Source: Candidatus Doudnabacteria bacterium | GTDB lineage: Bacteria > Patescibacteriota > JAQUNI01 | DNA: 64,000 bases | NCBI GenBank assembly: GCA_041644975.1 | Contig: JBAZQX010000006.1 | Coordinates: forward strand, 9,761-73,760 | Direction of reading: 5' to 3' | In this document: positions 1 through 64,000 of the stretch, piece by piece | How positions within the stretch are numbered: the first letter of the stretch is position 1 | How the letters are laid out: each line of letters starts with the position of its first letter | Position numbers and translations under genes: made by a program | The notes under the pieces: model-generated | The model's input: only the letters and a program-made list of their open reading frames with translations | Databases searched by the model: none | Told to the model about the DNA's origin: nothing

Positions 1-120
1 GATCAATGTCATTCGTGAATTAATTTTCAATTTCCAATTCTCAATTTTTTCACCCTCGCGGGTGACCACGGGAAGAGGCGTGGTAATCAATTTCTGATGT
101 CTAAATTTCTAAACTGTTGC

Positions 121-152
121 CCCCGTTTAGAAATTTCTCATTTCTAACGGGG
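121..152. repeat. family A short module (ccccgtttagaaatttctcatttctaacgggg)
   Basis: Same hairpin module as the inner part of the long family A copies. Confidence 0.55.
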
Positions 153-207
153 TTTAAAAATTAAGTCACTAAAAATTTAATAAAAATTCAAAATTAGAAA
201 TTAAAAA

Positions 208-2160
208 TTACTCTTCTTTTATCCTTGTAAACTTGTACTCCCTCTTGAGCGGCTTAAACATCCTCCCTCCGCCTTCCATAAACTTCGGAAAAAATTCTAC
301 GAATTGCAGGCGCGCGGAATGAATAAAGCCGCCTAAAATATTAATCCCCATATTAAAAAGATGCCCGCCGATCAAAATCGGAATCATCACCAGTACGCCT
401 ACATAAGGAACCATATCCTTGAAAAGCAAAGCGATCACATTAATCACCAACCCGATAATACTGGTGGTCAAACCCAAGGCCAGAAGCCGTGAATATGACA
501 AGATATCCGAAAGCATCCCTACGACTTTATAAAGCGACAAAAGACCGCTAGTAAACTTCAAAAAGATGTTCTTTTTCTGATACCCTTGGGTCAAAACTAA
601 AATTATAGCAAAACCAATCACGGTATAACCCCCGATTCGAGCTAAAGATGGAAAAAACAATTTCGTGATTCCAAAGAAAATAATCGCCAAGATCGCCCAC
701 ACCCAAATAAAATCCCCTAATAGGGCTTCCTTAATCCTTTTTTTTGATAAAAGATATTTCACATTCACCATCCGCGCAAACCAAGATTGCAACAACCCAA
801 ACAACAAAGAAATAATCATAATTTGCAAAGGACTTTTAATCGGATCAATGACCTGCAGGGAAAGAAGAAAATCGCGCAAGCTTGATGCTGGAAGATCTAT
901 TAAGCTGATGCTGAAATAGGCTCCGTAAAGCACCCCAACGATGATTGTGGTAATACTGCAATAAATCATTAATTTAAAAAGGCGCTTCACCCCCTCTGAC
1001 AACTTCAAATATTTCACCACTGCCACACTGGCAATTAAAAGGACAATGCCATAACCAGCATCGGAAAGACACATACCAAAAAATATCGCAAAAAAGAAGG
1101 ATAAATAAGGGGTGGGGTCTAATTCATTATATTCCGGGAGGCCATAAATTCGGGTTACGGATTCAAAGGGCTCCATAAGGTTTCTATTGGCCACAATCAC
1201 TGGCACCCGTTCACTCTTTTCTTTCTCTGTCTTTTCCAAATAAACACCAGGAAATTTTTGGGGCAAAATTCGCTGCAATCTTTTAAAACCAAGACTAGAA
1301 ATCCAGCCAGAAATAAAACTCATATAGCGCGTATCTTCTATCCAACCTGTTGTGTCTTTTACTTTCTTCTTATTCTGCCAATAATCATAAACCATTTTGA
1401 CCTTCCCTTCCTCGCTGCTTGCTCGCTTGATTTGCTTTAAGACATCTTTTTTCAATTTCTGAATTTCTTCCAGCCTTTCCTCTATTTTTTGAATCTCCGA
1501 GGCGGGCGTATTCTCGCAAGGCAAAACAACAATGCTAAAACCCGTGCTTTGTAAATCGCGCAAAAAAATCTCTTCATTCTTCTTGAGGTATGTAATCACC
1601 AAATAATAATCCTTGACCTCCTCTTTAACTTTGCGAATATTCACTTCGCCATTCACCACCTTTTTTAAATTGGACAAAGCTTGCCCCGGAAGAATACCCA
1701 AGACTGATTTGGTTTTTCCAGTTTCCAAATCCGCCCGCGTCAAACCTAAAGTCTGCCACGGCCTTAAGATCTCCATTTTTTCTATCCGTTCTTTTCCCTC
1801 TATTTCCAACCTGACCAAATCATTATCCCATTTTTTAAGATCATTCACTAACTTTGAATAATCAAAACTTCGGCAAATTTTTTCAAAATCCTGGTGGGAA
1901 AATTCTGGGGGACCAGCCAAAAATTTTTTGACTCCCGCCAGCGCCCCTTCTTTCTCTTTTGCCACGCGTTCCTTAAAAAGATCCAAGACAAAATCCAGTT
2001 CCGCAAGCAATAAATCAATTTCGTGCTCGCTGGATGGTTCTTCTTTTTTTGTCCGCACATCCACAACTTCAACATCTCCCCTTTCCTGCAAATAAGAAAG
2101 GAGCGCGCTCTTCTTGTGTTTGTCAACCACAATATTAAATTTTTGCATCGGAATAATCAT
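208..2160 (-). CDS. ntpI: V-type (A/V) ATP synthase subunit I (membrane a subunit)
   Basis: 650 aa; soluble N-terminal half followed by a multi-TM C-terminal half typical of subunit I; small stalk subunit gene lies immediately upstream on the same strand. Confidence 0.75.
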   Translation of the reverse strand: MIIPMQKFNIVVDKHKKSALLSYLQERGDVEVVDVRTKKEEPSSEHEIDLLLAELDFVLDLFKERVAKEKEGALAGVKKFLAGPPEFSHQDFEKICRSFDYSKLVNDLKKWDNDLVRLEIEGKERIEKMEILRPWQTLGLTRADLETGKTKSVLGILPGQALSNLKKVVNGEVNIRKVKEEVKDYYLVITYLKKNEEIFLRDLQSTGFSIVVLPCENTPASEIQKIEERLEEIQKLKKDVLKQIKRASSEEGKVKMVYDYWQNKKKVKDTTGWIEDTRYMSFISGWISSLGFKRLQRILPQKFPGVYLEKTEKEKSERVPVIVANRNLMEPFESVTRIYGLPEYNELDPTPYLSFFFAIFFGMCLSDAGYGIVLLIASVAVVKYLKLSEGVKRLFKLMIYCSITTIIVGVLYGAYFSISLIDLPASSLRDFLLSLQVIDPIKSPLQIMIISLLFGLLQSWFARMVNVKYLLSKKRIKEALLGDFIWVWAILAIIFFGITKLFFPSLARIGGYTVIGFAIILVLTQGYQKKNIFLKFTSGLLSLYKVVGMLSDILSYSRLLALGLTTSIIGLVINVIALLFKDMVPYVGVLVMIPILIGGHLFNMGINILGGFIHSARLQFVEFFPKFMEGGGRMFKPLKREYKFTRIKEE

Positions 2161-2213
2161 AAAATCTGATTAATTTAGACCACGAAGTCAGTTAAGTAAG
2201 AGTGAAAAATTCG

Positions 2214-2534
2214 TTAAATCTCGTTTAAAATTCTCCCCACTACAAAATCCGCCGCTGTTTCAATTTTACCTTGCGCCTTCGCGGCGATACTTGCGACTTC
2301 CTTCTCGCTATCTTCTAAAATTTCTTTTTCTATCTTCTTTGCTTCTTCAGCCGCGGTTTTTAAAAACCGCTCTTTTTGTTTTAAAAAGCTTTCTTCTTCT
2401 CTCTTTATTTCTACTTCTGACTCTAAGCGCCCCCTCTCCAAAATCTTTTCTTTTTCTTCGCGCGCCATTTCAATAATCCTCTGCGCCTCGGCTTCTACTT
2501 TTTTAATTTCTTTCAAGGTTTGTATTGACGACAT
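2214..2534 (-). CDS. V-type ATPase peripheral stalk subunit (G/H-like)
   Basis: 106-aa highly charged coiled-coil protein directly upstream of subunit I, matching the G(H)-I-K gene order of V/A-ATPase operons. Confidence 0.5.
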   Translation of the reverse strand: MSSIQTLKEIKKVEAEAQRIIEMAREEKEKILERGRLESEVEIKREEESFLKQKERFLKTAAEEAKKIEKEILEDSEKEVASIAAKAQGKIETAADFVVGRILNEI

Positions 2535-2674
2535 TGGTTTTAAAAATTAGCCAAAATAAAAAAAATTTCCAGAAAAATATATTCAATGTCTAGTCTACTC
2601 CAAATTACAAAAAAAGCAAGAGATAAATTGTGGATAATCTAAATAAAAAAACCGCCTTCTTATAAAAGGCGGGG

Positions 2675-3142
2675 TTAATCCCTATATCGTGCCCGCTCTG
2701 GGACCAATTGAACTAGGCATCCTGGAATCTCCCAAAAATTCCTTTTGCTAGCATATCCCGCGTCAAAAGCATCAATCAAGATATGGAAGCAATAAGCAAT
2801 GATTGGTAAAAAGCTATGGGTCAAGAACCATGCGCCCAGTATGATAAGCGCGGCCATTGGCCAAGTATGGAAGAGGTTCGCCTTTTTATCGTCAAGCACT
2901 TCAAAGCTCCGAACCCAAGCTTTGCCGAAAGGAATTTTATCTTGCTTGCGAATCTGTAATGCTATTTTCACTCGTTTCCAGTGGAAAAAATGGTCCACGT
3001 CCACCAGAATACCTGACCAACAAGTGATTATTACAACCCATGCGTAATGCCAACCAAAGCTCAAAGTCGTTGCCAAATTGTTGAACCAATGAGCCAAGAT
3101 AACGAAAGCAGTGCCTACCAAATGTGTCTTTGTATCAGCCAT
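2675..3142 (-). CDS. membrane protein, possible membrane-bound metal-dependent hydrolase
   Basis: 155 aa, several TM helices, His-rich loops (DVDHFFHW, HILID). Confidence 0.35.
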   Translation of the reverse strand: MADTKTHLVGTAFVILAHWFNNLATTLSFGWHYAWVVIITCWSGILVDVDHFFHWKRVKIALQIRKQDKIPFGKAWVRSFEVLDDKKANLFHTWPMAALIILGAWFLTHSFLPIIAYCFHILIDAFDAGYASKRNFWEIPGCLVQLVPERARYRD

Positions 3143-3317
3143 TCCAAACCTCCTTCACTATTCTGAACAACAAGAAAAACTAAAAACGCGCCATACCATA
3201 ATTAAAGTATTATTATCTAAAGAGCAATGTTTCATTGAACCATAAAATCAAAAATAAATCAAGAGTTTGCAACTAATAATTTACTTGCTATCCTAAACAT
3301 TACACTCTAATATAAAA

Positions 3318-4613
3318 TTGGAGGGAAATGATCTTTTTAAAATCACACTACCCCTTACAAGGGATGGGAGGAAATCTATGTCAGACCAGTATAAAACAGA
3401 AATTATTGATCCGGGCGACCAAGCTTCACATCTTGCCCACGAAGTCTGCGTCCAAAGCTACTCTAACTGCAAAGCGGTAATTATTGTTCCACACCAACCG
3501 GGGAATTTTCGCGGATCAGTCGGTTTTCTTTGGAAGCCGCACATCCTGGAAGCAATGGCGAGAAACAGGGTTGATCCCGAAAGTGAAGTATTAACCCATT
3601 GGGAAATGCTCCAAGAAGTGGAAAATGACGGCGCTGGCGGCAAACCCCAATTTTTTACCCTGTTGGGAATACTTGAATTCTTTCAACGTCTGGGCTTCGA
3701 GATTATCACAATGACTGCCGATGATTTCGCCCGCTCTGGAAGATTTCCCGCAGTGATGGTGAACGAGATAAACACGAAAAGGATCACCGAGGAAAATTTT
3801 CCTCTCTTCCAAGCCGCAATGGAAGGATACGGCAAGGCGCTGGAAGAAGCTGGACTTGTAAACATCACCGGCGAAATTGCCATAATGAAGCACAGTATCA
3901 CTGCTTTCTGCGACACAGGATCTTTAGCAGAATTTATTCTCACTTGGGGAGGCACTTGTATCGGCTTAGCCCACCGCGATCTCTTGATTGATGGGTCGGA
4001 AATCAAGCCCGGAATGCCGATTGTCGGATTCTGGGAGCCGGGCTACCGTTGCAACGGCGGCACGTTCTTCACTAACTTAATCCTGCAAAAATTCGGACCG
4101 GAGATACAAAGAATCAAAGATAATCCTCGAGCTCTGGACTTTATCGCCAATTTAACCATACCTTCTAGAAGTTATGCCCGCACTATTACACGTATCGCGG
4201 GCTGGTATCCGGACGGAGGCATCGGCAAGCCGCTAGCTAAGATTTACGGCATTGCCCATATCACCGGCGGCGGGGTCTGGAAAAAATTTGGCGAGTTGTT
4301 GCCCGAGGGCGTTGGAGCGAATCTTGACTCTATGCCCGAACCCACCGAAGTTCTGAAACAAGGTCAGGAACTTTCTTGGGATCTCCCGGATTTAAGACTC
4401 ACGGACAGACAAGCCTATGGCACGCTCCACGGCGGCTGCGGCATGCTCCTTGTATGCGCGAAAAATGACGCGGAAAAGATTATCGCGGAGGCAGAAAAAG
4501 ATAGAATCAGCGCAGAAGTGGTTGGTGAAACAACAGCATCGCCGGACAGAGAGGTAGTTATTCATTCACGCTTTAAGGAAGGCAGAATCCTTTCTTCAAA
4601 AAACCCTGAATAA
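3318..4613 (+). CDS. PurM-like AIR-synthase-related protein
   Basis: C-terminal domain carries GIAHITGGG motif typical of the PurM/AIR synthase-related superfamily; true start may be the internal ATG at 3378. Confidence 0.6.
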   Translation: MEGNDLFKITLPLTRDGRKSMSDQYKTEIIDPGDQASHLAHEVCVQSYSNCKAVIIVPHQPGNFRGSVGFLWKPHILEAMARNRVDPESEVLTHWEMLQEVENDGAGGKPQFFTLLGILEFFQRLGFEIITMTADDFARSGRFPAVMVNEINTKRITEENFPLFQAAMEGYGKALEEAGLVNITGEIAIMKHSITAFCDTGSLAEFILTWGGTCIGLAHRDLLIDGSEIKPGMPIVGFWEPGYRCNGGTFFTNLILQKFGPEIQRIKDNPRALDFIANLTIPSRSYARTITRIAGWYPDGGIGKPLAKIYGIAHITGGGVWKKFGELLPEGVGANLDSMPEPTEVLKQGQELSWDLPDLRLTDRQAYGTLHGGCGMLLVCAKNDAEKIIAEAEKDRISAEVVGETTASPDREVVIHSRFKEGRILSSKNPE

Positions 4614-4627
4614 AAATCAGGGACAAC

Positions 4628-4657
4628 AGAAGAGTTATATTACTCTTCTTTTTTTAT
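4628..4657 (+). terminator. rho-independent terminator after PurM-like gene
   Basis: agaagag-loop-ctcttct stem followed by a T7 run. Confidence 0.5.
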
Positions 4658-4745
4658 AAACGATTTTTTGGATTTTCAAAGGAATAATAAAAGGCTTGCA
4701 AAATAGCAAGCCGTGTTGAAAAAGATACTGCATTCCCTCTTTATT

Positions 4746-5159
4746 TTACGCCGGTGTCAGTGGTTCCCTTTTAAGCTTTGAGCAGGGTCGCTCATTACAC
4801 TCGCCGCAATGCTTTATATTACGCTTCTTTGCACATTTAACCAACTCTTTTACTCTTTTCACTTCCTCTCCTAAAACTTTTTCAAGACCAATTCTCTTTA
4901 CTTGCTCGAGATTGCCAACAACATCATTATACCAAGCCGGCGTATCAAAAAAGGCTTTTAATTTTTCGCAAGGAAATTCCTTGCACTCGCAACACACTCT
5001 CAAACCTTTTACCTTTATACAACAATCATAAATCTTGCAGATTTTAGTGTATTTTAAACAAAGCCCTTTCCGAGAAATGCATCCCCCGCAGCTTCCATCC
5101 TGCAAAGCGCTGCACTCTCCGCAATACAAACCACAAGGAGCAATTAAATCTTGATCCAT
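4746..5159 (-). CDS. Cys-rich DUF3795-like protein
   Basis: 137 aa with repeated CGxxC / CxxC clusters (CGLYCGECS, CGGC, CCECKEFPC, CGECNERPC). Confidence 0.5.
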   Translation of the reverse strand: MDQDLIAPCGLYCGECSALQDGSCGGCISRKGLCLKYTKICKIYDCCIKVKGLRVCCECKEFPCEKLKAFFDTPAWYNDVVGNLEQVKRIGLEKVLGEEVKRVKELVKCAKKRNIKHCGECNERPCSKLKREPLTPA

Positions 5160-5249
5160 AAGTATGAATAAAAGCCAAAACTATGATTTAAAAATTTTTC
5201 ATTTTAAATCATAATTTTGAATTTTGCGATTTGAGTTTTGAATTTTCAA

Positions 5250-5326
5250 TGGTGCGCGCGGAGGGAATCGAACCCCCGACCGTCTCCTTAAAAGGGAGCT
5301 GCTCTACCTAACTGAGCTACGCGCGC
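5250..5326 (-). tRNA. tRNA-Lys (anticodon UUU)
   Basis: Cloverleaf readable on the minus strand: GCGCGCG acceptor, GCTC/GAGC D-stem, anticodon loop CTTTTAA, T-loop TTCGATT, encoded CCA. Confidence 0.8.
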
Positions 5327-5446
5327 TCGCAAGTCGTTCAGACCCCAAAGGTAAAAAACAAATATATAAAATAATTTTGACTTCCCGATTATATACAAAA
5401 AATCCCCCCTTGTCAAAACTTTTGTCTGGAAGAAAGCAAGGAGGAC

Positions 5447-5956
5447 TTAGTCTTTTTCTTTGCGCCAAAGGATTAAGCCCGAAACCAACATCAAGACTGC
5501 TGGCGCTAAAAACCACCACATCCGATAGTCAATAATATAGGACGAGAGGCGGGAGAAAGTTAAAATTTGAATCTCCAATTCTGAATTCAAGAATAAACTT
5601 AAAATAGACAAAAGCATCGCGGCAAGCAAAAAACCGTAAACGCCAGACATCACTAAATTGACCATTCCCTTTTTGCCGGAACTTGCGGCTAAATATTCCG
5701 CCCAAATTGCCAACAGAACCATAACCACTAAAAACAAACCTATTTTAAGCGCGGGAGACGCCCAAATCCCGTAACTTTCAATATTTAAAGCATTATTCAA
5801 ACAGCTGACAACTTTATTCCCGACCTCATTCACTACCACGAAACTAATGTAACTGGAAACAAAAAGCACCACGATTTGCCCTTTCCGGAAAATAAAACCA
5901 TAACCAGCGCCGATCGCTAAAAATAAAATGAGTCCAAAATCCCAAGTAGAGAACAT
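5447..5956 (-). CDS. hypothetical polytopic membrane protein
   Basis: 169 aa, about five hydrophobic helices, no recognisable motifs. Confidence 0.4.
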   Translation of the reverse strand: MFSTWDFGLILFLAIGAGYGFIFRKGQIVVLFVSSYISFVVVNEVGNKVVSCLNNALNIESYGIWASPALKIGLFLVVMVLLAIWAEYLAASSGKKGMVNLVMSGVYGFLLAAMLLSILSLFLNSELEIQILTFSRLSSYIIDYRMWWFLAPAVLMLVSGLILWRKEKD

Positions 5957-6075
5957 AAGTTTTTTTGCCCGCAGAATAATAGAAGGCGGACCTGCCCACC
6001 GAAGCTAAATAGTAGCACCGGTGGGTTTTTGTTTTTATTTGAATTTAATCAACCTTTTAGTATTATACCACTTTT

Positions 6076-7224
6076 TTAGAAAAAATTCCAAAACCCCTTA
6101 TCTTTATCCACATTCGCCGTTTCGCCTCCCTCGTTCTCCAGTTCTTTAAGGAGCGCTCTTTCCCGCCGTGAAAGATGCCTCGGCACAATTACGTTAACCT
6201 TGACCAATTGATCGCCGCGGCCGCGGCCACCAAGATGAGGAATACCCTTCTCGGAAAGCTTAAAGATCTTGCCCGATTGGGTTCCCGCTGGAATTTTTAA
6301 TTTCACCGCGCCGTCATAGGTCTTGACCCTCACTTCCCCGCCTAAAGCCGCTCGAGTAAAAGAAATATTTACGGCGGTTAAAACATCGTCTCTTTGACGC
6401 TCAAAATAACTAGAAGGTTTAATATGAATATTCAAATAAAGATCGCCGGAAGCCGCGCCGCGCACTCCCGCCTCGCCCTTGCCTTCCACCTTAATTGTTT
6501 CACCGTCGCGCACTCCCGCTGGTATCTCCACAACAATCCTCTCCTCATCCACCACCCGACCCGTGCCCGAGCAACGGGTGCAGGGACGGCTAATCTTTTT
6601 ACCCTCCCCTCCGCATTCAGGGCAGGGAGACACTTGAGAAAAATTCCCCAAGAAAGTCTGCCGCGTAATCCTCACCTGCCCCGTTCCTTTGCAACGGGGA
6701 CATTCTGTAACTCTGCTCCCCGGCTCCGCGCCGCGACCGTGGCAATGGCTGCATACCACCTCTTTGCGCAAGCGCATTGTCTCTCGCGAGCCTGTGAAAA
6801 CTTTCCCAAAATCTAATTCCAAATCCGCTTGAATGTCCGCGCCGCGCACTCCCTGCCTCTTGCGCCGGCGGCTCCCGCCAAAACCGAACATATCCGAAAA
6901 GATATCGCCTAAATCAAAATCCGCAAAATTCGCGTTAGAACCTTGGGTGCGAAAATTATTAAAATCAAAGCCTGAAAAACCAGAAAAACCAGCGCCTCCG
7001 CCCGAGGCTCCGGCTTCACCAAAAGTAGTGCCGAATTGGTCATACTGGGCGCGCTTCTTCGGATTTCCCAAAACCTGATAGGCTTCATTTAGTTCCTTAA
7101 ACTTAGCCTCGTTGCCTCCATCTTTATCCGGATGATGCTGGTGCGCCAATTTTCGAAAGGCTTTTTTAATTTCTTCTTGGGTGGCATTTTTAGAAACGCA
7201 AAGGATTTGATAGTAGTCTTTCAT
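6076..7224 (-). CDS. dnaJ: molecular chaperone DnaJ
   Basis: J-domain with HPD motif (AHQHHPDK), Gly-rich linker, four CxxCxGxG zinc-finger repeats. Confidence 0.95.
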   Translation of the reverse strand: MKDYYQILCVSKNATQEEIKKAFRKLAHQHHPDKDGGNEAKFKELNEAYQVLGNPKKRAQYDQFGTTFGEAGASGGGAGFSGFSGFDFNNFRTQGSNANFADFDLGDIFSDMFGFGGSRRRKRQGVRGADIQADLELDFGKVFTGSRETMRLRKEVVCSHCHGRGAEPGSRVTECPRCKGTGQVRITRQTFLGNFSQVSPCPECGGEGKKISRPCTRCSGTGRVVDEERIVVEIPAGVRDGETIKVEGKGEAGVRGAASGDLYLNIHIKPSSYFERQRDDVLTAVNISFTRAALGGEVRVKTYDGAVKLKIPAGTQSGKIFKLSEKGIPHLGGRGRGDQLVKVNVIVPRHLSRRERALLKELENEGGETANVDKDKGFWNFF

Positions 7225-7325
7225 TATAATAAAGAATCAAGAAGTAAGAATTATGAATCAAGAATAATAAAAATTGCTTAGGCATTCTGTTGGTTCAAAT
7301 CTCCTGACTTAAACCAACGAAGGGA

Positions 7326-7483
7326 CGTCATTGCGAGGAGTCCCGAGCTTGTCGAGGGACGACGAAGCAATCTCATCGAGCGTAATATCTAGTTTTATGA
7401 GATTGCCTGCCCGCCATCGCTTCGCTTCAGGCGAGGCGGGCGGGCTTCGTCGTCGGGCTTCTGCCCTCCTCCTCGCAATGACG
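7326..7483. mobile_element. MITE-like nested palindrome, family B (TIR cgtcattgcgagg / cctcgcaatgacg)
   Basis: ~158-bp imperfect palindrome containing the core gcctgcccgccatcgcttcgcttcaggcgaggcgggcggg; related copies at 22700, 39184, 58864 and the core alone at 23021, 32914, 38286, 38936, 51862. Confidence 0.7.
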
Positions 7484-7490
7484 AATTAGT

Positions 7491-7901
7491 TTAAATTTTT
7501 AGTAATTTCAACCCAATCTCCTCTGAATATTTTCTTGAAATTTCAGCGTCCCATTTACGCACGACGATTTCGCAAGTCGCGGCGACGCGAGCTTCCTTTA
7601 GATGTCCGCCGAAAACTTGCGTCGCGGCGTTCCCTAAAACAATATGGGCGTGTAAACCATCACGCGTGATAGTCGCTAACAAATTAACAATCTCCAATGG
7701 TTCATTAAATTCTTTTTCGCTGTATTCTTTTTTATCCACGCGGTAATGGGCGAGCTTCGCATAGTCCACCGCCCCTAAGCCCCAAAGAATGCCGCTTGCT
7801 ATTTTTTCTCTTTTTAAAAAATCTTCTACGGTCTTCACAATTTCTTCTCCCCGCTCTAATCTCAAAAGATATTCATTTTTAAAAACCTTTTTAACCCTCA
7901 T
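7491..7901 (-). CDS. PPC/DUF296-domain protein (predicted DNA-binding)
   Basis: 136 aa; sequence pattern resembles PPC (DUF296) domain proteins; inserted between dnaK and dnaJ. Confidence 0.5.
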   Translation of the reverse strand: MRVKKVFKNEYLLRLERGEEIVKTVEDFLKREKIASGILWGLGAVDYAKLAHYRVDKKEYSEKEFNEPLEIVNLLATITRDGLHAHIVLGNAATQVFGGHLKEARVAATCEIVVRKWDAEISRKYSEEIGLKLLKI

Positions 7902-7950
7902 AAATATATATAAATGCAGAAACAGTTAAAATAAGAGGTGAAGCCCAAGT

Positions 7951-8235
7951 TCACCTCTCCTCTTCCTTCTTTTGGACCTCAAAAGAGCGCAAAATACCTA
8001 CAGGGACCGAACCAGAGATTGCACCATTGACCTTTAGTTTGCCGTCTATTTCAGTCATTTCAAAACTAAATTCCTGGCCATTCTCTAAAGCTTTGAGGTC
8101 AAATTTGAGCTTCAAGTCCCTGGGATCAACGATTTCCATAGTTCCGGTCAACCTTTGATTATCACGATCAATAGTGACCTCAAAAACCGTTCCTGCCTTT
8201 TCTTTCCTCACATTGATCTTTTCTCCACCAAACAT
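7951..8235 (-). CDS. hypothetical protein
   Basis: 94-aa acidic ORF inside the dnaK-dnaJ operon; no recognisable motif. Confidence 0.35.
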   Translation of the reverse strand: MFGGEKINVRKEKAGTVFEVTIDRDNQRLTGTMEIVDPRDLKLKFDLKALENGQEFSFEMTEIDGKLKVNGAISGSVPVGILRSFEVQKKEEER

Positions 8236-8517
8236 TTAAATCACCTCTATTTTCTTTAATAGCCAGATTTTAGGATAAATGATTCTAAAATTAAAAATAA
8301 CCAATACCTCTTCATAACCAAAACCGCCCCACTAATCCCATAACTTAATGGTTTTGGTTTTGGCAAGTACACCCCGCAAGATATTTTGTCCGCGAGGGCG
8401 AGGCCCATTTTTAAGAAGATTTTCTCATCTTCTCATTCCTTCTCGCTAATTCTCTAGAGATTAGCGAGAAGGTATACGAAAAGATAATCTTCCACTAACA
8501 GGGTAATAAAGAACAAT

Positions 8518-10434
<1,917 letters not shown>

Positions 10435-10649
10435 TTAATATTCCTTATCTCTTTTAATCAAGATGATTAACAATGGTTTAGAATATTAATGGTTAAATTA
10501 AAATGTTTGGACAATGAAGCAATGAAGCAATGAATTTTAGAACGTGTCCTGAAAAATCCACCTTTTAGAACACCTTTCTTATTGAATTATGAATCAGGAA
10601 GCAGAAATCAGGAATATTGAAAATTATTTTATTCCTGATTCATAATTCC

Positions 10650-11192
10650 CTATTCAACCTTAACCCTTGCTGGCCGAATGACTTTGCCATTCAAGCTATA
10701 CCCTTTTTGTAAAACCTCTGCAATCTGGCATTCCTTATCCCCTTTCTTCTTTACTTCTTTATTAGTTTCTTCCTTTTCCACGGCTTCGCAAGTACAAGGA
10801 TCAAATTTGTCCCCTGCCTGCAGCTCAATTTCCTGTAAACCTTCAGCCGCTAAAATATTTTGGAAATGATTCTTGATATGTTTAATCCCCTCTACCCAGC
10901 TTGTTTTTTCCCAACCCTTGGGCGTATGTTTTAATGCCTCTTCCATGTGATCCAGAATCGGCAGTATCTTTAATAATAATTCTTCATTGGCAAACTTGAT
11001 TAAATCTAAATTCCTTTTTTCCATTCTTTTCCGATAATTCTCAAAATCCGCTCTTTCCCTCTGCCAACCCGCCAGATTTTCCTCTGCCATTTTTCTGTAT
11101 TTCTCCAGCTCTTGGTTTGCCCGTTGCTCCCCTCTTTTCTTAATAATCTTTTTATTTTTTATCTCTTTCATAAAGTTATTTACAAATTGCAC
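10650..11192 (-). CDS. grpE: nucleotide exchange factor GrpE
   Basis: 180 aa; coiled-coil N-terminus and C-terminal beta domain, located between hrcA and dnaK. Confidence 0.85.
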   Translation of the reverse strand: MQFVNNFMKEIKNKKIIKKRGEQRANQELEKYRKMAEENLAGWQRERADFENYRKRMEKRNLDLIKFANEELLLKILPILDHMEEALKHTPKGWEKTSWVEGIKHIKNHFQNILAAEGLQEIELQAGDKFDPCTCEAVEKEETNKEVKKKGDKECQIAEVLQKGYSLNGKVIRPARVKVE

Positions 11193-11222
11193 ATTATATA
11201 ATAAAAACCTTAATTCTTAATT

Positions 11223-12002
11223 CTAACTAAATAATTCTAAAATTTGATCTCCAAATCCCACCATCAACATTCCGCTTACGGTCGCACCGCCCAAAAATTT
11301 AGTAACATAGTCTAAAATAGACATATTACGTGCGTAATGCATTCTTTTCGGACCGATCAAAGCGATAATCCCTTTTTCACCCGAGGGTAGCTCAAAGTGA
11401 GACACCATTAAAGCGCATTCTTGAGCCTCGCAAAAAGGGTTTTCCCCTCCGATATATACCTCTAAATCTTGATCCTCGGATCTCACTAAAACTTTAATGT
11501 TCTCGTCTAAAAGATCAACCATTTGCGTCATTTCGAAGACTGACTCGGGGCGCGCGAATTCCGGCTCATTTAAAAGGCGTGAGATTCCAGAATCAAAAAC
11601 CAAATCTTCGCCCAGGATGCTCGTTAAGGCAACATTCCCCGTAAGTTTGGCTAAAAGTTTTGTTAAGTGGTGAAACAGTTTTGTGTTTGCCGCCCTGGTC
11701 TTTAATAATTCTAAGGCTAATTTCTTCTGCTCTTTACGGGACAAATTTCTATCCTGCATTAAATAATCAATAAAATAGCGATAACCCTTGTCGGTCGGGA
11801 TACGTCCCGCGGATGTGTGCGGCTGAAGAATCAAGCCCCTTTTTTCCAAAGCAACCATTTCGCTGCGCATTGTCGCGGTTGAAATATTAAAATGAGATTT
11901 CTTGACGATCCTTTCTGAAGAAACAGGCAAAGCCGTTTCCACATATTCGCGAATAATCGCTTTTAAGATTTTATTTTGTCTGTCTGAAATTTTAATCTTC
12001 AT
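11223..12002 (-). CDS. hrcA: heat-inducible transcription repressor HrcA
   Basis: N-terminal winged-helix region (ALPVSSERIVKKS...ISTATMRSEMVALE) typical of HrcA; first gene of the hsp operon. Confidence 0.9.
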   Translation of the reverse strand: MKIKISDRQNKILKAIIREYVETALPVSSERIVKKSHFNISTATMRSEMVALEKRGLILQPHTSAGRIPTDKGYRYFIDYLMQDRNLSRKEQKKLALELLKTRAANTKLFHHLTKLLAKLTGNVALTSILGEDLVFDSGISRLLNEPEFARPESVFEMTQMVDLLDENIKVLVRSEDQDLEVYIGGENPFCEAQECALMVSHFELPSGEKGIIALIGPKRMHYARNMSILDYVTKFLGGATVSGMLMVGFGDQILELFS

Positions 12003-12105
12003 AGAATAATATTCTTATTATTGGTTTTCCCTTCCTTTGGCTCAAGACTTATCCACAGGATTAGCACTCTCACTCCCTAACTGCTAATTCCATTATATAC
12101 CCCTA

Positions 12106-12132
12106 TTAGCACTTGTCAAGTAGGAGTGCTAA
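12106..12132. promoter_or_regulatory. CIRCE operator (HrcA binding site)
   Basis: ttagcactt-N9-gagtgctaa, near-perfect match to TTAGCACTC-N9-GAGTGCTAA, ~100 bp upstream of hrcA; a second half-site ttagcactc lies at 12061-12069. Confidence 0.8.
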
Positions 12133-12289
12133 CCCCCCACCTTTTAGAAAAAGGTGGGGGTAAAAATTAAAAGTGAAAAGTTAGAAATTGACCTTCCCCC
12201 TGACAAGGGGGAATTGAAGGGGGTTTTAAAAACTTATGACAAAACCGCTACGATATGCTACTCTTAAAGAAAGAAATATGATTTAAAAT

Positions 12290-13813
12290 ATGCTTGAAAC
12301 TTCCTTTCAATTATTCCAAAAACAACAAAAATATCTGGAGAAGATGCAGAAAGAGCGACCGGATTTGTTTGAAGTGGACAAGTTGTTTAGGGAGGAAGAA
12401 GTCCTCCCGCAAATTGGGATCACTACCCTAGACCCCAAACGACCCGAAGGTTTTCTGCGTCTTTATCCCCAAGATTTTATTGTTGAAGAAATCCAAAAGG
12501 ATGGAAGTTTGAGCCAAATTGAACCGAAAGACAATGTGCCCGAAAAACCTAAAGAAGAAAAATTTACCCTCTATGCCGATCTGGTTAAAGTAGGAATCTC
12601 TACTTTGGAAGTTGTAAGCCGTCTAGCCAAAGCCTTGGAAATAACACCGAATAAAATCGGGTACGCGGGAATCAAAGATGCCCAAGCGCTATCCAGTCAA
12701 AGAATCGCTCTGCCTAAAATTGGATATGAAAAAGTAAACCCCGTTAGAGAACTTCATTCTCTAACGGTTCCCGCTAACGGTGGCATTAAACCACCGTCAG
12801 CGTCTATATCTTCCCCACCACCGACTTCGTCGGTGGCTTTCTCTAACGGGGTAAAGGATTTAAAGTTAGAGGGGTTTTTTTTAAACAATTTTTTCTATGG
12901 TCGGGGGACAGTAGAGGTTGGAAGCCTGCTTGGCAACCGTTTTACCATCTTCGTCCGCACCGAGAAACGTTTTCCGCGCGAAGAATTAAAAAATAAATTA
13001 GCGGCTATAAAAGAAAAGGGGTTCTTAAACTATTACCAAACCCAACGCTTTGGCGGCGCGAGAATGTTAAGCCACATTCTGGGAAAGTTAATCTTGCAAA
13101 AAAAATATGAGGAGACGGTAAAAACATTCCTCACCACGCCCAGCGATTATAACATTAAACTAATCAAAGCCGTGCGCGCTCGAGCCGCGGAAAATTATGG
13201 CAATTGGAAACGAATGCGGGAAATATTAAATCATCTGCCTTACAACTTTCAGAATGAAATAAAAATATTGGAATATTTGGAAAAATATCCCAGCAATTTC
13301 ATTGGCGCCTTAATCGCCCTCCAAGACCAAACCCAACTTTGGGTCTATGCCTACGCGAGCCTCTTATTTAACGAATATTTATCCTGGGCGACTGAAAATA
13401 ATGAAACCATTCCCCGCGATATCCCTTTGCTTTTAAGCCCTGATTATCAAGACCAAAATTTCTACCGCGTTCTCCTTGACCGCGACGGAATTCGTGATTT
13501 GCAAGAAGCCTTGCGGCCTTTTAAATTTATTCCGATCAAAAGACGTTTTAACCCCGCCTTAATTTTCCTTAAAAACATTCTTGCCAAATCTCTGATGAGT
13601 GGCGTTATCATCAGCTTCTCCTTGGATAAGGGCGCCTATGCCACAACATTCTTAATGAATCTCTTTAAACTGCGCCAGGGTTTGCCCATTCCCGCATGGC
13701 TTAATCGCGATCAGATTGACAGTAAAAAGATCCTGGAAATCGGCACTTGTGAACCGGCTTGCGAGAGATTAAAAGAATATATTTTTTCGGTGTTGGATTA
13801 TGAGAAAGAGTAA
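12290..13813 (+). CDS. truD: tRNA pseudouridine(13) synthase TruD carrying an in-frame repeat insertion
   Basis: YPQDFIVEE N-terminal motif, GIKDAQA catalytic Asp region, NYYQTQRFG motif; 507 aa is long for TruD because of the 12736-12852 element. Confidence 0.8.
   Translation: MLETSFQLFQKQQKYLEKMQKERPDLFEVDKLFREEEVLPQIGITTLDPKRPEGFLRLYPQDFIVEEIQKDGSLSQIEPKDNVPEKPKEEKFTLYADLVKVGISTLEVVSRLAKALEITPNKIGYAGIKDAQALSSQRIALPKIGYEKVNPVRELHSLTVPANGGIKPPSASISSPPPTSSVAFSNGVKDLKLEGFFLNNFFYGRGTVEVGSLLGNRFTIFVRTEKRFPREELKNKLAAIKEKGFLNYYQTQRFGGARMLSHILGKLILQKKYEETVKTFLTTPSDYNIKLIKAVRARAAENYGNWKRMREILNHLPYNFQNEIKILEYLEKYPSNFIGALIALQDQTQLWVYAYASLLFNEYLSWATENNETIPRDIPLLLSPDYQDQNFYRVLLDRDGIRDLQEALRPFKFIPIKRRFNPALIFLKNILAKSLMSGVIISFSLDKGAYATTFLMNLFKLRQGLPIPAWLNRDQIDSKKILEIGTCEPACERLKEYIFSVLDYEKE
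12736..12852 (+). mobile_element. family A MITE-like element inside the truD ORF (in frame)
   Basis: aaaccccgttagagaacttcattctctaacgg ... ccaccaccgacttcgtcggtggctttctctaacgggg; near-identical to intergenic copies at 63700-63838 and 57066-57234. Confidence 0.7.
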
Positions 13814-13947
13814 TTGGTAATTAGTAATTGGTAATCAGTAATTGGGGATTAAAAAGGTTGGCTCCATAGTCCCCGAGTGAAGCGAAGGGCTGTGGAGCCA
13901 AGATGCAAGCCTTCATAAATCTCTATATTCACTTTAAAAAAAATATC

Positions 13948-13993
13948 CCGGCTAAAGTAAAGGATATTTTTTAATATCTCCTTTCTTGCCGGG
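13948..13993. terminator. possible bidirectional terminator hairpin between truD and the convergent gene
   Basis: cccggc ... gccggg stem enclosing an inner aaggatatttttt hairpin, between two convergent gene ends. Confidence 0.3.
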
Positions 13994-13999
13994 ATTTGA

Positions 14000-14602
14000 T
14001 TAGATAACATCCATCCTATACGTGTTTGGATGGTCATCTGGGATAACGACTTGCCATGCTGCAGGTGAACTATCCGGAGCAGCAAGGTTGATAGTGTCTA
14101 ATCTATACTGCCCTTTACTAGGGTCTTCCGAATCACTATAGCGGAAGTTGGCCCAGATTACTGCATCATTGAAACGCATCTTAAGAATTCTTTGTACCTG
14201 ATCCGGAACTGCAACCTCTTCTCCACTAATGCTGAAGTTGAGAAACAATACCGGACCCTTACCTGGAACATCCTGCCAATGCCCGCTAACATACTTTAGA
14301 CCAAGGGATTTTAATTGGGGGAGCAGTTTTGTAATTCTGATTCCCTTGTATTCACCTTTCGACACTACGCAGTATCCAGTATCACCTTTTGGACGGTATG
14401 CCTGGAAGTCCAACCCTCTCTTCTCTGCCTCTGTGGCACGTTTTGCATAAATTCCTTCTTCGTCGCGCTCCTTCTTCTCAAGACCAAGCTGACTCACTTT
14501 GACCCCTTTCAGCGCCATGATTTTGATAATAACAGTCTGTCTGGATTTCGTGAGAATGGTCTGTCTCTTCTGTTCTTCCGTTCTATCCACTACTTGTCCC
14601 AT
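14000..14602 (-). CDS. hypothetical protein
   Basis: Start chosen at ATG 14602 (MGQVVDR), preceded by AAGGAG at -8; the longer listed ORF begins inside the promoter/leader. Confidence 0.5.
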   Translation of the reverse strand: MGQVVDRTEEQKRQTILTKSRQTVIIKIMALKGVKVSQLGLEKKERDEEGIYAKRATEAEKRGLDFQAYRPKGDTGYCVVSKGEYKGIRITKLLPQLKSLGLKYVSGHWQDVPGKGPVLFLNFSISGEEVAVPDQVQRILKMRFNDAVIWANFRYSDSEDPSKGQYRLDTINLAAPDSSPAAWQVVIPDDHPNTYRMDVI

Positions 14603-14683
14603 TTTTTGTCTCCTTATTTGGCTTTCGCCTATTCGGGTTTTGAACTGAAATATAAAAGAACCCAATAAATTCTACGAAGCTAC

Positions 14684-14712
14684 ATTATAGCATATCTGCC
14701 TGAAAAAGTCAA
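14684..14712 (-). promoter_or_regulatory. sigma70-type promoter (TTGACT-17-TATAAT), copy 1
   Basis: Minus-strand reading ttgactttttcaggcagatatgctataat; part of a ~105-bp cassette duplicated at 15620-15745. Confidence 0.6.
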
Positions 14713-14731
14713 TAGTTGGGCATCTATTGTA

Positions 14732-14760
14732 CCATTTTGGCTTAAATAAGCCCAAAATGG
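14732..14760. promoter_or_regulatory. 30-bp palindromic operator-like site upstream of the promoter
   Basis: ccattttggctta-aat-taagcccaaaatgg; 13-bp arms with one bulge, centred ~35 bp upstream of the -35. Confidence 0.45.
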
Positions 14761-14766
14761 CTATTT

Positions 14767-15516
14767 TTAACCCAGACAATCCACGATAAAGGCATATTGA
14801 TCCCAAAAGAGCTTATTTGCTTCAAACTCCTCTGAAGTTTGCCTTTTATCTGGAAACGGCGGCGATACAAACCCAGCATAAACAGTATTAAACCGAGGAG
14901 CTGGCTGGTTATTGTACCATCGCAGGACAACAATCAACTGATCAATTCCAGGTACAGGAATACCTCTGATTTTATTAACCTCATATAGGTCATTTGCCCC
15001 TCTTTGCTCTCTGAAAACTAGACGAGAATTTTGGGAGGTAATTTTAACCACTGGGCATTCCCCGATCTTCTGACTCACAGGGATTCCTTCTGTCTTTTTT
15101 ATACCTTCATCTATCTGCAAGGCAAAAGTGCAATCTTTACATCCTGACTTGACGATCCAATAATATTCCTCTGACGCGGTGATGATTCTTAATGAATATT
15201 TTTTCGCAAATGCGAACACCAACCGCGGAGAAGCAAGCGCAGGAATTCCGCCGGTGAAGTTTGAACCAGCCGTATTAAGTTGCTGGTCAATTAGCTCATC
15301 GGTAATCACAATCTCCCTGCCCCGAAACATAATCTTCTGTCCTACTAAAAGATTGCGCTCTTCTGGGGACAAAGACGAAAAATGCTTCAAAAGATAAAAC
15401 CAGTTGCTGGGGTCATCTTGAAGCATTTTAATATGCTCGGGATTAACCCTCTCTCCCTTGTCACCAAAAAACTTAACCCCATCTATTTCTACATAGCCTT
15501 TCTCCCAGCTTTGCAT
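14767..15516 (-). CDS. hypothetical protein
   Basis: 249 aa; GAAGGAGG Shine-Dalgarno 8 nt upstream of ATG; second copy of the promoter cassette upstream. Confidence 0.5.
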   Translation of the reverse strand: MQSWEKGYVEIDGVKFFGDKGERVNPEHIKMLQDDPSNWFYLLKHFSSLSPEERNLLVGQKIMFRGREIVITDELIDQQLNTAGSNFTGGIPALASPRLVFAFAKKYSLRIITASEEYYWIVKSGCKDCTFALQIDEGIKKTEGIPVSQKIGECPVVKITSQNSRLVFREQRGANDLYEVNKIRGIPVPGIDQLIVVLRWYNNQPAPRFNTVYAGFVSPPFPDKRQTSEEFEANKLFWDQYAFIVDCLG

Positions 15517-15645
15517 CTCTTATCCCTCCTTCTATAAACATTTTTTTTAAACTCTCGTTGGTTCAAGTCTCCTGACTTGAACCAAACATTTCTACAGCCC
15601 TACTAAATAATCAAAAGACCAAATTTTCTTTAATCTACGAAACTA

Positions 15646-15674
15646 CATTATAGCATATCTACCTAAAAAAGTCA
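15646..15674 (-). promoter_or_regulatory. sigma70-type promoter (TTGACT-17-TATAAT), copy 2
   Basis: Minus-strand ttgactttttttaggtagatatgctataat; degenerate copy of the palindrome at 15697-15727. Confidence 0.55.
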
Positions 15675-15856
15675 ATAGCTTTAACATCCCCAATACGCTA
15701 TTTTGGCTAAGATAAGCCAAGAATGGCTATTTCTAACCCTAAATTTTACCCCTTTACCTCTTGAAGGGAGGGGTGGGTTATTTGTAGAGACGCAAAGTTT
15801 TGTGTCTCTCCTCTAAAAGAAAAAAGAGACCGCTTGTAAAAAGGTCTCTAGAGAGA

Positions 15857-16390
15857 TTAAACATAACCATAATACCCTACCAGCAGATCTCGCAGGAGTT
15901 GACGTCCTCTGTGCAACCTAGACATAACTGTTCCTATGGGACAATTGAGGATCTTCGCGATCTCCTTATATGTATATCCCCACAGATCCGAGAGGATAAT
16001 CGCTTCACGACAATATTCCGGAAGCGCTTTGATAGCTGATGAAACTTCATCATCAAACATATCATATAAAACTTCATCTTCCGGCGTCTCTTTATTAATC
16101 AGCTCACCCTCCCTTTCCGCCTTGTTTACATCCACCTTTTCGGGTTCTCTTCCTTGCTCACGATAACTATTAATAAATAAATTCTGCAAAATTTTGCCCA
16201 GCCACGCCTTCACATTCGTCCCTTTCTTAAATTTATCAAAGAACTGCCAAGCCCTGAGAAAGGTCTCCTGCGTCAAATCCTCGGCGTCTGTCTCGTTTCT
16301 CGCCATTCGCAGAGCATTCTGATAGATATAATCCATCCAAGGCAGGATGAGCTCTGCAGACTTATCTAGCGTTAAAGTGTTATCAGCCAT
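15857..16390 (-). CDS. RNA polymerase sigma factor, ECF (sigma-70 family group 4)
   Basis: 177 aa; region 2 (ETFLRAWQ) and region 4 HTH (YKEIAKILNCPIGTVMSRLHRGRQLL). Confidence 0.85.
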   Translation of the reverse strand: MADNTLTLDKSAELILPWMDYIYQNALRMARNETDAEDLTQETFLRAWQFFDKFKKGTNVKAWLGKILQNLFINSYREQGREPEKVDVNKAEREGELINKETPEDEVLYDMFDDEVSSAIKALPEYCREAIILSDLWGYTYKEIAKILNCPIGTVMSRLHRGRQLLRDLLVGYYGYV

Positions 16391-16529
16391 CTTTTTCCCT
16401 CCCTTACTCCAGTAAAATCAATAGCTTCATGATGGTCATATATTCTCGCTCACTTCCAAAGCGGCTAAGAATACCAAAATATTCCTATTTTGTCAAAGTA
16501 AAAAAAGAGCCAAGGAACTCATAGCTCTT

Positions 16530-16805
16530 TTAAAAAATCCATTTCCTTAAAAAATAGATCACTGGCGAATAAAGCGCTAGCGCGACCATAAGCACAATAA
16601 AGGTTTGATAGAGACGATGATGCGCCGCTCTATCCGAGTAAAGGCGCAAGGTGTTGCGAACAGTGTGCTTTATCCACCAACTGCCAGCATATAAAGAGAG
16701 AATCAGCCCAGCGTATTTTACGCTGTATATAATCAAGCGCGCGCATATTGCCGGCAGTTCATTAAAAAAAAGAACGAATGAGAACAAAATAATTTTCTTC
16801 TTCAA
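16530..16805 (-). CDS. small membrane protein (hypothetical)
   Basis: 91 aa, two or three hydrophobic helices. Confidence 0.3.
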   Translation of the reverse strand: MKKKIILFSFVLFFNELPAICARLIIYSVKYAGLILSLYAGSWWIKHTVRNTLRLYSDRAAHHRLYQTFIVLMVALALYSPVIYFLRKWIF

Positions 16806-16925
16806 AACAAAAGACCCTCCTGTCTGAAAAATTGACTCTTGATACTATTATATAACTTTTTGCTGGATAAAAAACCACCCTGCCGCGCAAAGCCTGTCAA
16901 TATGAAATAGATTTTTATAAACTCG

Positions 16926-16997
16926 TACCGCCACGGGGATTTGAACCCCGGTTACTGGGCTGAGAACCCAGTGTCCTAACCACTAGACGATAGCGGC
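16926..16997 (-). tRNA. tRNA-Glu (anticodon CUC)
   Basis: GCCGCTA acceptor, 3-bp D-stem, anticodon stem CTGGG/CCCAG with loop TTCTCAG, T-loop TTCAAAT; no encoded CCA. Confidence 0.8.
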
Positions 16998-17034
16998 AAA
17001 TCTAATTAAAAGTTTAAAATGAAAAATTAAAAAT

Positions 17035-17069
17035 TATCATCGCTTTGCGAGATCTCGCGAAGCGAGACA
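17035..17069. repeat. family E GC palindrome (tcgctttgcgagatctcgcgaagcga) with flanking tgtaaaat AT-repeats
   Basis: Copies at 17035, 18511, 28728, 33701, each beside (cattttacatt)n tracts. Confidence 0.6.
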
Positions 17070-17135
17070 ACTCAAAATTTAAAATTGAATAATTTTGAAT
17101 TTTACATTGCAATTTTACATTTTACATTTTTAATT

Positions 17136-18500
17136 TTACATTTTCCTCGTCCATTCCTCATTCTGCCTCACCAAAAGCTCCCGCGCGCGCAGAGGCTCCA
17201 GCATAATATCTTTCACGATTTTCTCCATCCGCATTGCCTGCGAACCCTTCACAAGAATAATATCATTGGGTTTTAAAATATTCTCAATATCCTCCAAAAC
17301 CTCGTCGGTGTAATTATATTCAACGATTCTCTCTTCCGACATTCCAGCCCGCCGCGCTTCATCCGAAGCAAAATTCGCTCGGTCGCCGACCGTGATTAAA
17401 AGGTCAGCCATTGAACGGGCAACCCGCCCCACCTCTCTGTGACCCGCTTCTGTTTCTTGCCCGAGCTCCAGCATATCGCCCAAAATTGCCACTCTTCTCC
17501 TTCCGGTGGGCGCAACTTCCGCTAATGCGCGCAAAGCGGCAATCGTAGAGACAGGCGCGGCATTATAAGTATCGTCAATAATCAAACTATTTTTGATCCC
17601 AGGGAGCATGCGCATTCTGCCCGGCGGCGCTTGAAAATGTTTCAGGCTTTCCGAAATCTTAATCAAATTCATTTTAAAATAAATCCCAACGGCGGCGGCG
17701 GCGAGCGCGGCGTAAATCTGATGCCGACCCAAAACTTTTGGCAAATGCACCGGCACACTATTGCCTTTGTAATTTAATTTAAAGCCTAACCCCCCTTGAT
17801 TAGAAATTACACGAATATCTGAAGCCACTATTTCTTCTCGCAAGGGTCTTTCCTCATCCTTTAAAAGACCATATTTTAGAATCGGCGACCGACCCTTCAT
17901 TTCCGCCACGCGGGGATCGTCTCGGTTCAAAACAACAAGACCATCAGCCGCGACTCCCTTGACCAACTTTTCCTTCTCGTCCCGAATCGCTTCCATGGAC
18001 GCAAAAAATTCCAGATGCGAAGGACCAACTGCAGTGACTACGGCAACGTCAGGCCGCGCGATATTCACCAAATAACTAATATCTCCAGGTCTATCCGCGG
18101 CCATTTCTAAAACTAAAATTTCCGGATAATTTTTGGTCTTGCTTAAAACGAGCCTCAAAGCCTGTCCCAAAACATTAAACCAAGCGCCGATGTTCCTCGC
18201 GGGCGCTTTCACGCCAATAATGGCGAATGGCACTCCCAATTCATTATTATAATTCTCCGCGCTTTTGCGCACCCGTCCGGGAAAGGCGGCAGCAAGGACT
18301 GTATAGATGGCGTCTTTGGTGGAGGTCTTGCCCACGCTGCCAGTAACCGCCACAATTTTGGGGCGGTGTTTTTTCAAAATTTTCCGAGCAGATAAAGCGA
18401 GAATTTTTTGAAGAAAAATTTTCATAACTTTAATGCAAAATTGAAAAATCAATCTTTCGACTGTGCTCAAGATTGATGGTGAGCAAAGTCGAACCATCAA
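17136..18500 (-). CDS. murF: UDP-N-acetylmuramoyl-tripeptide--D-alanyl-D-alanine ligase MurF (short N-terminal domain)
   Basis: Mur ligase P-loop VAVTGSVGKTSTKD and C-terminal domain; position in the dcw cluster; true start may be the internal M at ~18423. Confidence 0.75.
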   Translation of the reverse strand: MMVRLCSPSILSTVERLIFQFCIKVMKIFLQKILALSARKILKKHRPKIVAVTGSVGKTSTKDAIYTVLAAAFPGRVRKSAENYNNELGVPFAIIGVKAPARNIGAWFNVLGQALRLVLSKTKNYPEILVLEMAADRPGDISYLVNIARPDVAVVTAVGPSHLEFFASMEAIRDEKEKLVKGVAADGLVVLNRDDPRVAEMKGRSPILKYGLLKDEERPLREEIVASDIRVISNQGGLGFKLNYKGNSVPVHLPKVLGRHQIYAALAAAAVGIYFKMNLIKISESLKHFQAPPGRMRMLPGIKNSLIIDDTYNAAPVSTIAALRALAEVAPTGRRRVAILGDMLELGQETEAGHREVGRVARSMADLLITVGDRANFASDEARRAGMSEERIVEYNYTDEVLEDIENILKPNDIILVKGSQAMRMEKIVKDIMLEPLRARELLVRQNEEWTRKM

Positions 18501-18510
18501 AATGCAAAAT

Positions 18511-18748
18511 GATCATCGCTTCGCGAGATCTCGTCTGAAGATCTGGCGTAGCCATGACAGGCGAGATAGTGCAAAATCACAAAATGAAATTAAGGTTTTT
18601 GGGAATTCGCCATCTATGGTTTCAAGAATCTTGATCCATAACAAACCATAGTTTCTAAAGAATAAATCCTGAATTCCCAACAATAAAGAATAATTTTAAC
18701 ATTTTACATTGTCATTTTAATTTTTGATATTTACATTTTACATTTTTA
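18511..18748. mobile_element. ~240-bp composite repeat element K (copy 1)
   Basis: gatcatcgcttcgcgagatctcg ... tttgggaattcgccatctatggttt ... aattcccaa ... cattttacattttacattt; fills the murF-ftsI intergenic region; second copy at 33701-33960. Confidence 0.55.
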
Positions 18749-20509
18749 TTATTCTGACGGCGGTATTTGGTAGTAGTTCACCAAAAATTGGACCAACTCT
18801 TTGAAAACAGGCGCCGCGGTGTTCACGCCGTCTGCCTGAAAATTCGGCCCTGATTTTGGATTATCAAATTTCACTAAAATTAAAAATTTGGGATCTTCAA
18901 TCGGACCATAGCCGATAAAAGAAGTAATCACTTTTTCCGGATCATAACCCCTTTCACTTTTCAACGGCACCTGCGCTGTTCCCGTTTTGCCTGCCAAATG
19001 ATATCCAGGCACTCTTCCGGTCTTAGCATAACCGTTATCCACGGAACTGACAAGCATTGCTGAAATAGTGGCGGCGGTCCCTGGTTTTAACGCTTGCCGC
19101 ACAATTTTAGCGGGAATCTTTTCCCGCGTCTCGGTGCCGTCGGGATTATAATGAATAATCTCTTTGACAATATGCGGGGTAACCAAATTCCCATTCCCCG
19201 CCATTGCCGCTGTCGCGTTGGCAAGTTCAATAGGCGTAACGGCAATCCCTTGGCCATAGCCAATCGTTGCTAGATTGGATTCCCGCCAAAGCTGGGGGTT
19301 ATTTAGTTCTGTGTTCGCCTCGCTGTCCAAATCAATGCCGCTCAACTCATTAAAACCAAGTTTGAGAAGACCATTATACAGCTTTTCCGCTCCTAAATGT
19401 TCGTTCACAAACACCATTCCCGTGTTAATGGATTTCTCCAGAACATTAGTCATTGTTTGCACGCCGTAACTTTTATTGTCATAGTTATGAATGGTGTAGC
19501 CGCCTATATTGGCCGCGCCCGTATCAGTATAAGTTGTGCCTGGAGCGACCACGCCTTCATCCAGCGCGACGGCCATACAAATTGGTTTAAAGGCCGAGCC
19601 TGGCTCATAATGTTCAAAAATTGCCGCATTGTTAAAAATATTAATGTCTTTAACCTCCGCATATTTATTATTATCGTATGTCGGATAATTAGCCATTACC
19701 AAGATCTCCCCGTCTTGGGGATTCATCACAATAATAGAAGCGGAATCCGCGCCCCATTTCTCCGTTGCGCTTTTTAACTCGGCTTCCGCCTTATATTGGA
19801 TGGCGCGATCCAGAGTGAGAATTAAATCATCACCATTTACCGCGGGTTTAATTTCCTTTTTCCCAATGGAGATCCAACGCCCAGCCACATCCCTCTCGGC
19901 TTCTAAATGACCCGATTTTCCCGCTAACCTCTGCTCGTAATAGCCTTCCACGCCATAACGACCTTTTCTTTGGTCGCCATCATACCCGACGAATCCCAAA
20001 ATATGAGCCGCGAGCCCACCTTCTGGATAGATGCGCCAGGACTCCCTGGTAAAGCCAACTCCCTTTAAATCTAACTTTTTGATCTCTTCTACCTTTTCAT
20101 CTGTAACTTTATTTTTCAAAGGTTCATATAAATCGTCTTCTTTAGAGACACGCTCCAGAATAACCTTTTCATCTATTTCTAAAATAGGAGCGAGCTTCTT
20201 GGCAAAATCATCAGGATTTTTAATTTGCTTAGGAACAGCGTAAACCAAATTTAATTTTTGATTGGAAGCAAGAGGATAGAGGGCGTCTGAATATTTGTCT
20301 TGAACAAAAATCTGGCCCCGTTCCGGAGTAAGACTGGCCACGACTTGATGTTGATCTTGCGCCAAAGCCACATAAAAACTGTGATTTACCACTTGCACCA
20401 CAAAAAGACGGAAGATGATTAAACCCATAATTAAAAAAACAACCGCAAGCAGAATATCTATGCGAATGTCATGTCTTTTGTGATGCTTTTTATTTTTGCG
20501 ATAGGACAA
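18749..20509 (-). CDS. ftsI: peptidoglycan D,D-transpeptidase FtsI / PBP2 family
   Basis: N-terminal membrane anchor, dimerisation domain and transpeptidase domain; position in the dcw cluster. Confidence 0.9.
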   Translation of the reverse strand: MSYRKNKKHHKRHDIRIDILLAVVFLIMGLIIFRLFVVQVVNHSFYVALAQDQHQVVASLTPERGQIFVQDKYSDALYPLASNQKLNLVYAVPKQIKNPDDFAKKLAPILEIDEKVILERVSKEDDLYEPLKNKVTDEKVEEIKKLDLKGVGFTRESWRIYPEGGLAAHILGFVGYDGDQRKGRYGVEGYYEQRLAGKSGHLEAERDVAGRWISIGKKEIKPAVNGDDLILTLDRAIQYKAEAELKSATEKWGADSASIIVMNPQDGEILVMANYPTYDNNKYAEVKDINIFNNAAIFEHYEPGSAFKPICMAVALDEGVVAPGTTYTDTGAANIGGYTIHNYDNKSYGVQTMTNVLEKSINTGMVFVNEHLGAEKLYNGLLKLGFNELSGIDLDSEANTELNNPQLWRESNLATIGYGQGIAVTPIELANATAAMAGNGNLVTPHIVKEIIHYNPDGTETREKIPAKIVRQALKPGTAATISAMLVSSVDNGYAKTGRVPGYHLAGKTGTAQVPLKSERGYDPEKVITSFIGYGPIEDPKFLILVKFDNPKSGPNFQADGVNTAAPVFKELVQFLVNYYQIPPSE

Positions 20510-20569
20510 AGTTTTAAAAATCTATTATTCAATTGCTCTATTGTTGAAAGTATTAAAAAATTATTCAAT

Positions 20570-20632
20570 AAACCCCGTTAGAGAACCTCGTTCTCTAACC
20601 CCGTTTAAAAATTTATTTCTAACGGGGTAAAC
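20570..20632. mobile_element. family A MITE-like element (short form)
   Basis: aaaccccgttagagaacctcgttctctaaccccgtttaaaaatttatttctaacggggtaaac. Confidence 0.65.
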
Positions 20633-20700
20633 AATTAAGCAATTAAACAATAAATCTTAATGTTATGTATTATGTGTTATGTGTTTTATGTTTCAGACTT

Positions 20701-21069
20701 TTAATTTCCTTTCAAAGCTACAACCGTGCCTTCGGGGGAAATATAAACAACCTTCTGAAGCGGCACCATATTTAATTTTTTTACCCCCTCTTCCACATTC
20801 CGCACGGATTGCAACTCTGCCGCGCGTAATTCTAATTCACGATTCTTTTCTTTTAAGTTATCAAGTCTATCTTCTAAATCTTTAATCTCATAGCCCTTCG
20901 TCGCGATTTGATTGGCTTGAGTGAGGTAAAAAAGACTTATGAAACACAAAAGAATAATCGTCACAAAACACAAAGTAACCGGCCCAATTTTGATCTTCCC
21001 CCTAATTGCTTTTTTTCTTTTTCCTCTTTGAATATCACCGCTCTTTGAAAGTGTGAGAAAACGCGCCAT
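20701..21069 (-). CDS. ftsL: cell division protein FtsL/DivIC-like
   Basis: 122 aa; basic N-terminus, single TM, coiled-coil; sits between rsmH and ftsI. Confidence 0.6.
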   Translation of the reverse strand: MARFLTLSKSGDIQRGKRKKAIRGKIKIGPVTLCFVTIILLCFISLFYLTQANQIATKGYEIKDLEDRLDNLKEKNRELELRAAELQSVRNVEEGVKKLNMVPLQKVVYISPEGTVVALKGN

Positions 21070-21104
21070 TTTCAGATCTTGACTGATCCCCCTTTTCCCT
21101 TTGA

Positions 21105-22058
21105 TCAGCCAATAATTTTTTCCGCGACGCGCAAAAGTGCGCTTCGCGATCGTGGATTTTGCTTAATCTCTCTATTTTTAGGCTTAGTTGGTTTTTTATT
21201 TAAAATTTTGATTTGCGGCAAATGGCCACAAACGCATTGCGGCACTTCTGGCGGACAAAGACAGCCGCGGCTCTCGGTGCGGAAAAAATTCTTCACTATT
21301 CTATCCTCTAAAGAATGAAAAGAGATGGCTATAAGCCTTCCTCCTCGTTCTAAAATCTCTAAAGCCTGCGGCAGCACTATTCGCAAATTTTCTAATTCAT
21401 TGTTCACGGCGATTCTCAAGGCTTGAAAAATCTTGGTTGCTGGATGAATCCTGCCTTTTTGAAAAAATGTCACTTTCAAAATAATCTTAACCAAATCTTG
21501 TGTTGTTTCTATCTTCTGTGTTTTGCGCTCTTCCACGATCAGTCGGGCAATTTCGCGCGCTTTCCGCTCCTCTCCATATAGGCGCAAAATCCGCGCCAAA
21601 TCTTCTTCATTATAATGATTTACAATATAAGCGGCGGTAGTCCTCGTTTCTTCGCCATGCCGCATATCTAATGGCTCATCTTTCAAAAACGAAAAGCCGC
21701 GGCCTGAAGACTCAAGTTCAAGAGAAGATAGACCCAAATCCAGCAACACACCTTGCACATTTTTAAAATGATGCTCCTCTACAACTTTTTTCAAATCGGC
21801 AAAGTTGCCTTGGACCAAAACGGCGCGTTCGCCAAATTCTCTTAAATTCTCGCGCGCGATTTTAATACTCGCCGCGCTCCAATCAATGCCGAGTAACATA
21901 CCGCACGGGCCAGTGCGCTCTAAAATAGCTCGCGCGTGGCCCGCTCCCCCTATGGTGCAGTCAATGAAGTTTCGATTGGGTTGTGGGTTTAAATAAGAGA
22001 TCACCTCCTCTAATAAGACGGGAATATGTGCAGAACCTGCTCTTGTAATAATTTTCAA
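21105..22058 (-). CDS. rsmH: 16S rRNA (cytosine1402-N4)-methyltransferase RsmH (MraW)
   Basis: HIPVLLEEV ... DCTIGGAGHA SAM-binding motifs. Confidence 0.9.
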   Translation of the reverse strand: MKIITRAGSAHIPVLLEEVISYLNPQPNRNFIDCTIGGAGHARAILERTGPCGMLLGIDWSAASIKIARENLREFGERAVLVQGNFADLKKVVEEHHFKNVQGVLLDLGLSSLELESSGRGFSFLKDEPLDMRHGEETRTTAAYIVNHYNEEDLARILRLYGEERKAREIARLIVEERKTQKIETTQDLVKIILKVTFFQKGRIHPATKIFQALRIAVNNELENLRIVLPQALEILERGGRLIAISFHSLEDRIVKNFFRTESRGCLCPPEVPQCVCGHLPQIKILNKKPTKPKNREIKQNPRSRSALLRVAEKIIG

Positions 22059-22186
22059 TTTTAAATTCTAAATTTTAAATCAAATCCAAATTTTAAATTC
22101 TAAATTTTAAAACTTTTTTCTTTGTTTTAAAATTTAAAATTCAAGCATTTAAAATTGATTTAAAATTAAAAATTAAGAATTTAAAA

Positions 22187-22618
22187 TTACACACCCAGTT
22201 CTCCCATCGCCTCCGCGATCTCGGTTGAGTCTTTCTCTGTCACTGCCTTGTATTTATTCCAAAGCTCCGCGTCCCAAATTTCCAAACGGTTATACAGACC
22301 GGCGATGACGGCTTGTTTCCCAAGCCGCGCGTAGTGGCGCAAATAATCCGGAATCAGAATCCGCCCCTGCTTATCCATCTTGACGTCCATCGCGCCGGCA
22401 AGCATAAGACGCGCGAACGCGCGCGACTTCGCTTGACTTATAGGGAGGCTCGCCAACTTCTCGGCAAGTTTCGTCCATTCTTCTTGACCATACAAAAAGA
22501 GACAGTTATCAAGACCTCGCGTCACCACGGCTCCGCTTGCTAACTTTTTCCGAAATTTTGCTGGAACAGCTAGACGACCCTTAGTATCTAAACTATGACT
22601 GTATTCGCCGATAAACAT
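22187..22618 (-). CDS. mraZ: transcriptional regulator MraZ
   Basis: Two DxxxR MraZ-type repeats (SLDTKGRLAVP; KMDKQGRILIP); start set at MFIGEY, because the 45 upstream codons of the listed ORF run through a family B/G repeat. Confidence 0.85.
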   Translation of the reverse strand: MFIGEYSHSLDTKGRLAVPAKFRKKLASGAVVTRGLDNCLFLYGQEEWTKLAEKLASLPISQAKSRAFARLMLAGAMDVKMDKQGRILIPDYLRHYARLGKQAVIAGLYNRLEIWDAELWNKYKAVTEKDSTEIAEAMGELGV

Positions 22619-22699
22619 TATAAAACAACCGATCCCAAATATTTCGGCTTTCCTTTTTTGGCGAGCGCAAAATACTTCGGATCTCCCCCTATATACTCT

Positions 22700-22765
22700 C
22701 GTCATTGCGAGGAGCCCCCCACCTTTTACAAAAGGTGGGGGGCAGCGAAGCAATCTCCTCGCATG
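22700..22765. mobile_element. family B/G palindromic repeat overlapping the annotated mraZ 5' end
   Basis: cgtcattgcgaggagccccccaccttttacaaaaggtggggggcagcgaagcaatctcctcgcatg. Confidence 0.65.
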
Positions 22766-22837
22766 AAAGTCTATTTAATTAAATTTTTATATTTTTATTC
22801 TTAAGTGGGTTATCCACCTTTGACCTGACTTCTCCCC

Positions 22838-22868
22838 ACTTTTGTCCACAGTTCCCCACAACAAAGTT
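22838..22868 (-). promoter_or_regulatory. three GTGG(G/A) direct repeats at 10-bp spacing (MraZ-box-like)
   Basis: Minus-strand gtggggaact gtggacaaaa gtgggga located ~220 bp upstream of mraZ, matching the known architecture of MraZ operators. Confidence 0.4.
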
Positions 22869-22977
22869 ATTATACACCATTTCAATGTTCCCGCCAACCA
22901 TTGCAAACCACTCTTCCCTTTGGCTTATTTAAAGGGAAATATAAGATAATCTTAAACTTTATCCACAGTTTTTAAAA

Positions 22978-23102
22978 CCCTCCCCCTTACCAAGGGGGAG
23001 ATGGCCTGCCCGCAACGCCTCGCAAGCTCGGCTTGCGTGGCGGGCGGGAGGGGGTCTATTCTCTCCCTCCCCTCCCAACCTCCCCTCGGGCAGGGGAGGA
23101 CA
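22978..23102. repeat. left arm of an ~85-bp inverted repeat pair (contains an inserted family B core)
   Basis: ctcccccttaccaagggggag ... agggggtctattctctccctcccctcccaacctcccctcgggcaggggagga is the reverse complement of 25387-25466. Confidence 0.6.
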
Positions 23103-23345
23103 TTTTTTTCCAAACAAAAAAATCCTCACCAATCTGCGAAAGGACCCAGCCCTTCATCTTTTTAAAAAAGGTGAAGGGGGAGGAGAGAGATTTTCTCTGC
23201 GTCCAAAAAGGACACAGAAAGTCCATTCGCAGGTTGGTGAGGACAAATTACCCTTTCCTCAAATGGCATTTTAAAATACCATTTAGGGAAAGGAGGAATA
23301 GGATCATAAAATAAAAAAAATTTAATCCTATCCTCGGAAGCACAA

Positions 23346-23684
23346 CTATTCGCCAGCCATTGCCGCGCGATAGTTACAAAAATTCACCCAGCCATCCTCT
23401 TTTGCTACTTTTCGTAGCAAAATAATTTCAGCATCAGTGACTTCATTCCTACCTGGAGGCAATAAGGGCTCAACCATATAGTTGCCTTTGCTATAAACCC
23501 AGTGACCACCCGGAGACAAATCGGTCACTAATTCTCCAGTTTTAAATTGAAAAACGACGGATAGAGGAGATACCTTTAAATAGCAAAGGTCATAAATCCC
23601 CCATCCGAGCCATCCCACAATAAAAGCCAATAACAGATAGATGACCGAAAGAAAAATTATCCTCATTTTTTTCTCCTTTGCCAC
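23346..23684 (-). CDS. small membrane protein (hypothetical)
   Basis: 112 aa, N-terminal TM helix. Confidence 0.3.
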   Translation of the reverse strand: MAKEKKMRIIFLSVIYLLLAFIVGWLGWGIYDLCYLKVSPLSVVFQFKTGELVTDLSPGGHWVYSKGNYMVEPLLPPGRNEVTDAEIILLRKVAKEDGWVNFCNYRAAMAGE

Positions 23685-24534
23685 TTTAATGTGGCTTATG
23701 GGTTTTGGGTTTTACTAATAATGAACAATCACTCTTTTGGATTAAACTCTAATTTTTCTCTCCTACCCCAGGGATCGGGAGATTTTCCCCCTGATAAGGG
23801 GGAAGTAAAGGGGGTTGAATTTTTTTATAACCACTCCTCAACCTCCCGCTTTCCAAAGGGGAGGAACTAAAAGACTTTAACCCAAAAGAATGAGCCAAGG
23901 GAAGAAAAAATATCTCTCAACCCTTGACTGAAACGGCTTTAAGGATTTTCATTAAAGGGGTTTTCTCGTCCCCCTGACTGATAAAAATCCTCGAGCATAA
24001 TACCCACTTTTTTAAAGAAATTTTTTAAAACTTGAAAAATCTTTTTCATTCCTCACCTCCTCAACAAAAATGACAACTGTAGCTTAACGACACCTCCAAA
24101 TTGCCTTTTCTTTTTTAAAAAGAAACTTAGAGATAACTTTAGGCACCTTAAATTACGCAATGCGTCGTCATTCAAGAATTAGGTAAGAATACACAGAACA
24201 ACAAATAAAGATTGAAGGAATGGATAAACAGACGAATTATACAGATCATTTCGTTTATCCATTCCTCCTGCGGATAGATTTTGGTTTACCACCAAAAATC
24301 TATCTGTATTGTTTTCTCTATTACTCCGCCTTTATAGGCGAGACAATAAAAATGCAAGACATGCCACCACAACAATCACCTCCTCTTACGGTTAGCTTTA
24401 CTATCCAACAACTGAAACTTTATTGACTTATATAGACACCTTCTTACTCTCCTCCAACTAAATTTTGGAAAATTTTCCAAAGCTTGGTTGAAGGACTGAC
24501 GCGAAGAAAAAAATGTGCGTCAGTCCGGAATTCG

Positions 24535-24933
24535 CTACACGAATTTTATTCCTGCCAGGATGTTAACCCCAGCGAATTTGGCGAATAACCATATTATTCC
24601 ATAGTTCGCTAGAATCCATAACAGAAAGCATAAACATGCAACAATTATCATATAATCGTTGGGGTTAGACAACATGATGCCAACGATTAATAAGAATGTG
24701 AACAATCCCATAATTATGGTTGCAACATATAAGATATTTGCAACCACTGAAACTGCGTTGCTTATTTCATAACCATGCATTTCTAACAGGTTGAATATAA
24801 CATTTAGTAGAGATAAAAATATCCCCACTATTGTTATAATTATTATTGCCCAATGAAAACGATAATGGGCAACCTTGTCGTTATACCCTACCTCTTGGTC
24901 AGCTCGAACTGGTTTTTGCGAAAATTCCATCAT
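24535..24933 (-). CDS. hypothetical membrane protein (4 TM)
   Basis: 132 aa; overlaps the upstream ORF by 4 nt (translational coupling). Confidence 0.4.
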   Translation of the reverse strand: MMEFSQKPVRADQEVGYNDKVAHYRFHWAIIIITIVGIFLSLLNVIFNLLEMHGYEISNAVSVVANILYVATIIMGLFTFLLIVGIMLSNPNDYMIIVACLCFLLWILANYGIIWLFAKFAGVNILAGIKFV

Positions 24934-25280
24934 TCTGCACTCCCAAAATATTCAAAGGCTGCTTTCCATACTATGCCATTTCTAACACAATAAATTTGTA
25001 GATTAATGTGCTGGATCATAATATCCAGAACGCATTTTTTGGGAATGCGAACTAAAATTACCCAATCTCCTTCTTCCTCTAAAAAATAGAACCCATTTTT
25101 CTTTTTCAAGAGTCCGGGTATCAATTTTTGGGCATCTACTTCTGTTTCATCTTTACGACAAACAACGATCTCTTCTAACCTAATCTCCAAATCCACTTTA
25201 TTCATTTTCTTCTCCTCGGCCATTTCTGACCTTTCAAAAAACCTTAAACCTTTTCTTTCTTCCACCCCAGTAAATGCCAT
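24930..25280 (-). CDS. hypothetical soluble protein
   Basis: 116 aa; paired with the downstream membrane protein. Confidence 0.4.
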   Translation of the reverse strand: MAFTGVEERKGLRFFERSEMAEEKKMNKVDLEIRLEEIVVCRKDETEVDAQKLIPGLLKKKNGFYFLEEEGDWVILVRIPKKCVLDIMIQHINLQIYCVRNGIVWKAAFEYFGSAE

Positions 25281-25386
25281 ACCTTCAAATCAGGCCATTA
25301 CCCTCTTTCTGGCAGGGACGGAAAGATTAAAATTAAGGGCAAATATTAATCGCTCCAAGCGACCAAACTGTGGCTAATCTTTCCTT

Positions 25387-25466
25387 CCCTGCCCGAGGGG
25401 AGGTTGGGAGGGGAGGGAGCTTCAATAGATAGACCCCCTCCACCTCCCCCTTGGTAAGGGGGAGAA
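25387..25466. repeat. right arm of the ~85-bp inverted repeat pair
   Basis: ccctgcccgaggggaggttgggaggggagggag ... ctcccccttggtaagggggag. Confidence 0.6.
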
Positions 25467-27004
25467 AATTTCAATTTCGCCGCACTTTGGTTGCTTGGAT
25501 ATGGTATTCGGTTTTAAAGAACACATAACCCCTCTTAGTCTCCCCTTATCAGGGGAGAAACTCTTAAAGAGGACGATGTAGATGAGAAATAGGCGTAATA
25601 AATATTTTGGCCCTCTCCTCTACATCGTTCTCTCTGCTATAAACCTAAACGTGGTTCATAGCTGGACTGCGCTAGACATAGTGTAGCTCGTCTTCTCTTA
25701 TATAAATGATAAAGAATCATTACTTCTAAGTCTCTTTCTCCCCTCCTTGCAATAACATTTGGAAAGAAACTTGGAAGTGAGGACCAGTATTTCTCTGGTC
25801 CGAAGGTTTGTATTTAACTAAGCCTAGCGCAATCCTGTCTGATGCCACACGGCATCTCTCCCAAGGTTACCAGGGTCTAGTATTTGTTGACCCCCCAAGA
25901 GAGTCATAACGAAACTATGCGCATCAACAATAGGTTCGTCTTCGTCTTCTTCATCATCATCTTCGTTATCATCTATCTCATCATCAAAGTTTACCACTCA
26001 ATTCACCTCCTTAAATTTTGGCAGTCAAATGTTCAAGTTCAAACGTTTCTCAAGAAGACGATGCAGATGAGATTTTGAATGGGATTATTTTGGAAACGGC
26101 AGCTGTCTTAGGGTGAATAATTAATATGAATATTACCCTAAGTAATCCTGCCAAAAAATAATCCATTCGCACTCTCTCCTCCACATCGTTCTCTTGAGGA
26201 TTTTCTCAAACCCCCTCTTCACTCCCCCTTTGAAATGGGGAGATTTTGGTAAACAAATAGCCCCAAGGTAGAAAACCTAAGGGCTATTTGTCAAAATTCT
26301 GAATTAGTATTAAAAGGTTCTCTCTCCTTTACCCTCCGAAGCTTCAGCGCAGGAGGGCTTTACCTCGCCGAAGTCCCAATGGGACAAAGGCAAGTTTTTA
26401 ATAATATATATAAAATTGTAAATTAGCATTTTTCTTATTTTGTTTTAGGACTGTTATCATAGCATACTTTGATATTCTTGTCAAGGGTTTCACCTAATTT
26501 TGGATCATTTTAAGGCTTTTTATCCATTATTCTAAGCCTATCAATATTATTTGTTCAGGTAGAGAAGCAAGAGCGGTGAAGATCAAACAGAGTTGAATAA
26601 AAATCATCTACGATCCTCGTTGGTCTTCACCGTTTGCGGATTCAAAAATCTTGTATTGGATCCCCATCCAAAGGGGAGGAATTTTCTGAACCTTCCAAAT
26701 TCCACATCGTGAAATCTGAAATTTGGAAGATTGGTGAGCTGGTTTTGCCTAGGTTTTTTCTAATCCCCAGAAAAGTTACTTTCCAAATCTTGTTGGAGCA
26801 AGAATTAATTTGAATGAACATATATATAAATTTTCCCTGCTCCAACCGGATTTGAAAATAACTTTTTGATATTTTGTTTGAAGTGGTATTATATCATAAT
26901 CATATATTTTTGTCAAGAGTTTATTCTCTTTTATAACAAAAAAGGGCTTATTGTAGCCAAATTTTTATTTCTTAATTTTTAATTTTTAACTAATTTTTAT
27001 TTGT

Positions 27005-27430
27005 TTAATTTTTATTACTCTTAATAGTGGATAAGATTTTGGAAAACATTTTGGCGTAGCCTTGAGTTTCTAGCCATAACTTGCGGCATTCACTTTTTAC
27101 GCTAGCATCGGCTTGAGCCAACATTCTTAACCAGTGCATTGTCTCCTTGGCTTCTTTCTTACAGATGTGGATTTTGTTCTTGAAATCTTTTTTACTTGAC
27201 GCGCCGTTCGCTTCCATCCTTCCTTTGTCAGGATTTTCAATATAGTTTGCTCCAATAGAAGTGCCAGCTCTAACCAACTGGCTGATAATGGGTAGAGTCA
27301 CTGCATTTTTAGCCGCTTTCTTGGTTAAAATAATGATTTTCTCCCCTAATTGTTCAAACTTCTCCTCTAAATCATAACTTTGCTTTGTATTTATGCGGGG
27401 CATAAATGGTTTAATAAGTAAATAATTCAA
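27005..27430 (-). CDS. four-helix-bundle protein (23S rRNA intervening-sequence protein family)
   Basis: LVRAGTSIGANYIEN ... KDF ... KEAKETMHWL pattern characteristic of this family. Confidence 0.7.
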   Translation of the reverse strand: MNYLLIKPFMPRINTKQSYDLEEKFEQLGEKIIILTKKAAKNAVTLPIISQLVRAGTSIGANYIENPDKGRMEANGASSKKDFKNKIHICKKEAKETMHWLRMLAQADASVKSECRKLWLETQGYAKMFSKILSTIKSNKN

Positions 27431-27475
27431 TAAAAATTAGCTAAAAATTAATAAATAAAAATTAAAAATTACTTT

Positions 27476-28654
27476 CTACTCTCCCCTCAACGCTTCCACG
27501 GGATCCATCCTGCTTGCCCGAATCGCAGGATAAAGACCGGACAATAGACCCACAAGCGTGGCAAAAACAATAATACTGCCTATAAGCCACCAAGGCAGCG
27601 CAAATAAATCAACTTGGGTTTGGACAATGTTTTGCGCGGCAATATAATTATTAAGAAGAGAACTTAAAATTACAGTAATGCCCCAGCCGCAGAGCACGCC
27701 AAAAAAACCGCCGATAAAACCAATCGCAGAAGCTTCCAAACTGAAAATTTTTAAGATGTCCCGCCGCGACGCGCCGACCGCGCGCATCACCCCAATCTCA
27801 CGAGTCCGCTCCAGGGTAGCCATAATCATCGTATTGATAATCCCGAGGGAAGCGACGCCCAAGATGATAATCCCCACGCTTCCGAGAGCAAGTTCTAAAA
27901 TCCTGAAATATTTGGTCACGCGGTCAACCAAATCATCTAAAGCGACTGCTTCCAAGCCCATCCCCTTAATCTCTTTGCTAATCCCCGCGACCTTTTGCAC
28001 GGAATTTGCCTTCACCCGCAGACTATCATAAGTTACCATTTTCTTAATCTCGCTCGCCTGGGTCAAAGGGATAAAAACTCCATAGCCCAAGATATTCTCT
28101 CCCCGAGCCACGCCGACAATTTTTAAAACTAAATTCTTTTGGCCGAAGGTTAAATTTAAAGATTTACCTAAAAATCTCTCTGGATAATCATTAGAAAAAT
28201 CTTTCAAAAAATTCTCTCCTATGACAGCGCTTTCCCCTGCCAAACTTGAAGCGGGACTACCAGCGATCAATTTAAAAACATCCGTCGCCCCTGACGGCAC
28301 GGCAGTAACCAAGGTCTTGCCTACTTTTTTTTCAAAACCGCTCAAGGATACCTCATCAGCCATTAAAGTAACCATCGGATCCACACGCGCGACATCAGGC
28401 AGGCTTTCCAACTTGCTGATTGTTTCGGAGTCCAGAAGCCGATTCCCATCCTCTTTCTGATAAACATTAATGTCTGTTAATTCTCCCGTGTCTTTCAGAC
28501 CTTTAACGACGATCTGCTGTAAACCCACGCCCAGAGAAACCATAGAGCTAATTAAAGTCGTGCCGATAAGAATCGCGAAGGTCGTTAAAACCGTGCGCAA
28601 CTTGCGGCGGCGCAGATTTTTGAAAGCAAATAAAATTGCCGAGGAAATCTTCAT
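27476..28654 (-). CDS. ABC transporter permease (FtsX/MacB-type)
   Basis: 392 aa; N-terminal TM, large periplasmic domain, three C-terminal TM helices; adjacent to the ATPase. Confidence 0.8.
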   Translation of the reverse strand: MKISSAILFAFKNLRRRKLRTVLTTFAILIGTTLISSMVSLGVGLQQIVVKGLKDTGELTDINVYQKEDGNRLLDSETISKLESLPDVARVDPMVTLMADEVSLSGFEKKVGKTLVTAVPSGATDVFKLIAGSPASSLAGESAVIGENFLKDFSNDYPERFLGKSLNLTFGQKNLVLKIVGVARGENILGYGVFIPLTQASEIKKMVTYDSLRVKANSVQKVAGISKEIKGMGLEAVALDDLVDRVTKYFRILELALGSVGIIILGVASLGIINTMIMATLERTREIGVMRAVGASRRDILKIFSLEASAIGFIGGFFGVLCGWGITVILSSLLNNYIAAQNIVQTQVDLFALPWWLIGSIIVFATLVGLLSGLYPAIRASRMDPVEALRGE

Positions 28655-28786
28655 AGAGAAAATTCAAAATGTAAAAATTAAAATGAAAGTTTAAAATGTC
28701 AAAATGAAAAAAATTTTAAAATTTTGCATTGTCTCGCTGTGCGAGATCTGACCATAAAGATCTGGCAAATCCAGAAAAATTGAAAA

Positions 28787-29452
28787 TTAATTTATCACTC
28801 TCCCATCCTGCATCCTTAAAACCCGAGGCGCGATTCCCGCCGCTTCCGAATCATGGGTAACTAAAAGCACGGTGACGCCCAAGTGCTGATTAATATAAGA
28901 TAAAATCTCTAAAATCTGTTGGCTTGCCTGCGAATCTAGATTTCCTGTCGGCTCATCCGCCAAAATAATCTCTGGCCGCGTCACGAGAGCGCGCGCGATG
29001 GCTACCCGCTGGCGCTGACCCCCTGAAAGTTCACTGCCCTTATGTTCAAGCCGGTCGCCTAACCCCAGCCATATCAGCAAATCAGCAGCAATTCTATTTC
29101 TTTTCCCCTTGGCAACATTAGCGAATAACAAAGGCAAAGCGACATTTTCCACGGCGGTTTGCGAGGAGTCTAAATTAAACATCTGAAAGATGAAGCCGAC
29201 TTTTTGATTGCGGTAAGTAGAAATGGCTTGGTCCGACAGACTGGTCAAACAAAGCTGGTCCACAAAAATATCGCCCTGATTCGGCCGATCCAAACCGCCG
29301 ATCACGTGCAAAAGAGTGGATTTTCCCGAACCCGAGGGACCCGTGATCGCCAAAAATTCACCCCGGCTGATATTCAAATTAATACCATCCAAGGCAAAAA
29401 TATTTTCTCCACCCATCTTGTAGATTTTAGAAACATTCTGGAGGGAAATCAT
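28787..29452 (-). CDS. ABC transporter ATP-binding protein (MacB/LolD-type)
   Basis: Walker A GPSGSGKST, signature LSGGQRQR, Walker B ILADEPTGNLD. Confidence 0.9.
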   Translation of the reverse strand: MISLQNVSKIYKMGGENIFALDGINLNISRGEFLAITGPSGSGKSTLLHVIGGLDRPNQGDIFVDQLCLTSLSDQAISTYRNQKVGFIFQMFNLDSSQTAVENVALPLLFANVAKGKRNRIAADLLIWLGLGDRLEHKGSELSGGQRQRVAIARALVTRPEIILADEPTGNLDSQASQQILEILSYINQHLGVTVLLVTHDSEAAGIAPRVLRMQDGRVIN

Positions 29453-29572
29453 AACAAATTAAAAATTTTAAATGAAAAATGTAAAATTATAACGCAAAAT
29501 CCAAAATTCTTCAATTTCTTAATTTTGAATTTTAAATTGCAATTTTCAATTTTGAACTTTTAATTTTTAATT

Positions 29573-30181
29573 TTATATTCTTCCCCAATCCAATTCCGCT
29601 GGTTTGTGGCTGCCGATTCTGTCCACTAACTTTAAATAATCACTCTTAAAAATTGTATCCACAAAACGGTCATGCATTTCCTGACGATACAAAAATTCAG
29701 CGAGCGACACTACCGTATAATTTAACTCCTCGCCTAATCCCTCTTCTAATTTTCTCACAATACGCACGAGCGCTTTTTTATTGATCCTGCCCACAACAAA
29801 CAAATCCACCGGCGAATCATCTAAACCAATGAACTTACCCGAGAGACAGGCAAACTTGATTCCCGCTAACTGCTCAATGTCCCGAGCCAATTTACTCCCC
29901 TCCAATCCCGCCTTGAAAATCAGACGCTTTAATTCCGGATACAGTTTAAACTGATCGTTCGGGTAATAATACTTCTTGCCCTCCTGGAAGCGACTCTTGA
30001 GCAGTCCTAATCCCTCCAAATTCGCAAGCTCTAGTCTCACCGAATTAATCCTTTCATCCAAACGGCGGGTTAACTCCCGCACATAATAAGATTGGGGCTT
30101 GCCCGCCAAAAAAATCGCCAGTAGCTTCACCCTTACTTTGGAAGAAAATAATTGTTCCAGCATAGAGTTGCTTTTGAACAA
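29573..30181 (-). CDS. putative transcriptional regulator (N-terminal winged helix)
   Basis: 202 aa; N-terminal HTH-like segment (KVRVKLLAIFLAG...YYVRELTRRL) plus an uncharacterised C-terminal domain. Confidence 0.4.
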   Translation of the reverse strand: MFKSNSMLEQLFSSKVRVKLLAIFLAGKPQSYYVRELTRRLDERINSVRLELANLEGLGLLKSRFQEGKKYYYPNDQFKLYPELKRLIFKAGLEGSKLARDIEQLAGIKFACLSGKFIGLDDSPVDLFVVGRINKKALVRIVRKLEEGLGEELNYTVVSLAEFLYRQEMHDRFVDTIFKSDYLKLVDRIGSHKPAELDWGRI

Positions 30182-30342
30182 GTTAGTTGTTCACTTTTAA
30201 TATAGCATAACAAAAATCAGAATGTAAAGCTAGTCCAGTTTCTAAATGACCTAAATAACAACAGCTAATTTTAAAATTCTTGCAACTTGTAACATATAAC
30301 CCAAGACTTGAGTTATATGTTACACGTTATAAGTTACAAATT

Positions 30343-30402
30343 TACCCCGTTAGAGAACTTCGTTCTCTAACCCCGTTTAGAAATTTATTTCTAACGGGGT
30401 TT
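30343..30402. mobile_element. family A MITE-like element (short form)
   Basis: ccccgttagagaacttcgttctctaaccccgtttagaaatttatttctaacggggt. Confidence 0.65.
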
Positions 30403-30492
30403 ACAAGAATTAGGTCAATTAGAAATTTCACCACCTTTTGCATTTTTATCTCATCAATATTATAATGTAAGTAAATACTTTGTATATATCTT

Positions 30493-32802
30493 ATGTTCCA
30501 ACGCTCAAGGTTAGAAATTCAAAACACCAAACTGCTGATTTCTAATCCTAAGGTGCGCGAAGGCTTGTGTAATGTTTTTATTTTTGAACCTGAAAGAGGA
30601 AAAGAGAACTTAGGAGAGCTTCTTATTCTTATCAAAATTGAGGAAGACAATAGAGATAATCGGGAGATCGCCCAAGGAATCGTGGAAATTGTAAAAAATG
30701 AATTTTACCGCGATGCGGAAAAAAATCCCGAAGAAAACTTAGAAGCTAGTTTGGTGAAAATCAATGAGATTCTGAAAGAGTTAGCCTCTTTAGGCAAAGT
30801 GGCTTGGGTGGGTAAGTTGGACGCAATCATCGCTTGTCTCCAAAATAAAAAGCTAATTTTAACCCAAACAGGAAAAGCCTTGTCTCTTTTGGTCCGCGAT
30901 GGCGAGGCTAGTTTTATTACGGAAGGACGGCAGGAGGAAAAAGAAGGCCAACCCCTCAAAACTTTCAAGGGTTTAACCTTCGGTCTTTTGGAACCCAACG
31001 ATCACCTTATTCTTTCCACTGCCACTTTACTTGATTTCTTCTCTCCGGCAAAACTCATCCAAATCCTCTGCCGCGGCACCTTAAAAGAAGCAAAAAATTA
31101 TCTGGAAGAATTACTTAAGGAGCAAATTGAGACAGAAATGGTAGGGACAATCCTTGTCTCCTTAAAACGCATTCAGTCTAAAAAATCTTTCAGACAAAAA
31201 GAAGAACAATTATCCGCTTTAGAAAAAATTGGCAGGCTTGAGGATTTCCCTGAAGTAGTGGAAATGGCAACAGAGGAAGTAGAAACTCAAGCTGATTTCC
31301 TGCAAGCAGTGGATAAAAGACTGGAAGCAAAAAGAAGGGAAAAATTTCCTTTCTCCCTCTTTTGCGCTCTCAAAAGCTCCTTCTTGATTTTAAAACAAGG
31401 AGGGCGATCTTCCTTTAAATATGTCATTAAAATACCCCAATCTCTGTGGCGGTTCATTCTGCTTCCTTTCCTTCTTCTCCTTAAGAAAATATTTTTGTGG
31501 TTTCCTGTCCTTTGGAAAAAACTTCTACCCCTCTTCGGAAAAACAAGGGGTCTCTTGGCGCGCAAAAAGATAAAAACCCCAAGCGTCACCCCCATTCAAA
31601 CTAAACAGGGAATAATCACCAAATTATCCTTTGTGAAATACATTCCAAGATTCATCAAACCGATTTCTCTCCACCTACAAGCTATTCCTTTGCGAAGCAA
31701 AATAATTCTTTCCAGTCTGATCGTCGCGCTATTGTTCCTTGCCTCCGGTATCATCTTCCTCAAAAAATATCATTCCCCCCAGCCCCAAGTCGCGCAAGGC
31801 GAAGAAACGATTCTCCAAGAGGCCGAGGGAAAAAGAAAAGCGGCGTTAGATGCAATGATTTACAAAGACGAAAAGCAAGCAAGGAAACTTTTAGAAGAAG
31901 CGGACCGCCTTACGGGTCAAATTTTGGGTTCGGCCACGCGTCGCGAACAGGCAGAGGGTTTAAAAAGCGCGATTGTAGAGCAATTTGACAAGATGGATAA
32001 TATCACCCGCATCACAGAACCAACGCTTATATTGAATGCTGACCAAATTAACTCTGGTTTCAATCCGTTAGACTTAATTGGCTTGGAGAATGGTCTCTAC
32101 ACTCTCTGCGGTCCCAACAATATCATCCTCCGCCTTGATCCGCAAAAGAAAGAAGCAGTCCAACTCTCGCCCAGTTTTAATGATATAGGCTACCTCGTCC
32201 GCGCTTCCCAGATTGATCAAGGAAAAAATATCCTCTTTGTCAACGCCGATAACGAATTTTCTCTTTTTGATTTTAATTCCTTTAAAATTGAACCTATCAC
32301 GACCGAACCCCCCTTAGAGCCCAACAACATTCAAGATTTAGCTGAATATTCCAACAAAATCTATACCCTCAATCCTAGTGAAAACCAAATCGTGAAATAC
32401 ACGCGCACGATTGGAGGCTTATCCAAAGGAAGCTTATGGCTTTCTGAAGGTGATATTAAAAATGGCGCTTCTTTAGCAATTGACGGTGATGCCTATGTCT
32501 TGACCCTCAATGGTGAAATCTTGAAATTTCGCGCGGGAAAACAAGTGAATTTTAATAAGCCCGCAATCCAGCCCGCCATGGAAAAACCCGCGAAAATTTT
32601 CACGCGATTAAATGACAAAAATCTCTATCTTATTGATCCCCCCACGCGGCGCATTATTGTTTTAGAAAAAAACACGAGCGAAGTGCTCCGCCAATTTACC
32701 TCGGACCAGTTTAACGACCTTAAAGATATTTGGGTAGCACCGGATGAAAAAATAATTTATGTTCTAGCGGGCAAAAGCGTCTTTCAGATAGAAAACAAGT
32801 GA
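30493..32802 (+). CDS. large membrane protein: N-terminal cytoplasmic domain, TM region, C-terminal repeat domain
   Basis: 769 aa; hydrophobic helices around residues 300-420; repetitive C-terminal half. Confidence 0.5.
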   Translation: MFQRSRLEIQNTKLLISNPKVREGLCNVFIFEPERGKENLGELLILIKIEEDNRDNREIAQGIVEIVKNEFYRDAEKNPEENLEASLVKINEILKELASLGKVAWVGKLDAIIACLQNKKLILTQTGKALSLLVRDGEASFITEGRQEEKEGQPLKTFKGLTFGLLEPNDHLILSTATLLDFFSPAKLIQILCRGTLKEAKNYLEELLKEQIETEMVGTILVSLKRIQSKKSFRQKEEQLSALEKIGRLEDFPEVVEMATEEVETQADFLQAVDKRLEAKRREKFPFSLFCALKSSFLILKQGGRSSFKYVIKIPQSLWRFILLPFLLLLKKIFLWFPVLWKKLLPLFGKTRGLLARKKIKTPSVTPIQTKQGIITKLSFVKYIPRFIKPISLHLQAIPLRSKIILSSLIVALLFLASGIIFLKKYHSPQPQVAQGEETILQEAEGKRKAALDAMIYKDEKQARKLLEEADRLTGQILGSATRREQAEGLKSAIVEQFDKMDNITRITEPTLILNADQINSGFNPLDLIGLENGLYTLCGPNNIILRLDPQKKEAVQLSPSFNDIGYLVRASQIDQGKNILFVNADNEFSLFDFNSFKIEPITTEPPLEPNNIQDLAEYSNKIYTLNPSENQIVKYTRTIGGLSKGSLWLSEGDIKNGASLAIDGDAYVLTLNGEILKFRAGKQVNFNKPAIQPAMEKPAKIFTRLNDKNLYLIDPPTRRIIVLEKNTSEVLRQFTSDQFNDLKDIWVAPDEKIIYVLAGKSVFQIENK

Positions 32803-32913
32803 ATTTTTATTTTTTGATTTTTAATTTTTAACTAATTTTTATTTGCTTAATTTATATTGTTATCATAAATAATACAATAATCCAATAGCTCAATAAAAAT
32901 TAGCCAAAAACTA

Positions 32914-32991
32914 CCTGCCCGCCATCGCTTCGCCCGCCCGCAACGCCTTGCGGCTAGCATGGCGGGCGCGGCTTCAGGCGAGGCGGGCGGG
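32914..32991. repeat. family B core repeat
   Basis: ctgcccgccatcgcttcgcccgcccgcaacgccttgcggctagcatggcgggcgcggcttcaggcgaggcgggcggg. Confidence 0.6.
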
Positions 32992-33056
32992 AGAAATAAA
33001 AATTAAAAATTTTAAAAAACAGCCCTTGAGCTGTTTTTGTTTAGTTTAGTTTAGTT

Positions 33057-33665
33057 TTATTCCACCAACCTTCCTTTGACAATGAGTCTTTTCAGCGGCG
33101 TTCCAACCGGCCAACAAGTCATTAAGGAAATAGTGGGTTCGGAAGTGGATGCTAACACCTGCACTTCGTTTTCGGAAACAATTATTTTATCAATGACTCT
33201 ATATAAATATTCTTTACCCTGATAATATACTTTGATTTCGTCATTTGTTTCTAATTTATCCAAGAGAGCGAAAATATCTTTATAATCTCCTTTGCGCCAA
33301 ATATAATCTGATGAATGGCCAAGGATAAAATAATTCCCTACCTCCCCTGAATTTGCCGTCCCCGGATAATGGACGACGCCGTTCTCTAGACCCTTTTGAA
33401 TCGTGCTCTCTTGACTATTCTCCACCTCAATGACTGGCACATTCACATTAATTTTAGGGATGATGAGCCGAGTTTCCGCTGGAATCCCCTCCTCGCGGGA
33501 GGGCTTCTCTAAAATAGTCCGGATTACTTCCGCCTTGGGATATTTAGAATAAAAATAATATTCCGCCTGCTTCACCAAAGCCTGATAATTGATCACTCCA
33601 AAAACCACGGCTAAAAACAAAACCGCGTAGATTATTCTTTTAATTAAACGGAGGGGATGAAACAT
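33057..33665 (-). CDS. sortase family transpeptidase
   Basis: N-terminal TM; conserved His (ILGHSS) and catalytic Cys in the TLxTC-like motif ISLMTCWP. Confidence 0.7.
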   Translation of the reverse strand: MFHPLRLIKRIIYAVLFLAVVFGVINYQALVKQAEYYFYSKYPKAEVIRTILEKPSREEGIPAETRLIIPKINVNVPVIEVENSQESTIQKGLENGVVHYPGTANSGEVGNYFILGHSSDYIWRKGDYKDIFALLDKLETNDEIKVYYQGKEYLYRVIDKIIVSENEVQVLASTSEPTISLMTCWPVGTPLKRLIVKGRLVE

Positions 33666-33700
33666 AAATAAATCAAAGTGTAAAAATCAAAATGTAAAAT

Positions 33701-33960
33701 GATCATCGCTTCGCGAGATCTCGCGAAGCGAGACAGTGCAAAATTTTAAAATGAATTACGTTTTTTGGGAATTCACCATTTATGGTTTTAAAACCGAGGT
33801 TTTCATAGGGTTTTGCCACGCCTTTGCCAGCAGTCACTAAAAAGGCGTGAAAAGGCTAAAGTATACCACGGTGAATACAGTGGCCTAAATTCCCAAAATC
33901 ATTTTGACATTTTAAACTGTCATTTTGATTTTTGCATTTTACATTTTACATTTCTATTAT
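33701..33960. mobile_element. ~260-bp composite repeat element K (copy 2)
   Basis: Collinear with 18511-18748: same GC palindrome, ttgggaattcaccatttatggttt, aattcccaa and terminal cattttacattttacattt. Confidence 0.55.
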
Positions 33961-34017
33961 ACCAAACTTAGAATAAAAAATCACCTCATACTCTGGAGGT
34001 GATTTTTAAATCTCTAT

Positions 34018-34455
34018 TTATTTCAATGTTACCGTCGCTCCCGCCTCTTCCAATTTCTTCTTAAGCTCTTCGGCTTCAGCCTTACCCATCTTGGCTTTAA
34101 TCACTTTAGGGGCGCTGTCCACAATATCCTTCGCTTCTTTTAGTCCCTGCCCGGTGATTTCGCGGACGAGTTTGATCACCGCGATTTTGGCATCGCCAGG
34201 GGCGGTCAGTTCCACATCCCATTCTGTCTTTTCTTCAGCAACGCCCGCGGCCTCACCGCTCCCAGCAGGGGCGCCAGCGGCAGACATAGCCACAGGGGCA
34301 GAGGCAGAAACGCCAAATTTCTCTTCAAGAACCTTAACCAACTCCGATAGGTCCAATACGGTCATCTTTCCGATTTCTTCCACAATTTTTTTGAACTTCT
34401 CTGGAACTTTAACCTTTTTTTCTTCCTTGATTTCTTCTTTTGTTTCCTCGGCCAT
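34018..34455 (-). CDS. rplL: 50S ribosomal protein L7/L12
   Basis: Ala-rich flexible hinge; C-terminal domain [19 protein letters not shown]. Confidence 0.95.
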
Positions 34456-34505
34456 AAATTTTGTATAAAAGGGAGAATACGAATTATCAAAATCTTGATG
34501 AATTA

Positions 34506-35039
34506 TTATTCTGCGCCTTTTTCGCTAATATTTTTTAAAATATAAATTAAATTACGCAAGTTACCCGCCAAAACGTTGGCAAAACCAGAAACTGGAGCGG
34601 CGATCGCGCCAACAACCCTGGCCCGCATCTCACCGCGACCCGGAAGTCCAGCTAAACTTAAAATTTCTGTGTCCGCCAGAAAACGTTTATCTAAAATACC
34701 ACCTAAAATTTTCAAATCCTTATGCGCTTTTTTAAAATTAACTAAAACGCGAGCAGGCGCGATCTCATCTTCTAAACCAAAGGCCAGAGAAAGCGGCCCC
34801 TCCACCTTCACTTCTTCTTTTAAAACCTTTAGATCTTTATCCTGTTCAATGGCGATTCCGAAAAGCTTTTTTTTTGTAACTTTCAGAACAGCGTTCTCTT
34901 TTTTGAGATGGCGGCGCAGATCTTGGATTTCAGAAACTTTGAGATTTGTAAAATCCGCAAAAACAACGCTTTTCATTTTGCCAAAAATTTCGCATAACCA
35001 TTTTACCTCTTTTTCCTTTTGTTTTTTGGTTTTGGCCAT
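34506..35039 (-). CDS. rplJ: 50S ribosomal protein L10
   Basis: 177 aa, immediately upstream of rplL; typical L10 N-terminal region. Confidence 0.9.
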
Positions 35040-35290
35040 AAAGTTGGAATTAGGAATAGCAAATTAGGGATAAAAAAATAAAGTCTTTTTCCCAAGAGGC
35101 TTTATCAAATACAAAAAAGTCAACTTGCTCTTTCCTGCACGAGATTTACCAAGCGGCTCATACCACCCTACTCGTGGTCTTGGGAAGCATATGTATTATA
35201 CACTGGCAGAAGAAACTGTCAACCTTAAGGGGATTAAGAATTATGAATATTTTTATATTCCTAATTCCTAATTCCTGATTCCTGATTCAT

Positions 35291-36304
35291 TTACGGAAGA
35301 TATTTCTGCTTGTTCAGATTGTGCTCCTGCAAGTTTTTGGAAAAAACAGCGGGTTGTCCTTCTGGATGCAGGAAATACAAATAGTCCGTCTCTTCGGAAT
35401 AAATCACTGCTCTTATCGCGGCTAAACCTGGGTTGCAGATCGGACTTGGCGGCAATCCCTTGTAACGATAAGTATTATAACGGGAATCCATTTGGACATC
35501 CTCCAAAGTGGGCTGGCGCGATTTTTTACCGGTCACGTAATTCACCGTGGCGTCGGATTCCAAAGAACGATCCAATTCAAGGCGGTTATAAAATACCCCC
35601 GCGATCTTCGGCATTTCCTCTTCGCTAGCCGATTCTTTTTCCACAATGCTCGCCAGAATTAAAACATCATATAAATTCTTTTCCTGCTTCTCTATCTCTG
35701 CCGAAAGATCAGACCCCATTTTCTTTTGAAAATTTGCCAACATCTTTTTCAAAAGATCTTCCACGGCTTGATCCTTGTAAACCCGATAAGTATCGGGGAA
35801 CAAAAAACCTTCCAGGGAGGATTCCGGAGGTGTCTTAAAATGGTCAGCGAAGACGCTATCTTCAAAACCGCGGGTCGCGACAATGAAATCGTCTCGCTCA
35901 ATAAGCTTTAACCCCGCTAAATACTGATCAATATCCTGCCGATCCCAACCTTCAATAATTGTAATATCTATCTCCTTAGGCTCTGGTTTGCCAGTCAAAA
36001 CGCGGACAGTTTCGGGAATATTAATCTTGGGTGGCAATTTGAATTCACCCGCCTTAAAATCCTTCTCTCTCTTCTCTGCCCAGACATAGACTTCAAAATA
36101 CCAAGCATCGCGAATAAAACCTTCCTTTTGCAAATTGCCGGCAATCTCTTTGACTCCCTGACCTTCTGTAATCACAAACTGCCGCGTCCCCTCGCTCTCG
36201 TTAAAGGATCTATGGATCTGCCATTCAATAAAAAGCAAAACCGCTAGTAAAATGAATAAAAATGAAATTACAAAAAGAATGATGGTGTTAAAAATTTTCT
36301 TCAT
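35291..36304 (-). CDS. mltG: endolytic murein transglycosylase MltG (YceG family)
   Basis: N-terminal TM; YceG-type motifs FPDTY, LASIVEKE, YNTYRYKGLPPSPICNPG. Confidence 0.85.
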   Translation of the reverse strand: MKKIFNTIILFVISFLFILLAVLLFIEWQIHRSFNESEGTRQFVITEGQGVKEIAGNLQKEGFIRDAWYFEVYVWAEKREKDFKAGEFKLPPKINIPETVRVLTGKPEPKEIDITIIEGWDRQDIDQYLAGLKLIERDDFIVATRGFEDSVFADHFKTPPESSLEGFLFPDTYRVYKDQAVEDLLKKMLANFQKKMGSDLSAEIEKQEKNLYDVLILASIVEKESASEEEMPKIAGVFYNRLELDRSLESDATVNYVTGKKSRQPTLEDVQMDSRYNTYRYKGLPPSPICNPGLAAIRAVIYSEETDYLYFLHPEGQPAVFSKNLQEHNLNKQKYLP

Positions 36305-36350
36305 AGATTGGAATCAGGAATAATGAATCAGGAATATAAAATATTCATAA

Positions 36351-37430
36351 TCACAAATATTTCTTCTGCCCATTCTTCTCCAATGTCTCCACGATCTTCT
36401 TTACATCCTGCGACCGATCCTTGGGGCAGATTAACAAAATATCTTCCGTATCAATGACCACCATATCGCGCATACCGATAGTAGCCACTAATTTTTTGGC
36501 GGGCGCGTAAATTAAACTGCCGTCCGTATCCAAACCAACGTGATGGCACTTGATATAATTCTCGGCTTGACCGTGCGTCAAAATTTCCTTGACCGCCTGC
36601 CATTGCCCCACATCGGACCAGCCAAATTCCGCGGGAATGGTTAAAATCTTTTTAGTTTTTTCCACGATGCCATAGTCCACGGAGATGGGCTTAATCTTGC
36701 TGTACTCTAGGTCTAAAACTTTTTTTTCTTCCTTCGTGCCAATGGCTTTTTGAATCTTCCTTAATTTTTTATAAGTGTCGGGAAGATATTTTTCAAAAAG
36801 CGCGACCAAGGCCTTCGCCTTCCAAAAAAACATCCCCGAATTCCATAAATATTGGCCTGAAGCGATATAACGTTGGGCGGTTTTCAAATCCGGTTTTTCC
36901 ACGAAACGTTTCACATAATAGACAGCATCCTTGCCTCGCTTTTTTAAGAGACGACTGCGTTCAATATAGCCATAGCCGGTTTCAGGATAAGCCGGATTCA
37001 TACCCAAAATCACCGTGTATTCCGGTCTCTCCGAAACAATCTGTTCGGCTAATTTTGCCACCCGGCGATATTCATCTTCATCCAGAATATAATGGTCGGA
37101 GTAGACGCAAGATATCACTGCCTCCGGATCCCGTTTTTCCAAAATCACCGCCGCGAGGCCTAGAGCCGCCGCTGTATCTTTGCGTTCCGGCTCCAAAGAA
37201 AAATTGGAAAGCGAAAGAGAAGGGAGTTGTTTTCTAATATCCTTAAAATTTTTCCGCCCCGTGGTAATGAGAATATGCTTTTTATCCACGGCTTTGGCTA
37301 GACGGGTGAAAGTTTTTTGCAAAAGCGTGCGGTTGCCAATAATGGCTTGGGATTGTTTGGGTTTAGCCTTGCGACTTATAGGCCAAAGGCGCGTCCCCGT
37401 TCCGCCCGCCATAATCACGGCGTAGAACAT
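36351..37430 (-). CDS. mannose-1-phosphate guanylyltransferase (nucleotidyltransferase, GMP family)
   Basis: MFYAVIMAGGTGTRLWP sugar-nucleotidyltransferase N-terminus; start set at the MFYAV methionine. Confidence 0.75.
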   Translation of the reverse strand: MFYAVIMAGGTGTRLWPISRKAKPKQSQAIIGNRTLLQKTFTRLAKAVDKKHILITTGRKNFKDIRKQLPSLSLSNFSLEPERKDTAAALGLAAVILEKRDPEAVISCVYSDHYILDEDEYRRVAKLAEQIVSERPEYTVILGMNPAYPETGYGYIERSRLLKKRGKDAVYYVKRFVEKPDLKTAQRYIASGQYLWNSGMFFWKAKALVALFEKYLPDTYKKLRKIQKAIGTKEEKKVLDLEYSKIKPISVDYGIVEKTKKILTIPAEFGWSDVGQWQAVKEILTHGQAENYIKCHHVGLDTDGSLIYAPAKKLVATIGMRDMVVIDTEDILLICPKDRSQDVKKIVETLEKNGQKKYL

Positions 37431-37539
37431 AATATTAAAGTGAAAAGCTAAAAGTGAAAAGCTAAATTTCAAAACTAAAAACTTCTATGATCTTTTTCCT
37501 TTTTGATAATCTTAATGGAAAATCGATAGGCTCTGTATT

Positions 37540-38232
37540 TTACTTGATCTTGCTTTTCCATAAGTTTTTAGCTTGAAGTTGTGGCTTTACACTTTGCGCT
37601 TTTACTAATGGCACGAATGAGAATCCTGGCTCTTCGGTAATCTCAAAATCATCTTCACTTATTTTTTCCAGTCGCGTCATTGTGCAAGTATAAGGCGAAC
37701 CCACGGGAATGACCATCACCCCGCCCACTTTTAACTGCGCTTTTAAAGCCTCGGGAATCTCAAGCGCCGCCGCCGCCACAATAATGCGGTCATAAGGCGC
37801 CGCTACCGGATGCCCTTTCCAACCATCGCCTAAAATAAATTGAACATTGCGGAAACCTAATGCCTTAACATTCTTCTCGCCAAACTCTTTCAATTTTGGA
37901 ATTACTTCTAAGGCGTAAATTTTCCCTTTGGCGCCAACAATGTGCGCGAGCAGCCCTGCCTGCCAGCCAGAGCCTGAACCCACATCTAAAATCTTGTCTC
38001 CCCTTTTCGGGGCGAGCATCTCTAGCATCATCGCGACGGTCAAGGGCTGGGAAATCGTCTGACCGAAACCAATGGGTAGAGGGGCGTTAATTTCCGACTG
38101 TTCGCGCAGATCCTCTGCGCTTCTACCCTCCTTGGGGATAAAACGAAAGCGAGGCACTCTTCTAAATGCCTCAATGATCCGCGGCGTGCGCAAATGTCCT
38201 TGACTGATTAGGGTTTCAATTAGAGCGGACAT
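37540..38232 (-). CDS. pcm: protein-L-isoaspartate O-methyltransferase
   Basis: SAM-binding motif LDVGSGSGWQAGLLAHIVG and overall PCMT pattern. Confidence 0.85.
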   Translation of the reverse strand: MSALIETLISQGHLRTPRIIEAFRRVPRFRFIPKEGRSAEDLREQSEINAPLPIGFGQTISQPLTVAMMLEMLAPKRGDKILDVGSGSGWQAGLLAHIVGAKGKIYALEVIPKLKEFGEKNVKALGFRNVQFILGDGWKGHPVAAPYDRIIVAAAALEIPEALKAQLKVGGVMVIPVGSPYTCTMTRLEKISEDDFEITEEPGFSFVPLVKAQSVKPQLQAKNLWKSKIK

Positions 38233-38285
38233 AATGATGTTTATAATCTAACATAAATTCTTTCCTAAATCAAGGAAAGACCCCC

Positions 38286-38370
38286 TCCCCGCCCGCCTCG
38301 CACTCCCGCCGCGCCCGCCATGCAGCTAAGAGCGTTGCGGGCGGGCGAAGCTTGTGAGCGGGCAGGCACC
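38286..38370. repeat. family B core repeat (variant)
   Basis: ccgcccgcctcgcactcccgccgcgcccgccatgcagctaagagcgttgcgggcgggcgaagcttgtgagcgggcagg; the small ORFs 38265-38522 and 38270-38452 are read from this repeat. Confidence 0.6.
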
Positions 38371-38509
38371 TCCCCCTTCCGCCCAAGGCGGACACAGTGG
38401 AAGGGGGAGTGAAAAATCCCTTGACTTTTATCTTTATAACTTCTAAAATCAATGTGCTCTGAATATCCTTGGATCTTTACACTCATACTGAATTGGAAGG
38501 AGAGAAAAA

Positions 38510-38881
38510 ATGGAGAGAACATCTTTTGTTATAGCAAGCGTAGAGAATGGAATAAGCGCTGCGACATTGTCCGCAATTACGGGCATTATTTACACAATGG
38601 CGGAAAAAGTGGAGGAAGCACTGTCTCCCTTGACTAAATGTCCTATTATTTGGGGTATTATTCCTTATCTGTATAATAATGAGGAACCTGCGTGCACCTA
38701 TTCTGTTTCTATATGTAAAGGTGTGGAAACGCCTGAAGCATTGCGGCTAATCCACGTAGATGGGGCTCTGATGAGCGTGGCCAAGGTGGTCGATCATTAT
38801 GTTTCTGCGCAATTCCCGCTAGAGATGATTGAAAGCAATATACGGGATATTATTAGTGACTTAACAAAACAAATGCCTTGA
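38510..38881 (+). CDS. hypothetical protein
   Basis: 123 aa; bracketed by family B repeats; followed by a terminator. Confidence 0.4.
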   Translation: MERTSFVIASVENGISAATLSAITGIIYTMAEKVEEALSPLTKCPIIWGIIPYLYNNEEPACTYSVSICKGVETPEALRLIHVDGALMSVAKVVDHYVSAQFPLEMIESNIRDIISDLTKQMP

Positions 38882-38909
38882 CCCACGGAATAAGCTGGGT
38901 CTTTTTTTT
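38880..38909 (+). terminator. rho-independent terminator
   Basis: gaccca-cggaataagc-tgggtc followed by T8. Confidence 0.6.
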
Positions 38910-38935
38910 ATATAAAGTTAATCTCCCACCCCCTC

Positions 38936-38975
38936 CCCGCCCGCCATCGCTTCGCTTCAGGCGAGGCGGGCGGGC
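38936..38975. repeat. family B core repeat
   Basis: ccccgcccgccatcgcttcgcttcaggcgaggcgggcggg. Confidence 0.65.
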
Positions 38976-39097
38976 ATCTCCCCCTCTTAATCAAGGGGGG
39001 AGTAAAAATCCTTGCTTTTTTTCTTTAGATATGATATAATATAACCATCAAGTACAAAGAGCTCGCCCCGTGTCTAAAGCGAGCTTTTCGGCTTTTT

Positions 39098-39125
39098 AAG
39101 GATGTCGTTCGCGAACGACATCCTA
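39098..39125. repeat. family C palindrome ggatgtcgttcgcgaacgacatcc
   Basis: Perfect 24-bp palindrome; related copies at 49541, 56874, 62941. Confidence 0.6.
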
Positions 39126-39183
39126 AAGAACGGCAAAATATCCAGATTCCAGCCTTTTAACCCATCTTTACTAAACATTGAAT

Positions 39184-39304
39184 TATGGAATGTATCGTCA
39201 TTGCGAGGGAGGCATCTGATGCCGACCGAAGCAATCTCCTAAATCTGTATAAATACAGCTCGATGAGATTGCTTCGTCGGGCTCAAAGAGCCCTCCTCGC
39301 AATG
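39184..39304. mobile_element. family B MITE-like nested palindrome
   Basis: cgtcattgcgaggga ... gaagcaatctc ... gagattgcttcg ... cctcctcgcaatgac. Confidence 0.65.
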
Positions 39305-39340
39305 ACAAAATGAATTTCGTAATTCCAAGGTTACTAAAGC

Positions 39341-40822
39341 TTGGGAGTGAGTAAAATCAAAACAAATATCCTACCCCAAAACAAGGGCGGGACACATAAA
39401 ATGAATATCAAGACTATTCTCAAATGGTTCGTGCCGTATAAGAACAATCAATATCAACCTTACGCTCTGCGTAAAAAGGCGCTTACCTTTTATGTCGCCG
39501 TGATTTTCATACTGAAGGCGAGCGTCGGTTTTTTGTTTTTCGCTTTTCCGGAAACCGCCTATCTCTCTCAAGTGAGCATTAAAGAAATCGTAGACCTCGC
39601 GAATCAATCTCGCGCCGAGGTAGGTCTCGCTCCCCTTAAACTGAATGCCAAATTAAATATCTCGTCCGCGGGAAAAGCCGAAGATATGATGACGAAGCAA
39701 TATTTTGCCCATAACTCGCCCGAGGGCGTGGAGCCTTGGTATTGGTTTGAGAAAGCGGGCTATCCCTACACCTACGCGGGAGAAAATCTGGCTCTCGGTT
39801 TTGAAACAAGCACGGGCGTGCATCAAGCTTGGATGAATTCCAAAGGTCACCGCGACAATATTATCAATCCTAATTACAAAGAGATTGGCGTCGCGATTAT
39901 TTACGGCAATTTTGAAGGCAGTTTCACCACGATTATTGTTCAGCATTTCGGCTCTATCGAATCCACAACTCCCCAAGAAGTCCCTGCCTATCCGCCTCCG
40001 AAAAAAGAAACCCCGGCGCCGACCACCCCGCCTCAAACCCCGGCGAATCCCGACCGCACGGCTCCCGCTCCCCCGCGCATTCTAACCCCCGATCCCCGCA
40101 CGCTGACGAATAATAAAGAAGTAACCATCACGGGACAAGCCGAAAAAGAAAGCACAGTTTTAATCTATGAAAAAAACCAAAAGATCGGCCAGACCAAAGC
40201 TACTAAAAATAACCGCTTTAATTTTGCTTCCGCTTCCGATTTTTCCGATGGCGAACATTCTTTCCGCGCCATGGCGGTGGATAAAGCAGGAAACCGCAGC
40301 GCTTTCTCTAAAAGCGTGGCGGTGGTCATTGACACAACTCCGCCGGTAATTGATATGGAAAAATCATATATCCTGCCCACTTATCTTAATCCGCTTAAAA
40401 CCTTTGATGTCTTCGCTTATGTGACTGGCGAACCGGTGGAAGTCAAAGCCACTGCCGGTCAAAATGAAGTTATTCTCAAAGAAAAAGAGGCGCATCTCTA
40501 TCGCGGCGTTATTAACCAATCAACAAGCGGGGTCTGGGTTCAAACGAAAGATGCCGCCGGCAATGTTGCCAAGGCAAAATTAAACTTTACCCAAAATGTC
40601 AGCAGCGAGCGCGACCTGCATCTGGTGAACTCCGACAATAGTTGGACGCTTTTCTTAAACACACTGGATCAAACTAGCCGCAATCTTATTATAATCTTTA
40701 GCGCCGCGATTATGATTCTTCTGCTTGTAAATATTCTTGTGCATATCAAAAAACAAAACAGTAAAACCATCAGCTCTGTCTTGCTGATTATCCTTATTAA
40801 CGGTCTTCTCCTGGCGGCTTAA
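39341..40822 (+). CDS. CAP (SCP/PR-1-like) domain cell-surface protein with Pro-rich linker, Ig-like domains and C-terminal TM
   Basis: CAP motifs (FAHNSPEG ... GENLA ... WMNSKGHRDNIINPNYKEIGVAI); likely start at MNIKTILKW (39401). Confidence 0.7.
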   Translation: MGVSKIKTNILPQNKGGTHKMNIKTILKWFVPYKNNQYQPYALRKKALTFYVAVIFILKASVGFLFFAFPETAYLSQVSIKEIVDLANQSRAEVGLAPLKLNAKLNISSAGKAEDMMTKQYFAHNSPEGVEPWYWFEKAGYPYTYAGENLALGFETSTGVHQAWMNSKGHRDNIINPNYKEIGVAIIYGNFEGSFTTIIVQHFGSIESTTPQEVPAYPPPKKETPAPTTPPQTPANPDRTAPAPPRILTPDPRTLTNNKEVTITGQAEKESTVLIYEKNQKIGQTKATKNNRFNFASASDFSDGEHSFRAMAVDKAGNRSAFSKSVAVVIDTTPPVIDMEKSYILPTYLNPLKTFDVFAYVTGEPVEVKATAGQNEVILKEKEAHLYRGVINQSTSGVWVQTKDAAGNVAKAKLNFTQNVSSERDLHLVNSDNSWTLFLNTLDQTSRNLIIIFSAAIMILLLVNILVHIKKQNSKTISSVLLIILINGLLLAA

Positions 40823-41127
40823 TCTTGGTTATTCTTGAGGCCACTTAAAATAAAGGTCGAGGTCTCAAAGTAACAATAGTAAAACCCGCCTTCGTCTCAT
40901 TGACTTCGGCGAGGTAAAACAAAAATAAAAAACACCCTTAAATAAATAAGAGGGTGTTTTAATTCTTAAAAATATTGACAGCGTGGAATAAAAAAGAATA
41001 TAATGGTAGCGGATAGGTGAATACCCCTCCCAAAAGAGTATTAGCTTATTCCAGCCTTCAGGGAGCCCTTGATTTTGAAGAAAGCTCCCGGAAGGCTTTT
41101 TATTATTTTTAGGACTTCCGCGTTTGA

Positions 41128-41210
41128 TGTCATCCCCGACCTGATCGGGGATCCAGGTTAATAGCACTAATCCTGGATTCCCGCTTTCGCGGGAATGACA
41201 ATAGGTATAT
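41128..41210. mobile_element. family F palindromic repeat (tgtcatccccgac ... cgcgggaatgaca)
   Basis: Second, longer copy at 47642-47762; listed ORF 40865-41230 runs through it and is probably spurious. Confidence 0.5.
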
Positions 41211-41713
41211 TCAAATTTAATTATTATCAAACACGAAAGTCCTATACTTATTGATTTATTGTATTGCCAAGATTAAATAATGCAATAAGACATTAAAACA
41301 ATAAAAATTAGCTAAAAATTAAAAAATAAAAATTAAAAATTATTCGTCTGTGGATAACTTTTTGACTCCTCTAAGCAAGGTGAGATATAATGATATATCT
41401 TTAGGAATTTAAGCCTCAAAAATAAAAAAATAATGTTTCAGAAAGAGCGAGGAAACCGAGTCAAAAAAAATCAATTCAGCGGATGGATTGTTTATATTTT
41501 ATTGATAAAAAAACAACGCAGTCGAAAGTCCCTTTGTTAATTCAAGGGACTTTTTAAATAAAATAAGTTTGCTTTCTAGCCTCTTTGAAATCAAAGAGGT
41601 ACATCCCCATACTTCTAAAAGTGTGGGGGTAAAAAACAAAGACTTTAACAAGGAGGGATAAGTCTCCCCTTTTTAATTTATAAGTAAGAAGTAATAAGTG
41701 AGAAAAAATAAAG

Positions 41714-42064
41714 ATGATTCAGAGAGATATTGAGAAAAGAAGTTTTGATTTCGCGGTGAGGGTAATTAAGATGGTTAATGAACTGCCTAAAAGTATAGCC
41801 GCCTATGAACTAGGCAAACAGGCAATCAGATCAGCTTCTTCTATTAACTCCAACATTGTCCAAGCAAGATCAGGTGTAAGCAAAGCAGATTTTGTGCAAC
41901 ATATGAAAGTTGCTTTGAAAGAAGCGAAGGAAACTGAAAGATGGATTGAGATGATGATAGCAGTTAATCTAGTCTCTAAAACAAAGACAGCATCACTTTT
42001 ACAAGAAAATGTAGAAATCATCAAAATCTTGGTCACCATCGTCAAAAATGCCCAAGTAAAATGA
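41714..42064 (+). CDS. four-helix-bundle protein (23S rRNA IVS protein family), second copy
   Basis: ASSINSNIVQA ... ADF ... KEAKETERWI pattern. Confidence 0.7.
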   Translation: MIQRDIEKRSFDFAVRVIKMVNELPKSIAAYELGKQAIRSASSINSNIVQARSGVSKADFVQHMKVALKEAKETERWIEMMIAVNLVSKTKTASLLQENVEIIKILVTIVKNAQVK

Positions 42065-42120
42065 ATCTTATCACTTCTAACTTATTACTTATGACTTTAA
42101 AAGAAGGGAGGTGTTAAAAA

Positions 42121-43389
42121 ATGAAAAAAATTATTCTAGGCTTAGTTGCTGTGGTCGCTATCGTCGGCGGCGTCATAGCGATGTCCGCCTTTGAGGCGCA
42201 TGTCGTCAATGTCACCGCGAAAATTGAAAATGCGTTGAATGTACCAATTACAGAATTGGGATTCGGTACGGTCTTCCCCGAAGAAGTCCTTAATAAAACC
42301 CTGGCTGTGAACTTAAGCGAATCTTTTAAAGAAGCAGCGGGTTGCAACACAACAAACTTGATTCAAAACGGTGGATTTGAGACACCAGAAGTGACGGACG
42401 CGGCCAAGTGGGAAATTTTCCCCAGTGGTGCCACAGGGCTTTTTTGGACCATTGGATGGGAACCCGGACAGTCAACTACCTATGGCGGACAAACTCGTCC
42501 GGATCCGGCCCTCAAAGAACTACAAGAAGGTGTCAATGGTTGGCTCCCTGCCGAAGGCGACCAATATGCTGAGCTCGATACTGATTGGTTTGGACCGGGT
42601 AACCCCTTAAGCGGCGAACCTGCTCGTGTCAACATCTACCAGAATATCACCACGACCATCGGCAATACCTACAAGCTCACTTACAAGTATTCACCGCGAC
42701 CTGGTGTAGGTGCAGACAATAATACACTGATTGTCCGCGTGAATGACAGCCAAGTAGCAACTCATTCTGCTGTTGGAGGCAGTAATACCATCTGGACTGA
42801 ATACACTTATGAGTTTAAAGCGACGGGTACCACAACCAAGATTGAATTTGCAGCAGGTGGCGCTTCCGATTCTTTGGGTGTTTTCTTGGATGATGTAAAA
42901 CTAGTTGAATGCGGTCGGGTCAATACGGTTGATTATGTCGTTCGTCAGAAGCCCAAGTGTGTTGACGACACTAATCTTTCCATTCATCCCCAAGTCACTC
43001 ATAACACAAATGGCGATTTTGCTTGCCCTAGAGGTTCAACGATGATGCCTTTACTCTGTCCTTATCTCTCTAAATCAGAAACAACGAGTGATGGCGAAGG
43101 CAAAGATAATGATGGCACGCCAATTACAGCCTTTCACGGACCGCTTACTGGCTGGACAATGGCAAATACGGAGGCAAATCAAGTGAAAGGAAAGCTGTCC
43201 GCGGCCATTAAGGACATTGCGGATGAATGGCTGATTGATCTCCATGTGCCCTGTTTCAAAGGGATGTGTGCCCAAGACAATGTAATTCCGACAGATTACC
43301 AAGCCGATCCAACACTCGAACATGCAGTCTTCGGCTGTGATCTCTGGCTGGAAGTAACAGGCATTGATCAGGAGCAACCGGCTCCGTAA
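42121..43389 (+). CDS. secreted protein with SipW-cognate-like N-terminus (TasA/camelysin-like module)
   Basis: Signal anchor then SAFEAHVVNVTA and ITELGFGTVFPEEVLNKTLAV module shared with 43482, 44520, 45847; first gene of the sipW cluster. Confidence 0.45.
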   Translation: MKKIILGLVAVVAIVGGVIAMSAFEAHVVNVTAKIENALNVPITELGFGTVFPEEVLNKTLAVNLSESFKEAAGCNTTNLIQNGGFETPEVTDAAKWEIFPSGATGLFWTIGWEPGQSTTYGGQTRPDPALKELQEGVNGWLPAEGDQYAELDTDWFGPGNPLSGEPARVNIYQNITTTIGNTYKLTYKYSPRPGVGADNNTLIVRVNDSQVATHSAVGGSNTIWTEYTYEFKATGTTTKIEFAAGGASDSLGVFLDDVKLVECGRVNTVDYVVRQKPKCVDDTNLSIHPQVTHNTNGDFACPRGSTMMPLLCPYLSKSETTSDGEGKDNDGTPITAFHGPLTGWTMANTEANQVKGKLSAAIKDIADEWLIDLHVPCFKGMCAQDNVIPTDYQADPTLEHAVFGCDLWLEVTGIDQEQPAP

Positions 43390-43481
43390 CATAAAGACAA
43401 CCTTGAATTCACTTTAGCTAGTTTTCATTGTTGATCGTTTCCCCTCTGCTTCTGCTTTAGGCAGACGGAGGGGAGGGATCA

Positions 43482-44018
43482 GTGATGAAATCATCAAAAA
43501 AAATTATGCTTGAAAATAATTCGGAAGAAGAAAAGAACCCCGAAAACGAAACGGAAAATCCAGCCCAAAAATTAATGTCCAAAAAAAAGGCAGAAAAGCC
43601 GCAAAGAAAAAGAAAGGTCGGGCGCACTATTGGCTATGTAATCATTGCCATTATCGCGGTCTTTATTGTTGTCCAGCTTTTGAGCGCTTCCTATTACAAG
43701 ATGACGGTCAATGTCGTGGAGGGTGAAAACGTGGTCGGGGTCAATCCCACTGCGGACAAATTAGATTTTGGCGACCTTTCCCGCGGCAGTGGTATGACCC
43801 GCTACATAACTTTAAAAAGCGCGGGAAAATCCCCAAGTTACATTATTGTCTGGAAATTTGGCGGCGTTGCCTCGCTCATTAAGGTGGAAAAAAACTACTT
43901 TACACTTAATTCCGGTGAAGAGGTAAAAATTACTTTTTCTCTTACCATTCCTCCTTCCGCCCAAACCAAACACTATAACGGTCAAGTGATTATTTTCAAA
44001 CTACCCAAGATTTTCTAA
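43482..44018 (+). CDS. small membrane-anchored protein with the same conserved N-terminal module
   Basis: TM then SASYYKMTVNVVEGE ... LDFGDLSRGSGMTRYITLK. Confidence 0.4.
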   Translation: MMKSSKKIMLENNSEEEKNPENETENPAQKLMSKKKAEKPQRKRKVGRTIGYVIIAIIAVFIVVQLLSASYYKMTVNVVEGENVVGVNPTADKLDFGDLSRGSGMTRYITLKSAGKSPSYIIVWKFGGVASLIKVEKNYFTLNSGEEVKITFSLTIPPSAQTKHYNGQVIIFKLPKIF

Positions 44019-44020
44019 GT

Positions 44021-44512
44021 ATGAAAAAGATTTTGAAATATTTTCAAAAGCGTAAGGAAGAAAAATGCACCCAAGCGGAAGAATTAAGTAAGAGGCAAAG
44101 AATTTTCCGGAAAGCTATCGGTTATGTATTTTATGTTGGGATTTTAATTGGACTCTTCTACGGCACACCCAAAATTCTATCCTATCTTCTAAATACTAAA
44201 TATCCTTTTGCGTCAATTACATCGGGGTCAATGTGGCCAGTCTTAAAGAAGGGAGATCTCGCCTTGATCTGCAGTGCGGAACCTAGCGAAATCAAAACGA
44301 ATGATGTCGTGGTTTTCCCTAATGAAAATGGCGCTTTAGCAATCCACCGGGTAGTTAAAATAAATGGCGATAAAATTATTACCAAAGGAGATGCCAACAC
44401 TAAAGAAGATAAACCAATCAACCGCTCCGACATCTTGGGCCGACTTTGCACAGTGGGTTCCCTTGAAGCAAAAATCCCCAAACTCGGATTAATCGCTCCA
44501 CTTTTTCACTAA
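44021..44512 (+). CDS. sipW: signal peptidase I, SipW-like (ER/archaeal type)
   Basis: S26 boxes SGSMWPVL, GDL, IHRVV (His instead of Lys general base), GDAN; start 3 nt after the upstream stop. Confidence 0.7.
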   Translation: MKKILKYFQKRKEEKCTQAEELSKRQRIFRKAIGYVFYVGILIGLFYGTPKILSYLLNTKYPFASITSGSMWPVLKKGDLALICSAEPSEIKTNDVVVFPNENGALAIHRVVKINGDKIITKGDANTKEDKPINRSDILGRLCTVGSLEAKIPKLGLIAPLFH

Positions 44513-44519
44513 ATTATTT

Positions 44520-45824
44520 ATGCCAAAGATGAGTAGTAAAAATAAATATTTAACTCTTGGTCTCCAAACAATACTAGGGATATTTATTGTTTTTGTTTCA
44601 ACTTTCTTCTGGGCAAATAAATCATTTGCTTATGAAGCGCATGTGGTGGGCGTAACGGCGATGTTTCAAAATTATGTTTGCGGCGATGGCAATCTTAATC
44701 CCGGCGAGGAATGTGATGATGGCAACAACAGTAATGGCGATGGCTGTTCGGCAACTTGCGTCCTTGAAAAAACACCTAGTTGCATGAAAATTAACGAGGT
44801 CTATTATGATCCAGATGATGCGCATGGCGGCGGGGATGCCGAATGGATTGAACTTTATAATGCTTGCGGATATCAAGTTAATCTTAAAAATTGGTATTTG
44901 AAAGACAATACTAAAACGGAAACCATCCATCAAAATTATATTATTAACCCAGATCAATTTGTAGTTCTCGCACCCAATGCTTCAATTTGGGAAAAATACT
45001 GGGATATTACCCCTACGAACGCCATAAAAATCGCTTTGGGCGGAGGACAAAAAATGTTTGATAATCTAGCGAATGACGGCGATCGGGTTTTCCTTTATGA
45101 TAATCACGATAATGGGATTGACGCGGTAAGCTGGGGAACAGACACAACCGCTTTTGACCCGAACGTCCCCGGTGTTGCCGAAGGCTATTCTATTGCCCGT
45201 ATAGTCAAGGGCGTGGATACGGATAAAGCTGCTGACTGGACAGATTTAACTACACCCAACCCGGGCACCAATCCCCATTCAACAATCAAAACAACTATTC
45301 CTGAACCGCCTAAATTACCAACCAGTAATCTTAACATCGCTGGCGACAGCACTCCCACAACCACCGATACGATTGTCGGCGATGCCACTGATTCCACACC
45401 AAATAATAATCTTCCAACTAATGATTCCACGCCCGCGACTGAAAATAACATAATAACCGACCCCGGCGATTCCACGCCCGCGACTGATACCCTTGAGGGA
45501 GAAGAACAAAAAGACATACCCCCTGCCTTAGAACCAAATGAAAACCAAGAAGACAATAATAGCGCGGAAAATCCTGGTGAGACAGAAAATATTTCTCCTC
45601 CCTCCGGTTCTGATGATTCTCAAACCGATTTAGCGCAAGAAGACCCTGTAACAGACAATACGCCATCTGAAGAAGGCATCAATAATACCGATTCATCCCT
45701 ATCCCCGCCCGAAAATCCAGAGCCAGAAGAGGAAACCAGTACAACCAATAACCCAGAATCAAATTCTTCTTCTGAATCTCCTCCCCCTAACCCCGCAGAA
45801 GGCACGGAAAATAATTCCTCTTAA
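44520..45824 (+). CDS. secreted protein with Cys-rich repeat, lamin-tail domain and Pro/Ser/Thr-rich acidic tail
   Basis: N-terminal AYEAHVVGVTA; CGDGNLNPGEECDDGNNSNGDGCSATC repeat; LTD signature AEWIELYNACGYQVNLKNWYLKD; antisense ORFs 45185-45805 are low-complexity artefacts. Confidence 0.55.
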   Translation: MPKMSSKNKYLTLGLQTILGIFIVFVSTFFWANKSFAYEAHVVGVTAMFQNYVCGDGNLNPGEECDDGNNSNGDGCSATCVLEKTPSCMKINEVYYDPDDAHGGGDAEWIELYNACGYQVNLKNWYLKDNTKTETIHQNYIINPDQFVVLAPNASIWEKYWDITPTNAIKIALGGGQKMFDNLANDGDRVFLYDNHDNGIDAVSWGTDTTAFDPNVPGVAEGYSIARIVKGVDTDKAADWTDLTTPNPGTNPHSTIKTTIPEPPKLPTSNLNIAGDSTPTTTDTIVGDATDSTPNNNLPTNDSTPATENNIITDPGDSTPATDTLEGEEQKDIPPALEPNENQEDNNSAENPGETENISPPSGSDDSQTDLAQEDPVTDNTPSEEGINNTDSSLSPPENPEPEEETSTTNNPESNSSSESPPPNPAEGTENNSS

Positions 45825-45846
45825 ACTCTCTGTATTTATAATTTTT

Positions 45847-46644
45847 ATGATTAAGTTGGACCGCAAATTAAAACGAGTCCTCTTTCCTCCCCAAGAAAAA
45901 AGTTTTAGGGCTAAATTATTTATTTTCTTAACAGGAGCAATAACCCTCGTTTTATTTTTCTTCATTCTGCAAGTAGAAACAACGCGCGTCTCGGCGCAAG
46001 CCTTGCCTATTGCTGTTTCAATGAATCATATTGATTTTGGTTTGGTCTTTCCCGGGGAGAGTCTGGAAAAAAACTTTACTGTTTATCTTGCCAATGGTTA
46101 TACCGAAAAAGTAAATTACACGTTAACTCAAAGGAGAAAGCCCCTGCCGCTTGAATCCGAGATTAAGGAAGATCCAAATATGCCCGGTTTCTATCGCGAC
46201 CTCTGCCCCTTTCTCACCAAAACCACTAAAGAGGGGGAAGGTGATTTGGAAATCAACGCGTCGGTGGCACCCACCACTGATCTTACCGATAAATGGCTGA
46301 TTGACTTGGCAGTCCCAGCGCTGGAAGGCTATGTGGCTCAAGAACACGGTGATAAGATAGTGAAGATTGCCGGCGACTATGGCTGTGATATCGTGATTGA
46401 TATTGAGCTACTTAAAAAGAATGGTACAGACGGAAATGGAGCTGGCGGCGGTCCAGAATGGTTTTGGCAGGATATGAATCTTGCGGGAGCCATGGAAACA
46501 GCCACATCTCCAATTAAAAAAGTTGCGCAGGCAGCAGTCAAGTTACCGGCGAAACTCCCCCGCGTTGGCGCGTGGAGCGCGCTTATTGCCGCCTCAATGG
46601 GCTTAATCGCGACAGCAACCTTTTACAGAAGGAATAAAAAGTAG
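45847..46644 (+). CDS. secreted protein with conserved N-terminal module and sortase-like C-terminal signal
   Basis: IDFGLVFPGESLEKNFTV module; C-terminus LPRVGAW + hydrophobic helix + RRNKK. Confidence 0.45.
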   Translation: MIKLDRKLKRVLFPPQEKSFRAKLFIFLTGAITLVLFFFILQVETTRVSAQALPIAVSMNHIDFGLVFPGESLEKNFTVYLANGYTEKVNYTLTQRRKPLPLESEIKEDPNMPGFYRDLCPFLTKTTKEGEGDLEINASVAPTTDLTDKWLIDLAVPALEGYVAQEHGDKIVKIAGDYGCDIVIDIELLKKNGTDGNGAGGGPEWFWQDMNLAGAMETATSPIKKVAQAAVKLPAKLPRVGAWSALIAASMGLIATATFYRRNKK

Positions 46645-46735
46645 AGAATATTATGGATTGTGCTAATTAAACATCTTGGTTTTAGGGGAATTTAAGGCTA
46701 TGGTATTCACCGTGCCTTTCACTTCTAAAAATTAT

Positions 46736-46880
46736 TCTAATTAACCTAATTATTCTAATTATTCTAAGCAAATCCCAATATCTAATGTCCAATGTCTAAA
46801 ATTAATTTTTGGTCATTCAAGATTTGGTCATTGGTCATTTCTTAGGTTAATTAGGTCAATTAGAACAATTAGAATAATTT
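46736..46880. repeat. AT-rich complex palindromic element
   Basis: attattctaattaacctaattattctaattattctaa ... tcccaatatctaatgtccaatgtctaaaat ... ttaggttaattaggtcaattagaacaattagaataatt; inverted partial copy at 51500-51620. Confidence 0.5.
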
Positions 46881-47334
46881 TGAATGAAATTTTGAATGGT
46901 TAACTCCCAAGGTGTTATTTTAATAGAATGACTAGCGCAATTCATAGAATATATTTTATAAATCAAAAAGACTTTTCTAAAAAGTCTTTTTTTATTCCCC
47001 CCTGTGGATAACTTTCTTGAATCAAATCTTAAATGAAAATATAATAAAAGTGCGTGTTTCCGCTAATGTTACAGTCATGCCGTTCTTTCGCTCCTTAGCG
47101 TCTAACGCCAAAAGGAGCAATTGCTTATCCGCCTTTTAAGGACAAAGACGGATACCATGCCTCTTGGGGAACTTATGTTTTTTATGGGTGTGTGTTGGGT
47201 AAGTTTTCCAAGGGCACTTTTTTTTGACAAAAAAAATAAAAAATGGTATTATAGAAAAGCTTTATTCCAAGAACTTGTTATTATTCTTGCTATTATTTTG
47301 GCACATTTTATTTCAAAAATAAGGGGGGTGAAAA

Positions 47335-47583
47335 ATGAAACAAGTTGCCCAGTATCTAGCTGTTATTTTATTCTTCTTTCTATTGTTTTTCGGTGGAGCG
47401 GACACGGATAACATAAGCTATCTCCTTGTCATTCTGGGAGTGGCTATATTGGGAATAATCACGATTATTATTCTGGTTGTCGTTGACTACCGCCGTCATC
47501 CGCCCATTACAACAGCGGACTTGATTAAGAAAATTAATTTTGACACGCATCAAGAGATCATTAAATCAGCCCGCCGTTCTTAA
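47335..47583 (+). CDS. small membrane protein (hypothetical)
   Basis: 82 aa, two hydrophobic helices; followed by a terminator. Confidence 0.3.
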   Translation: MKQVAQYLAVILFFFLLFFGGADTDNISYLLVILGVAILGIITIIILVVVDYRRHPPITTADLIKKINFDTHQEIIKSARRS

Positions 47584-47611
47584 GGATCTGACCATTCAAG
47601 ATCCTTTTTTT
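47582..47611 (+). terminator. rho-independent terminator
   Basis: aaggatc-tgaccattcaa-gatcctt followed by T6. Confidence 0.55.
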
Positions 47612-47641
47612 ATTAGGACTTACGCGATTCAGGGTGTTTTG

Positions 47642-47762
47642 TGTCATTCCCGACCTGATTCAGCCTTCGCAGCCAGAAGCATTGCTTCGGCGAAGTAGGC
47701 TCGGGAATCTAGGTCCTACTAAGTAAGCCAAATTCTGGATTCCCGTTTTCACGGGAATGACA
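47642..47762. mobile_element. family F palindromic repeat
   Basis: tgtcattcccgacctgattcag ... ctggattcccgttttcacgggaatgaca, itself nested in aggacttacg ... cgtaagtcct. Confidence 0.6.
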
Positions 47763-48010
47763 AATACGTAAGTCCTTTTTTATTTAAAAACAGTAGAGAC
47801 AGGTTTAAAACCTGTCTCTAATCACTACAAGATCAACGAATATAAATTATACCCCTAATTTTTCTTTCACTTTAAAATAGCCGTCAAATTTTCCTCCCAA
47901 TATCTCTTCAAAAATATAAACAGCATCAAAGGGAATTGGTTTACGGAGTAACTTATCGCCGTATTCTTTTTCTAGATATTTGAGGAGATCTAAAAACTAA
48001 CTTTGGGACA

Positions 48011-48406
48011 TTATTTCCTAGGCTTGAGCTCAATTTCTTCTTTCTGGTAATCAAACTTAACCATGAAAAGATTGAAAAATCCTTTTTGACCAACAACACC
48101 ATAACCTAAACGTGCAATCTCCGGAAGAAATCCAACCTTTATTGCGTAACACCAGCCACCTACCTTAACCTTTACGGGATGGATATAATAAGGCTGCACT
48201 ACTCCCGTGATGCCTCCCACTTTTTGTTCCTCTCCTTCATAAATATCAATACCCAAAACTTCTCCAATTTCGGCATCAAAAATGCAAAAATCCGCCCCCG
48301 AGTCTATCAAAACCTCATAAGGGACGGAATTGCTTTTATAACTAATCTCAATCGGAATAATAGGACGAATAATTCCTCTTCCGTATTTTTTGTATTTGAA
48401 TTTCAT
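48011..48406 (-). CDS. retropepsin-like aspartic protease (clan AA)
   Basis: 131 aa; LIDSGAD catalytic DSG motif. Confidence 0.7.
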   Translation of the reverse strand: MKFKYKKYGRGIIRPIIPIEISYKSNSVPYEVLIDSGADFCIFDAEIGEVLGIDIYEGEEQKVGGITGVVQPYYIHPVKVKVGGWCYAIKVGFLPEIARLGYGVVGQKGFFNLFMVKFDYQKEEIELKPRK

Positions 48407-48600
48407 AAGCCAAAACCAACATATGTCACAAGTCTGTTAGGCATACGTGTTAGAATAGGCTTTTCAAATCCGCGTCTTTTGGCTCTCTCCCACGCTTCTT
48501 TGGCCGTTCTCCCGCTTGCAATTACTGTTTTTTCGTCTTTCTGTAAAGCGACCCAAAGCCCTTTGTATTTTTGATAAATTTTAGTCCAATCAATAGCCAT
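48403..48600 (-). CDS. small DUF5678-like protein (partner of the aspartic protease)
   Basis: ~65 aa from the internal Met: YKGLWVALQKDEKTVIASGRTAKEAWERAKRRGFEKPILTRMP; overlaps the protease gene by 4 nt. Confidence 0.45.
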   Translation of the reverse strand: MAIDWTKIYQKYKGLWVALQKDEKTVIASGRTAKEAWERAKRRGFEKPILTRMPNRLVTYVGFGL

Positions 48601-48873
48601 AGATTTAATTTTAAGATAACATAAATTATAATAAAGAACAATCCCAAATAAACAAAAAGATGAAGCCTCTAGTTGATTCGGTTCTCCGAGTTGAATCAAT
48701 AAGAACTAACAAGAACAAAAAAGGGCAGTATTACTACTGTCCGCTGGAGAAAGAATACAATTCCCTATTTTGTAAAATAAAAAAGAGGTCAAGATTTTTA
48801 GACTTGACCCCATTATGCCAATTACCGAGGGTGCAAAACCGCTCCCCTAAATCAATCTCCAAAATTAGGAGAA

Positions 48874-49314
48874 TTACTGAAGAAAAAACTGGACTTGAGC
48901 GTTTACAGCACTCACCTCACCCTTGGCAATAGCTTTCTCAACATCCTTCCGGATCCTCTCACCGTCTAGGGGTGAAACTCGTAGGATAAAATGCTCATCG
49001 TTATTGACATCCAGTTCAGTCAAGAATTGTTTTTCTACTACTGTCACCCTTGCTAGGTGGGTGGTATCACCCTTTTCTATCTTCCAAGGCACAAAAAAGG
49101 GATTGGGACGCCATTCTTCCTCCCCGATTTTTACGCGGAGATCAAAACGGATATAATCCCTCCCGTATGACCTGGACTGTCCAGCAAATTGAAGGGCTAC
49201 CACCGGATAGGTTTCCCCTTCTTTCATTCTATTTGAGATGTACTTAAGGTTACAACCACTCACAATAGCCACAACCATCACTAATCCTACGGCCAGCAAT
49301 GCCTTCTTCATCAT
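48874..49314 (-). CDS. lipoprotein (hypothetical)
   Basis: Signal peptide with lipobox VSGC. Confidence 0.5.
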   Translation of the reverse strand: MMKKALLAVGLVMVVAIVSGCNLKYISNRMKEGETYPVVALQFAGQSRSYGRDYIRFDLRVKIGEEEWRPNPFFVPWKIEKGDTTHLARVTVVEKQFLTELDVNNDEHFILRVSPLDGERIRKDVEKAIAKGEVSAVNAQVQFFLQ

Positions 49315-49540
49315 TATTCCCTCCTTAATAAACAGACCGAGACGATAGAACCAAGAACCAAATACTCATTATAGATAGCTTACCATCTGCAGAAATATCA
49401 AGGAACAAGAAATTATTTTAGATCAAATCCAAAAATATGGCAAGATTACTATATCTGATCCACAAGGTTCACCTTTTAGAATATCGCCCTTTCTACACGA
49501 AAAATTCTTTCCACGTCTCTCATTAATTTACTAACTGGCA

Positions 49541-49567
49541 GGTCATGTCGTTTGCGAACGACATGGC
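49541..49567. repeat. family C palindrome (catgtcgtttgcgaacgacatg)
   Basis: Variant of ggatgtcgttcgcgaacgacatcc. Confidence 0.55.
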
Positions 49568-49742
49568 AAGGCATCGTGGACGATAGCCCCTCGGGGCTCA
49601 AGTCCTCTCGGGACGAACGGCCTGCCCTCAAGCGAAGCCGAAGGGTTAGAAACCATAATCCAACGACAAATGACGAGTTTTTTTAACACAAAACCCCGTT
49701 TTAAAACGAAGTTTTGTGTAGTATATCTCTTATTAATAACCG

Positions 49743-50810
49743 CTATAAAAGCAGGTCGTCAAAAAAATTATCGCTTATTACGGGCTTTTGTCTAACCTTC
49801 AGATAAGAAGAAGTATTTGCTTTAGCTTTAGCATAATCAAAAGCTTCTTCTACTGTTGCTGGCTCGTTTCCTTCTACCCCGACATAATCATGGACATCTG
49901 CTAAACCTTGCAACATTCCTTCATTGACAAAATAACGGGTGAACACTCCTTCGCCATCTTTGATTCCGTCTCCATCCACATCTTCTCCGGCAGTTGAATA
50001 AACATAAGCTGATTGAGTTTCTCCGGTTGCCATAGAAACTACTCTTCCAACGCTTGCCACATCGTTCATTCCGCCAGCAAGGCAAGAGTCAAAAATAAAA
50101 GCAATCCTTTTAGTAGTAAAACCATCAAACCAATTCCTTAATTCTCCGTCCCATATGTAAGTTATATTATTAGCCTCGGTGTTCCAGACAACAATGCCTT
50201 CATCTGTGAGTTCATCGTCTCCGTCCATAGCTGTCCCTTTTGTTCCGTGTCCGCTGAAAAAGAATACCACTTCATCATCGGGATTTACTGCCTTGCTTTT
50301 TATTGTCATTACAGCATTAGAAATATTCCCATAAGTAGGAATTCCGGCAAGGATATATTCTCCAATAGAGTTCTTAAAACCCGTCAGACCTCCCCCATCT
50401 TTAAACAACCAAATATTCTCTGATTCATATCCGTAAAGCTCGGTAAGAGCTTTATACATATGCAGTGAATCTCCATCGGATTGGCAGAGGTCAAGGTTTG
50501 TGCCGGGATAATCACAAATTCCGATTATCACCGCATATTTATTACCCGTTGCCGGCGCGCCCAAAACTCCAGTAGCTACGCTCCCCGTTTTAGGAGAAGG
50601 AGAAGGTTTGCCCTTTCCCTTGCCCACATCTTCAGAAAAAACTTTCTTTACTATTTCTATATTAGTAGCAGGAATAGGTTTGGGCACTTCTCTATTTGGA
50701 CCCTGCTGTTTTTCAGACGGCGCCGCTTGAGAAACTAAAACTCCAGATAAACTCAGAGTTAATCCGAATATCGCTATACCAGATACTAAAATACTTAATC
50801 CTTTTTTCAT
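49743..50810 (-). CDS. secreted caspase-like peptidase (C14 family)
   Basis: Signal peptide; His in FFSGHGT and Cys in IFDSCLAGG form the caspase catalytic dyad pattern. Confidence 0.65.
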   Translation of the reverse strand: MKKGLSILVSGIAIFGLTLSLSGVLVSQAAPSEKQQGPNREVPKPIPATNIEIVKKVFSEDVGKGKGKPSPSPKTGSVATGVLGAPATGNKYAVIIGICDYPGTNLDLCQSDGDSLHMYKALTELYGYESENIWLFKDGGGLTGFKNSIGEYILAGIPTYGNISNAVMTIKSKAVNPDDEVVFFFSGHGTKGTAMDGDDELTDEGIVVWNTEANNITYIWDGELRNWFDGFTTKRIAFIFDSCLAGGMNDVASVGRVVSMATGETQSAYVYSTAGEDVDGDGIKDGEGVFTRYFVNEGMLQGLADVHDYVGVEGNEPATVEEAFDYAKAKANTSSYLKVRQKPVISDNFFDDLLL

Positions 50811-51034
50811 GTTTTATGTTTTTAATTAAATTGTAAATACTCGACCTTTTAGTTAAGGATTTTTCTCTTAACCTATATTAAAATTTTAATATATTTTTTG
50901 TAGAAAAACAATAAATTATTAGGGCTTGGAAAGTTCACAACACGGGCATTGGGATCAGGTCTTGAATTGTGCCAGGGCGCCATACTTCGCTAAGGGCGAA
51001 GCGGGCGCGGTCGCTTGTTGCTCCATTCTAATCT

Positions 51035-51108
51035 TGGCAGGCCCTGAGGGAGTCGAACCCCCGACTGTGGTTTTGGAGACCACCGTTTTACCGCTAAACT
51101 AAGGACCC
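51035..51108 (-). tRNA. tRNA-Trp (anticodon CCA)
   Basis: GGTCTCCAAAACC anticodon arm (loop CTCCAAA), G73, encoded CCA. Confidence 0.85.
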
Positions 51109-51115
51109 ATTGCAA

Positions 51116-51361
51116 TTATAAGATTTTTAATCTTTTCAATAATCCGTGATGTGCAGAGCCAAATTGTTTGAGTTTATGTTCGCGTTCTTTGGCAAGTTCC
51201 TCGCTAGAATAAGCTTCATAATAAACTAATTTTAAATTGAACATCTTTTTTGTTGTGAATACCTTCTGATTCTTGTGCTCGCTTATTCTACGCCGTAAAT
51301 CCCTGGAATATCCAATGTATATTTTTTTATTGCCATCTTTCAAAAGGTAAACATAGAACAT
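51116..51361 (-). CDS. GIY-YIG nuclease-domain protein (short, YhbQ-like)
   Basis: 81 aa: YVYLLKDGNKKIYIGYSRDLRRRISEH matches GIY-X10-YIG with conserved Arg and Glu. Confidence 0.75.
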   Translation of the reverse strand: MFYVYLLKDGNKKIYIGYSRDLRRRISEHKNQKVFTTKKMFNLKLVYYEAYSSEELAKEREHKLKQFGSAHHGLLKRLKIL

Positions 51362-51375
51362 ATTTTTACATTTGT

Positions 51376-51478
51376 TTTGGACCCAGCCCTTCGCGATGGG
51401 CTGGGTTCGCGAAGGGCTGGGTGGAGACCGTCGTTATACCACTTACCCAGCCTCTCGCGAGAGGCTGGGTTAACTACA
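51376..51478. repeat. family D palindromic repeats (ccagcccttcgcgaagggctgg)
   Basis: Related copy at 54395-54460. Confidence 0.55.
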
Positions 51479-51499
51479 CCCCCGAAAAACAATTTTTAA

Positions 51500-51620
51500 T
51501 TCTTAATTTTTAAATAAATCCCAATTTCTAATAACCAATAACCAAGATCATTTTAGACATTAGACATTGGATATTGGGAATTAGTTAGAATAATTAGGTC
51601 AATTAGAATAATTAGAATAA
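51500..51620. repeat. inverted partial copy of the 46736-46880 AT-rich element
   Basis: ttttagacattagacattggatattggga ... aattaggtcaattagaataattagaataatt. Confidence 0.5.
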
Positions 51621-51623
51621 TTC

Positions 51624-51785
51624 TTATTTCTTCACTTCTTTATGCAAGATGTGCTTGCGGCAGTGGCGGCAGTATTTTTTTAATTCCAGTTTTTTCGCCT
51701 GCGGATCTTTCTTGTTGCGGCGGGTGAAATAATTGATATTCTTGCACGCCGTGCATTGCAGACGGACTAAAGTCTTTTGGGGCAT
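51624..51785 (-). CDS. rpmG: 50S ribosomal protein L33
   Basis: 53-aa ORF not in the supplied track: [53 protein letters not shown], with the L33 zinc-ribbon CxxC...CxxC pattern. Confidence 0.8.
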
Positions 51786-51861
51786 AATAGTAAAATCAAA
51801 ATTTAAAAATCGCTCCGTCGCTAAAACTTTGAAGCGTCAACGACAAAATGCAAAATAATAT

Positions 51862-51917
51862 GAGATTGCCTGCCCGCTAATAGCTTCGCATAGCGAGGCG
51901 GGCGGGCTCGCAATGAC
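51862..51917. repeat. family B core repeat
   Basis: gagattgcctgcccgctaatagcttcgcatagcgaggcgggcgggctcgcaatgac. Confidence 0.6.
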
Positions 51918-51930
51918 ATAGAAGAGACTG

Positions 51931-52223
51931 AGCCGATGACCGGATTTGAACCGGTGACCTACTCCTTCACTTATACCTCTTTTTTCCTTTTAAAAAAAGC
52001 ACTTATAAGAGGGTTAGACTGTATCTTAAGCATATCTTAAAAAAGACTTAGCTCTTCTTGGCAGTCGTTCGGGCGTTGTCTGAAAAAATTAAAATAACGC
52101 CACGGTCTGAACCTTGTGCCAGGTCTTTAACCGTTATTCGAAAGCACTATAGGGATTTCTCCCAAAGTGGGCAGGTTTAAAGCGAACTACCATGGAGTTG
52201 CTCTACCACTGAGCTACATCGGC
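51931..52223 (-). tRNA. tRNA-Thr (anticodon GGU) interrupted by a 221-nt insertion in the anticodon loop
   Basis: 5' exon 52189-52223 (GCCGATG TA GCTC AGTGGTA GAGC A ACTCC ATGGT) and 3' exon 51931-51967 (AA GGAGT AGGTC ACCGG TTCAAAT CCGGT CATCGGC T) reconstitute a canonical cloverleaf with loop ATGGTAA. Confidence 0.65.
51968..52188 (-). ncRNA. putative group I intron (221 nt) between tRNA positions 36 and 37
   Basis: Follows U36 and ends in G; contains GGGAGAAATCCC GNRA-capped hairpin, P7-like GACTG/CAGTC pairing and an S-like element aagatacagtctaa (compare AAGAUAUAGUCC). Confidence 0.4.
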
Positions 52224-52633
52224 AACGAATTAAAATTGATTAAGGACTCTAGACACCATCGATTTATTATTTTCTTTAATTTGGTATTGCAAACATAAAT
52301 ACTTAAGGTGCCATATTGACTTTTATTCTTATAACTGCCCCCCTTCCCTTTTCTAATCTGAACATTTTTTAATTGATCTCTGCTTATACCTGTATTCTTC
52401 CGCCAAAAATCAATGGCCTTATTTACATCAACATCATCAAAAATATTCAATTCTGCTTTGATTTTTGATTCCCTAACGCCGCAAATTTTTCGCAAAAACA
52501 TCAAAAATGTGTTTAATATTTTAGGGTCAGTATTTGCTAGTTTAATGTGGCCTTTATCTCTTTTATCCCCCTCTCCGAGGTATAAACCAATTCCTAAATA
52601 AAACAAGCTTAATTCTGTATCGCCCTTTACCAA
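52214..52633 (-). CDS. LAGLIDADG-type homing-endonuclease-like protein (single motif)
   Basis: LSLFYLGIGLYLGEGDK resembles the LAGLIDADG motif; 139 aa with I-CreI-like spacing; TTG start as listed (start uncertain); 3' end overlaps the tRNA-Thr 5' end by 10 nt. Confidence 0.45.
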   Translation of the reverse strand: MVKGDTELSLFYLGIGLYLGEGDKRDKGHIKLANTDPKILNTFLMFLRKICGVRESKIKAELNIFDDVDVNKAIDFWRKNTGISRDQLKNVQIRKGKGGSYKNKSQYGTLSIYVCNTKLKKIINRWCLESLINFNSLPM

Positions 52634-52945
52634 TCGAACTTTAAAGGGATCGCCGTGAATATTACGTTTAACATAAGTAGCTTCACTTTTGTGATCTTCT
52701 TGGAATCTGATATTTTTGCATCCAATAAACTACTGTCTTATACCCCCAACCATTATCTTTGGCTATTTCCATCATTGATAGACCCTTTTTATATAATTTT
52801 TCCAATCTTTGTCTTTGTATCATACTATCAACTTAAGCTCTCCATGTAAAACGGAATAAGGAATTAGGAATAAATAAAAAACAAATATGGAACTACCAAT
52901 TGATATTCCTAATTCATTATTCCCAATTCCTGATTCCTAATATTG

Positions 52946-53028
52946 TGGGGAGAGCAGGATTTGAACCTGCGTAGCCCGAAGGCGCGAGTTTTACAGACTC
53001 GAGCAATTGACCACTCTGCCATCTCCCC
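52946..53028 (-). tRNA. tRNA-Tyr (anticodon GUA)
   Basis: Anticodon stem CGAGT/ACTCG with loop CTGTAAA; long variable arm; GGGGAGA/TCTCCCC acceptor. Confidence 0.85.
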
Positions 53029-53119
53029 AAACTCAATTGTTCTATTGTTCAATCGCTCTATTGCTAAAATACAACAATCAAACAATGAAACAATTGAACA
53101 ATAGAACAATAAAGTTGTG

Positions 53120-53157
53120 AGCCGACTGTCGGATTTGAACCGACGACCTACTGTTTA
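53120..53157 (-). repeat. duplicated 3' half of tRNA-Thr(UGU) (anticodon loop to 3' end)
   Basis: gagccgactgtcggatttgaaccgacgacctactgtttac versus the genuine 3' half gagccagcggtcggatttgaaccgacgacctactgtttac; only the acceptor arm differs. Confidence 0.6.
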
Positions 53158-53174
53158 CCCCCCACCTTTCCGCC
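53158..53174. repeat. 17-nt arm ccccccacctttccgcc (family G), complementary to 53247-53263
   Basis: Together the two arms enclose the complete tRNA-Thr(UGU) gene. Confidence 0.6.
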
Positions 53175-53177
53175 AAG

Positions 53178-53249
53178 AGCCAGCGGTCGGATTTGAACCG
53201 ACGACCTACTGTTTACAAAACAGTTGCTCTGCCACTGAGCTACGCTGGC
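53178..53249 (-). tRNA. tRNA-Thr (anticodon UGU)
   Basis: GCCAGCG TA GCTC AGTGGCA GAGC A ACTGT TTTGTAA ACAGT AGGTC GTCGG TTCAAAT CCGAC CGCTGGC T. Confidence 0.85.
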
Positions 53250-53287
53250 GGAAAGGTGGGGGGCTCTACCACTCAGGCTACCTCGGC
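53247..53287 (-). repeat. second 17-nt arm ggcggaaaggtgggggg plus a degenerate tRNA 5'-half fragment
   Basis: gctctaccactcaggctacctcggc resembles the 5' half of tRNA-Thr(GGU) (gctctaccactgagctacatcggc at 52201-52223). Confidence 0.5.
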
Positions 53288-53381
53288 AAAAGGGAATAAT
53301 GAATCAGGAATTATGAATGAGGAAAATTATGAATAAAAAAAATAATTCATTATTCTCCAATTACCAATTACAGATTACTGA

Positions 53382-54335
53382 TTACTGATTGCCTTTAATT
53401 TTCCTCTGTTTCTCTAAAAGCTCAAGATATTGATAATTACCCGGATATGCTTTCACCAGTTCTTCATAAGTTCTCACTGTCTTATCAATATTGTTCTGAT
53501 TGCGATACATCTTGCCTAGTTCTAAGTAAAAATACTCTTTGGCGCGGTTATTTTTAATCGCCCGGCGATAAATTTTTTCCGCCTCCTTCATCTTGCCTTC
53601 TCCGGTATAAGCCAACCCCAATTTTCTGTAAATATCAACTTCATCCGCTCTCCTTTTCAAGGCTTCTCGAAAAGAAGATTCGGCATCGCGGAAATTTCCC
53701 TGCTCAAAATAAAGAGTGCCCAATATTTTGTAAACTTGGGCATTTTTAGGACTCTTGCGAATGACGGAAAAACAAATCTTTTCTGCCGCTTTGAAGTGTT
53801 TTATTTTAACAGCATTTTGAGCATCGGTCAACAACTCTTCCAAACTTAATTCTTTTCGCTCTTCCCGCTCTAAAGGCGCGGAAGGAATTTCCACTTTGAC
53901 CTCTCTGGCTTTGAACCCTTGGGACATAAATGGTTTCGGCCTTCTTAACCCCCGCGCTTCTTGCTCGTCATCTGCCCGCATCAATGTTTCTTCCCGCTGA
54001 ATTTTTTCATTTTGACGCGGCATCTTTTGCCTATTTTCCCTTCTCGCCTCAATTAGTCCCTTGATTCCACCTCCCAAGGCTTTCAGTCCCCTCCCGCATA
54101 AAACCAAAATCTTTTCCCCCGCTCTTCCGCCCTTCCGAGCAATGGATAAAATAAAATACCCTATACGAGGCAGACCCGCTTTTAAAACCGCTAAAATTGT
54201 TTTTCTATTCTTTCTTGACTCTGATACCGCATCTATTTTTAATTCTCGGACCTCGGGCAACTTCCGACCTAAAATCACAATAATACCCGCCAGCGCTAAA
54301 ACAATTACGAATTGAGGAATTATCTCGTAAGTCAT
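53382..54335 (-). CDS. TPR-repeat protein with N-terminal membrane anchor
   Basis: N-terminal TM; C-terminal tetratricopeptide-like repeats (YFYLELGKMYRNQNN, AESSFREALKRRADEV ...). Confidence 0.6.
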   Translation of the reverse strand: MTYEIIPQFVIVLALAGIIVILGRKLPEVRELKIDAVSESRKNRKTILAVLKAGLPRIGYFILSIARKGGRAGEKILVLCGRGLKALGGGIKGLIEARRENRQKMPRQNEKIQREETLMRADDEQEARGLRRPKPFMSQGFKAREVKVEIPSAPLEREERKELSLEELLTDAQNAVKIKHFKAAEKICFSVIRKSPKNAQVYKILGTLYFEQGNFRDAESSFREALKRRADEVDIYRKLGLAYTGEGKMKEAEKIYRRAIKNNRAKEYFYLELGKMYRNQNNIDKTVRTYEELVKAYPGNYQYLELLEKQRKIKGNQ

Positions 54336-54497
54336 TATTGTATAATGGTTTAAAGTGAAGGTCCTTAAAGAATGGAATTTGGATTTTAATTTTGCCGCCG
54401 CGCCCGCTTTTTGGAGCCCTTCTCCAGCCCCTCGCGAGGGGCTGGATTCGCGAAGAAGGGCTCCATTTCACCCTAGATAAACCTCTCTTAGGGGCGG

Positions 54498-55319
54498 TCA
54501 TTTCCTTGCGCAAGCCCTGTTAGTGAGATTCTCTACTACAGGGCAAGGGATCTCAATTTCTGTCCCGTCCTGATTCAACTTAACTTTAATTTTCTGCGCC
54601 AAAAGGTTGCGACTGACAACTATCCCCTTGCCTTGAGGAGTATTAACCACTTCATTAATTTCTGGCATCTGACGAGCCAGTTCTTCATACATATCCGCTT
54701 CGTAAGAAAGACAGCACTTTAAACGTCCACACAGTCCGGAATTTTTTTCACTGCCCTTATGGGTCATCTCTTGCATTCTAGCCATATCCGTGGTGACGCT
54801 TTTCAATTCCTCCAAGAAACGGCTGCAACAGATTTCGCGACCGCACATCCCATAACCACCCACTACTTTCGCGCCATCTCTGGAGCCAACTTGCTGCAAG
54901 CGAATTGATTTCTGGAAATGATGCGTCAAATCCTTCAAAAGATTGCGAAAATCAATCCGTCCCTCCGCCGTAAAAGCAAAAGTAATACGGCTGCCATCCA
55001 AAGCAAAATGGACATCCACTAGTTTCATCGTGAGTTTATATTCTTTGATTTTCTCTTGAAAAATTTTGACCGCCTCATCCTTCTTGGCTTCATAATATTT
55101 AATCTTTTCCAGATCGGTATTGACCGCTTTTCTTAAAACCGGCTTCAAGGCCGCCACCGATTTTTCCTCCGCGCTCTCTCTTACATAAAGCACTCTCCCC
55201 AACTCCAACCCCTGTTCTGTTTCCACAATCACAGCATCATTTTCTCTTAAATTCAAATCCCGCGGATTGAATTCCTCCGGCACCCCCCAAGATTTAATTT
55301 TGACATTTACCACCTGCAT
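54498..55319 (-). CDS. PSP1 C-terminal domain protein (RicT/YaaT-like)
   Basis: GMCGREICCSRF and GLCGRLKCCLSYE Cys motifs characteristic of the PSP1/YaaT family. Confidence 0.75.
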   Translation of the reverse strand: MQVVNVKIKSWGVPEEFNPRDLNLRENDAVIVETEQGLELGRVLYVRESAEEKSVAALKPVLRKAVNTDLEKIKYYEAKKDEAVKIFQEKIKEYKLTMKLVDVHFALDGSRITFAFTAEGRIDFRNLLKDLTHHFQKSIRLQQVGSRDGAKVVGGYGMCGREICCSRFLEELKSVTTDMARMQEMTHKGSEKNSGLCGRLKCCLSYEADMYEELARQMPEINEVVNTPQGKGIVVSRNLLAQKIKVKLNQDGTEIEIPCPVVENLTNRACARK

Positions 55320-55335
55320 ATTCTAAGGAAAAGAT

Positions 55336-55923
55336 TTAGATTTCAAATTTGATAAACTCCCCCACCTCAATCTTCTCGCCTAACTTCAATATTTTTTCCT
55401 GCACCAATGCTTGAATACTCATCTCTGGGTTCTGAAAAAATGGTTGCGCAAGAAGAGAAATCCCTTCCTGATATTTCTTTAATTTTCCTGCCACAATCTT
55501 CTCTTTGACCTGCCGCGGTTTCTTTTCCATTTTAAGCTCTCCTAAAATGATTTCCTTTTCTTCTTTGATTTTTTCCGCGGGGATGTCTTCTGGATGAACA
55601 TAAAGCGCGCCCGCGGCCAAAACCTGCATTGCCAAGAGATGAGCTAACTCTTGAAATTCCTTATTTCGCGCCACAAAATCACTCTCGCAATAGACCTTGA
55701 TGAGAGAAGCTACCTTGCCATTATTGTGGACATAACAGCCAATCACGCCTTCATGCGCGGTCCGATTTCCTTTCTGCCTCGCAATCTTCTGTCCTTTTTT
55801 CCTTAATATTTTTTCTGCCTCCTTTAAATCGCCATCCGCCTCGCAAAGCGCTTTTTTGCAATCCATCATTCCCGCACCCGTCATTTCCCTTAATTTTTGA
55901 ATAGAAATGATTGCTATTTTCAT
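55336..55923 (-). CDS. tsf: translation elongation factor Ts
   Basis: N-terminal UBA-like motif LREMTGAGMMDCKKAL; immediately downstream of rpsB. Confidence 0.85.
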   Translation of the reverse strand: MKIAIISIQKLREMTGAGMMDCKKALCEADGDLKEAEKILRKKGQKIARQKGNRTAHEGVIGCYVHNNGKVASLIKVYCESDFVARNKEFQELAHLLAMQVLAAGALYVHPEDIPAEKIKEEKEIILGELKMEKKPRQVKEKIVAGKLKKYQEGISLLAQPFFQNPEMSIQALVQEKILKLGEKIEVGEFIKFEI

Positions 55924-55935
55924 TTTTTAATTTAT

Positions 55936-56643
55936 TCAAGAAGGTTTTATGGTTTTTAAATTTTTTTGAACCTCGGTAATAGCCTCGCCTACCTTTGCAC
56001 AGACAACTTCAATCCCCCGAATAGCGTCATCATTGCCAGGAATGGGATAATCAATAAGTTCGGGGTTGCCGTTAGTATCCACTAAAGCAATAATAGGCAC
56101 TTTCTTTCTCCGCGCTTCAAGCACCGCGTTCTTTTCCCTCACCACATCAATAATGAAAATCGCTTGAGGAAATCCGTTCAAGGTTTTTAGCCCCCCAACC
56201 ATTTCCGTGAGTTTCTTTTTTTCTCGAGCAAGGGCTAAACATTCTTTTTTTGTATATTTTTTCCATTCCCCTTCTTTCTCTTCTTCTTCCAGCTTTTTTA
56301 GCCTCTCTACCTTTTGATGAATAACATCAAAATTGGTAAAAGTGCCTCCCAACCATCTTTTTACCACATACGGCATTCGCGTTTTGAGGGCTGTTTCTCG
56401 GATAATCTCTTGGGCTTGTTTTTTACTGCCTAAAAATAAAATTTGACCCCCGCGAGAGACTATTTCCTGAACAAAATGTAAAACCTCTCCCAACTTTTCT
56501 TGCGTCTTCTGTAAATCAATAATTGAAATTCCATTCCGCACGGTAAAAATATAAGGCTCCATCTTGGGATGCCTTTTAGACTTTTGATGACCAAAATGCA
56601 ATCCCGCTTCCAGCATTTTAACAATTAAGTTTTCATTCTCCAT
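55936..56643 (-). CDS. rpsB: 30S ribosomal protein S2
   Basis: MLEAGLHFGHQ N-terminus and the full S2 pattern. Confidence 0.95.
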   Translation of the reverse strand: MENENLIVKMLEAGLHFGHQKSKRHPKMEPYIFTVRNGISIIDLQKTQEKLGEVLHFVQEIVSRGGQILFLGSKKQAQEIIRETALKTRMPYVVKRWLGGTFTNFDVIHQKVERLKKLEEEEKEGEWKKYTKKECLALAREKKKLTEMVGGLKTLNGFPQAIFIIDVVREKNAVLEARRKKVPIIALVDTNGNPELIDYPIPGNDDAIRGIEVVCAKVGEAITEVQKNLKTIKPS

Positions 56644-56852
56644 AAATAATTTCCAAAAATATAAATTAACCCTTCACTAAAGTTCAGGCCGTTCAGGCTC
56701 TGAAGAGCCTTCAGGCTCGAAGAGATGCCAAATAAATCCGAAACATTAAGAGACTCCGCATCTCCTATTTTTCACAAAGTATTATATTTAAAGTTTCAAA
56801 TTGCTGTTTAAGCCCTCCTTCTCGCCTTTCAGGAACTCAAGGGGTTCCCCAG

Positions 56853-57020
56853 AGCCAATTATAAGCGAGGTTTGAAGGATGTCGCTCGCGAACGACTATC
56901 CTGAAATTGGCTATTCGGTCGAAATGAAAATTCCATTTTTATTCCTGCCTTCTAGAGCCAATTATAAGCAGAGCTTGAAATTCTTGTTCGGTCTAAATGA
57001 AAGTTGACTTTCATTTATTC
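56853..57020. repeat. two ~80-bp direct repeat units, the first embedding a family C palindrome
   Basis: agagccaattataagc(g/a)ag ... ttcggtc(g/t)aaatgaaa(a/g)tt occurs twice; unit 1 contains aaggatgtcgctcgcgaacgactatcc. Confidence 0.5.
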
Positions 57021-57065
57021 CTCACTGCGAATTATAGCATATAAAAAAATTTAATCAAGGGGAGC

Positions 57066-57234
57066 AAACCCCATTAAAGAACTTCATTCTTTAACGGTTT
57101 TCGCTGACACCGTTAGATGTTTACTATCTAACGGGGTCAGCATCTATATTTTTCCACCATCGACTTTGTCGACGTGTCCCGTTACAAATTCATTTGTAAC
57201 GGGATGAACTTTCTCTAACGGGGTAAAAAAACCG
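57066..57234. mobile_element. family A MITE-like element (long form)
   Basis: aaaccccattaaagaacttcattctttaacgg ... ccaccatcgactttgtcgacg ... ctttctctaacggggtaaa. Confidence 0.6.
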
Positions 57235-57324
57235 TTTGGAAAACTTTGGAGAGGTTATAAAAGCCGAGAAATCTTGCTTAAATTCATTTTTTATATTATA
57301 TTAATCTCATAGTAATTAACTTCT

Positions 57325-57585
57325 ATGAAAGAAAAAATTCACCCTCAATACGGCAAATCAATTGTGGCTTGTTCCTGTGGCAATACTTTTGAAACTGGCT
57401 CCGTGGTTCCAGAAATTCACGTGGAGATCTGTTCGGCGTGCCATCCATTTTACACAGGGAAAAAGAAACTCGTGGACGAAGCGGGAAGGGTGGAACGTTT
57501 TGAGAAAATCATGGCTAAAACGAAAAACATCAAAAAAATGAAAAAAACAAAAAAGGTAAAAAAAGGCGGAAAAGGTAAAAGATAA
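57325..57585 (+). CDS. rpmE: 50S ribosomal protein L31
   Basis: MKEKIHPQY ... CSCGNTF ... [11 protein letters not shown] zinc-binding L31 pattern. Confidence 0.9.
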
Positions 57586-57597
57586 ATATTTGTTTTG

Positions 57598-57702
57598 ACC
57601 CCGTTAGAAACATGCCCCGCAGCTAGGCTAGCGGTTAATGTAGAAATATAGATAACTCGTGCGGTTGGGTTTCATGCCCCGCGCGAGTTTCTAACGGGGT
57701 TG
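57598..57702. mobile_element. family A-related element (divergent)
   Basis: gaccccgttagaaacatgccccgc ... catgccccgcgcgagtttctaacggggttgac. Confidence 0.5.
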
Positions 57703-57809
57703 ACTAAATTTGGCTGTGAATAGTAGGGGCGGACCAGTGTGTCCGCCCGATTTCGAGTTAACACAGATCGCGGGTTGACACATGGGTCAACCCCTACAAT
57801 TTCATCTTT

Positions 57810-58919
57810 ATGAAGCAAGAAATTAAAAAAATTCAAAAGGAATATGAAACGATCTTGAGCGCGCTTTCCGAGCCTGCTGCTATTTCTGATCCAGCGAAGC
57901 GAGCTTCCCTTAGTAAAAGAGGCGCTAGGCTTCAAACCATACTCGCGGAGTATGAAAATTACAAAAAAATTCAGAAAGAGATTAGAGAAACTGGAACCTT
58001 GCTTGTTGATCCCGAACTTAAAAAGGAAGCGGAGCAAGAATTGCAAAATTTAAAAAGTAAAGAGACGCAGATCAGGCAGAGTTTGGAGGAAAAATTAAAT
58101 CCCCCAAATCCCAATGACGTCAAAGATGTAATTATGGAAATCCGCGCCGGCGCCGGCGGCGATGAAGCCGGACTTTTCGCCGCCGATCTTTTTCGGATGT
58201 ATTCACGTTATGCTGAACAACGCGGATGGGAGATAAATCTTCTTAATTCCAGCCGCACAGGCATCGGCGGCTTTAAAGAGATTATCTTTGAGGTGAACGG
58301 CAGCGATGTTTTCAGCCACTTAAAATACGAAAGCGGAGTGCATCGCGTCCAACGCATACCGGAAACCGAAAAGTCGGGGCGTATCCACACCTCCACGGCT
58401 TCCGTCGCGGTTCTGCCTCAAGCCGAGGAAGTGGAAATCAAAATCAAACCGGAAAATTTACGCATTGACGTTTACCGTTCTTCCGGACCCGGCGGCCAAA
58501 GCGTAAACACCACCGATTCCGCTGTCCGCATCACCCACCTGCCCACCGGCTTGGTTGTTTCCTGCCAAGATCAAAAATCACAACTTAAAAACAAAGAAAA
58601 AGCGCTTCAGGTTCTCCGCTCTCGCTTGCTCGTTCAAAGGCAAGAAGAAGAAGCAAAAGCGCAAGGCAAGGCAAGACGTGCTCAAATTGGCGGGGCTAAA
58701 CGCGCTGAAAAAATTCGCACCTATAATTTTCCCCAAGACCGCGTCACAGATCACCGGATCAAAAAAAGTTGGCACGGTATAGAAAAAATTTTAAATGGGG
58801 AATTGGATGATATTGTTAAAACGACAAAAAAAAGTATTGAAACTAAGGGCATAAATATAATTCGTCGTTGCGAGGAGGCCGCCCCAAAGCGGCCGACGAA
58901 GCCCGCCCGCCTCGCCTGA
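57810..58919 (+). CDS. prfA: peptide chain release factor 1
   Basis: GGQ motif (SGPGGQSVNTTDSAVRITHLPTG) and RF1-type domains; the last ~18 codons run into a family B element, so the C-terminus is uncertain. Confidence 0.9.
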   Translation: MKQEIKKIQKEYETILSALSEPAAISDPAKRASLSKRGARLQTILAEYENYKKIQKEIRETGTLLVDPELKKEAEQELQNLKSKETQIRQSLEEKLNPPNPNDVKDVIMEIRAGAGGDEAGLFAADLFRMYSRYAEQRGWEINLLNSSRTGIGGFKEIIFEVNGSDVFSHLKYESGVHRVQRIPETEKSGRIHTSTASVAVLPQAEEVEIKIKPENLRIDVYRSSGPGGQSVNTTDSAVRITHLPTGLVVSCQDQKSQLKNKEKALQVLRSRLLVQRQEEEAKAQGKARRAQIGGAKRAEKIRTYNFPQDRVTDHRIKKSWHGIEKILNGELDDIVKTTKKSIETKGINIIRRCEEAAPKRPTKPARLA

Positions 58920-59051
58920 AGCGAAGCGATGGCGGGCAGGCAATCTCATAAAATTAGATAATTTTGGGATGACAAGTTTTTTCTTTTTTAGGAGATTGCC
59001 GCATCGCTTCGGCTCCGTTTCTACTCGCGCCTCGCTCCTCGCAATGACGAC
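58864..59051. mobile_element. family B MITE-like element spanning the prfA-prmC junction
   Basis: cgtcgttgcgaggagg ... gcccgcccgcctcgcctgaagcgaagcgatggcgggcagg ... cctcgcaatgacgacg. Confidence 0.6.
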
Positions 59052-59059
59052 GTACGCTA

Positions 59060-60235
59060 ATGACCATCTCCCAAGCCTTATCCCAAGCCATGAAAAAACT
59101 CAAATTGAGCAAAATTCCCTCCGCCCCTTTAGACGCGGAGATTTTATTATCTTCTGTTTTAAGGAAAAAACGAGAATATCTGCTTGCGCACCCAGGGGAC
59201 GCCATAACTCTCAGCCAAAGCCAAAAATACCAAGCCTTAATCTCGCGCCGCGTTAAAGGTGAACCCGCGGCTTATCTCACGCATCACAAAGAATTTTACG
59301 GTCTGGATTTTTATGTCAATAAAAATACTCTCATCCCGCGGCCGGAGTCAGAATTAATCATTGAGGAGGTCAAAAAAATTGCAGCATCACCAATCATTAT
59401 TGACGTAGGCACAGGATCGGGGTGTCTCGCGATTACCTTGGCGTACAGCATACCGCAAGCTGCTGTCTACGCCACTGACCTTTCGCCAAAAGCGCTTTCT
59501 ATCGCCCGAAGAAACGCCCGCTTACATAAGATAAACCCCGTTAGAGAACCTCGTTCTCTAACCCAGTCTAGAAATTTATTTCTAACGGGGCTAAAATCGG
59601 CGGGTTTCTCTAACGGGATAAAAATCAAATTCCTGCGAGGCAATCTCCTTTCGCCCTTGCCGTCTTGCGTTTGGCAGCTGCCAAGCAAAAAAATTATTAT
59701 CGCCAATCTCCCCTATCTTTCAGAAAAATACCGCAAAGATATTCGCGACACGAGCTTAAGATATGAACCGCGAGAAGCTCTTTGGGGCGGCAAAGACGGT
59801 TTAAAATATTACCGGCAATTATTTCAACAAATTTCCAAAATTATACAATCTCGCGCAATAGACCTCACTATTTTAATTGAAATTAATCCGGAACAAACAA
59901 TTAGAATAAAAAAGGTAATTAAACAATATCTTCCCTGCGCGGAAATAAAAATAAAAAAAGACCTCGCGGGTCTTAATCGTATTGCAGTTATTCAAATGGA
60001 CAGGCGAAAGCCTGCTAAAATGAGGTCATGCTGCGAGAGCGCGACACAGGTAAGTGTCAGACTTTCGCCCTTACAGGACCTTCGGCCTGACCTCCAAAAT
60101 AACACACTTTCCGCCTGCGTCCGCAAAAGGCGGACTGCGGCGAGACGAGGTCGTGTGTTACTCCAAAAATTGCTCCCACCCCCTCTTGTCTCCCCCTGTT
60201 TGTCTTCTCTTCAGAGTCTGAACGACCTGAACTAG
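59060..60235 (+). CDS. prmC: release factor glutamine methyltransferase PrmC (HemK) with in-frame repeat insertion and C-terminal read-through
   Basis: PLDAEILLSSVL N-terminal motif, SAM motif IDVGTGSGCLAITLA, NPPY-type ANLPY; 391 aa versus ~280 expected; the last ~80 codons run through GC-rich repeats. Confidence 0.8.
   Translation: MTISQALSQAMKKLKLSKIPSAPLDAEILLSSVLRKKREYLLAHPGDAITLSQSQKYQALISRRVKGEPAAYLTHHKEFYGLDFYVNKNTLIPRPESELIIEEVKKIAASPIIIDVGTGSGCLAITLAYSIPQAAVYATDLSPKALSIARRNARLHKINPVREPRSLTQSRNLFLTGLKSAGFSNGIKIKFLRGNLLSPLPSCVWQLPSKKIIIANLPYLSEKYRKDIRDTSLRYEPREALWGGKDGLKYYRQLFQQISKIIQSRAIDLTILIEINPEQTIRIKKVIKQYLPCAEIKIKKDLAGLNRIAVIQMDRRKPAKMRSCCESATQVSVRLSPLQDLRPDLQNNTLSACVRKRRTAARRGRVLLQKLLPPPLVSPCLSSLQSLNDLN
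59533..59616 (+). mobile_element. family A MITE-like element inside the prmC ORF (in frame)
   Basis: aaaccccgttagagaacctcgttctctaacccagtctagaaatttatttctaacggggctaaaatcggcgggtttctctaacggga. Confidence 0.7.
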
Positions 60236-60245
60236 TTTCAGGATC
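60207..60245. repeat. family J hairpin repeat (cagagtctgaacgacctgaa ... ttcaggatct)
   Basis: Second copy at 61066-61112. Confidence 0.5.
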
Positions 60246-60522
60246 TAACCTTTCTTGCCCTGTAGTCCGCCTTAGGCGGACAGGGCTTGCTTTCCAATAA
60301 TTTTTGTTTTTTATATTTAAAAACCAACCTTTTGTATTCGGCAAGCCGCTTTTCGGCCTTAAAAACCTTTGTCTGCAACAAAACAAAGCTTTTCCCGCTC
60401 CCCTTGCCCTTCTTAAATAAATCTATTTTTTTTCTAATCTCCTTGAGCTCTCCTTCAAAACTGGCAAGCTTTGCTAAAAGCACTGTCCGCTTAATCTTCG
60501 TCTTTTTATTTTTCTCGGGCAT
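60238..60522 (-). CDS. small basic protein (hypothetical)
   Basis: 94 aa, Lys-rich; the C-terminal region overlaps a repeat. Confidence 0.3.
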   Translation of the reverse strand: MPEKNKKTKIKRTVLLAKLASFEGELKEIRKKIDLFKKGKGSGKSFVLLQTKVFKAEKRLAEYKRLVFKYKKQKLLESKPCPPKADYRARKVRS

Positions 60523-60559
60523 AGAGCATTAGAATATAAAATCAAAATAATAAAGGGGG

Positions 60560-61024
60560 TTATTTTATTTTTAAAAAGGTTTGGCATTCTCTTATGTCCT
60601 TTCGCATTGCCCCAAACTGATTTTCTAAAATAAAAAACTTCTCTTTGTCTAATTTCTTCTCTTTTAATTCTCTGATATCCTCTTTGATTCCCATAATCTC
60701 ATCTTCAATGCGGGAAAGATACTGCAAAATAGATTTAAAATTATCCCGCATCTCTTGTTCTAGACCATCTATTCTCTGGCTTAAATTTTTCCCCAAACCA
60801 TCCATTTTTTGATCCAGACCATCCATTCTTTGATTTAAGCCCGTCTGACCCTCTGCTAAAATTTTAATATTATCATTCACATTTTCCAATAATACAGCAA
60901 CATCGCTCTCCTTAAAAATTTTTTCTTGCTTCTTAGGTATTTTTTTTAATTTTTGAATCATAATTTTCAAACCTCTACTTTTAGTATACCATTTCCAATT
61001 TTTTAAGTTAAATGTTATCCACAA
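60560..61024 (-). CDS. coiled-coil protein (hypothetical)
   Basis: Heptad-like repeats MDGLDQKMDGLGKNLSQRIDGLEQEM. Confidence 0.35.
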   Translation of the reverse strand: MWITFNLKNWKWYTKSRGLKIMIQKLKKIPKKQEKIFKESDVAVLLENVNDNIKILAEGQTGLNQRMDGLDQKMDGLGKNLSQRIDGLEQEMRDNFKSILQYLSRIEDEIMGIKEDIRELKEKKLDKEKFFILENQFGAMRKDIRECQTFLKIK

Positions 61025-61198
61025 TCTGTGCTTTAAAAAGGAATCTCGGCTCTGTCATCTCTTCAGAGTCTGAAGACTCTTCGGAGTCTGAACGACCTGA
61101 ATTTATTTCAGGATCTCCTCTTTAAACATGAAGATGCTGAACCAAGTTCAGCAAGACATTTTGAGCAGGGGGAGTAAGTTTTGTAATTCAAGGTATTA

Positions 61199-62317
61199 TT
61201 AGTAATTTACCGTCTTTTCCGGCGGGACTACTTCCACCCATGTTGTGCCGGGGTTAAATTCTATTTCTTTTCCTTCACCATCATAAAACCGTGTTCGCTC
61301 TTGCCGCGAGCCCTTTTTCCAAATTCCTTGGATTACTTCGCCATCGCGGAAGATGAGAGCCTTATTCCCGCCGATCGTGTGCATACCGAGCCGTCCTTTG
61401 ATATCACCAGGATCTTTTAATTTAGCCACCATATATTGCACAACGACATTTTTCGCCGCAATCTCCGCGCCGGAATTTTTGTCTATATGCTTGAAGCCGC
61501 CATTATAACGCAAATATTGATTATTTTCGCGGTCATACTTCCAAACCACTTGATAGCTGGAAGTGGAAAAGGGAATCACAATGTCAGGGACTTCTGCTCC
61601 CCGGCCATCACGCTCTTTCTCTTTTTTGAAAAGCCAAGGTTGAAAACTGCCTTTCTCCTCCCAACCTTTGGATCGTACAGCTTCTCGCAAAGATTCTATC
61701 TTAGTAAAAAGATTATGAGGAGCGAGAGCGCCAGAGGCGCGCCAGAAGAAATTACCATTATACATTTGATTTAATTCCTTCATCCCGTATTCCCGGCCGA
61801 GTCTTAAGGCGTAAGGATCTCCCCCGCAATATACATAGGCCGCGTTAAGCTCGCTTGCCCAATCCAGATAATAAACCCGCGCGCTCCGCACTGGTCCGAT
61901 TTCAGGGATATCTCCGTTAGCGGTAAAAAAGGCTAAAAAGCGGGTAATCCCGCCTTCGGCGAGCGCTTCATAAACTAAGTTGGCTTGAGAAAGTCCAGAT
62001 TGAGGCCTGACCGTTACCAAATTTTCAATCATCACCCCCAAAGGCAGCCTGTTTACTTCCTCTTCTTCAACCGGCATTCCGTCAATGAGGCGAATCCCTT
62101 TAGGTAAAACGTAATTTTGATTTTGTCGCGCGTCTTTCTGATTTAACTCACTCTCTCCCTCTCCTCCTCGCGCCTTGGGCGCAAGTCCCCGAATGTAAAA
62201 AATACCCAAGAAAATAACCACTACCAATAAAAAACCAGCCGCGCCAAAAATAATTTGGTGCTTGCGGCTGGTTTTTAATAAAATAAGGAATTGATGAAAA
62301 AAATTTTTGATATGCAT
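61199..62317 (-). CDS. DUF3048-domain protein (YerB-like)
   Basis: N-terminal TM/signal; C-terminal domain pattern typical of DUF3048 (YVYCGGDPYA ... NLF). Confidence 0.65.
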   Translation of the reverse strand: MHIKNFFHQFLILLKTSRKHQIIFGAAGFLLVVVIFLGIFYIRGLAPKARGGEGESELNQKDARQNQNYVLPKGIRLIDGMPVEEEEVNRLPLGVMIENLVTVRPQSGLSQANLVYEALAEGGITRFLAFFTANGDIPEIGPVRSARVYYLDWASELNAAYVYCGGDPYALRLGREYGMKELNQMYNGNFFWRASGALAPHNLFTKIESLREAVRSKGWEEKGSFQPWLFKKEKERDGRGAEVPDIVIPFSTSSYQVVWKYDRENNQYLRYNGGFKHIDKNSGAEIAAKNVVVQYMVAKLKDPGDIKGRLGMHTIGGNKALIFRDGEVIQGIWKKGSRQERTRFYDGEGKEIEFNPGTTWVEVVPPEKTVNY

Positions 62318-62332
62318 ATAAAGCTAAAAATA

Positions 62333-62923
62333 CTATTGTTCAAATCCTCCAGTTACCCAATCAAACTCACTTTGCCAATTACGCCCAGAACAACTCCAGC
62401 CGGGGCTATTCGGATGGGGATTACCGCTTGTCTCTATATCTACTACTCCTAAAACATAAAAGGCTCCTCGGGAAGCATCACAACCATAACTCCCAGCAGG
62501 ATAACGGTAATAGCGATAATTCCCACAATTATAATTATTGGTCGGATCTCTCACCTCTTGGCTTAATAATCCTGCCGTTCTTAAAGGAGAAATAAAATCA
62601 CCATCTCCGGGAGTGTCCCAACCACCACAACCCTGATAGTCTGAACTAGGATATAACCCGTATTGATCATAATACAGCGCCAGGGCAGTTATCAACTGTT
62701 TCATTGCCGCTAATCTTTGGGTATCTCGCGCTTTTTTTCGGGCATTATTCACAGACACAGTCACGATTGTTGCCAAAAGACCGATGATCGCAATTACCAC
62801 CAAAAGCTCAATTAGAGTAAACCCCGTTAAATGCCGCTTCACGGCAATTTTGCCAAAAGCAAAATTATTTAATGGGGTAAAAGCCATTGAGTGAACAGCG
62901 CGTTTTTTATTTTTGCAAAACAT
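62333..62923 (-). CDS. type IV pilin / pseudopilin with prepilin-type N-terminal methylation domain
   Basis: [21 protein letters not shown] class III signal sequence. Confidence 0.7.
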
Positions 62924-62979
62924 AGTCTTCTTGAACTAAAGGATGTTATTTGCGAATGACATCCCTGAAATTTGTATTT

Positions 62980-63693
62980 TTATTTTACATCCCCTTGTTT
63001 TTCTCCTGCTCCTTCTTGGGCTCTCGGTTCGCCCCCTGCTTCACTTTCAGCCCCCTCCTCTCCCTCTTTTTTAACGCCCTCAACCTCTTCCACTTTTTCC
63101 TCTACTTTTTCCTCCAATTCTTCTAATTCCTTCTCTGAACGCGGCGGCATCACAGAAACGACCACATCTTCCGGGTGAGCCAACACTTCCACATTCTTTG
63201 GAATATCCAAATCTTTGACATGGATAACGTCATCAAATGTCTTTAAAGAAGATATGGAAACAGGAATAGAGTGGGGCAAATCTTGAGGTAAACAGGAGAC
63301 CTCAATCTCATCTAAATTCTTCACCAAAACGCCATCCAGATCCTTTACCGCCCGCGATACCCCATTGAATTCCAAAGGCGCTTCCGCGGTAATCTTCTCG
63401 GTCATCCTGACCTCGTAAAAATCTATATGCAAATACTCCCCGGATACTGGATCACGTTGCACCTCTTTGACTAAAACCTTGCGCGGTTTTTTTTCTTTTT
63501 CAATGGCAAGATCGATCAAAGAACTTTCACCTGCTTCTTGAAAAACCTTTTGAAATTGCTTACGATCAACAATCAAAAAAACATTTTTCACCTCGTGCCC
63601 ATAGAGCACCGCCGGCACCATTGCTTCTCGCCGCAACTTCTTGGGTTTGTTTTGAAGATCTCTTAATTTAACTTGTAAAACTAAATCAGCCAT
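62980..63693 (-). CDS. rplY: 50S ribosomal protein L25 / general stress protein Ctc
   Basis: N-terminal L25 domain and acidic C-terminal extension typical of the Ctc form. Confidence 0.85.
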   Translation of the reverse strand: MADLVLQVKLRDLQNKPKKLRREAMVPAVLYGHEVKNVFLIVDRKQFQKVFQEAGESSLIDLAIEKEKKPRKVLVKEVQRDPVSGEYLHIDFYEVRMTEKITAEAPLEFNGVSRAVKDLDGVLVKNLDEIEVSCLPQDLPHSIPVSISSLKTFDDVIHVKDLDIPKNVEVLAHPEDVVVSVMPPRSEKELEELEEKVEEKVEEVEGVKKEGEEGAESEAGGEPRAQEGAGEKQGDVK

Positions 63694-63699
63694 ATTTGT

Positions 63700-63838
63700 A
63701 AACCCCGTTAGAGAACTTCATTCTCTAACGGTTCTATTAAACCACCGTCAGCCCCGTTAGAAATTTATTTCTAACGGGGTCAGCGCCTATATTTTTCCCA
63801 CCACCACCGACTTTGTCGGTGGCTTTCTCTAACGGGGT
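63700..63838. mobile_element. family A MITE-like element (long form)
   Basis: aaaccccgttagagaacttcattctctaacgg ... ccccgttagaaatttatttctaacgggg ... ccaccaccaccgactttgtcggtggctttctctaacgggg; directly upstream of rplY. Confidence 0.65.
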
Positions 63839-64000
63839 AAAGATATCCCATTAAAAGTTCACCTTTTAAAGGGGGTATAAGCTCCATTAATAATAAAACG
63901 AAATTCCTCTATAACTCAAGCTGCGTATTTTAGCGAGGGAAAATAAAATCCCTTTGGTCTTAATAACTTATTTGGTTATTTTGCTATTCCAATTTCTTCT

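Follow-up and report, generated by a model that had tools for sequence, protein, structure and literature searches.

An RPE-like hairpin element lies in frame inside truD of a Candidatus Doudnabacteria genome

The truD gene of a metagenome-assembled genome (MAG) of Candidatus Doudnabacteria carries a small, hairpin-rich insertion that keeps the reading frame of the host gene and falls into a loop of the encoded protein. We consider it very probable that this is a non-autonomous element whose insertion left TruD functional, and that it belongs to a repeat family with the properties laid out here. We infer that the enzyme is still active and that the additional loop is neutral rather than functional. 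The element represents a new family that resembles the Rickettsia RPEs, and not a new kind of system. All positions refer to the window, i.e. the whole 64-kb stretch of DNA that was analysed.

Filled and empty truD alleles

The host gene is an open reading frame of 507 aa (12290-13813, forward strand), which was identified as truD by the Pfam TruD profile (PF01142, E = 7e-57, 193.6 bits against a cutoff of 27) and by structure, as a Foldseek search with the model of the protein returned human PUS7 (5kkp, E = 6.5e-20) and also the TruD proteins of M. mazei and E. coli. The insert leaves its mark on both profile matches: that to PF01142 consists of two stretches with the break at the insert, and that to NCBIfam TIGR00094, likewise split, reaches 149 bits and stays under its cutoff of 172 bits. 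The gene order HSP70-GrpE-HrcA-TruD is the same around the closest orthologue (P0002/L001), which aligns to the gene in the window at 94.6% nucleotide identity with a single gap of 117 nt. At this position, the orthologue has a clean empty site, GTAAAGG, with a single TAAA (GAAAAAGTAAAGGATT). An earlier note, made from the letters of the window alone, had proposed a lineage-specific insert in truD, and this filled/empty pair from a related genome agrees with that proposal.

The insertion of 117 nt comprises a 113-bp core (CCCC...GGGG; 12739-12851, forward strand), delimited by the alignment of filled and empty sites and matched by the nhmmer profile of the family at E = 4e-34, together with a duplicated TAAA. 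The left target copy lies at 12735-12738, directly preceded by G12734, and the right one at 12852-12855. The exact ends can be shifted by a few bases, and target duplications of 2, 3, 4 or 5 nt would all fit GTAAAGG; the TAAA duplication was chosen as the simplest reading. The earlier note had the length of 117 nt right but placed the element at 12736-12852, which the empty-site comparison corrects to the core plus TAAA.

The core has no coding capacity of its own and a G+C content of 54%, compared to 41.5% for the window. It is bounded by terminal inverted repeats of 14 nt, ACCCCGTTAGAGAA (12738-12751) and TTCTCTAACGGGGT (12839-12852), which are 100% complementary to each other; the termini first described, CCCCGTTAGAGAAC (12739-12752) and TTCTCTAACGGGG (12839-12851), are both present. 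Three hairpins, all given on the forward strand, follow one another within the element. Hairpin 1 (12741-12767) pairs the left terminus with an adjacent inner complement in an 11-bp stem with a 5-nt loop. Hairpin 2 (12772-12802; CGCTAACGGTGG CATTAAA CCACCGTCAGCG) is conserved and shows covariation across phyla. Hairpin 3 (12818-12836) is an inverted-repeat pair, CCACCGAC TTC GTCGGTGG, and corresponds to the internal hairpin CCACCGACTTCGTCGGTGG of the earlier note. The predicted folds are strong (z-scores of -8.6 for DNA and -9.2 for RNA), and the RNA structure of -54 kcal/mol, which is situated within the truD coding region, could impede translation. A search of 12600-13000 against Rfam matched no family at E ≤ 10, so that a known ribozyme, intron or riboswitch was rejected for this region.

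The element inserted at GTAAA, which truD read as the codons GTA-AAG (Val-Lys), and left TAAA on both sides, thereby adding exactly 117 nt or 39 codons. The host frame enters via GTA-AAC-CCC-GTT (V-N-P-V-R-E...) and leaves via TTC-TCT-AAC-GGG-GTA (F-S-N-G-V) without meeting a stop. Only one of the six frames of this copy is open, namely that of the host, and the reading frame 12290-13813 runs through it uninterrupted. As had been noticed before, about 39 extra residues, VNPVRELHSLTVPANGGIKPPSASISSPPPTSSVAFSNG, stand between GIKDAQA and NYYQTQRFG, with neither stop nor frameshift.

The window stems from a MAG, and misassembly classically arises at repeats; moreover, only one contig shows the filled allele, whose exact junction found no match in a metagenome contig collection. 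A repeat wrongly threaded into truD during metagenome assembly would fit these observations. However, a misjoin would not give an exact 4-nt target duplication and a precise in-frame insertion of 117 nt, the flanks are collinear with and 94.6% identical to those of the orthologue, a typical read exceeds the element in length, and the same architecture occurs in independent assemblies and genes. We therefore regard an artefact as extremely improbable.

Similarly hard to credit is removal of the element after transcription or translation, in the manner of an intron or intein, which would yield a mature TruD without the 39 residues. Patescibacteria are known for intervening sequences in their rRNA genes, and the 14-nt termini can pair in RNA and thereby juxtapose the two TAAA flanks. 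Yet no Rfam family, introns included, was matched at the threshold given above, 113 nt is far below the size of group I or II introns, and neither intein motifs nor Cys/Ser/Thr-Asn junction residues are present. Moreover, intergenic copies of the element are just as common, and all genic copies have whole-codon length (8/8), which would be needless if they were removed.

The insert-bearing TruD protein

The 39-residue segment is absent from all 113 TruD homologues compared, those of unrelated lineages included, and the linker that holds it counts 54 aa in the window protein and 15-19 aa elsewhere. The same linker also varies in length among the solved structures of TruD homologues. In the alignment of 114 sequences, the invariant columns G127, K129, D130, Q252, R253 and F254 are all kept in the window protein, as are, in total, 28 of 28 invariant positions, among them the Asp of GIKD and the QRFG motif. 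The AlphaFold2 (AF2) model of the protein is confident as a whole (pLDDT 92.1, pTM 0.87), and residues 152-184, between strands 134-142 and 196-204, form its only segment with a pLDDT below 50. The model thus places the insert in a loop between two β-strands, in line with the surface loop anticipated in the earlier note; the low pLDDT means that the model holds no information on this segment, from which neither exposure nor harmlessness follows.

The element entered a short, length-variable linker between two β-strands, downstream of the catalytic Asp of GIKD, where the Ser/Pro-rich 39 residues may form an extra surface loop that is probably disordered. TruD would stay functional, and the gene would have survived because the insert has whole-codon length, offers a stop-free frame and sits in a linker that tolerates variation in length.

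Alternatively, a recent insertion may have inactivated or crippled TruD, an enzyme that is dispensable in many bacteria, with the frame open by chance and decay not yet visible. The confinement of the filled allele to a single contig would fit this explanation, as would the perfect termini of the truD copy and its 93-94% identity to other copies, which suggest youth, and the strong RNA structure within the coding region. A dN/dS of 0.18 between the window gene and the empty-site orthologue counts in favor of a functional gene, but this value covers the whole branch and is no proof of purifying selection since the insertion. Against inactivation, derived amino-acid changes show no excess in the insert-bearing lineage (8, versus 9 in the lineage of the orthologue), all 28 invariant positions are retained, and the insert occupies the variable linker and not a core element. 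In addition, a degenerate copy in prmC is still open, as are those that other genomes carry in Fpg, ProRS, IF-2 and a LipA-like enzyme, which indicates that such insertions persist in conserved genes. Taken together, we consider inactivation unlikely, and an in-frame insertion that left a functional TruD remains the preferred explanation.

Further copies in the window and across phyla

The truD insertion is not the only copy in the window, where the terminal 13-mer occurs nine times compared to 0.06 occurrences expected from shuffled sequences, and where a profile search returned four full-size copies. A second in-frame copy (59536-59618, forward strand; 83-bp core with ATAAA/TAAA flanks) is situated inside prmC (ORF 59060-60235; TIGR03534, 218 bits), to which it adds the 29 residues INPVREPRSLTQSRNLFLTGLKSAGFSNG. 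This copy is older and degenerate, and it has empty sites of its own in two other loci (L121 and L122): TAAA stands on both sides of the copy and once in the empty site, and the target is again read as GTA-AAR. A variant with the termini CCCCGTTAAAT and ATTTAATGGGG and a 56-bp core between GTAAA and TAAA flanks (62822-62877, forward strand) lies in the leader of a prepilin gene (ORF 62333-62923), which was recognized by its Pfam N_methyl match. Here, the element is translated on the reverse strand as a leader extension, FTPLNN...HLTG, directly before the prepilin motif G/FTLIEL, and relative L122 shows the same leader arrangement.

The remaining copies, all given on the forward strand, are intergenic. 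Two are of full size, one with a nested 28-bp hairpin (63703-63837, profile E = 4e-24) and one with nested hairpins and degenerate termini (57069-57223, E = 1e-20). The profile search also recovered two short two-hairpin forms, at 20573-20627 and, with flanks TTTA/TTTAC, at 30345-30399. The earlier note had correctly listed copies at about 63700, 57066, 20570 and 30343 as intergenic but had missed the one in prmC, which is in frame and not intergenic. Judged by their flanks, the copies in the window distribute over the two strands as 6 versus 2, numbers too small to speak of a replication-strand bias.

Beyond the window, the family is present in MAGs assigned to Patescibacteria, Omnitrophota, Deltaproteobacteria, Planctomycetes and Nitrospirae, with copies that are 77-94% identical across phyla. 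In addition to truD and prmC, the element occurs in frame in more than 12 other host proteins, translation being deduced from the intact reading frames. These hosts include Fpg, ProRS, IF-2, an NHL protein and a giant ORF, furthermore GIY-YIG, cupin, HicA, S17 and prepilin proteins as well as LipA-like, PilZ/AMIN and HAD/PfkB proteins. The flanks follow a strict pattern: TNAA stands on the same sides in 38/38 orientable copies, the two 4-nt flanks are identical in 18 of 20 copies, and a G precedes the left flank in 16 of 20. The flanks of the two sides vary together (TGAA/TGAA, TCAA/TCAA), as expected of a true target-site duplication. Among the hairpin-anchored copies, 14 of 18 have whole-codon length, and the modal core is 113 bp. 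At hairpin 2, seven of 11 pairs are changed on both sides across phyla; for this count, the internal hairpins were specified by hand, as RNAalifold alone missed them: from the cross-phylum alignment, it recovered nothing beyond the outer stem, which is invariant and thus shows no covariation.

The element encodes a conserved peptide, VNPVRE..GGIKPPSA..SVAFSNG, and its frames are free of stops more often than in shuffled controls even in non-genic copies (reverse frame, 11/16 compared to 3.1 expected; forward frame, 7/16 compared to 3.7), although the copies are not independent and this excess is overstated. Both observations would be compatible with co-option of the Ser/Pro-rich loop in TruD, e.g. 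for the binding of a partner or for localisation, and with its retention by selection. However, a young repeat that is conserved as DNA will trivially encode a conserved peptide, this peptide also occurs in functionally unrelated proteins, and the insert is predicted to be disordered and absent from every other TruD. Co-option thus appears very unlikely, and we favor a loop without function in an active enzyme. Protein searches do not provide a census of the peptide. A profile run against a word-indexed set of 5.8 billion proteins gave 68 hits, nearly all of them short hypothetical ORFs, and missed TruD itself, while an exhaustive scan with the 41-aa peptide was limited to 9 hits by the shortness of the query and by a library clustered at 50% identity. 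In the literature, the terminal sequence led to unrelated primers only, and nothing relevant came up on MITEs in CPR, Patescibacteria or Omnitrophota.

Known systems and the enzyme that may move the element

The description 'RPE-style' used in the earlier note fits the behavior of an in-frame loop insert but not membership in an RPE family. Like RPE-1 to RPE-10 (Ogata et al. 2000, 2002; summarised in PMC10969869 and PMC3733652), which are palindromic repeats of about 100-150 bp, the truD element lies in frame in unrelated and often essential protein genes, encodes a conserved peptide judged compatible with the fold of the host protein, and has no identified transposase. The likeness is one of function and was drawn from descriptions of RPEs, not from a sequence relationship. 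In contrast to RPEs, the hosts are Patescibacteria, Omnitrophota and others, the family spans phyla at 77-94% identity, the flank (G)TNAA is defined and orientation-specific, and the majority of copies is intergenic. That survival within genes has good documentation for Rickettsia RPEs and otherwise in few cases only, as the earlier note stated, agrees with PMC10969869, PMC3733652 and PMC5896051.

Bacterial MITEs such as Correia/NEMIS, ERIC, RUP and Coxiella QMITE1/2 (PMC10969869, PMC5896051, PMC3184786) are likewise small and numerous, with terminal inverted repeats, short direct repeats at their ends and strong secondary structure. They also lack a transposase gene and occasionally form in-frame or C-terminal fusions with host ORFs. 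However, a MITE normally derives by deletion from an IS that can be identified by its shared termini, and no such IS was found in the window or in the element-bearing loci searched; furthermore, DDE-type MITEs insert in either orientation, whereas 38/38 copies of the present family are oriented alike at an asymmetric target.

Among the REP/REPIN elements with RAYT, the CGTC-tagged REPs and the TIR repeats of TIRYT genes (PMC3733652), short hairpin units also occur single, paired or nested and in part within genes, and HUH enzymes are expected to be strand-specific. CGTC-type REPs, including RPE-4 and RPE-6, lack a dedicated transposase as well; the stem of hairpin 2, GACGGTGG/CCACCGTC, starts with GACG and ends with CGTC, and a partial resemblance to GGGGWSAS of the TIRYT-flanking repeats is seen at the right junction, GGGG+T[ACG]A[AG]. 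Unlike these, the terminal hairpin CCCCGTTAGAGAA, compared by description, bears neither a GTAG nor a CGTC tag, and the element, with its length of about 113 bp and terminal inverted repeats of 14 nt, is a composite and not a unit of 20-40 bp. No RAYT or TIRYT gene was found near any copy with an IS200 TnpA sequence as a weak probe, and sharing of one sequence type across phyla is not typical of REPs.

Elements of the IS200/IS605 group have short targets such as TTAC for IS608 and TTGAT for ISDra2. These elements and PATEs sit in one orientation 3' of a short A/T-rich tetra- or pentanucleotide and possess subterminal hairpins, and the truD family shares the orientation trait, with (G)TNAA 5' of the canonical left end in 38/38 orientable copies. 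Unlike the present family with its perfect 14-nt repeats and co-varying flanks, they lack terminal inverted repeats and do not duplicate their target, and no Y1 transposase was detected with the weak TnpA probe in the window and 144 loci.

The family inserts in one fixed orientation next to (G)TNAA and seems to be translated within conserved genes repeatedly. The fixed orientation argues for a strand- or site-specific enzyme rather than a classical DDE transposase. One candidate would be a single-strand HUH/Y1 transposase as in the IS200/IS605-RAYT-TIRYT group; another would be a recombinase with a circular intermediate as its substrate, in which the ends are joined and have TAAA in common with the target. 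The window and 1.09 Mb of loci that bear the element were searched for such a partner, and neither a transposase nor a recombinase was found. Where two termini lie 0.4-4 kb apart, the ORFs between them were ordinary genes (e.g. S3, L5, DprA, ABC ATPase, LigT) and not a parent IS, and phmmer and jackhmmer searches of the window and the 144 loci with an IS200 TnpA, a weak probe for distant RAYTs, gave no match. All-against-all clustering of 3382 ORFs yielded no recurrent transposase, only type IV pilus/T2SS genes.

A broader reading, which we put forward tentatively and hold to be possible but rather doubtful, is that of a cross-phylum, 'protein-compatible' palindromic family whose master copy has been shaped for survival in genes. 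An orientation-specific enzyme would move it, and horizontal exchange would spread it between ultra-small bacteria that occur together (Patescibacteria, Omnitrophota) and to and from their neighbours. The idea of such shaping is based on the modal length of 39 codons, on one stop-free frame per orientation and on ends that regenerate the prepilin site: read as FTPLE... and ...LTG/F, they would restore the cleavage site upon insertion at the G/FT(L/I)xE codons of a prepilin.

A recent review (PMC10969869) still called the same process merely 'conceivable' outside Rickettsia. The present case provides a clean filled/empty pair for an in-frame insertion in an uncultivated Patescibacteria genome, which occurred twice within 64 kb in two translation-related enzymes, and the intact reading frames suggest translation of the element in a dozen further protein families of other phyla. 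As its target and ends are defined and nature provides many insertion alleles, it offers a tractable system, and it raises the questions of how small genomes tolerate such insertions and which enzyme moves an element with inverted termini in one orientation. For annotation, it serves as a warning, as this repeat accounts in part for conserved proteins of outlying length, for long prepilin leaders and for many of the short 'hypothetical proteins' of these phyla. The element may also be a marker of gene flow between Patescibacteria, Omnitrophota and their neighbours. If the family has indeed been shaped for survival in genes, it would represent a general RPE-like route by which protein loops and leader peptides evolve outside Rickettsia.

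The truD insertion and the element

The 507-codon open frame at 12290-13813 (+) encodes TruD: it matches the Pfam profile PF01142 (E=7e-57), and the identical protein is recorded as TruD of a Candidatus Doudnabacteria MAG. The insert splits the profile match precisely in two, and protein residues 187-373 align with profile positions 100-286. The closest TruD homologue, P0002 of Parcubacteria group bacterium LiPW_72, shares the HSP70-GrpE-HrcA-TruD neighbourhood and, at 468 aa, is 39 residues shorter than the window protein (507 aa). DNA identity of the two genes is 94.6%, and the sole gap measures 117 nt. Comparison of the empty site in the P0002 gene (GAAAAAGTAAAGGATT) with the filled site in the window (GAAAAAGTAAA[CCCC...GGGG]TAAAGGATT) thus defines an element core of 113 bp (12739-12851) with TAAA on either side, where a target duplication of 2 to 5 nt can be parsed.

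The Ser/Pro-rich inserted peptide (8 S and 7 P among 39 residues) is absent from all other TruD proteins in a 114-sequence alignment, in which the linker between the flanking strands spans 54 residues in the window protein and 15-19 elsewhere. The invariant TruD positions are all retained, including G127, K129, D130, Q252, R253 and F254. With a dN/dS of 0.18 relative to the empty-site orthologue, and 8 derived amino-acid changes in the window lineage and 9 in the orthologue (polarised by two outgroups), the window truD shows no sign of decay; dN/dS covers the whole branch and does not on its own prove selection after the insertion. An earlier note had read 12736-12852 as a MITE-like repeat inserted in frame, adding ~39 residues, in the style of Rickettsia palindromic elements (RPEs). 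The sequence is as described there, and the empty-site orthologue, the alignment lacking the segment and the uninterrupted 507 codons support this interpretation.

The same note proposed to check whether the insert maps to a surface loop, and our structural prediction puts it in a loop between two strands. The AlphaFold2 model derived from the 114-sequence alignment is confident (pLDDT 92.1, pTM 0.87) and matches human and yeast PUS7 as well as archaeal and E. coli TruD. Its only segment with pLDDT <50, residues 152-184, lies between strands 134-142 and 196-204, in a linker that also varies in length in alignments to solved PUS7/TruD proteins. Among the six frames of the insert, only the host frame is free of stops. 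In forward orientation each terminus permits a single frame (GTA-AAC-CCC-GTT... and ...TTC-TCT-AAC-GGG-GTA), so that read-through requires core plus duplication to be a multiple of three; element copies of other lengths have stops in all six frames. The 507-aa TruD would accordingly survive by whole-codon length, an open host frame and insertion at a length-variable linker.

At the ends of the truD copy, 12738-12751 and 12839-12852 are perfect inverted repeats of 14 nt, and between them lie three hairpins (12741-12767, 12772-12802 and 12818-12836). This copy folds far more stably than shuffled sequences (z = -8.6 as DNA; z = -9.2 and -54 kcal/mol as RNA) and has no match in Rfam. In the window, the terminal 13-mer occurs 9 times vs 0.06 expected from shuffles, and a family profile search returned two short forms and four full-size copies: the one in truD, 63699-63841 (delimited as 63703-63837), 57066-57227 (as 57069-57223) and 59532-59622 (as 59536-59618).

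Single-hairpin units of ~28 bp (CCCCGTTAGAAATTTATTTCTAACGGGG), bordered by the direct repeat GTCAG/TCAG, are nested in full-size copies (63752-63779 in 63703-63837; 57103-57137 in 57069-57223). Other genomes (loci L017, L020, L028, L085 and L109) contain isolated hairpins of 31-33 bp that share these termini and are flanked by TAAA; the mobile module may be the hairpin unit itself. Shortly upstream of prfA (57810-58919), the stretch 57599-57699 represents a subfamily in which termini of the same type (CCCCGTTAGAAAC...GTTTCTAACGGGG), with TTGA/TTGAC flanks, enclose a distinct G+C-rich interior (ATGCCCCGC...). Similar copies exist in MAGs of Uhrbacteria and Kaiserbacteria (compare L038 4920-5016 and L044 1497-1587).

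Translated copies in other genes

The copy at 59536-59618, which the earlier note had listed as intergenic, instead lies in frame inside prmC/hemK (ORF 59060-60235, after prfA; TIGR03534, 218 bits at a cutoff of 199). The 29 residues that it contributes (INPVREPRSLTQSRNLFLTGLKSAGFSNG) come from the element frame also used in TruD and are missing from the closest PrmC homologues (84% and 80% identity). Their DNA holds the empty sites AAGGTGAAAAT and AAGGTAACAAT; here too the target was thus G-T-R-A-A, in which a Val codon precedes one for Lys or Thr. As this copy is shorter and its right terminus imperfect, it is probably older, yet the ORF is open.

The window PrmC also carries a C-terminal extension of ~85 residues (59975-60235) seen in no homologue, where the usual stop is lost and the ORF continues into hairpin-rich DNA. 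The last part of that DNA (60201-60246) belongs to another repeat family with two further copies in the window (similar DNA at 61053-61116 and 56681-56707). Other Patescibacteria PrmC proteins in our alignment A3 (P0152, P0127 and P0122) bear unrelated lineage-specific inserts: that of P0152 (KQINPAPLGQSYNKNNVNDNKKLPQRCG) sits at the window's site, and P0127 has a 41-residue Ala/Pro/Arg-rich segment at a different place. This suggests that other repeat families are translated as well.

Further in-frame hosts include Fpg/MutM, in which the alignment to solved MutM picks up where the element stops, ProRS, in which the element lies in the linker replacing the INS domain, IF-2, an NHL-repeat protein, a giant ORF, a GIY-YIG nuclease, a cupin, HicA, the C-terminus of S17, a LipA-like radical-SAM enzyme, a PilZ/AMIN protein and a multidomain HAD/PfkB protein. 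The Uhrbacteria Fpg/MutM (L006 5319-6386) has ~84 extra residues between MutM positions 75 and 100; 43 of them are the element, and the remainder may be a second insertion. Dozens of publicly annotated short 'hypothetical proteins' (41-146 aa; P0241-P0308) are the translated element, an annotation artefact. Long hosts are under-reported, as the word-indexed protein search missed TruD even with its exact peptide in the query.

In a first sample, all eight copies in long ORFs were of whole-codon length (8/8), and non-genic copies were distributed 17/15/20 over the three length classes. In the hairpin-anchored sample 14/18 copies were whole-codon, with a modal core of 113 bp; whole-codon length is therefore a property of the family's dominant form, not of survivorship alone. 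The forward translation reads NPVRE...FSNG, the reverse FTPLEK...SLTGF. Of 16 distinct whole-codon copies outside genes, 7 had an open forward frame (3.7 expected with shuffled interiors) and 11 an open reverse frame (3.1 expected), an excess that is only suggestive because the copies are related to each other.

The genes that recurrently adjoin the element in element-bearing loci are those of type IV pilus/T2SS. At 62822-62877 lies a variant copy with a 56-bp core and GTAAA/TAAA flanks; its minus-strand translation (FTPLNN...HLTG) directly precedes the FTLIELLVV prepilin motif of ORF 62333-62923. In the fetched loci, 16 of 35 prepilin-like G-F-T-(L/I)-x-E motifs directly follow an element end, whose terminus encodes ...SLTG; loci of this arrangement are the window, L122, L008, L023, L040, L049, L080, L092, L100, L106, L112, L124 and L134. 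The motif codons GGN-TTT-ACN include TTTAC, the reverse complement of GTAAA, and the post-insertion sequence ...CTAACGGGG|TTTAC regenerates ...LTG|FT (for example in the element-bearing protein P0277, MKNKG-FTPLEK...). Insertion would lengthen only the leader removed by prepilin peptidase, and we infer cleavage at the downstream G|F site. Type IV pilus/T2SS genes are thus the commonest neighbours because prepilin codons hold the target, insertion restores G|F and only the leader would grow.

Insertion and taxonomic spread

A TNAA-type flank preceded the canonical left end in 38/38 copies, the reverse complement in none (20 copies oriented by hairpin 1 and 18 independently retrieved via the hairpin-2 core). 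Identical 4-nt flanks were present in 18/20 copies (TAAA, sometimes TGAA; TCAA and TCAG elsewhere), and the base before the left flank was G in 16/20. A transposase attacking both strands symmetrically should insert either way round relative to an asymmetric target; the single orientation seen here therefore suggests that the mechanism is strand- or site-specific. One candidate mover would be an HUH/Y1 enzyme (IS200/IS605, RAYT or TIRYT). The TIR repeats flanking TIRYT genes share GGGGWSAS (PMC3733652), which partly resembles the element junction GGGG+TNAR. The perfect inverted termini and co-varying flanks oppose the classical IS200/IS605 model. A recombinase would be another candidate, working on a circular intermediate in which the joined ends have TAAA in common with the target. 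The search for a partner enzyme came up empty: terminus pairs lying far apart enclose ordinary genes, an IS200 TnpA probe of the window and 144 loci gave no match, and clustering of all ORFs in 1.09 Mb of element-bearing loci revealed no recurrent transposase.

We scanned one genome per species (596 Gb) for the 14-nt terminus. The many single matches are the chance expectation for a 14-mer; the ~60 close inverted pairs are not. By the MAG records' own labels, these pairs belong to Omnitrophota (many), Uhr-, Kaiser-, Moran-, Nomura- and Saccharibacteria, other Patescibacteria, Pirellulales/Planctomycetia, Deltaproteobacteria, Nitrospirae and Thermodesulfovibrionia, and one lies in the complete genome of Velamenicoccus archaeovorus. 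The three-hairpin layout recurs in full-size copies from Omnitrophota (85-87% identity to the truD copy) and from a single Deltaproteobacteria MAG (three contigs, 77-85%); unbinned metagenome copies reach 93-94%. In hairpin 2, pairing persists although 7/11 pairs have changed on both sides, and the observed covariation score was reached by 0/500 shuffles. The family-bearing loci L003-L117 (genome contigs) and L123-L144 (metagenome contigs) span several phyla by MAG label, Omnitrophota being most frequent, alongside many classes of Patescibacteria, Planctomycetes, Deltaproteobacteria and Nitrospirae; WOR-3 is also among the hosts by protein names, and identities to the truD copy range overall from 77 to 94%.

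Relation to known elements

With Rickettsia RPEs the element shares a behaviour, namely palindromic repeats translated in unrelated genes at fold-compatible sites with no known transposase (PMC10969869; PMC3733652). So far as description rather than sequence allows a judgement, it falls outside the Rickettsia RPE families. By description it qualifies as a MITE save on two points: its insertion is orientation-specific, and a parent IS was looked for but not found. Like CGTC-type REPs, the element is built of modular, nested hairpins and has no transposase of its own, but neither a GTAG nor a CGTC tag is present at its termini. Our literature search turned up no paper with the terminal sequence and none describing elements of this sort from Patescibacteria or Omnitrophota. 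These two groups are reported to exchange genes in groundwater (PMC12455944). An expressed and active 507-aa TruD is a prediction from its sequence, and adaptation is a possible origin of the element's coding compatibility. We regard the element as a new family within a known class. What sets it apart from a routine MITE is that in-frame insertions are verified in genes that are essential in a streamlined genome, that it spans several phyla and that its target is orientation-specific, with no known enzyme.

Follow-up and report, generated by a model that had tools for sequence, protein, structure and literature searches.

A conserved operon with an ER/archaeal-type signal peptidase in Candidatus Doudnabacteria and related CPR lineages, proposed to encode a donor-strand surface fibre

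Doudnabacteria are ultra-small members of the candidate phyla radiation (CPR). We analyzed a stretch of 64,000 nucleotides from Candidatus Doudnabacteria, hereafter the window. An ORF call on the window gave five co-directional genes at 42121-46644 (+), namely P1, P2, a signal peptidase, P4 and P5, with intergenic gaps of only 2, 7 and 22 nt from P2 onward, as a preliminary description of this DNA had claimed. The features are as follows.

42121..43389, + strand: P1, 422 aa; signal peptide, N-terminal segment (Nte), novel beta-sandwich core and inserted DUF642/CBM-like domain
42190..42228, + strand: Nte of P1, F24-E36, FEAHVVNVTAKIE; predicted mature N-terminus, with cleavage at A23
42343..42915, + strand: DUF642/choice-of-anchor-C (CBM4-like jelly roll) insert of P1, approximately residues 75-265; PF04862, TIGR04362
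43432..43481, + strand: RNA stem-loop between P1 and P2, overlapping the ribosome-binding site of P2
43482..44018, + strand: P2, 178 aa; a charged tail at the N-terminus, then a TM segment and a single ASH/PapD-like Ig domain
44021..44512, + strand: ER/archaeal-type signal peptidase I, 163 aa; TIGR02228, 75.1 bits
44520..45824, + strand: P4, 434 aa; signal peptide and Nte without the core domain
44631..44669, + strand: Nte of P4, Y38-Q50, YEAHVVGVTAMFQ
44679..45137, + strand: Cys-rich acidic repeat and lamin-tail domain of P4, residues 54-88 and 90-206
45847..46644, + strand: P5, 265 aa; signal-anchor, minimal core without the Nte, C-terminal sorting signal
46555..46641, + strand: LPRVG, hydrophobic segment and RRNKK of P5; sortase-type sorting signal, variant in motif
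33057..33665, - strand: sortase, 202 aa; PF04203, 91.9 bits; opposite strand, some 8.5 kb upstream

The gene order is conserved over many CPR lineages. Across 62 loci, one to four genes for proteins with both the Nte and the core (strand+core) are followed by a strong hairpin, P2, the peptidase, a protein with the Nte and adhesin-like domains (strand-only), and a protein with the core alone (core-only). The peptidase gene directly follows P2 in 62/62 loci, and a strand+core gene was found upstream in all 62 and downstream in none. Of the 51 loci with enough sequence, 36 have a strand-only gene immediately 3' of the peptidase and 22 have a downstream core-only gene; of the 16 loci lacking a peptidase, 15 are truncated contigs. 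All loci with a named lineage belong to the CPR, the named records being Parcubacteria-group lineages, Doudnabacteria and Uhrbacteria, and the system appears to be CPR-restricted. The stem-loop between P1 and P2 (MFE -34 kcal/mol, z -3.6) is likewise recurrent, since the hairpin at the same site beats every control window of the preceding gene in 46 of 64 loci, while its sequence varies from locus to locus. We propose that it acts as an intra-operon attenuator or mRNA-stability element.

The peptidase carries a single N-terminal TM and the boxes SGSMWP, IHRVV and GDAN at residues 68, 108 and 123. Its score exceeds the cut-off of TIGR02228, the archaeal/ER signal peptidase I model (75.1 versus 51.85 bits), and stays under that of the bacterial model TIGR02227 (44.1 versus 47 bits), which speaks against a grouping with LepB-type enzymes. 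Human SEC11A and SEC11C were its only significant PDB relatives, and in the alignment with them the three boxes match SGSMEP, VHRV and GDNN in register. Ser70 and His109, together with Asp124 or Asp130, are likely to be the catalytic residues. By these sequence matches the enzyme is an ER/archaeal (Ser-His) signal peptidase I, SipW-like in class and not LepB-type, in agreement with the preliminary description, although it did not reach the level of the Bacillus SipW equivalog NF046067 (39.7 bits, cut-off 190). The term dedicated, also used there, is apt as well. The gene belongs to a tightly conserved operon, alongside genes for secreted proteins bearing a cognate N-terminal segment.

That segment, the Nte, is strictly N-terminal. 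The motif [FYW]EAH[VIL][VIL].[VIL][TS]A occurs only twice in the six frames of the 64-kb window, once right behind the signal peptide of P1 and once right behind that of P4, and no internal copies of the Nte were found. In an alignment of 74 homologues, picked without regard to the motif, A23, E25, A26, H27, N30, V31, T32, A33 and I35 are nearly invariant. Counted position by position, conservation spans 18 residues in strand+core proteins and 13 in strand-only proteins, where it ends around residue 13 of the mature N-terminus. The Nte is missing or truncated in core-only proteins; accordingly, P5 aligns without the Nte and with the core motifs retained, and its mature N-terminus begins about 13 residues further in than that of P1. 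It had been suggested that all four neighbors of the peptidase share the segment S-A-[FY]-E-A-H-V-V-x-V-T-A, or a related one, and an L-x-FG module, which overstates the case. The former is exact in P1 and P4, while P2 has only a loose look-alike (SYYKMTVNVVEGEN) and P5 has none; the latter was found in all of them except P4. We propose that the Nte serves as a donor strand and/or as a recognition element for the peptidase. Because it lies at the cleavage site, its conservation could mean peptidase recognition alone. A simple donor strand would not usually have polar invariants such as E2, H4 and N7 of the Nte.

P1 and P5 are homologous in two blocks, one N-terminal and the other C-terminal (BLASTP 1e-7), and the DUF642/choice-of-anchor-C domain of P1 is inserted between these shared blocks. 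This insert, whose Foldseek matches are the carbohydrate-binding modules CBM4, CBM16 and CBM61, is absent from core-only homologues of 232-254 aa. A protein identical to P1 has been deposited as 'DUF642 domain-containing protein' from Candidatus Doudnabacteria. The beta-sandwich core common to P1 and P5 had no match among the sequence families of Pfam, NCBIfam and the PDB, and searches of PDB sequences with P1, P5 or the core profile found nothing, so that, as far as sequence comparison goes, the core constitutes a novel, previously undescribed protein family. In the AF2 model of P1 (pLDDT 86), residues 1-35 are disordered, and a core-only homologue was modeled as one beta-sandwich with a pLDDT of 92.5. 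In neither AF2 monomer model was the Nte packed against its own core; its pLDDT was near 33 for P1 and near 72 for P0060, where it lacked secondary structure. The top Foldseek match of the core was the TasA fibre 8aur_A. The predicted fold is an Ig sandwich of the ASH/PapD-like kind, which resembles the TasA fibre and donor-strand pilins only weakly.

In TasA, the donor strand is formed by the mature N-terminus, and a similar strand is present in TapA (PMC9674648, PMC10151520). The operon proteins had been described as reminiscent of the SipW-cognate signal and of the N-terminus of TasA/camelysin-like proteins, which our searches did not bear out. PF12389 gave no match at E <= 1 in P1, P2, P4, P5 or 30 members of the core family, and there was no NCBIfam match at E <= 1 to TIGR04088, the SipW-cognate signal. 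When the core alignment was compared with a TasA/M73-type alignment using hhalign, just 26 columns of signal peptide were aligned. True TasA-type matches carry G-T-x-A-[YF]-F-[SN]-D, which differs from A-F-E-A-H-V, and the region that P1 has in common with its matches annotated as TasA or M73 is the DUF642 insert only. With the two families and the profile-profile comparison all negative, membership of the core in the TasA/camelysin family was not supported. What holds of the suggested TasA-like system is the peptidase class, the conserved operon, the co-variation of sorting signal and sortase, and a logic parallel to that of tapA-sipW-tasA.

In P4 we found all of the modules previously listed, namely the Myxococcus-type Cys-rich repeat (TIGR02232, 45.9 bits), the lamin-tail domain (PF00932, 61.9 bits) and, after the latter, the acidic S/T/P tail, and we propose that P4 is a strand-only cap or initiator with a TapA-like role. 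The TM segment of P2 ends in a near-invariant Ala69 and is followed by a KYxAxVxV-like strand and the single Ig domain. By itself, the P2 of the window was sub-threshold against Pfam. Within its family (332 cluster representatives), 28 of 50 members matched PF15780 (ASH) and 16 of 50 matched PF22544, and the family profile matched the HYDIN ASH domains in the PDB (8.7e-12), which places the family in the ASH/PapD-like Ig superfamily at the profile level. The profile-profile match between P2 and the core family was weak (probability 25%, E 7.5e-4). P2 is proposed to be an accessory protein, either chaperone-like or a minor subunit.

Both the sortase gene and the C-terminus of P5 are as previously described. 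P5 ends in the three-part layout of a sorting signal, whose motif, LPRVG, is without the canonical Thr and which matched no NCBIfam LPXTG-anchor model, while core-only orthologues of P5 bear LPATG, LPRTG or LPKTG and the unrelated proteins P0127-P0129 end in the same sorting module as P5. The sortase of the window scored above the cut-off of TIGR01076 and below those of all class-specific models; the same sortase arrangement was seen in loci L001 and L075. LPxTG-like signals were found in 7/39 core-only proteins and in none of 152 strand+core or 35 strand-only proteins. They co-vary with sortase genes, a sortase being within reach in 6/7 signal-bearing versus 3/73 signal-less loci (Fisher p 1.9e-6). 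Only 8/80 loci have a sortase less than 10 kb away. The sortase at 33057-33665 probably pairs with the sorting signal of P5.

Taken all together, we hold with moderate confidence that the product of the operon is a surface fibre, dependent on the dedicated ER/archaeal-type signal peptidase and probably assembled by donor-strand exchange. In this scheme, Sec would export all five products, and the peptidase would cleave behind the invariant Ala to release the Nte (FEAHVVNVTAKIE) as an amphipathic beta-strand, which would enter the beta-sandwich core of an adjacent subunit. Since P1 has both strand and core, it is proposed to polymerise as the shaft, showing one CBM-like DUF642 domain per subunit. 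P5 has a core without a strand and would therefore only accept, forming a base fixed to the wall by sortase, whereas P4 has a strand without a core and would therefore only donate, capping or initiating the opposite end as TapA does and displaying its lamin-tail and Cys-rich domains. P2, which combines an ASH/PapD-like domain anchored in the membrane with a strand loosely resembling the Nte, would act beside the peptidase as a chaperone-like holder or minor subunit, and the hairpin after P1 would hold the downstream assembly genes to low dosage. Because LPRVG is without Thr and 32/39 core-only proteins are without an anchor, the polarity of base and tip may vary among lineages. If the scheme is true, the fibre probably serves to attach the cell multivalently to a host cell or a surface.

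A reading in which nothing polymerises has a lower but appreciable probability. Here, the Nte would be a recognition tag for the dedicated peptidase and the tagged adhesins or lectins, secreted or on the surface, would be independent of each other. Pairs of an enzyme and a cognate signal are known, such as TIGR04088 with SipW; the tag is at the predicted cleavage site and is joined to domains as diverse as DUF642, vWA, SpaA-like, LTD and CBM_4_9; and enzyme recognition would suit its polar invariants. However, the conservation extends 13-18 residues into the mature protein, and the donor strand of TasA is formed by its SipW-cognate conserved region (PMC9674648). A tag-less core exists, moreover, which is always last in the operon and is the sole form to bear a wall anchor, and the fixed order of strand-only, strand+core and core-only proteins is what a polar polymer requires and sorting does not need.

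It is improbable, in our estimate, that the core belongs to PF12389 as a genuine member that has diverged strongly, which would make the operon simply a TasA operon. The top Foldseek match and the SipW-class peptidase would fit this, PF12389 homologues are known from Patescibacteria (PMC9245690), and genuine TasA/M73-type proteins carry this same DUF642 insert at a comparable position past the N-terminal strand region; against this stand the negative family and profile searches described above. A covalent pilus of the Gram-positive type, polymerised by sortase, or an S-layer seems highly improbable, even with a sortase gene nearby, SpaA-like domains in some family members and the monoderm-like cells of CPR bacteria. 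Sortase-built pili require a sorting signal on each pilin, and such signals are absent from the strand+core and strand-only proteins, with few loci having a sortase within 10 kb. As for the surface layer that had been offered as an option, we found nothing specific in its support: SLH or other lattice domains are not in the data, and an S-layer has no need of strand-only and core-only partners.

Within the SEC11/TIGR02228/SipW class, the operon peptidase is typical in its HMM score and in the alignment of its Ser-His boxes, and differs in its short length with one N-terminal TM and in its operon-specific pairing with P2, whose gene always precedes it. The proposed fibre resembles Bacillus tapA-sipW-tasA in having a dedicated peptidase of this class within the operon, a major subunit with a conserved mature N-terminal segment (the donor strand in TasA), an accessory protein with a similar N-terminal strand on another domain (TapA and P4), and a beta-sandwich subunit without chaperone-usher machinery. 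In contrast, its core has no sequence relation to PF12389, TIGR04088 is absent, the predicted fold seems to have more in common with ASH/PapD-like Ig domains than with the jelly roll of TasA, and the peptidase falls far under the SipW equivalog cut-off (39.7 versus 190). The operon also adds the universal P2, modular inserted adhesin domains, and a strand-less core-only subunit with a sortase signal in some loci.

For the Pam pili of Ca. Mycosynbacter amalyticus, strand-less and strand-only end subunits have been proposed in the CPR (10.64898/2026.03.03.709456). Both systems are CPR-specific, apparently so for the present one, with Ig-like subunits, paired cysteines and donor-strand assembly (proposed here) without a trans-envelope machine. 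They also share a membrane-anchored PapD-like accessory and two kinds of end subunit, by proposal here, one strand-less (PamT in Pam) and one strand-only (PamR). As described, however, the two-domain Pam pilins donate an inter-domain linker, whereas the mature N-terminus of a single core would be donated here, and the Pam operon is without signal peptidase and sortase. The chaperones of Pam are two-domain proteins whose TM is C-terminal; P2 has one domain, and its TM is N-terminal. Pam pili are reported mainly from Saccharimonadia and Microgenomatia, compared with Parcubacteria-group lineages, Doudnabacteria and Uhrbacteria among the named records here. Since the strand-only PamR is membrane-anchored in Pam and the strand-less P5 is anchored in the window, the opposite polarity is implied. 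Chaperone-usher pili (Pap/Fim) and archaeal donor-strand fibres (AbpA bundling pili, threads and cannulae) show no sequence similarity to the present system, which operates without usher, outer membrane or periplasmic two-domain chaperone and instead includes the dedicated signal peptidase, joined in some loci by a sortase.

The operon consists of five co-directional genes (window 42121-46644), P1, P2, the peptidase, P4 and P5 in order, and the intergenic gaps downstream of P2 are 2, 7 and 22 nt. These genes, the stem-loop lying between the first two and the sortase gene in the window are given below.

Features of the operon and the sortase gene in the window
42121-43389, + strand, P1, ORF of 422 aa
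43432-43481, stem-loop in the P1-P2 gap, overlapping the P2 ribosome-binding site (-34 kcal/mol, z -3.6)
43482-44018, + strand, P2, ORF of 178 aa
44021-44512, + strand, peptidase, ORF of 163 aa
44520-45824, + strand, P4, ORF of 434 aa
45847-46644, + strand, P5, ORF of 265 aa
33057-33665, - strand, sortase (PF04203, 91.9 bits)

The genes neighbouring the operon in the window include those for a 23S-rRNA-IVP protein, L10/L12 and YceG. The protein family behind the operon is without annotation: in a deposited Candidatus Doudnabacteria MAG, an identical P1 is named 'DUF642 domain-containing protein' and an identical P5 'hypothetical protein'. These identical copies place the window in a genome of the candidate phyla radiation (Patescibacteria), with which the neighbouring genes named above agree. 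Immediately 5' of P1 lies a free-standing 23S rRNA intervening-sequence protein gene (41714-42064, + strand; PF05635 four-helix bundle), a copy of which is found elsewhere within the neighbourhood of a closely related locus, L001. Just upstream of the operon, 39341-40822 (+ strand) encodes a 493-aa protein with CAP (cysteine-rich secretory) and Big_13/Big_6 Ig domains and C-terminal hydrophobic segments, which is found also in L001 and may be another surface protein. At 48011-48406, the - strand has an ORF for a retropepsin-like aspartyl protease of 131 aa (PF13650, 28.3 bits).

The preliminary description had assigned the peptidase to the ER/archaeal type, and this enzyme class proved correct. 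The score of the peptidase against TIGR02228, the archaeal/ER-type signal peptidase I model, was 75.1 bits and exceeded the curated cut-off of 51.85, whereas that against the bacterial LepB-type model was 44.1 bits and fell below the cut-off of 47. The score against the Bacillus SipW equivalog (39.7 bits) was far short of its cut-off of 190. The only significant PDB relatives were human SEC11A and SEC11C, and the Ser, His and Asp boxes of SEC11 line up with SGSMWP, IHRVV and GDAN of the peptidase.

All four proteins around the peptidase had been described as sharing one N-terminal segment, which turned out to be half right. In a six-frame search of the window, the strict motif [FYW]EAH[VIL][VIL].[VIL][TS]A occurred in exactly two copies, both directly after signal peptides, one in P1 (segment F24-E36) and the other in P4 (Y38-Q50); the exact segment is absent from the others. 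An 'L-x-FG' beta-sandwich start is common to three operon proteins, and the domain that is really shared is that of P1 and P5. In 74 homologues selected by overall similarity, A23, E25, A26, H27, N30, V31, T32, A33 and I35 of P1 were nearly invariant. Positions outside the search pattern were likewise conserved, with Ala at -1 in 143 of 144 sequences, Asn7 of the segment in all 144, Ile12 in 143 and Asn14 in 142, and in strand-only proteins, which carry the segment and lack the domain common to P1 and P5, conservation stops at about residue 13. We also sought internal copies of the segment, as one placed between domains would be proof of a structural function unconnected with cleavage; there were none, and the seeming cases arose from over-extended ORF starts. 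In both monomer models (P1 and its homologue P0060), the segment is unpacked against its own core.

P1 and P5 are homologous in an N-terminal block (ELGFGTVFPEE and IDFGLVFPGE, respectively) and a C-terminal block (LCPYLSK...WLIDLHVP...GCDLW), both belonging to the predicted beta-sandwich core. Between the two blocks of P1, Pfam and NCBIfam identified an inserted DUF642/choice-of-anchor-C domain, which is a CBM4-like jelly roll according to Foldseek in the AF2 model of P1 (pLDDT 86). P5 lacks the 13-residue segment, and its predicted mature end, with cleavage between VSA and QALPIAV, aligns to the part of P1 downstream of the segment. P4 has the segment and no core; next come a Cys-rich repeat, then a lamin-tail domain (LTD) and an acidic tail. 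P1, P4 and P5 are thus of the strand+core, strand-only and core-only classes, respectively. In strand+core proteins, the core contains six nearly invariant cysteines (C280, C302, C313, C378, C383 and C406 of P1), which suggests three disulfides, and P5-type proteins keep only two, C120 and C180. P2 is composed of a TM segment with a near-invariant Ala at its end, a KYxAxVxV-like strand and one Ig-like domain, and is weakly similar to the core family (hhalign probability of 25%). The P2 family comprises 332 cluster representatives; 28 of 50 members matched PF15780 and the family profile matched HYDIN at 8.7e-12, and on these profile matches the family is classified as an ASH/PapD-like domain.

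The same five genes are present in L001, and a distant relative (L002-L004) has the same order with extra subunits. A scan of species-representative genomes gave 75 loci, among which all lineage-named records were from the candidate phyla radiation (CPR): Ryan-, Giovannoni-, Azam-, Taylor-, Wildermuth-, Vogel-, Portnoy-, Harrison-, Uhr- and Doudnabacteria, plus Paceibacteria. In some third-party records the label is generic, for example 'uncultured Gammaproteobacteria' or 'uncultured Candidatus Saccharibacteria'. When ORF classes were assigned in 80 loci by purpose-built HMMs, P2 and the peptidase were both present in 62 loci and adjacent in every one of them, with at least one strand+core gene upstream in 62/62 and all classified genes on one strand in 61/62. 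Among the peptidase-less loci, 15/16 are contigs ending within 1.4 kb. Where the sequence extends at least 2.5 kb 3' of the peptidase (51 loci), a strand-only protein lies directly 3' of it in 36, a core-only protein is downstream in 22, and a strand+core protein was never found downstream. The inserts of strand+core proteins are DUF642, vWA, SpaA-like, LTD or none, and strand-only proteins carry LTD, CBM_4_9, CHB_HEX_C/Fn3_assoc, SdrD/SpaA or a GYWKNHEGC domain. The commonest strand-only proteins (about 215-360 aa) have a Cys-containing S-[LMI]-GYW-[KR]-NH-[ED]-GC directly after the segment (L007:14857-15870, L014:12617-13690, L023:2890-3918, L048, L058, L059 and L064, for example), and this subfamily had no Pfam or NCBIfam match. 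In the distant relative, a gene 5' of the operon (L002:4522-6084) codes for a protein of 520 aa that has a very extended (TP)n repeat and is TM-anchored at its C-terminus; the window lacks a counterpart. Overall, the feature is genuine and its conservation strong.

The hairpin between P1 and P2 is long and near-perfect. Its position, between the last strand+core gene and P2, is conserved, and its sequence is unrelated between loci. A hairpin at the same place was stronger than every control window of the preceding gene in 46/64 loci; loci with one at this position include L001, L002, L005, L024, L032, L040 and L077. Such a placement would be expected of an operon whose upstream genes code for abundant structural subunits, with low-copy assembly and end components encoded downstream.

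Membership in the TasA/camelysin family, also suggested in the preliminary description, did not hold up. None of the operon proteins matched PF12389 or TIGR04088, searches of the core against Pfam, NCBIfam and PDB sequences gave nothing except the DUF642 insert, and the core profile found zero PDB chains. P1 did match proteins annotated as 'TasA family' or 'M73 metallopeptidase'. The only part common to them is the DUF642 insert, their N-terminus being different and of genuine TasA type, and hhalign of the core with these proteins aligned the signal peptide alone, so we rejected these matches as evidence of homology. Since the CBM-like insert dominated the fold search with the full P1 model, we instead modeled P0060, a natural core-only homologue with 56% identity to P1 over the BLAST-aligned segment (36% of P1), at a pLDDT of 92.5. 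Foldseek of this model against the PDB gave no match at E <= 1e-3; the top match was the TasA fibre 8aur_A (E 0.012, TM 0.37), followed by donor-strand pilins. As judged by sequence, the operon is not TasA; the core represents a new Ig-like sandwich family without demonstrable TasA membership. The P1 insert (residues ~75-265; window 42343-42915) is akin to the DUF642 domains of P0052, P0084, P0091, P0095 and P0116, with 46-60% identity across the insert region. Because such related domains sit at a comparable position, after the N-terminal strand region, in both the new core family and genuine TasA/M73-type proteins, one of the latter being annotated as Heimdallarchaeota, domain shuffling between two distinct fibre scaffolds is suggested.

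C-terminal LPxTG-like signals were found in 7/39 core-only proteins, compared with 0/152 strand+core and 0/35 strand-only proteins. The window, L001 and L075 have LPRVG as their motif, L063 and L073 have LPRTG, L043 has LPKTG and the homologue P0126 has LPATG. A sortase gene is within reach in 6/7 signal-bearing loci versus 3/73 others (Fisher p 1.9e-6); that of the window reached no cut-off of the class-specific NCBIfam models. Three other proteins (P0127, P0128 and P0129) with unrelated N-terminal domains end in nearly the same ~60-residue module as P5 (GPEWFWQ...ATSPIKKV...KLPRVGAW...RKNKK; window 46400-46644), and for this reason the module looks like a lineage-specific portable sorting cassette.

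In TasA, the donor strand is the mature N-terminus (residues 28-38), and TapA has a similar N-terminal strand, by which assembly is started (PMC9674648, PMC10151520). The filament ends proposed for the CPR Pam pilus are a strand-less subunit and a strand-only protein (10.64898/2026.03.03.709456). The three classes, the fixed order, the dedicated peptidase and the Ig-like core of our operon are consistent with a donor-strand-exchange polymer, and from this match and these precedents we propose roles for P1, P4 and P5. The dedicated peptidase would create a free N-terminal strand; P1 would build the shaft, each subunit bearing one CBM-like domain, P5 would be an acceptor-only base anchored by sortase, and P4 a donor-only cap or initiator displaying the LTD and Cys-rich domains. 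For P2 we propose an accessory role alongside the peptidase, in which this membrane-anchored ASH-domain protein would be either chaperone-like (cf. PamC and PamD) or a minor subunit.

It is possible, and we propose it tentatively, that the operon represents another class of pilus specific to CPR, the second, whose named records are from Parcubacteria-group lineages, Doudnabacteria and Uhrbacteria and where the peptidase frees the strand at the membrane and thereby licenses donor-strand exchange, with a sortase-anchored strand-less base and a swappable lectin/adhesin per shaft subunit; the invariant Glu, His and Asn of the strand and the likewise invariant Lys of RQKPKC might add inter-subunit covalent links of isopeptide type. 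A sorting-tag system operating without polymerisation would account for the position of the segment, but it leaves the core-only and strand-only partners as well as the depth of segment conservation unexplained, and we find it somewhat doubtful. That the core is a diverged true member of the TasA family is unlikely, given that every sequence test failed. A sortase-polymerised pilus or S-layer is very improbable, considering that the major subunits lack sorting signals. The reading we prefer couples a SipW-class peptidase to a probable fibre of donor-strand type, whose subunits come from a CPR protein family without annotation and to which some loci appear to add a sortase-anchored end subunit. 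The peptidase class and the cluster logic of the preliminary description are retained in it.

An attached life on other microbes is assumed for CPR bacteria, or Patescibacteria, few of which have, to our knowledge, a described means of contact. If assembled as proposed, the fibre would show that the pairing of SipW with a donor strand reaches outside the TasA family, and its swappable inserts (DUF642/CBM, vWA, LTD and SpaA-like) would be leading candidates as determinants of host specificity. The model is directly testable, with a defined 13-residue strand, a defined protease and defined end subunits. In literature combining SipW/TasA with Patescibacteria, CPR or Parcubacteria, this operon was undescribed; Patescibacteria have earlier been reported to possess PF12389 homologues (PMC9245690), and that family is distinct from the present core. 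Besides type IV pili, we found only one characterised CPR filament, the Pam pilus, which a 2026 preprint describes from Saccharimonadia and Microgenomatia, and our operon is a strong candidate for an equivalent structure in Parcubacteria-group lineages, Doudnabacteria and Uhrbacteria. Compared with the published description, identity with the Pam system was rejected on architecture and operon content: the Pam operon as described has neither peptidase nor sortase, whereas this operon has a dedicated peptidase and, at some loci, a sortase. Furthermore, with a strand-less base anchored by sortase, the proposed polarity would be the opposite of that in chaperone-usher and Pam pili.

Follow-up and report, generated by a model that had tools for sequence, protein, structure and literature searches.

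The 64-kb stretch of DNA analysed in this work (hereafter, the window) carries on its minus strand, at positions 51931-52223, a tRNA-Thr(GGU) gene in which U36 is followed by an insert of 221 nt (51968-52188) that ends in G. The 5' exon, corresponding to nt 1-36 of the tRNA, reads GCCGAUGUAGCUCAGUGGUAGAGCAACUCCAUGGU on the minus strand (52223-52189) and ends in CCAUGGU; the 3' exon (51967-51931, same strand), AAGGAGUAGGUCACCGGUUCAAAUCCGGUCAUCGGCU, starts with AAGGAGU and ends with CAUCGGCU. When the two exons are joined, a perfect cloverleaf is obtained, with acceptor stem GCCGATG/CATCGGC, anticodon stem ACTCC/GGAGT and loop ATGGTAA. The intron-aware tRNA search proposed in the initial annotation was carried out with ARAGORN in intron mode (-i), and returned a tRNA-Thr(ggt) at c[51930,52223], in which the third base of the anticodon is followed by an intron of 221 nt. 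Together with the cloverleaf, this call confirms the initial description of two exons, 221 nt apart, that rebuild a perfect tRNA. The gene was missed by ARAGORN with default settings and by Rfam at the gathering threshold, which reported five tRNAs elsewhere in the window; no other tRNA-Thr(GGU) was found within the 64 kb when ARAGORN was allowed to consider introns. The longest open reading frame of the insert does not exceed 42 codons. Since the insert is present in a single copy in the window, it is not a MITE.

The insert is absent from a close relative

A locus retrieved by means of an identical L33 protein (L001; GCA_028717685.1, JAQUNI010000001.1) encodes proteins whose amino acid identity to those of the window is 100% for L33, 96% for S2, 95% for Tsf, 93% for RicT, 87% for a TPR protein and 82% for a caspase-like protein. 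Judging from these values, L001 is a close relative of the window, and distinct from it. At positions 3890-3962, within the same gene order, L001 contains an uninterrupted tRNA-Thr(GGU), whose anticodon arm is identical to that rebuilt from the two exons. At the insertion point the flanks are identical in the two sequences, with CTCCATGGT (longer version, GCAACTCCATGGT) on the left and AAGGAGTAGGTCA on the right, and the 221 nt are absent from L001. These identical flanks fix the limits of the insert at exactly 51968-52188, so that its position after a U and its terminal G, both noted initially, are confirmed. Absence from an otherwise syntenic relative indicates a recent gain or loss. L001 is also devoid of a helix-turn-helix (HTH) gene that flanks the split tRNA gene in the window, of a GIY-YIG ORF and of a repeat that follows the tRNA.

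Other elements of the tRNA cluster

The GIY-YIG ORF (81 aa; Pfam E=1.4e-13) lies at 51116-51361 on the minus strand and appears to have been inserted into an ancestral tRNA-Trp gene. The 5' part of the old tRNA-Trp survives upstream (51374-51483, minus strand), split by two GC-rich palindromes (51445-51470 and 51382-51421), and beyond the ORF, at 51035-51108, stands a new tRNA-Trp that is complete and differs in its acceptor stem. Homologous small GIY-YIG ORFs are present in four other loci with intron-containing tRNA genes (L012, L028, L103 and L111), and in L012 and L111 they are close to the intron-bearing tRNA. At 53118-53287 (minus strand), a tRNA-Thr(UGU) gene (53177-53249) has on one side a 5' tRNA fragment with CCCCCCACCTTTCC and on the other GGAAAGGTGGGGGG with a 3' tRNA fragment; CCCCCCACCTTTCC and GGAAAGGTGGGGGG form a 14-bp inverted repeat around the whole tRNA-Thr(UGU), and at this place L001 contains a single ordinary gene. 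A short dispersed element with an internal GC-rich palindrome, CATTGCGAG...AATCTC, occurs at 51862-51915 and near 7329, 7472, 22703, 39199, 39296 and 59038. A copy of it lies directly after the 3' end of tRNA-Thr(GGU) and is absent from L001; the element is probably one of the MITE families mentioned in the initial annotation.

Homologs of the insert and profile searches

A single pattern scan of 185,579 species genomes, carried out with CTAAGN{4,30}TATGNNNAAGATAYAGTC, gave at least 119 loci. Among the matches listed, at least 30 further tRNA-Thr(GGU) genes are split after U36 by an insert of 188-217 nt ending in G. Six more introns of this Thr family were obtained with a covariance model and three more by means of the protein encoded by the flanking gene. 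The informatively named hosts, among the matches listed, are all CPR/Patescibacteria MAGs (Komeili-, Taylor-, Nomura-, Wolfe-, Buchanan-, Magasanik-, Portnoy- and Jacksonbacteria, Moraniibacteriota, Paceibacterota, Minisyncoccia and 'Saccharibacteria'), and a few others are named just 'bacterium'. ARAGORN often assigned a wrong isotype, such as Pro GGG or Arg GCG, to genes of the Thr family. The same scan also gave further split tRNA genes, for the most part from CPR MAGs, namely Asp(GUC) and Asn(GUU) interrupted at 35/36, together with Leu, Tyr and His calls. The pattern also matched MAGs of Omnitrophota, Planctomycetales and Clostridia. As for the window itself, the homologs of its RicT that bear a name (43-48% identity) are mostly from a 'Patescibacteria/Parcubacteria group bacterium', and from these names we infer that the host belongs to Patescibacteria. 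The contig of L001 measures 722 kb.

Profiles were built from the 29 other genomes of the alignment described below, leaving the window out. With the leave-one-out HMM, nhmmer found exactly one site in the 64-kb window (E=1.4e-44). The covariance model, R1, matched the insert end to end (model positions 1-215) with 171.8 bits and E~1e-50. Over all loci the R1 scores were bimodal: the Thr family gave 145-212 bits as compared to 43 bits at most for the group I introns of other tRNA genes, those for Asn and Asp among them. The window intron falls at the low end of the family scores, and has a shorter J2/3, longer L6 and L9 loops, and a C in place of A after P7. On the basis of these profile matches, it is a member of a family that is widespread in Patescibacteria (CPR) genomes.

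The search with the Rfam group I model RF00028, which had been proposed as a test, proved uninformative: the insert scored 14.6 bits, the gathering score being 50 (E=0.52, 801 nt searched), and the same blindness of RF00028 for this family has been reported (Nakagawa et al., 2026; PMC13011429). Despite the low score, the segment UUAAGAUACAGUCUAA aligned strongly to the J8/7-P7' consensus of the model. The topology implied by the RF00028 alignment, in which ACGGU/ACCGU is taken as P3 and the 5' strand of P7 is deleted, was rejected because P3' must come after P7, and because in the homologs ACGGUU/GACCGU is P4 and UCCC/GGGA is P3. The group II check that had been proposed alongside was negative, since no group II model appeared when Rfam hits were listed up to E=10.

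Secondary structure and covariation

The window sequence and the 29 others were aligned with 10 exon nucleotides on each side (alignment A1), a P1-P9 model was written by hand and its pairs were counted (intron nt i corresponds to window position 52189-i). This model, including the P3/P7 pseudoknot and P9.0, was paired in 92.8% of the cells over the 30 sequences, as compared to 30-42% in controls in which the partners were slid by 1-3 columns. Compensatory double changes were found in 35 of the 56 pairs, and the covariation score was 0.434 with respect to 0.108 or less in the slid controls; none of 500 shuffles reached the observed values. Compensatory changes are present in P2, P3, P5, P6, P8 and P9. 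P4 and P7 never vary across the alignment, so that neither of them contributes covariation; moreover, P7', J8/7 and the P8 receptor are fixed by the search pattern in most members.

The guide strand of P1, which could not be found by eye in the initial annotation, is CUGCC at 52170-52174 (intron nt 15-19, minus strand). According to the pair counts, G17 (52172) pairs with U36, C18 and C19 with G35 and G34 of the exon, and U16 and C15 with intron nucleotides A1 and G2. The U36.G17 pair is found in 29 of the 30 sequences, and the intron-side pairs of P1 covary (AU/UA/GC/GU). Stacked directly on P1 is the P2 hairpin (52145-52169, intron nt 20-44, minus strand), with a GAAA tetraloop at 52156-52159 that is kept in most members, and with compensatory changes in 9 of its 10 pairs. 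P3 is formed by UUUC at 52140-52143 and GAAG at 52054-52057 (intron nt 46-49/132-135, minus strand); 95% of its cells are paired and all four pairs covary. Elsewhere in the family P3 reads UCCC/GGGA, from which the window differs by two C-G to U-A double changes. J3/4, AAUA (intron nt 51-54), leads to P4, ACGGUU/GACCGU (intron nt 55-60/82-87), which is invariant and encloses a UAAA-type J4/5 and the P5 hairpin (52110-52125; intron nt 64-68/75-79; 4 of 5 pairs covary), the whole P4-P5 element spanning 52102-52134 on the minus strand. P6 (52072-52101, intron nt 88-93/112-117, minus strand) is a GGCGUU...AACGCC hairpin with an 18-nt AU-rich loop, in which 4 of 5 pairs covary, as exemplified by CCCGC/GCGGG in L004 and L107. 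Other P3 pairings guessed by hand (CUGGC/GCCAAG and GCUUU/AGAGC) and a 'P2.1' were dropped after the alignment.

J6/7, CGAAC (intron nt 118-122), and the 5' strand of P7, GACUG, with C122 (52067) bulged, occupy 52062-52071 on the minus strand and are invariant in all members. P7 (intron nt 123-127/168-172) is closed by the pair A121-U173, and A[C]GACUG/CAGUCU recurs throughout the family, also in the five members that were found independently of the pattern; being invariant, it provides no covariation. The P8 hairpin (52029-52053, intron nt 136-160, minus strand) contains an 11-nt-type GAAA-receptor motif, CUAAG...UAUG; its flanking pairs covary and 100% of the cells are paired, the motif itself being fixed by the pattern. 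It is followed, at 52013-52028 (minus strand), by J8/7 (UAAGAUA, intron nt 161-167), P7' (CAGUC), U, A and the 5' strand of P9.0, AC (52013-52014). The J8/7-P7' region matches the RF00028 consensus gAAGAUAUAGUCuaa. P9.0 (A175-C176/G219-U220), whose 3' strand GU (51969-51970) lies just before the terminal omega-G, is paired in 100% of the cells, with two (GC/AU) and three (UA/CG/UG) pair types at its two pairs. The P9 hairpin, CCUCUU...AAGAGG (51976-52012, intron nt 177-182/208-213, minus strand), covaries in 5 of 6 pairs. Finally, the omega-G (intron nt 221, window 51968, minus strand) is a G in 30 of 30 sequences. The three motifs that had been recognised from the letters alone thus find their place in the structure: the GNRA-capped hairpin GGGAGAAATCCC is P2, the P7-like GACTG/CAGTC pairing is P7, and the S-element-like aagatacagtcta is J8/7 plus P7'. 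Altogether, the hallmarks of group I introns that were found are the U.G pair at the 5' splice site, the omega-G, the P3/P7 pseudoknot, the order of the core elements, the bulge before the G-C pair of P7 (the putative guanosine-binding helix), the J8/7 consensus and P9.0.

The five members found independently of the pattern, either with the covariance model (L038 and L068) or through the flanking protein (L126, L127 and L129), keep J6/7-P7 and J8/7-P7' unchanged and vary in the P8 receptor. In L038 (3107-3305) P8 has no CUAAG/UAUG receptor and the L2 loop is GCGA instead of GAAA, whereas L068 (2913-3135) has a variant receptor, CUGCG...CAUG, and keeps the GAAA loop. The pair of differences in L038 fits a contact between L2 and P8 without proving it, and may represent covariation of a tertiary contact.

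An HTH and LAGLIDADG-like gene flanks the split tRNA gene

A block of about 620 nt (52224-52846) directly adjoins the first nucleotide of tRNA-Thr(GGU) and, as shown by the alignment with L001, is missing from that relative. It holds, on the minus strand, a frameshifted HTH and LAGLIDADG-like gene that extends into the tRNA (52214-52846). The HTH part starts from an ATG at 52823, an extra A in the A-run at 52680-52693 causes the frameshift, and the C-terminal ORF spans 52214-52729, its 171 codons (52217-52729) lying in the second frame; it ends with a UAG stop codon that coincides with tRNA nt 8-10. Intact homologs are about 195-205 aa long and contain the invariant motifs GDPF and G(L/I)GLYxGEGxK, the latter being a candidate LAGLIDADG helix with an invariant acidic residue (E). 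All 123 database homologs are annotated as 'hypothetical', and an exact look-up of the 139-aa ORF of the window returned no record. Pfam and PHROGs recognise only the HTH, leaving the C-terminal part without a Pfam domain; the match to Pfam LAGLIDADG_3 is weak (E=0.079, 13.7 bits with respect to a cutoff of 22.5). An AlphaFold model has a pLDDT of 91.4, and a Foldseek search gave nothing significant. As far as the predicted model goes, the protein has the LAGLIDADG core fold.

Among the matches listed, homologs of this gene occupy the same position in 14 of 36 intron-bearing loci, and no copy was seen in 21 of the 36, a few of which end too close upstream to judge. Six members of the gene family were also sampled regardless of introns, and all of them adjoin a tRNA-Thr(GGU). 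Three of these tRNA genes contain an intron (L126, L127 and L129; 163-186 bits with R1) and three are intron-less, represented by L121-123 (RicT 83% identical, the next-closest to the window), L124 from Margulisiibacteriota and L125 from Roseiflexaceae, in which the gene sits upstream of tuf. Just four intron-less tRNA-Thr(GGU) genes were present among the scanned loci. Therefore all four states exist: loci with neither element, with the gene alone, with the intron alone and with the two together. The window and its two nearest relatives account for three of these states. Distant paralogs of the gene (E 1e-16 to 1e-21), at L049 3584-4306, L111 5726-6454, L080 6973-7665, L077 2906-3601 and L127 2603-3280, adjoin other intron-containing tRNA genes (with calls such as His, Asp and Leu), one of them in an Anaerolineae MAG.

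The intron-less tRNA-Thr(GGU) of L121 (3097-3170), which stands beside an intact flanking gene, departs from the tRNA of both the window and L001 in its anticodon stem (GCAUA/UAUGC) and in its acceptor and T arms, despite close synteny. This difference could reflect co-conversion or a cleavage-resistant allele.

Discussion

Homology, covariation and the empty-site allele of L001 support the initial interpretation of the split after U36: the insert is very probably a compact, ORF-less group I intron located between nt 36 and 37 of tRNA-Thr(GGU), predicted to be removed by splicing. In the precursor, exon nucleotides G34-G35-U36 and intron nucleotides A1-G2 would pair with the guide CUGCC to form P1, placing the U36.G17 wobble at the splice site. 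The GAAA loop of P2 probably docks into the receptor-like motif of P8, and the core would be built around P7 by P3-P8 and P4-P6. Following the standard group I pathway, exogenous guanosine would cleave after U36; the 2-bp P9.0 would then set the terminal G (51968) into the P7 site and the exons would be ligated, giving a normal tRNA with the anticodon loop AUGGUAA.

One may ask whether the gene is instead dead, i.e. disrupted by a MITE or by a decayed intron that does not splice, with another tRNA decoding its codons. The sub-threshold RF00028 score, the frameshift in the neighbouring endonuclease-like gene and the presence of several other insertions and tRNA remnants in the same tRNA cluster would fit such a decay. 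However, the insert occurs once in the window, it keeps all the core positions that are invariant in the family, and both strands of its unusual P3 carry the matching changes. Neither exon is damaged, their sequence around the site is the same as in the functional gene of L001, and no other tRNA-Thr(GGU) is found in the window; we regard a dead gene as very improbable. Still less credible, to the point of being negligible, is an intron of another type, whether of group II or of the archaeal-type bulge-helix-bulge kind, which a protein enzyme excises. The location in the anticodon loop, taken alone, would suit it, but the insert is just 221 nt long and has a P1-P9 structure with an omega-G, Rfam gives no group II match up to E=10, and the position is 36/37 rather than 37/38.

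The introns of Azoarcus tRNA-Ile(CAU) and Agrobacterium tRNA-Arg(CCU) are, like that of the window, small (~200 nt), ORF-less bacterial tRNA introns located 3' of the anticodon (Reinhold-Hurek and Shub, 1992; for the cryo-EM structure of the Azoarcus intron, PMC13168695). A short P1 with just 3 exon base pairs and an L2 GAAA loop matched to a receptor in P8 are likewise shared with the window intron, in which the docking is predicted. Outside the core, however, they cannot be aligned with the window intron, which does not have the L9-P5 tetraloop/receptor pair. In the published phylogeny the Thr introns group with IA-type Patescibacteria introns (PMC13011429), and not with IC3. 

Contrary to what was initially supposed, group I introns in tRNA-Thr, and tRNA introns in this kind of lineage, have already been published. 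With a dedicated model (tFind), the bacterial tRNA/site classes known to contain group I introns increased from 4 to 21 (Williams, 2020; bioRxiv 10.1101/2020.01.27.920355), and Table 1 of Nakagawa et al. (2026) includes three complete genomes of Patescibacteria whose tRNA-Thr(GGU) has an intron at 36/37. The window intron is therefore a further member of a described kind and not a new class. The host tRNA, the site, the similar length, the lack of an ORF, the invisibility to RF00028 and the ARAGORN miscalls, reported as often Arg(GCG) 34/35 and seen here too, are all shared with these 'divergent group I introns' (a term from Castelle et al., 2018); the window genome is not among the three listed, and the likeness rests on their description and on the model from 29 other genomes. 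In that work splicing was obtained in vitro for Asn and Asp introns only, and the Thr family was presented without a covariation-tested structure, a splicing test or an analysis of flanking genes. The tRNA-Asn and tRNA-Asp 35/36 introns come from the same phylum, have the same general core motifs (J8/7-P7' of the AAGAUAUAGUC type) and co-occur with Thr introns in some loci (L019 and L068), but differ in site and host tRNA and score no more than 43 bits with the Thr-family model.

The flanking gene may be hypothesised to encode a homing endonuclease that is free-standing and specific to the tRNA-Thr(GGU) locus. About 35 nt separate the intron from the gene end, and the two could be co-converted (trans homing); alternatively, the intron might protect the site from cleavage (collaborative homing), although the existence of loci with the gene and without the intron (L121-125) means that such protection is neither universal nor obligatory. 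Precedents for collaborative and trans homing are F-CphI with the psbA intron of cyanophage S-PM2 (Zeng et al., 2009, as outlined in PMC6083498) and mobE/I-TevIII of phage T4 (PMC2790892). In both, as in the window, an ORF-less or defective intron stands beside a free-standing endonuclease-like gene, and both elements are optional between close relatives. The window gene differs in being LAGLIDADG-like with an N-terminal HTH, rather than Endo VII or HNH, and in occurring also beside intron-less alleles; its host is a cellular tRNA gene, as compared to a phage gene.

We tentatively suggest that the ORF-less Thr introns are not immobile relics and may travel together with unannotated, free-standing HTH and LAGLIDADG-like endonucleases by collaborative or trans homing, and that the distant paralogs may act likewise at other intron-bearing tRNA genes. 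It is also possible, if no less doubtful, that the intron, though genuine, is an old and immobile one that passes by vertical descent and is now and then precisely lost; the flanking gene would then be an independent selfish element of the same locus, without a part in the spread of the intron. Its occurrence beside intron-less tRNA-Thr(GGU) genes (L121-123, L124 and L125) is in line with such independence, as are the 21 of 36 intron loci without a copy (a few cut too close upstream) and the published view that horizontal transfer is infrequent (PMC13011429). An old, immobile intron is less easily reconciled with the absence of both gene and intron from the closest relative, L001, which is otherwise syntenic, with the paralogs that flank other intron-bearing tRNA genes (L049, L111, L080 and L077), and with the presence of the intron at 3 of 6 independently sampled gene loci, as compared to 3 of the 95 complete genomes of Patescibacteria covered by published work, the samples being small and partly biased.

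Default tRNA finders and Rfam miss genes of this kind; for this reason the genomes appear to lack tRNA-Thr(GGU) and their completeness scores drop. The family model and the covariation-tested structure obtained here make such split genes findable. The intron taken alone is of modest interest, and more can be gained by following the family of endonuclease-like genes, with its series of presence and absence. The combinations of gene and intron offer an explanation, open to direct test, of why ORF-less tRNA introns are patchily distributed among reduced genomes, and may be a natural snapshot of the stage, proposed for the origin of mobile group I introns, at which 'endonuclease and intron meet'. 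In the published work endonuclease genes were sought only inside the introns, the term 'free-standing' does not appear in the text, and infrequent horizontal transfer was deduced for want of internal endonuclease genes (PMC13011429). If the tentative reading of a travelling intron is true, it would overturn that deduction.

Follow-up and report, generated by a model that had tools for sequence, protein, structure and literature searches.

The Nested tRNA-Thr(UGU) Locus

The window analyzed here is a stretch of 64 kb from a contig of Candidatus Doudnabacteria, and all positions refer to it. Its minus strand carries all parts of a nested tRNA-Thr(UGU) locus. A gene for a TPR protein (54335..53382, minus strand) is the upstream neighbor and is followed on the same strand by a tRNA 5' fragment, an arm, an inner tRNA-Thr(UGU), a further arm and a tRNA 3' half. 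The TPR protein matches an NCBI protein assigned to Candidatus Doudnabacteria with 100% identity. The inner gene (53249..53177, minus strand) is complete. It is called by ARAGORN at 53177-53249 and matched by the Rfam tRNA model at 53178-53249 with 75.1 bits over model positions 1-71 of 71, in agreement with an earlier reading of the window made from the sequence alone (hereafter the sequence-only reading), which had placed an intact tRNA-Thr(UGU) at 53178-53249. The inner gene is presumed to be the working copy.

The two arms, a 5' arm CCCCCCACCTTTCCGCCA (53263..53246, minus strand) and its partner, the 3' arm TGGCGGAAAGGTGGGGGG (53175..53158, minus strand), form an inverted repeat (53158-53175 and 53246-53263) with 70 nt between the arms. 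The sequence-only reading was right in calling the arms perfectly complementary (18/18 positions), but they are 18 nt long and not 17. The final 4 nt of the 5' arm double as the first 4 nt of the inner tRNA. Together, arm, tRNA and arm make up an inserted unit of ~107 nt, of which 72-73 nt are tRNA. No ORF of at least 50 aa lies wholly inside the insert, and a promoter and terminator scan at the nested locus found nothing.

The inner tRNA and its arms are flanked by two tRNA fragments. The outer 5' remnant, GCCGAGGTAGCCTGAGTGGTAGAG (53287..53264, minus strand), consists of the acceptor strand and D arm and lacks nucleotides 26-35; relative to the syntenic locus L001 it carries an 18-nt deletion. 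As read from the sequence, it is homologous to complete 5' halves in the relatives L001, L011, L002, L009, and L020. The fragment does resemble the 5' half of tRNA-Thr(GGU), as had been suggested, but the relatives point to a different origin: in them it runs on into AACTGTTTTG, which is the tRNA-Thr(UGU) anticodon stem and loop, and hence the fragment is a tRNA-Thr(UGU) 5' half. The outer 3' remnant, TAAACAGTAGGTCGTCGGTTCAAATCCGACAGTCGGCTC (53157..53119, minus strand), runs from anticodon nucleotide 36 to the tRNA 3' end and is a direct repeat of the inner 3' half. The repeat (53119-53158 versus 53177-53216) spans 40 nt with 37/40 identical positions, so that the 38 nt given for it before fall short, while all three differences do lie in the acceptor strand as described. 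The outer 3' half is moreover identical at 38/38 positions to the outer 3' half of L011. From start to start the direct repeats are 58 nt apart, and only the 18-nt arm plus 1 nt separates the inner tRNA from the second copy. A Hamming scan of the 64-kb window revealed no further tRNA halves.

Nested and Uninterrupted Loci in Relatives

Syntenic loci were collected from NCBI, JGI, ENA, and Logan assemblies via homologues of the adjacent TPR protein; the TPR alignment, used to scan GTDB genomes and JGI metagenomes, retrieved 2 and 7 loci, respectively. The sample comprises about 10 independent loci from one lineage, all metagenome-derived, and 12 loci were aligned. A tRNA-Thr(UGU) lies downstream of the TPR gene in every locus, and the nested arrangement is present independently in NCBI, JGI, ENA, and Logan assemblies. 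Short-read assemblies are broken by the repeated halves: L001 and L010 end within the nest and L006 in the outer 5' half. By TPR identity, the loci group into clade I (window, L001, L011, and L012; 88-92% within the clade), clade II (L002-L007, L015, and L017; 66% to clade I), clade III (L009/L010/L018/L020 plus L019/L022, with 77-78% between these two subgroups) and clade IV (L008 and L014; 92% to each other), with L023 and L024 as singles. Nested loci are found in clades I, II, and III, whereas clade IV holds only a remnant.

The inserted units, here called cassettes, fall into three types. Type A (L011, L009, and L020) has the 5' arm CCTGCCCGCCATCGCCTWA, the 3' arm CAGGCGTAGGCAGGCGGG and an inner acceptor 5' strand GCCTGAG. 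Type B (window and L001) has the arms CCCCCCACCTTTCC and CTTGGCGGAAAGGTGGGGGG with the acceptor strand GCCAGCG, and type C (L002 group) has CCTGCCCGCATTCGCCAAA and CATGCTTTGGTGGGCGGG with GCCCGCG.

The outer 5' half is complete through AACTGTTTTG, that is to anticodon nucleotide 35, in L001, L011, L002, and L009/L020, and the outer 3' half begins with TAAA (nucleotide 36) in all nested loci. The break thus falls between TTTTG and TAAA in L011, L002-L007, L009, and L020. Six extra nucleotides lie between TTTTG and the arm in L001, TTTTG has been lost by deletion in the window, and L014 keeps the right-hand junction alone, before TAAA. An empty allele is provided by L023, whose tRNA-Thr(UGU) is uninterrupted and reads GCCGCCC..GCAATGGTTTTG^TAAACCAGAGG..GGGCGGCTC. 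The L020 gene equals the L023 gene except for 1 nt in the T loop and a 108-nt insert at ^, between G35 and T36. Compared with this empty allele, the junctions of L020 show no duplicated target and no shared core.

In L009/L020, the inner and outer genes are readily told apart. The outer tRNA has the acceptor GCCGCCC/GGGCGGC and the anticodon stem ATGGT/ACCAG, the inner one GCCTGAG/CTCAGGC and ACTGT/ACAGT, and the 5' and 3' halves of the two are 71 and 82% identical, respectively. Since both the acceptor and the anticodon stem differ from those of the outer gene, the inner tRNA is foreign and not a local duplicate. The sequence-only reading had offered a palindromic element in an ancestral tandem tRNA as one option. 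The palindromic insertion stands; the target, however, was a single tRNA gene, and the strong difference between inner and outer tRNA in L009/L020 together with the uninterrupted target in L023 indicates that the tRNA arrived with the palindrome. On these sequence comparisons, the two fragments are the halves of a resident tRNA-Thr(UGU) that was split between nucleotides 35 and 36 by the insertion.

Histories of Cassette and Host

L011 and L020 carry the same cassette in different hosts: 36/37 arm positions and 70/72 tRNA positions are identical, whereas the 120-nt flanks are only 47-48% and the TPR proteins 58% identical. The window and L011 present the reverse case, with near-identical flanks (upstream flank 92%, outer 3' half 38/38) and arms that are only 53-62% identical. 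Combined with the filled site of L020 and the empty one of L023, this shows the cassette to be a unit with its own history, apart from that of its host. Strong selection could in principle keep type A cassettes near-identical in distant hosts without any transfer, yet the unrelated arms of the window do not fit easily with such selection. Cassettes therefore appear, from these comparisons, to have been exchanged between genomes.

The outer genes form a series from intact to lost. With the cassette excised in silico, L020 and L009 regain a valid tRNA-Thr(UGU) from their outer halves, and L011 does so if an extra hairpin is taken out too; the window and L002 give no valid tRNA. In the window, nucleotides 26-35 are absent, the pairs 6-67 and 7-66 are mismatched and ARAGORN makes no call after excision. 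In L002, the acceptor strands GCCGACG and CTCAGGC pair at 4/7 positions and the anticodon stem holds an indel. The outer 3' half of L002 has the acceptor strand CTCAGGC, as in the type A inner tRNA, and the outer 5' half has GCCGACG, a combination that would fit two successive invasions followed by a deletion. Further along, in L014 a GCCTGAG-type tRNA is followed by no more than the remnant of a 3' arm and a degenerate 3' half, and its 92% identical relative L008 has a clean GCCTGAG-type tRNA alone. The un-nested tRNA-Thr(UGU) genes are discordant with the host tree, which is the pattern expected from repeated replacement: for example, the TPR proteins of L019 and L009 are 78% identical, yet the L019 gene is quite unlike the L009 outer gene.

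Dispersed Hairpin Repeats

The arms have tRNA-less counterparts elsewhere in the window, whose intergenic DNA holds many GC-rich hairpins. The family behind the type B arms of the window includes a solo hairpin, CCCCCCACCTTTTAGAAAAAGGTGGGGG (12133..12160, no strand assigned), with TAA on both flanks, and a second one inside a larger palindrome, GCGAGGAG...CTCCTCGC (22714..22743, no strand assigned). The sequence-only reading had assigned simple hairpins at 12130 and 22715 to the palindrome family of the arms. Hairpins do lie there, but those at 12133 and 22715 match the window arms only in the first (outer) 12-13 nt of the stem, CCCCCCACCTTT. Allowing up to 3 mismatches, the arm 17-mer occurs 3 times in the window against 0.24 expected, and the arm 11-mer with at most 1 mismatch occurs 8 times against 1.8 expected, a number reached in 0/100 shuffles; chance does not account for these features. 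The counterpart of the type A arms, by sequence and fold, is the solo hairpin CCCGCCCGCCATCGCTTCGCTTCAGGCGAGGCGGGCGGG (38936..38974, plus strand), with copies at 7406-7444 (plus), 58902-58940 (minus) and 32914-32991 (plus), the last with another hairpin in its loop. This family, CCYGCCCGCCATCGCTTCGCTTCAGGCGAGGCGGGCGGG, corresponds to the type A arm pair with a 6-nt loop in place of the tRNA of the cassette. The 64 kb thus contain four tRNA-less type A hairpins and two type B hairpins, whereas the tRNA-bearing form was seen as a single copy per genome fragment. The arms of the relatives are likewise members of dispersed hairpin repeat families, and the comparison with relatives therefore favors element activity over an old, stable pseudo-tRNA remnant.

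Hairpins are also located in the loops of other hairpins and in tRNA remnants, which suggests that insertion may be aimed at the tips of DNA stem-loops, the anticodon loop being one of them. The spacer between the PSP1 and TPR genes has no hairpin in L012, one in L001 (with a GAAA duplication) and one within another in the window, and the outer 5' halves of L001 and L011 hold different extra hairpins. Solo hairpins show variable duplications of 3-4 nt (TAA, GAAA, and TCCA), whereas the comparison of L023 and L020 reveals no target-site duplication at the Thr cassette. Hence, the cassette and the solo hairpins may move by different mechanisms.

A Parallel at tRNA-Trp and Neighboring Genes

A related layout lies close by on the minus strand. 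Upstream of the annotated tRNA-Trp (51108..51035, minus strand), a tRNA-Trp 5' half begins at 51483 (minus strand) and carries one hairpin in its D loop and a second directly after its anticodon, followed by TCCAAAAC. Between this half and the complete tRNA-Trp lies an 81-aa GIY-YIG ORF (51361..51116, minus strand; Pfam E = 1.4e-13), whose closest solved relatives are UPF0213 proteins. The unit of 5' half, hairpin, GIY-YIG ORF and complete tRNA-Trp is found in the window, L191, and L193; the homologues of the GIY-YIG protein in L191 and L193 are 74-76% identical and have the same layout with different neighboring genes. The outer tRNA-Trp 5' half of L193 equals the inner tRNA of L191, which suggests serial replacement of tRNA-Trp as well.

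We considered whether the 81-aa protein is a classical homing endonuclease and rejected this, because the protein consists of a UPF0213-type catalytic domain standing alone, with no DNA-binding domain. Likewise, searches of Pfam, NCBIfam and PDB sequences gave no support for a LAGLIDADG endonuclease in the ORF upstream of tRNA-Thr(GGU); phage proteins that carry an HNH endonuclease annotation are similar to this ORF only in its N-terminal helix-turn-helix region. The tRNA-Thr(GGU) of the window itself has a 221-nt intervening sequence after nucleotide 36. Divergent group I introns have been reported in Patescibacteria tRNA-Thr (PMC13011429), and by its sequence the 221-nt insert matches such an intron. 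In a Pfam search of five ORFs, four near the nested locus and one from L002, nothing tied the Thr cassette to a transposase, an integrase or a nuclease, and hence we infer the mobility of the cassette from comparisons between loci only.

A Proposed Self-Rescuing tRNA Cassette and Its Alternatives

We propose that a palindrome-bounded, self-rescuing mobile tRNA cassette placed one tRNA gene inside another at this locus, and we assign this a probability of roughly 0.8 on the basis of the sequences compared. The cassette would consist of two GC-rich hairpin-repeat arms with a complete tRNA-Thr(UGU) in place of the apical loop. Its entry point would be the anticodon hairpin tip of the resident tRNA-Thr(UGU), where it would separate nucleotides 35 and 36 and duplicate no target sequence. 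Such an insertion would kill the resident gene and would be tolerated because the cassette supplies a working copy of the same tRNA, with the inner tRNA serving as the functional gene afterwards. The promoter of the broken outer gene presumably drives transcription of this tRNA, RNase P and 3' processing would mature it, and the arm helix may let it fold apart from the near-identical outer halves. The outer halves would then be pseudogene remnants that gain hairpins and deletions and finally vanish, leaving the incoming tRNA as the sole copy, while cassettes would pass between genomes and displace one another at this site.

Other processes can leave partial tRNA copies, and each accounts for some of the observations. 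The sequence-only reading pointed to a duplicated tRNA 3' half as the classical footprint of an integrase attL/attR; a phage, plasmid or island integrating into the tRNA gene would have left it. The tRNA 3' half is indeed directly repeated over 40 nt, and anticodon loops are among the known integration sites of tyrosine integrases. However, the two copies, with their start-to-start distance of 58 nt, have only an arm between them; a 5' half remnant is left as well, which att recombination does not yield; no shared core exists at the junctions in the L023/L020 comparison; and the ~107-nt insert is free of ORFs. Nor was a carrier found. The proposed check for an attP on a phage, plasmid or circular element came back empty: exact scans of IMG/VR, to which diverged copies are invisible, with arm types A and B and the left junction gave only chance 16-17-mer matches, with neither a T loop nor a matching second arm close to any of them; zero exact matches in viral contigs were obtained for longer patterns of the junction and the solo hairpins; and blastn against INPHARED phages and PLSDB plasmids returned ordinary tRNA-Thr genes only. 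The outer T arm and acceptor matched four viral contigs; the matches are tRNA-Thr(CGU) att sites that belong to GC-rich prophages and have no relation to the locus. With both halves remaining, no shared core, no ORF and neither arms nor a nested arrangement in viral, phage and plasmid records, the att reading fails, and we see next to no chance that it is correct. If, instead, the outer halves made up a functional tRNA with a second tRNA lying by chance in its intervening sequence, RNase P and RNase Z would free the inner tRNA and the arm helix would hold the halves for trimming and ligation. The flawless outer tRNA of L009/L020, with differences from the inner one in acceptor and anticodon stem that are compensatory, is in line with this, as are arms that pair in all three cassette types and a break at position 35/36, where group I introns are proven in the tRNAs of Patescibacteria (PMC13011429). 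Yet the outer gene is broken in the window and in L002, and L001 and L011 have extra hairpins in the 5' half of theirs. A group I core would not fit into the insert, and Rfam matches no intron or other family at the nested locus even at a permissive threshold (E up to 5). A bulge-helix-bulge motif is absent as well: where the anticodon stem meets the long arm helix, the junction is an internal loop of 4 by 3 nt. Finally, given the uninterrupted gene of L023, a recent insertion accounts for the perfect outer tRNA of L020. We regard a functional interrupted gene as very unlikely overall, if less so in L009/L020 with their perfect outer tRNA. Local rearrangement, in which an ancestral tandem or partly duplicated tRNA-Thr gene was later hit by palindromic repeats without any mobile cassette, would explain why the inner and outer 3' halves are ~92% identical in the window and L011, and hairpin repeats do enter tRNA remnants. 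It is nevertheless highly improbable, as the inner and outer tRNAs of L009/L020 are clearly different genes, the L020-type outer gene matches the single gene of L023 to within 1 nt and the same cassette occurs within unrelated flanks. In addition, the outer halves end and start at the same phosphodiester in all lineages, which fits one insertion and not two deletions, and no tandem complete tRNA-Thr(UGU) intermediate is found among the 12 aligned loci.

A fourth possibility is compatible with the cassette and concerns what the arms are for: they might primarily be an RNA device under selection that insulates the fold of the inner pre-tRNA or forms a double-strand processing site. Leader-trailer stems that flank rRNAs are an analog for such a double-strand-specific processing site, and the sequence-only reading had likewise raised the long helix as a possible substrate for tRNA processing. 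All three cassette types are predicted to fold with paired arms (z = -4.9 to -9.6), the window cassette RNA at -65.9 kcal/mol (z = -9.6), although the arm sequences differ between types. Between types A and C, changes are matched across the arms (TT to AA against G,A to T,T), and where type A has a C.A mismatch, type C has a C-G pair; in the predicted folds of both types the arm helix stacks on an intact cloverleaf. On the other hand, the same hairpins occur without a tRNA at many intergenic sites, so that pairing is a property of the repeat family, and DNA-level correction of quasi-palindromes would yield the same matched changes. Moreover, the fold predicted for the window sets the 18-bp helix in competition with 4 bp of the acceptor stem. 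We consider a primary role of the arms at the RNA level unlikely, though it would sit well with a mobile cassette.

Taking the self-rescuing cassette as the preferred reading, we tentatively suggest, at somewhat less than even odds, that the Thr and Trp units represent undescribed selfish elements: minimal tRNA cassettes that home to the anticodon hairpin tip of the cognate tRNA gene and are harmless by means of a full substitute gene rather than by splicing, the Thr unit being bounded by hairpins and the Trp unit combining a hairpin with a small GIY-YIG nuclease. If this is true, tRNA genes would be replaced horizontally and continually in Candidate Phyla Radiation bacteria, and the by-product tRNA halves with mutually complementary GC-rich tails would be raw material for split or intron-containing tRNA genes. 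Full-text searches of part of the journals turned up neither a bacterial tRNA lying within its cognate gene nor bacterial palindromic repeats with a tRNA gene as cargo, and no prior account of tRNA gene turnover by this cassette route. The loci would offer a sequence-documented route for the horizontal replacement of an essential single-copy tRNA gene in very small genomes, where insertion is survivable only because the cargo is the same tRNA. A spare copy would be a third way to tolerate a selfish insert in an essential RNA gene, beside self-splicing and 3'-end restoration. The product, a 5' half with a GC-rich arm and a complementary arm with a 3' half broken at the anticodon loop, has the architecture of archaeal split tRNA genes, which makes these loci natural intermediates for testing the origin of tRNA genes in pieces. 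Nested loci leave tRNA-like fragments that annotation tools ignore or misread. As the halves also break short-read assemblies, such loci are probably under-counted.

Relation to Known Systems

Integrative elements that target tRNA genes have att sites in the anticodon loop, the T loop or the 3' end and restore the tRNA gene. They are kilobases long, encode an integrase and replace only the 3' part of the tRNA, with the core duplicated at both junctions. The Thr cassette shares with them a tRNA gene as target, a site in the anticodon loop and incoming DNA that keeps the tRNA working. It differs in being ~107 nt long with no ORF, in bringing a whole tRNA and in leaving both halves of the target without a duplicated core. 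A different set of elements is short, non-coding, multi-copy and hairpin-forming, namely REPIN/REP sequences, MITE-like repeats, Rickettsia palindromic elements and mitochondrial GC clusters, which lie in intergenic DNA and at times within genes. The cassette arms resemble REPIN/REP and MITE-like palindromic repeats in belonging to multi-copy hairpin families; hairpin-capable inverted repeats and dispersed arm copies are both present, whereas a target-site duplication of fixed length is absent. We know of no short palindromic repeat with a complete tRNA as cargo or with a site in the anticodon loop of the matching tRNA.

The group I introns of Patescibacteria (PMC13011429) are alike in phylum, in the kind of host gene, in the 35/36 position and in being tolerated because tRNA function is kept. 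Those introns self-splice, whereas the Thr cassette has no ribozyme core and supplies a replacement gene, the outer gene being left to decay. With homing elements it shares a precise site in a conserved gene at which both filled and empty alleles occur, a conflict between element and host phylogeny and a decay series, and the neighboring tRNA-Trp unit carries a GIY-YIG ORF. Homing elements pass through a cycle of invasion, degeneration, loss and re-invasion, and phage T4 has free-standing GIY-YIG genes such as SegB, which lies in a tRNA cluster. In contrast, the Thr cassette has no endonuclease gene, and the GIY-YIG protein of the Trp unit lacks a DNA-binding domain.

The split tRNA genes of Nanoarchaeum equitans are archaeal, lie far apart and are joined by the splicing endonuclease at a bulge-helix-bulge. 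Here too, a 5' half with a GC-rich stretch and a complementary stretch with a 3' half are broken at the anticodon loop, but the remnants are bacterial, have no bulge-helix-bulge and are mostly unable to form a tRNA. Judged by the features that define att sites, group I introns and bulge-helix-bulge introns, the cassette appears to belong to none of these kinds; rejoining the outer halves in silico gives a valid tRNA in L020, L009, and L011 (in L011 with the extra hairpin removed as well) and none in the window and L002. In its action the cassette resembles homing or integrating elements, which leave their target functional, and in its appearance a repeat of the REPIN or MITE type.

A second, proposed tRNA replacement structure at tRNA-Trp

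Besides the nested tRNA-Thr(UGU) locus, the window contains a second tRNA replacement structure, on the minus strand at 51035-51483. It begins with a tRNA-Trp 5' half (51483..51422), whose D loop carries a GC hairpin (51469..51446) with a duplicated TAA, and a second hairpin with a duplicated TCCA (51421..51382) directly follows the anticodon of this half. Downstream, on the same strand, lie an 81-aa GIY-YIG ORF (51361..51116) and a complete tRNA-Trp (51108..51035), which differs considerably from the 5' half and has no 3' half after it. The same layout recurs in other genomic contexts at L191/L192 and L193/L194, loci whose GIY-YIG proteins are 74-76% identical to that of the window. The outer tRNA-Trp half of L193 is identical to the inner tRNA of L191.

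Recovery of nested loci in assemblies

Several short-read contigs of relatives, syntenic with the window through the adjacent TPR gene, terminate in or at the nested tRNA-Thr(UGU) locus, either within the inner tRNA (L001 at 5205; L010 at 2954) or within the outer 5' half (L006 at 6538). These ends are consistent with assembly breakage by the repeated tRNA halves, and nested tRNA loci are therefore likely under-sampled.

Hairpins and other inverted repeats

Intergenic DNA of the window abounds in perfect or near-perfect GC-rich hairpins of several families (7406-7444, 22706-23099, 25311-25464, 32914-32991, 33706-33731, 38288-38409, 38936-38974, 54412-54465, and 58902-58940). A TCGCGA centre is common among these hairpins, and nesting is frequent, either in the loops of other hairpins or within a larger repeat, GTCATTGCGAGG...GAAGCAATCTC. 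Close relatives differ in the hairpin at 54412-54465, which is double in the window, single in L001 and absent in L012.

The spacer that separates tRNA-Tyr from the outer tRNA-Thr 3' half (53030-53116) is an AT-rich imperfect hairpin, which is made from CAATTGAACAAT-like units and has 34-nt arms that are 82% complementary; L011 and L019 have similar spacers.

Directly upstream of the tRNA-less solo hairpin at 12133, two CIRCE-like inverted repeats, TTAGCACTC-N9-AACTGCTAA and TTAGCACTT-N9-GAGTGCTAA, occupy 12061-12131. The CIRCE consensus is that of the HrcA operator.

The tRNA-Thr(GGU) region

A conserved ORF of ~201 aa (52214-52823, minus strand) runs right up to the 5' end of tRNA-Thr(GGU), where it terminates. 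Its N-terminal region is of the helix-turn-helix type, and it contains the motif LGIGLYLGEGDK; Pfam gave no match, and its likeness to phage proteins annotated as HNH endonucleases is confined to the N-terminus. The window copy is frameshifted by an additional A near 52690, and the counterparts in L002 (11564-12169) and L019 (from 2902) are intact. In L002, a tRNA 5'-half-like stretch, GCCAAAGTAGCTCTAGATGGTTAGAGC, precedes the ORF.

The tRNA-Thr(GGU) gene itself (51930-52223, minus strand) contains an intervening sequence of 221 nt, placed after nucleotide 36; its counterpart in L023 measures 225 nt. The interrupted gene was found by ARAGORN with the intron option and missed by default ARAGORN and Rfam. 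The insert agrees with the "divergent group I introns" described in tRNA-Thr of Patescibacteria (PMC13011429).
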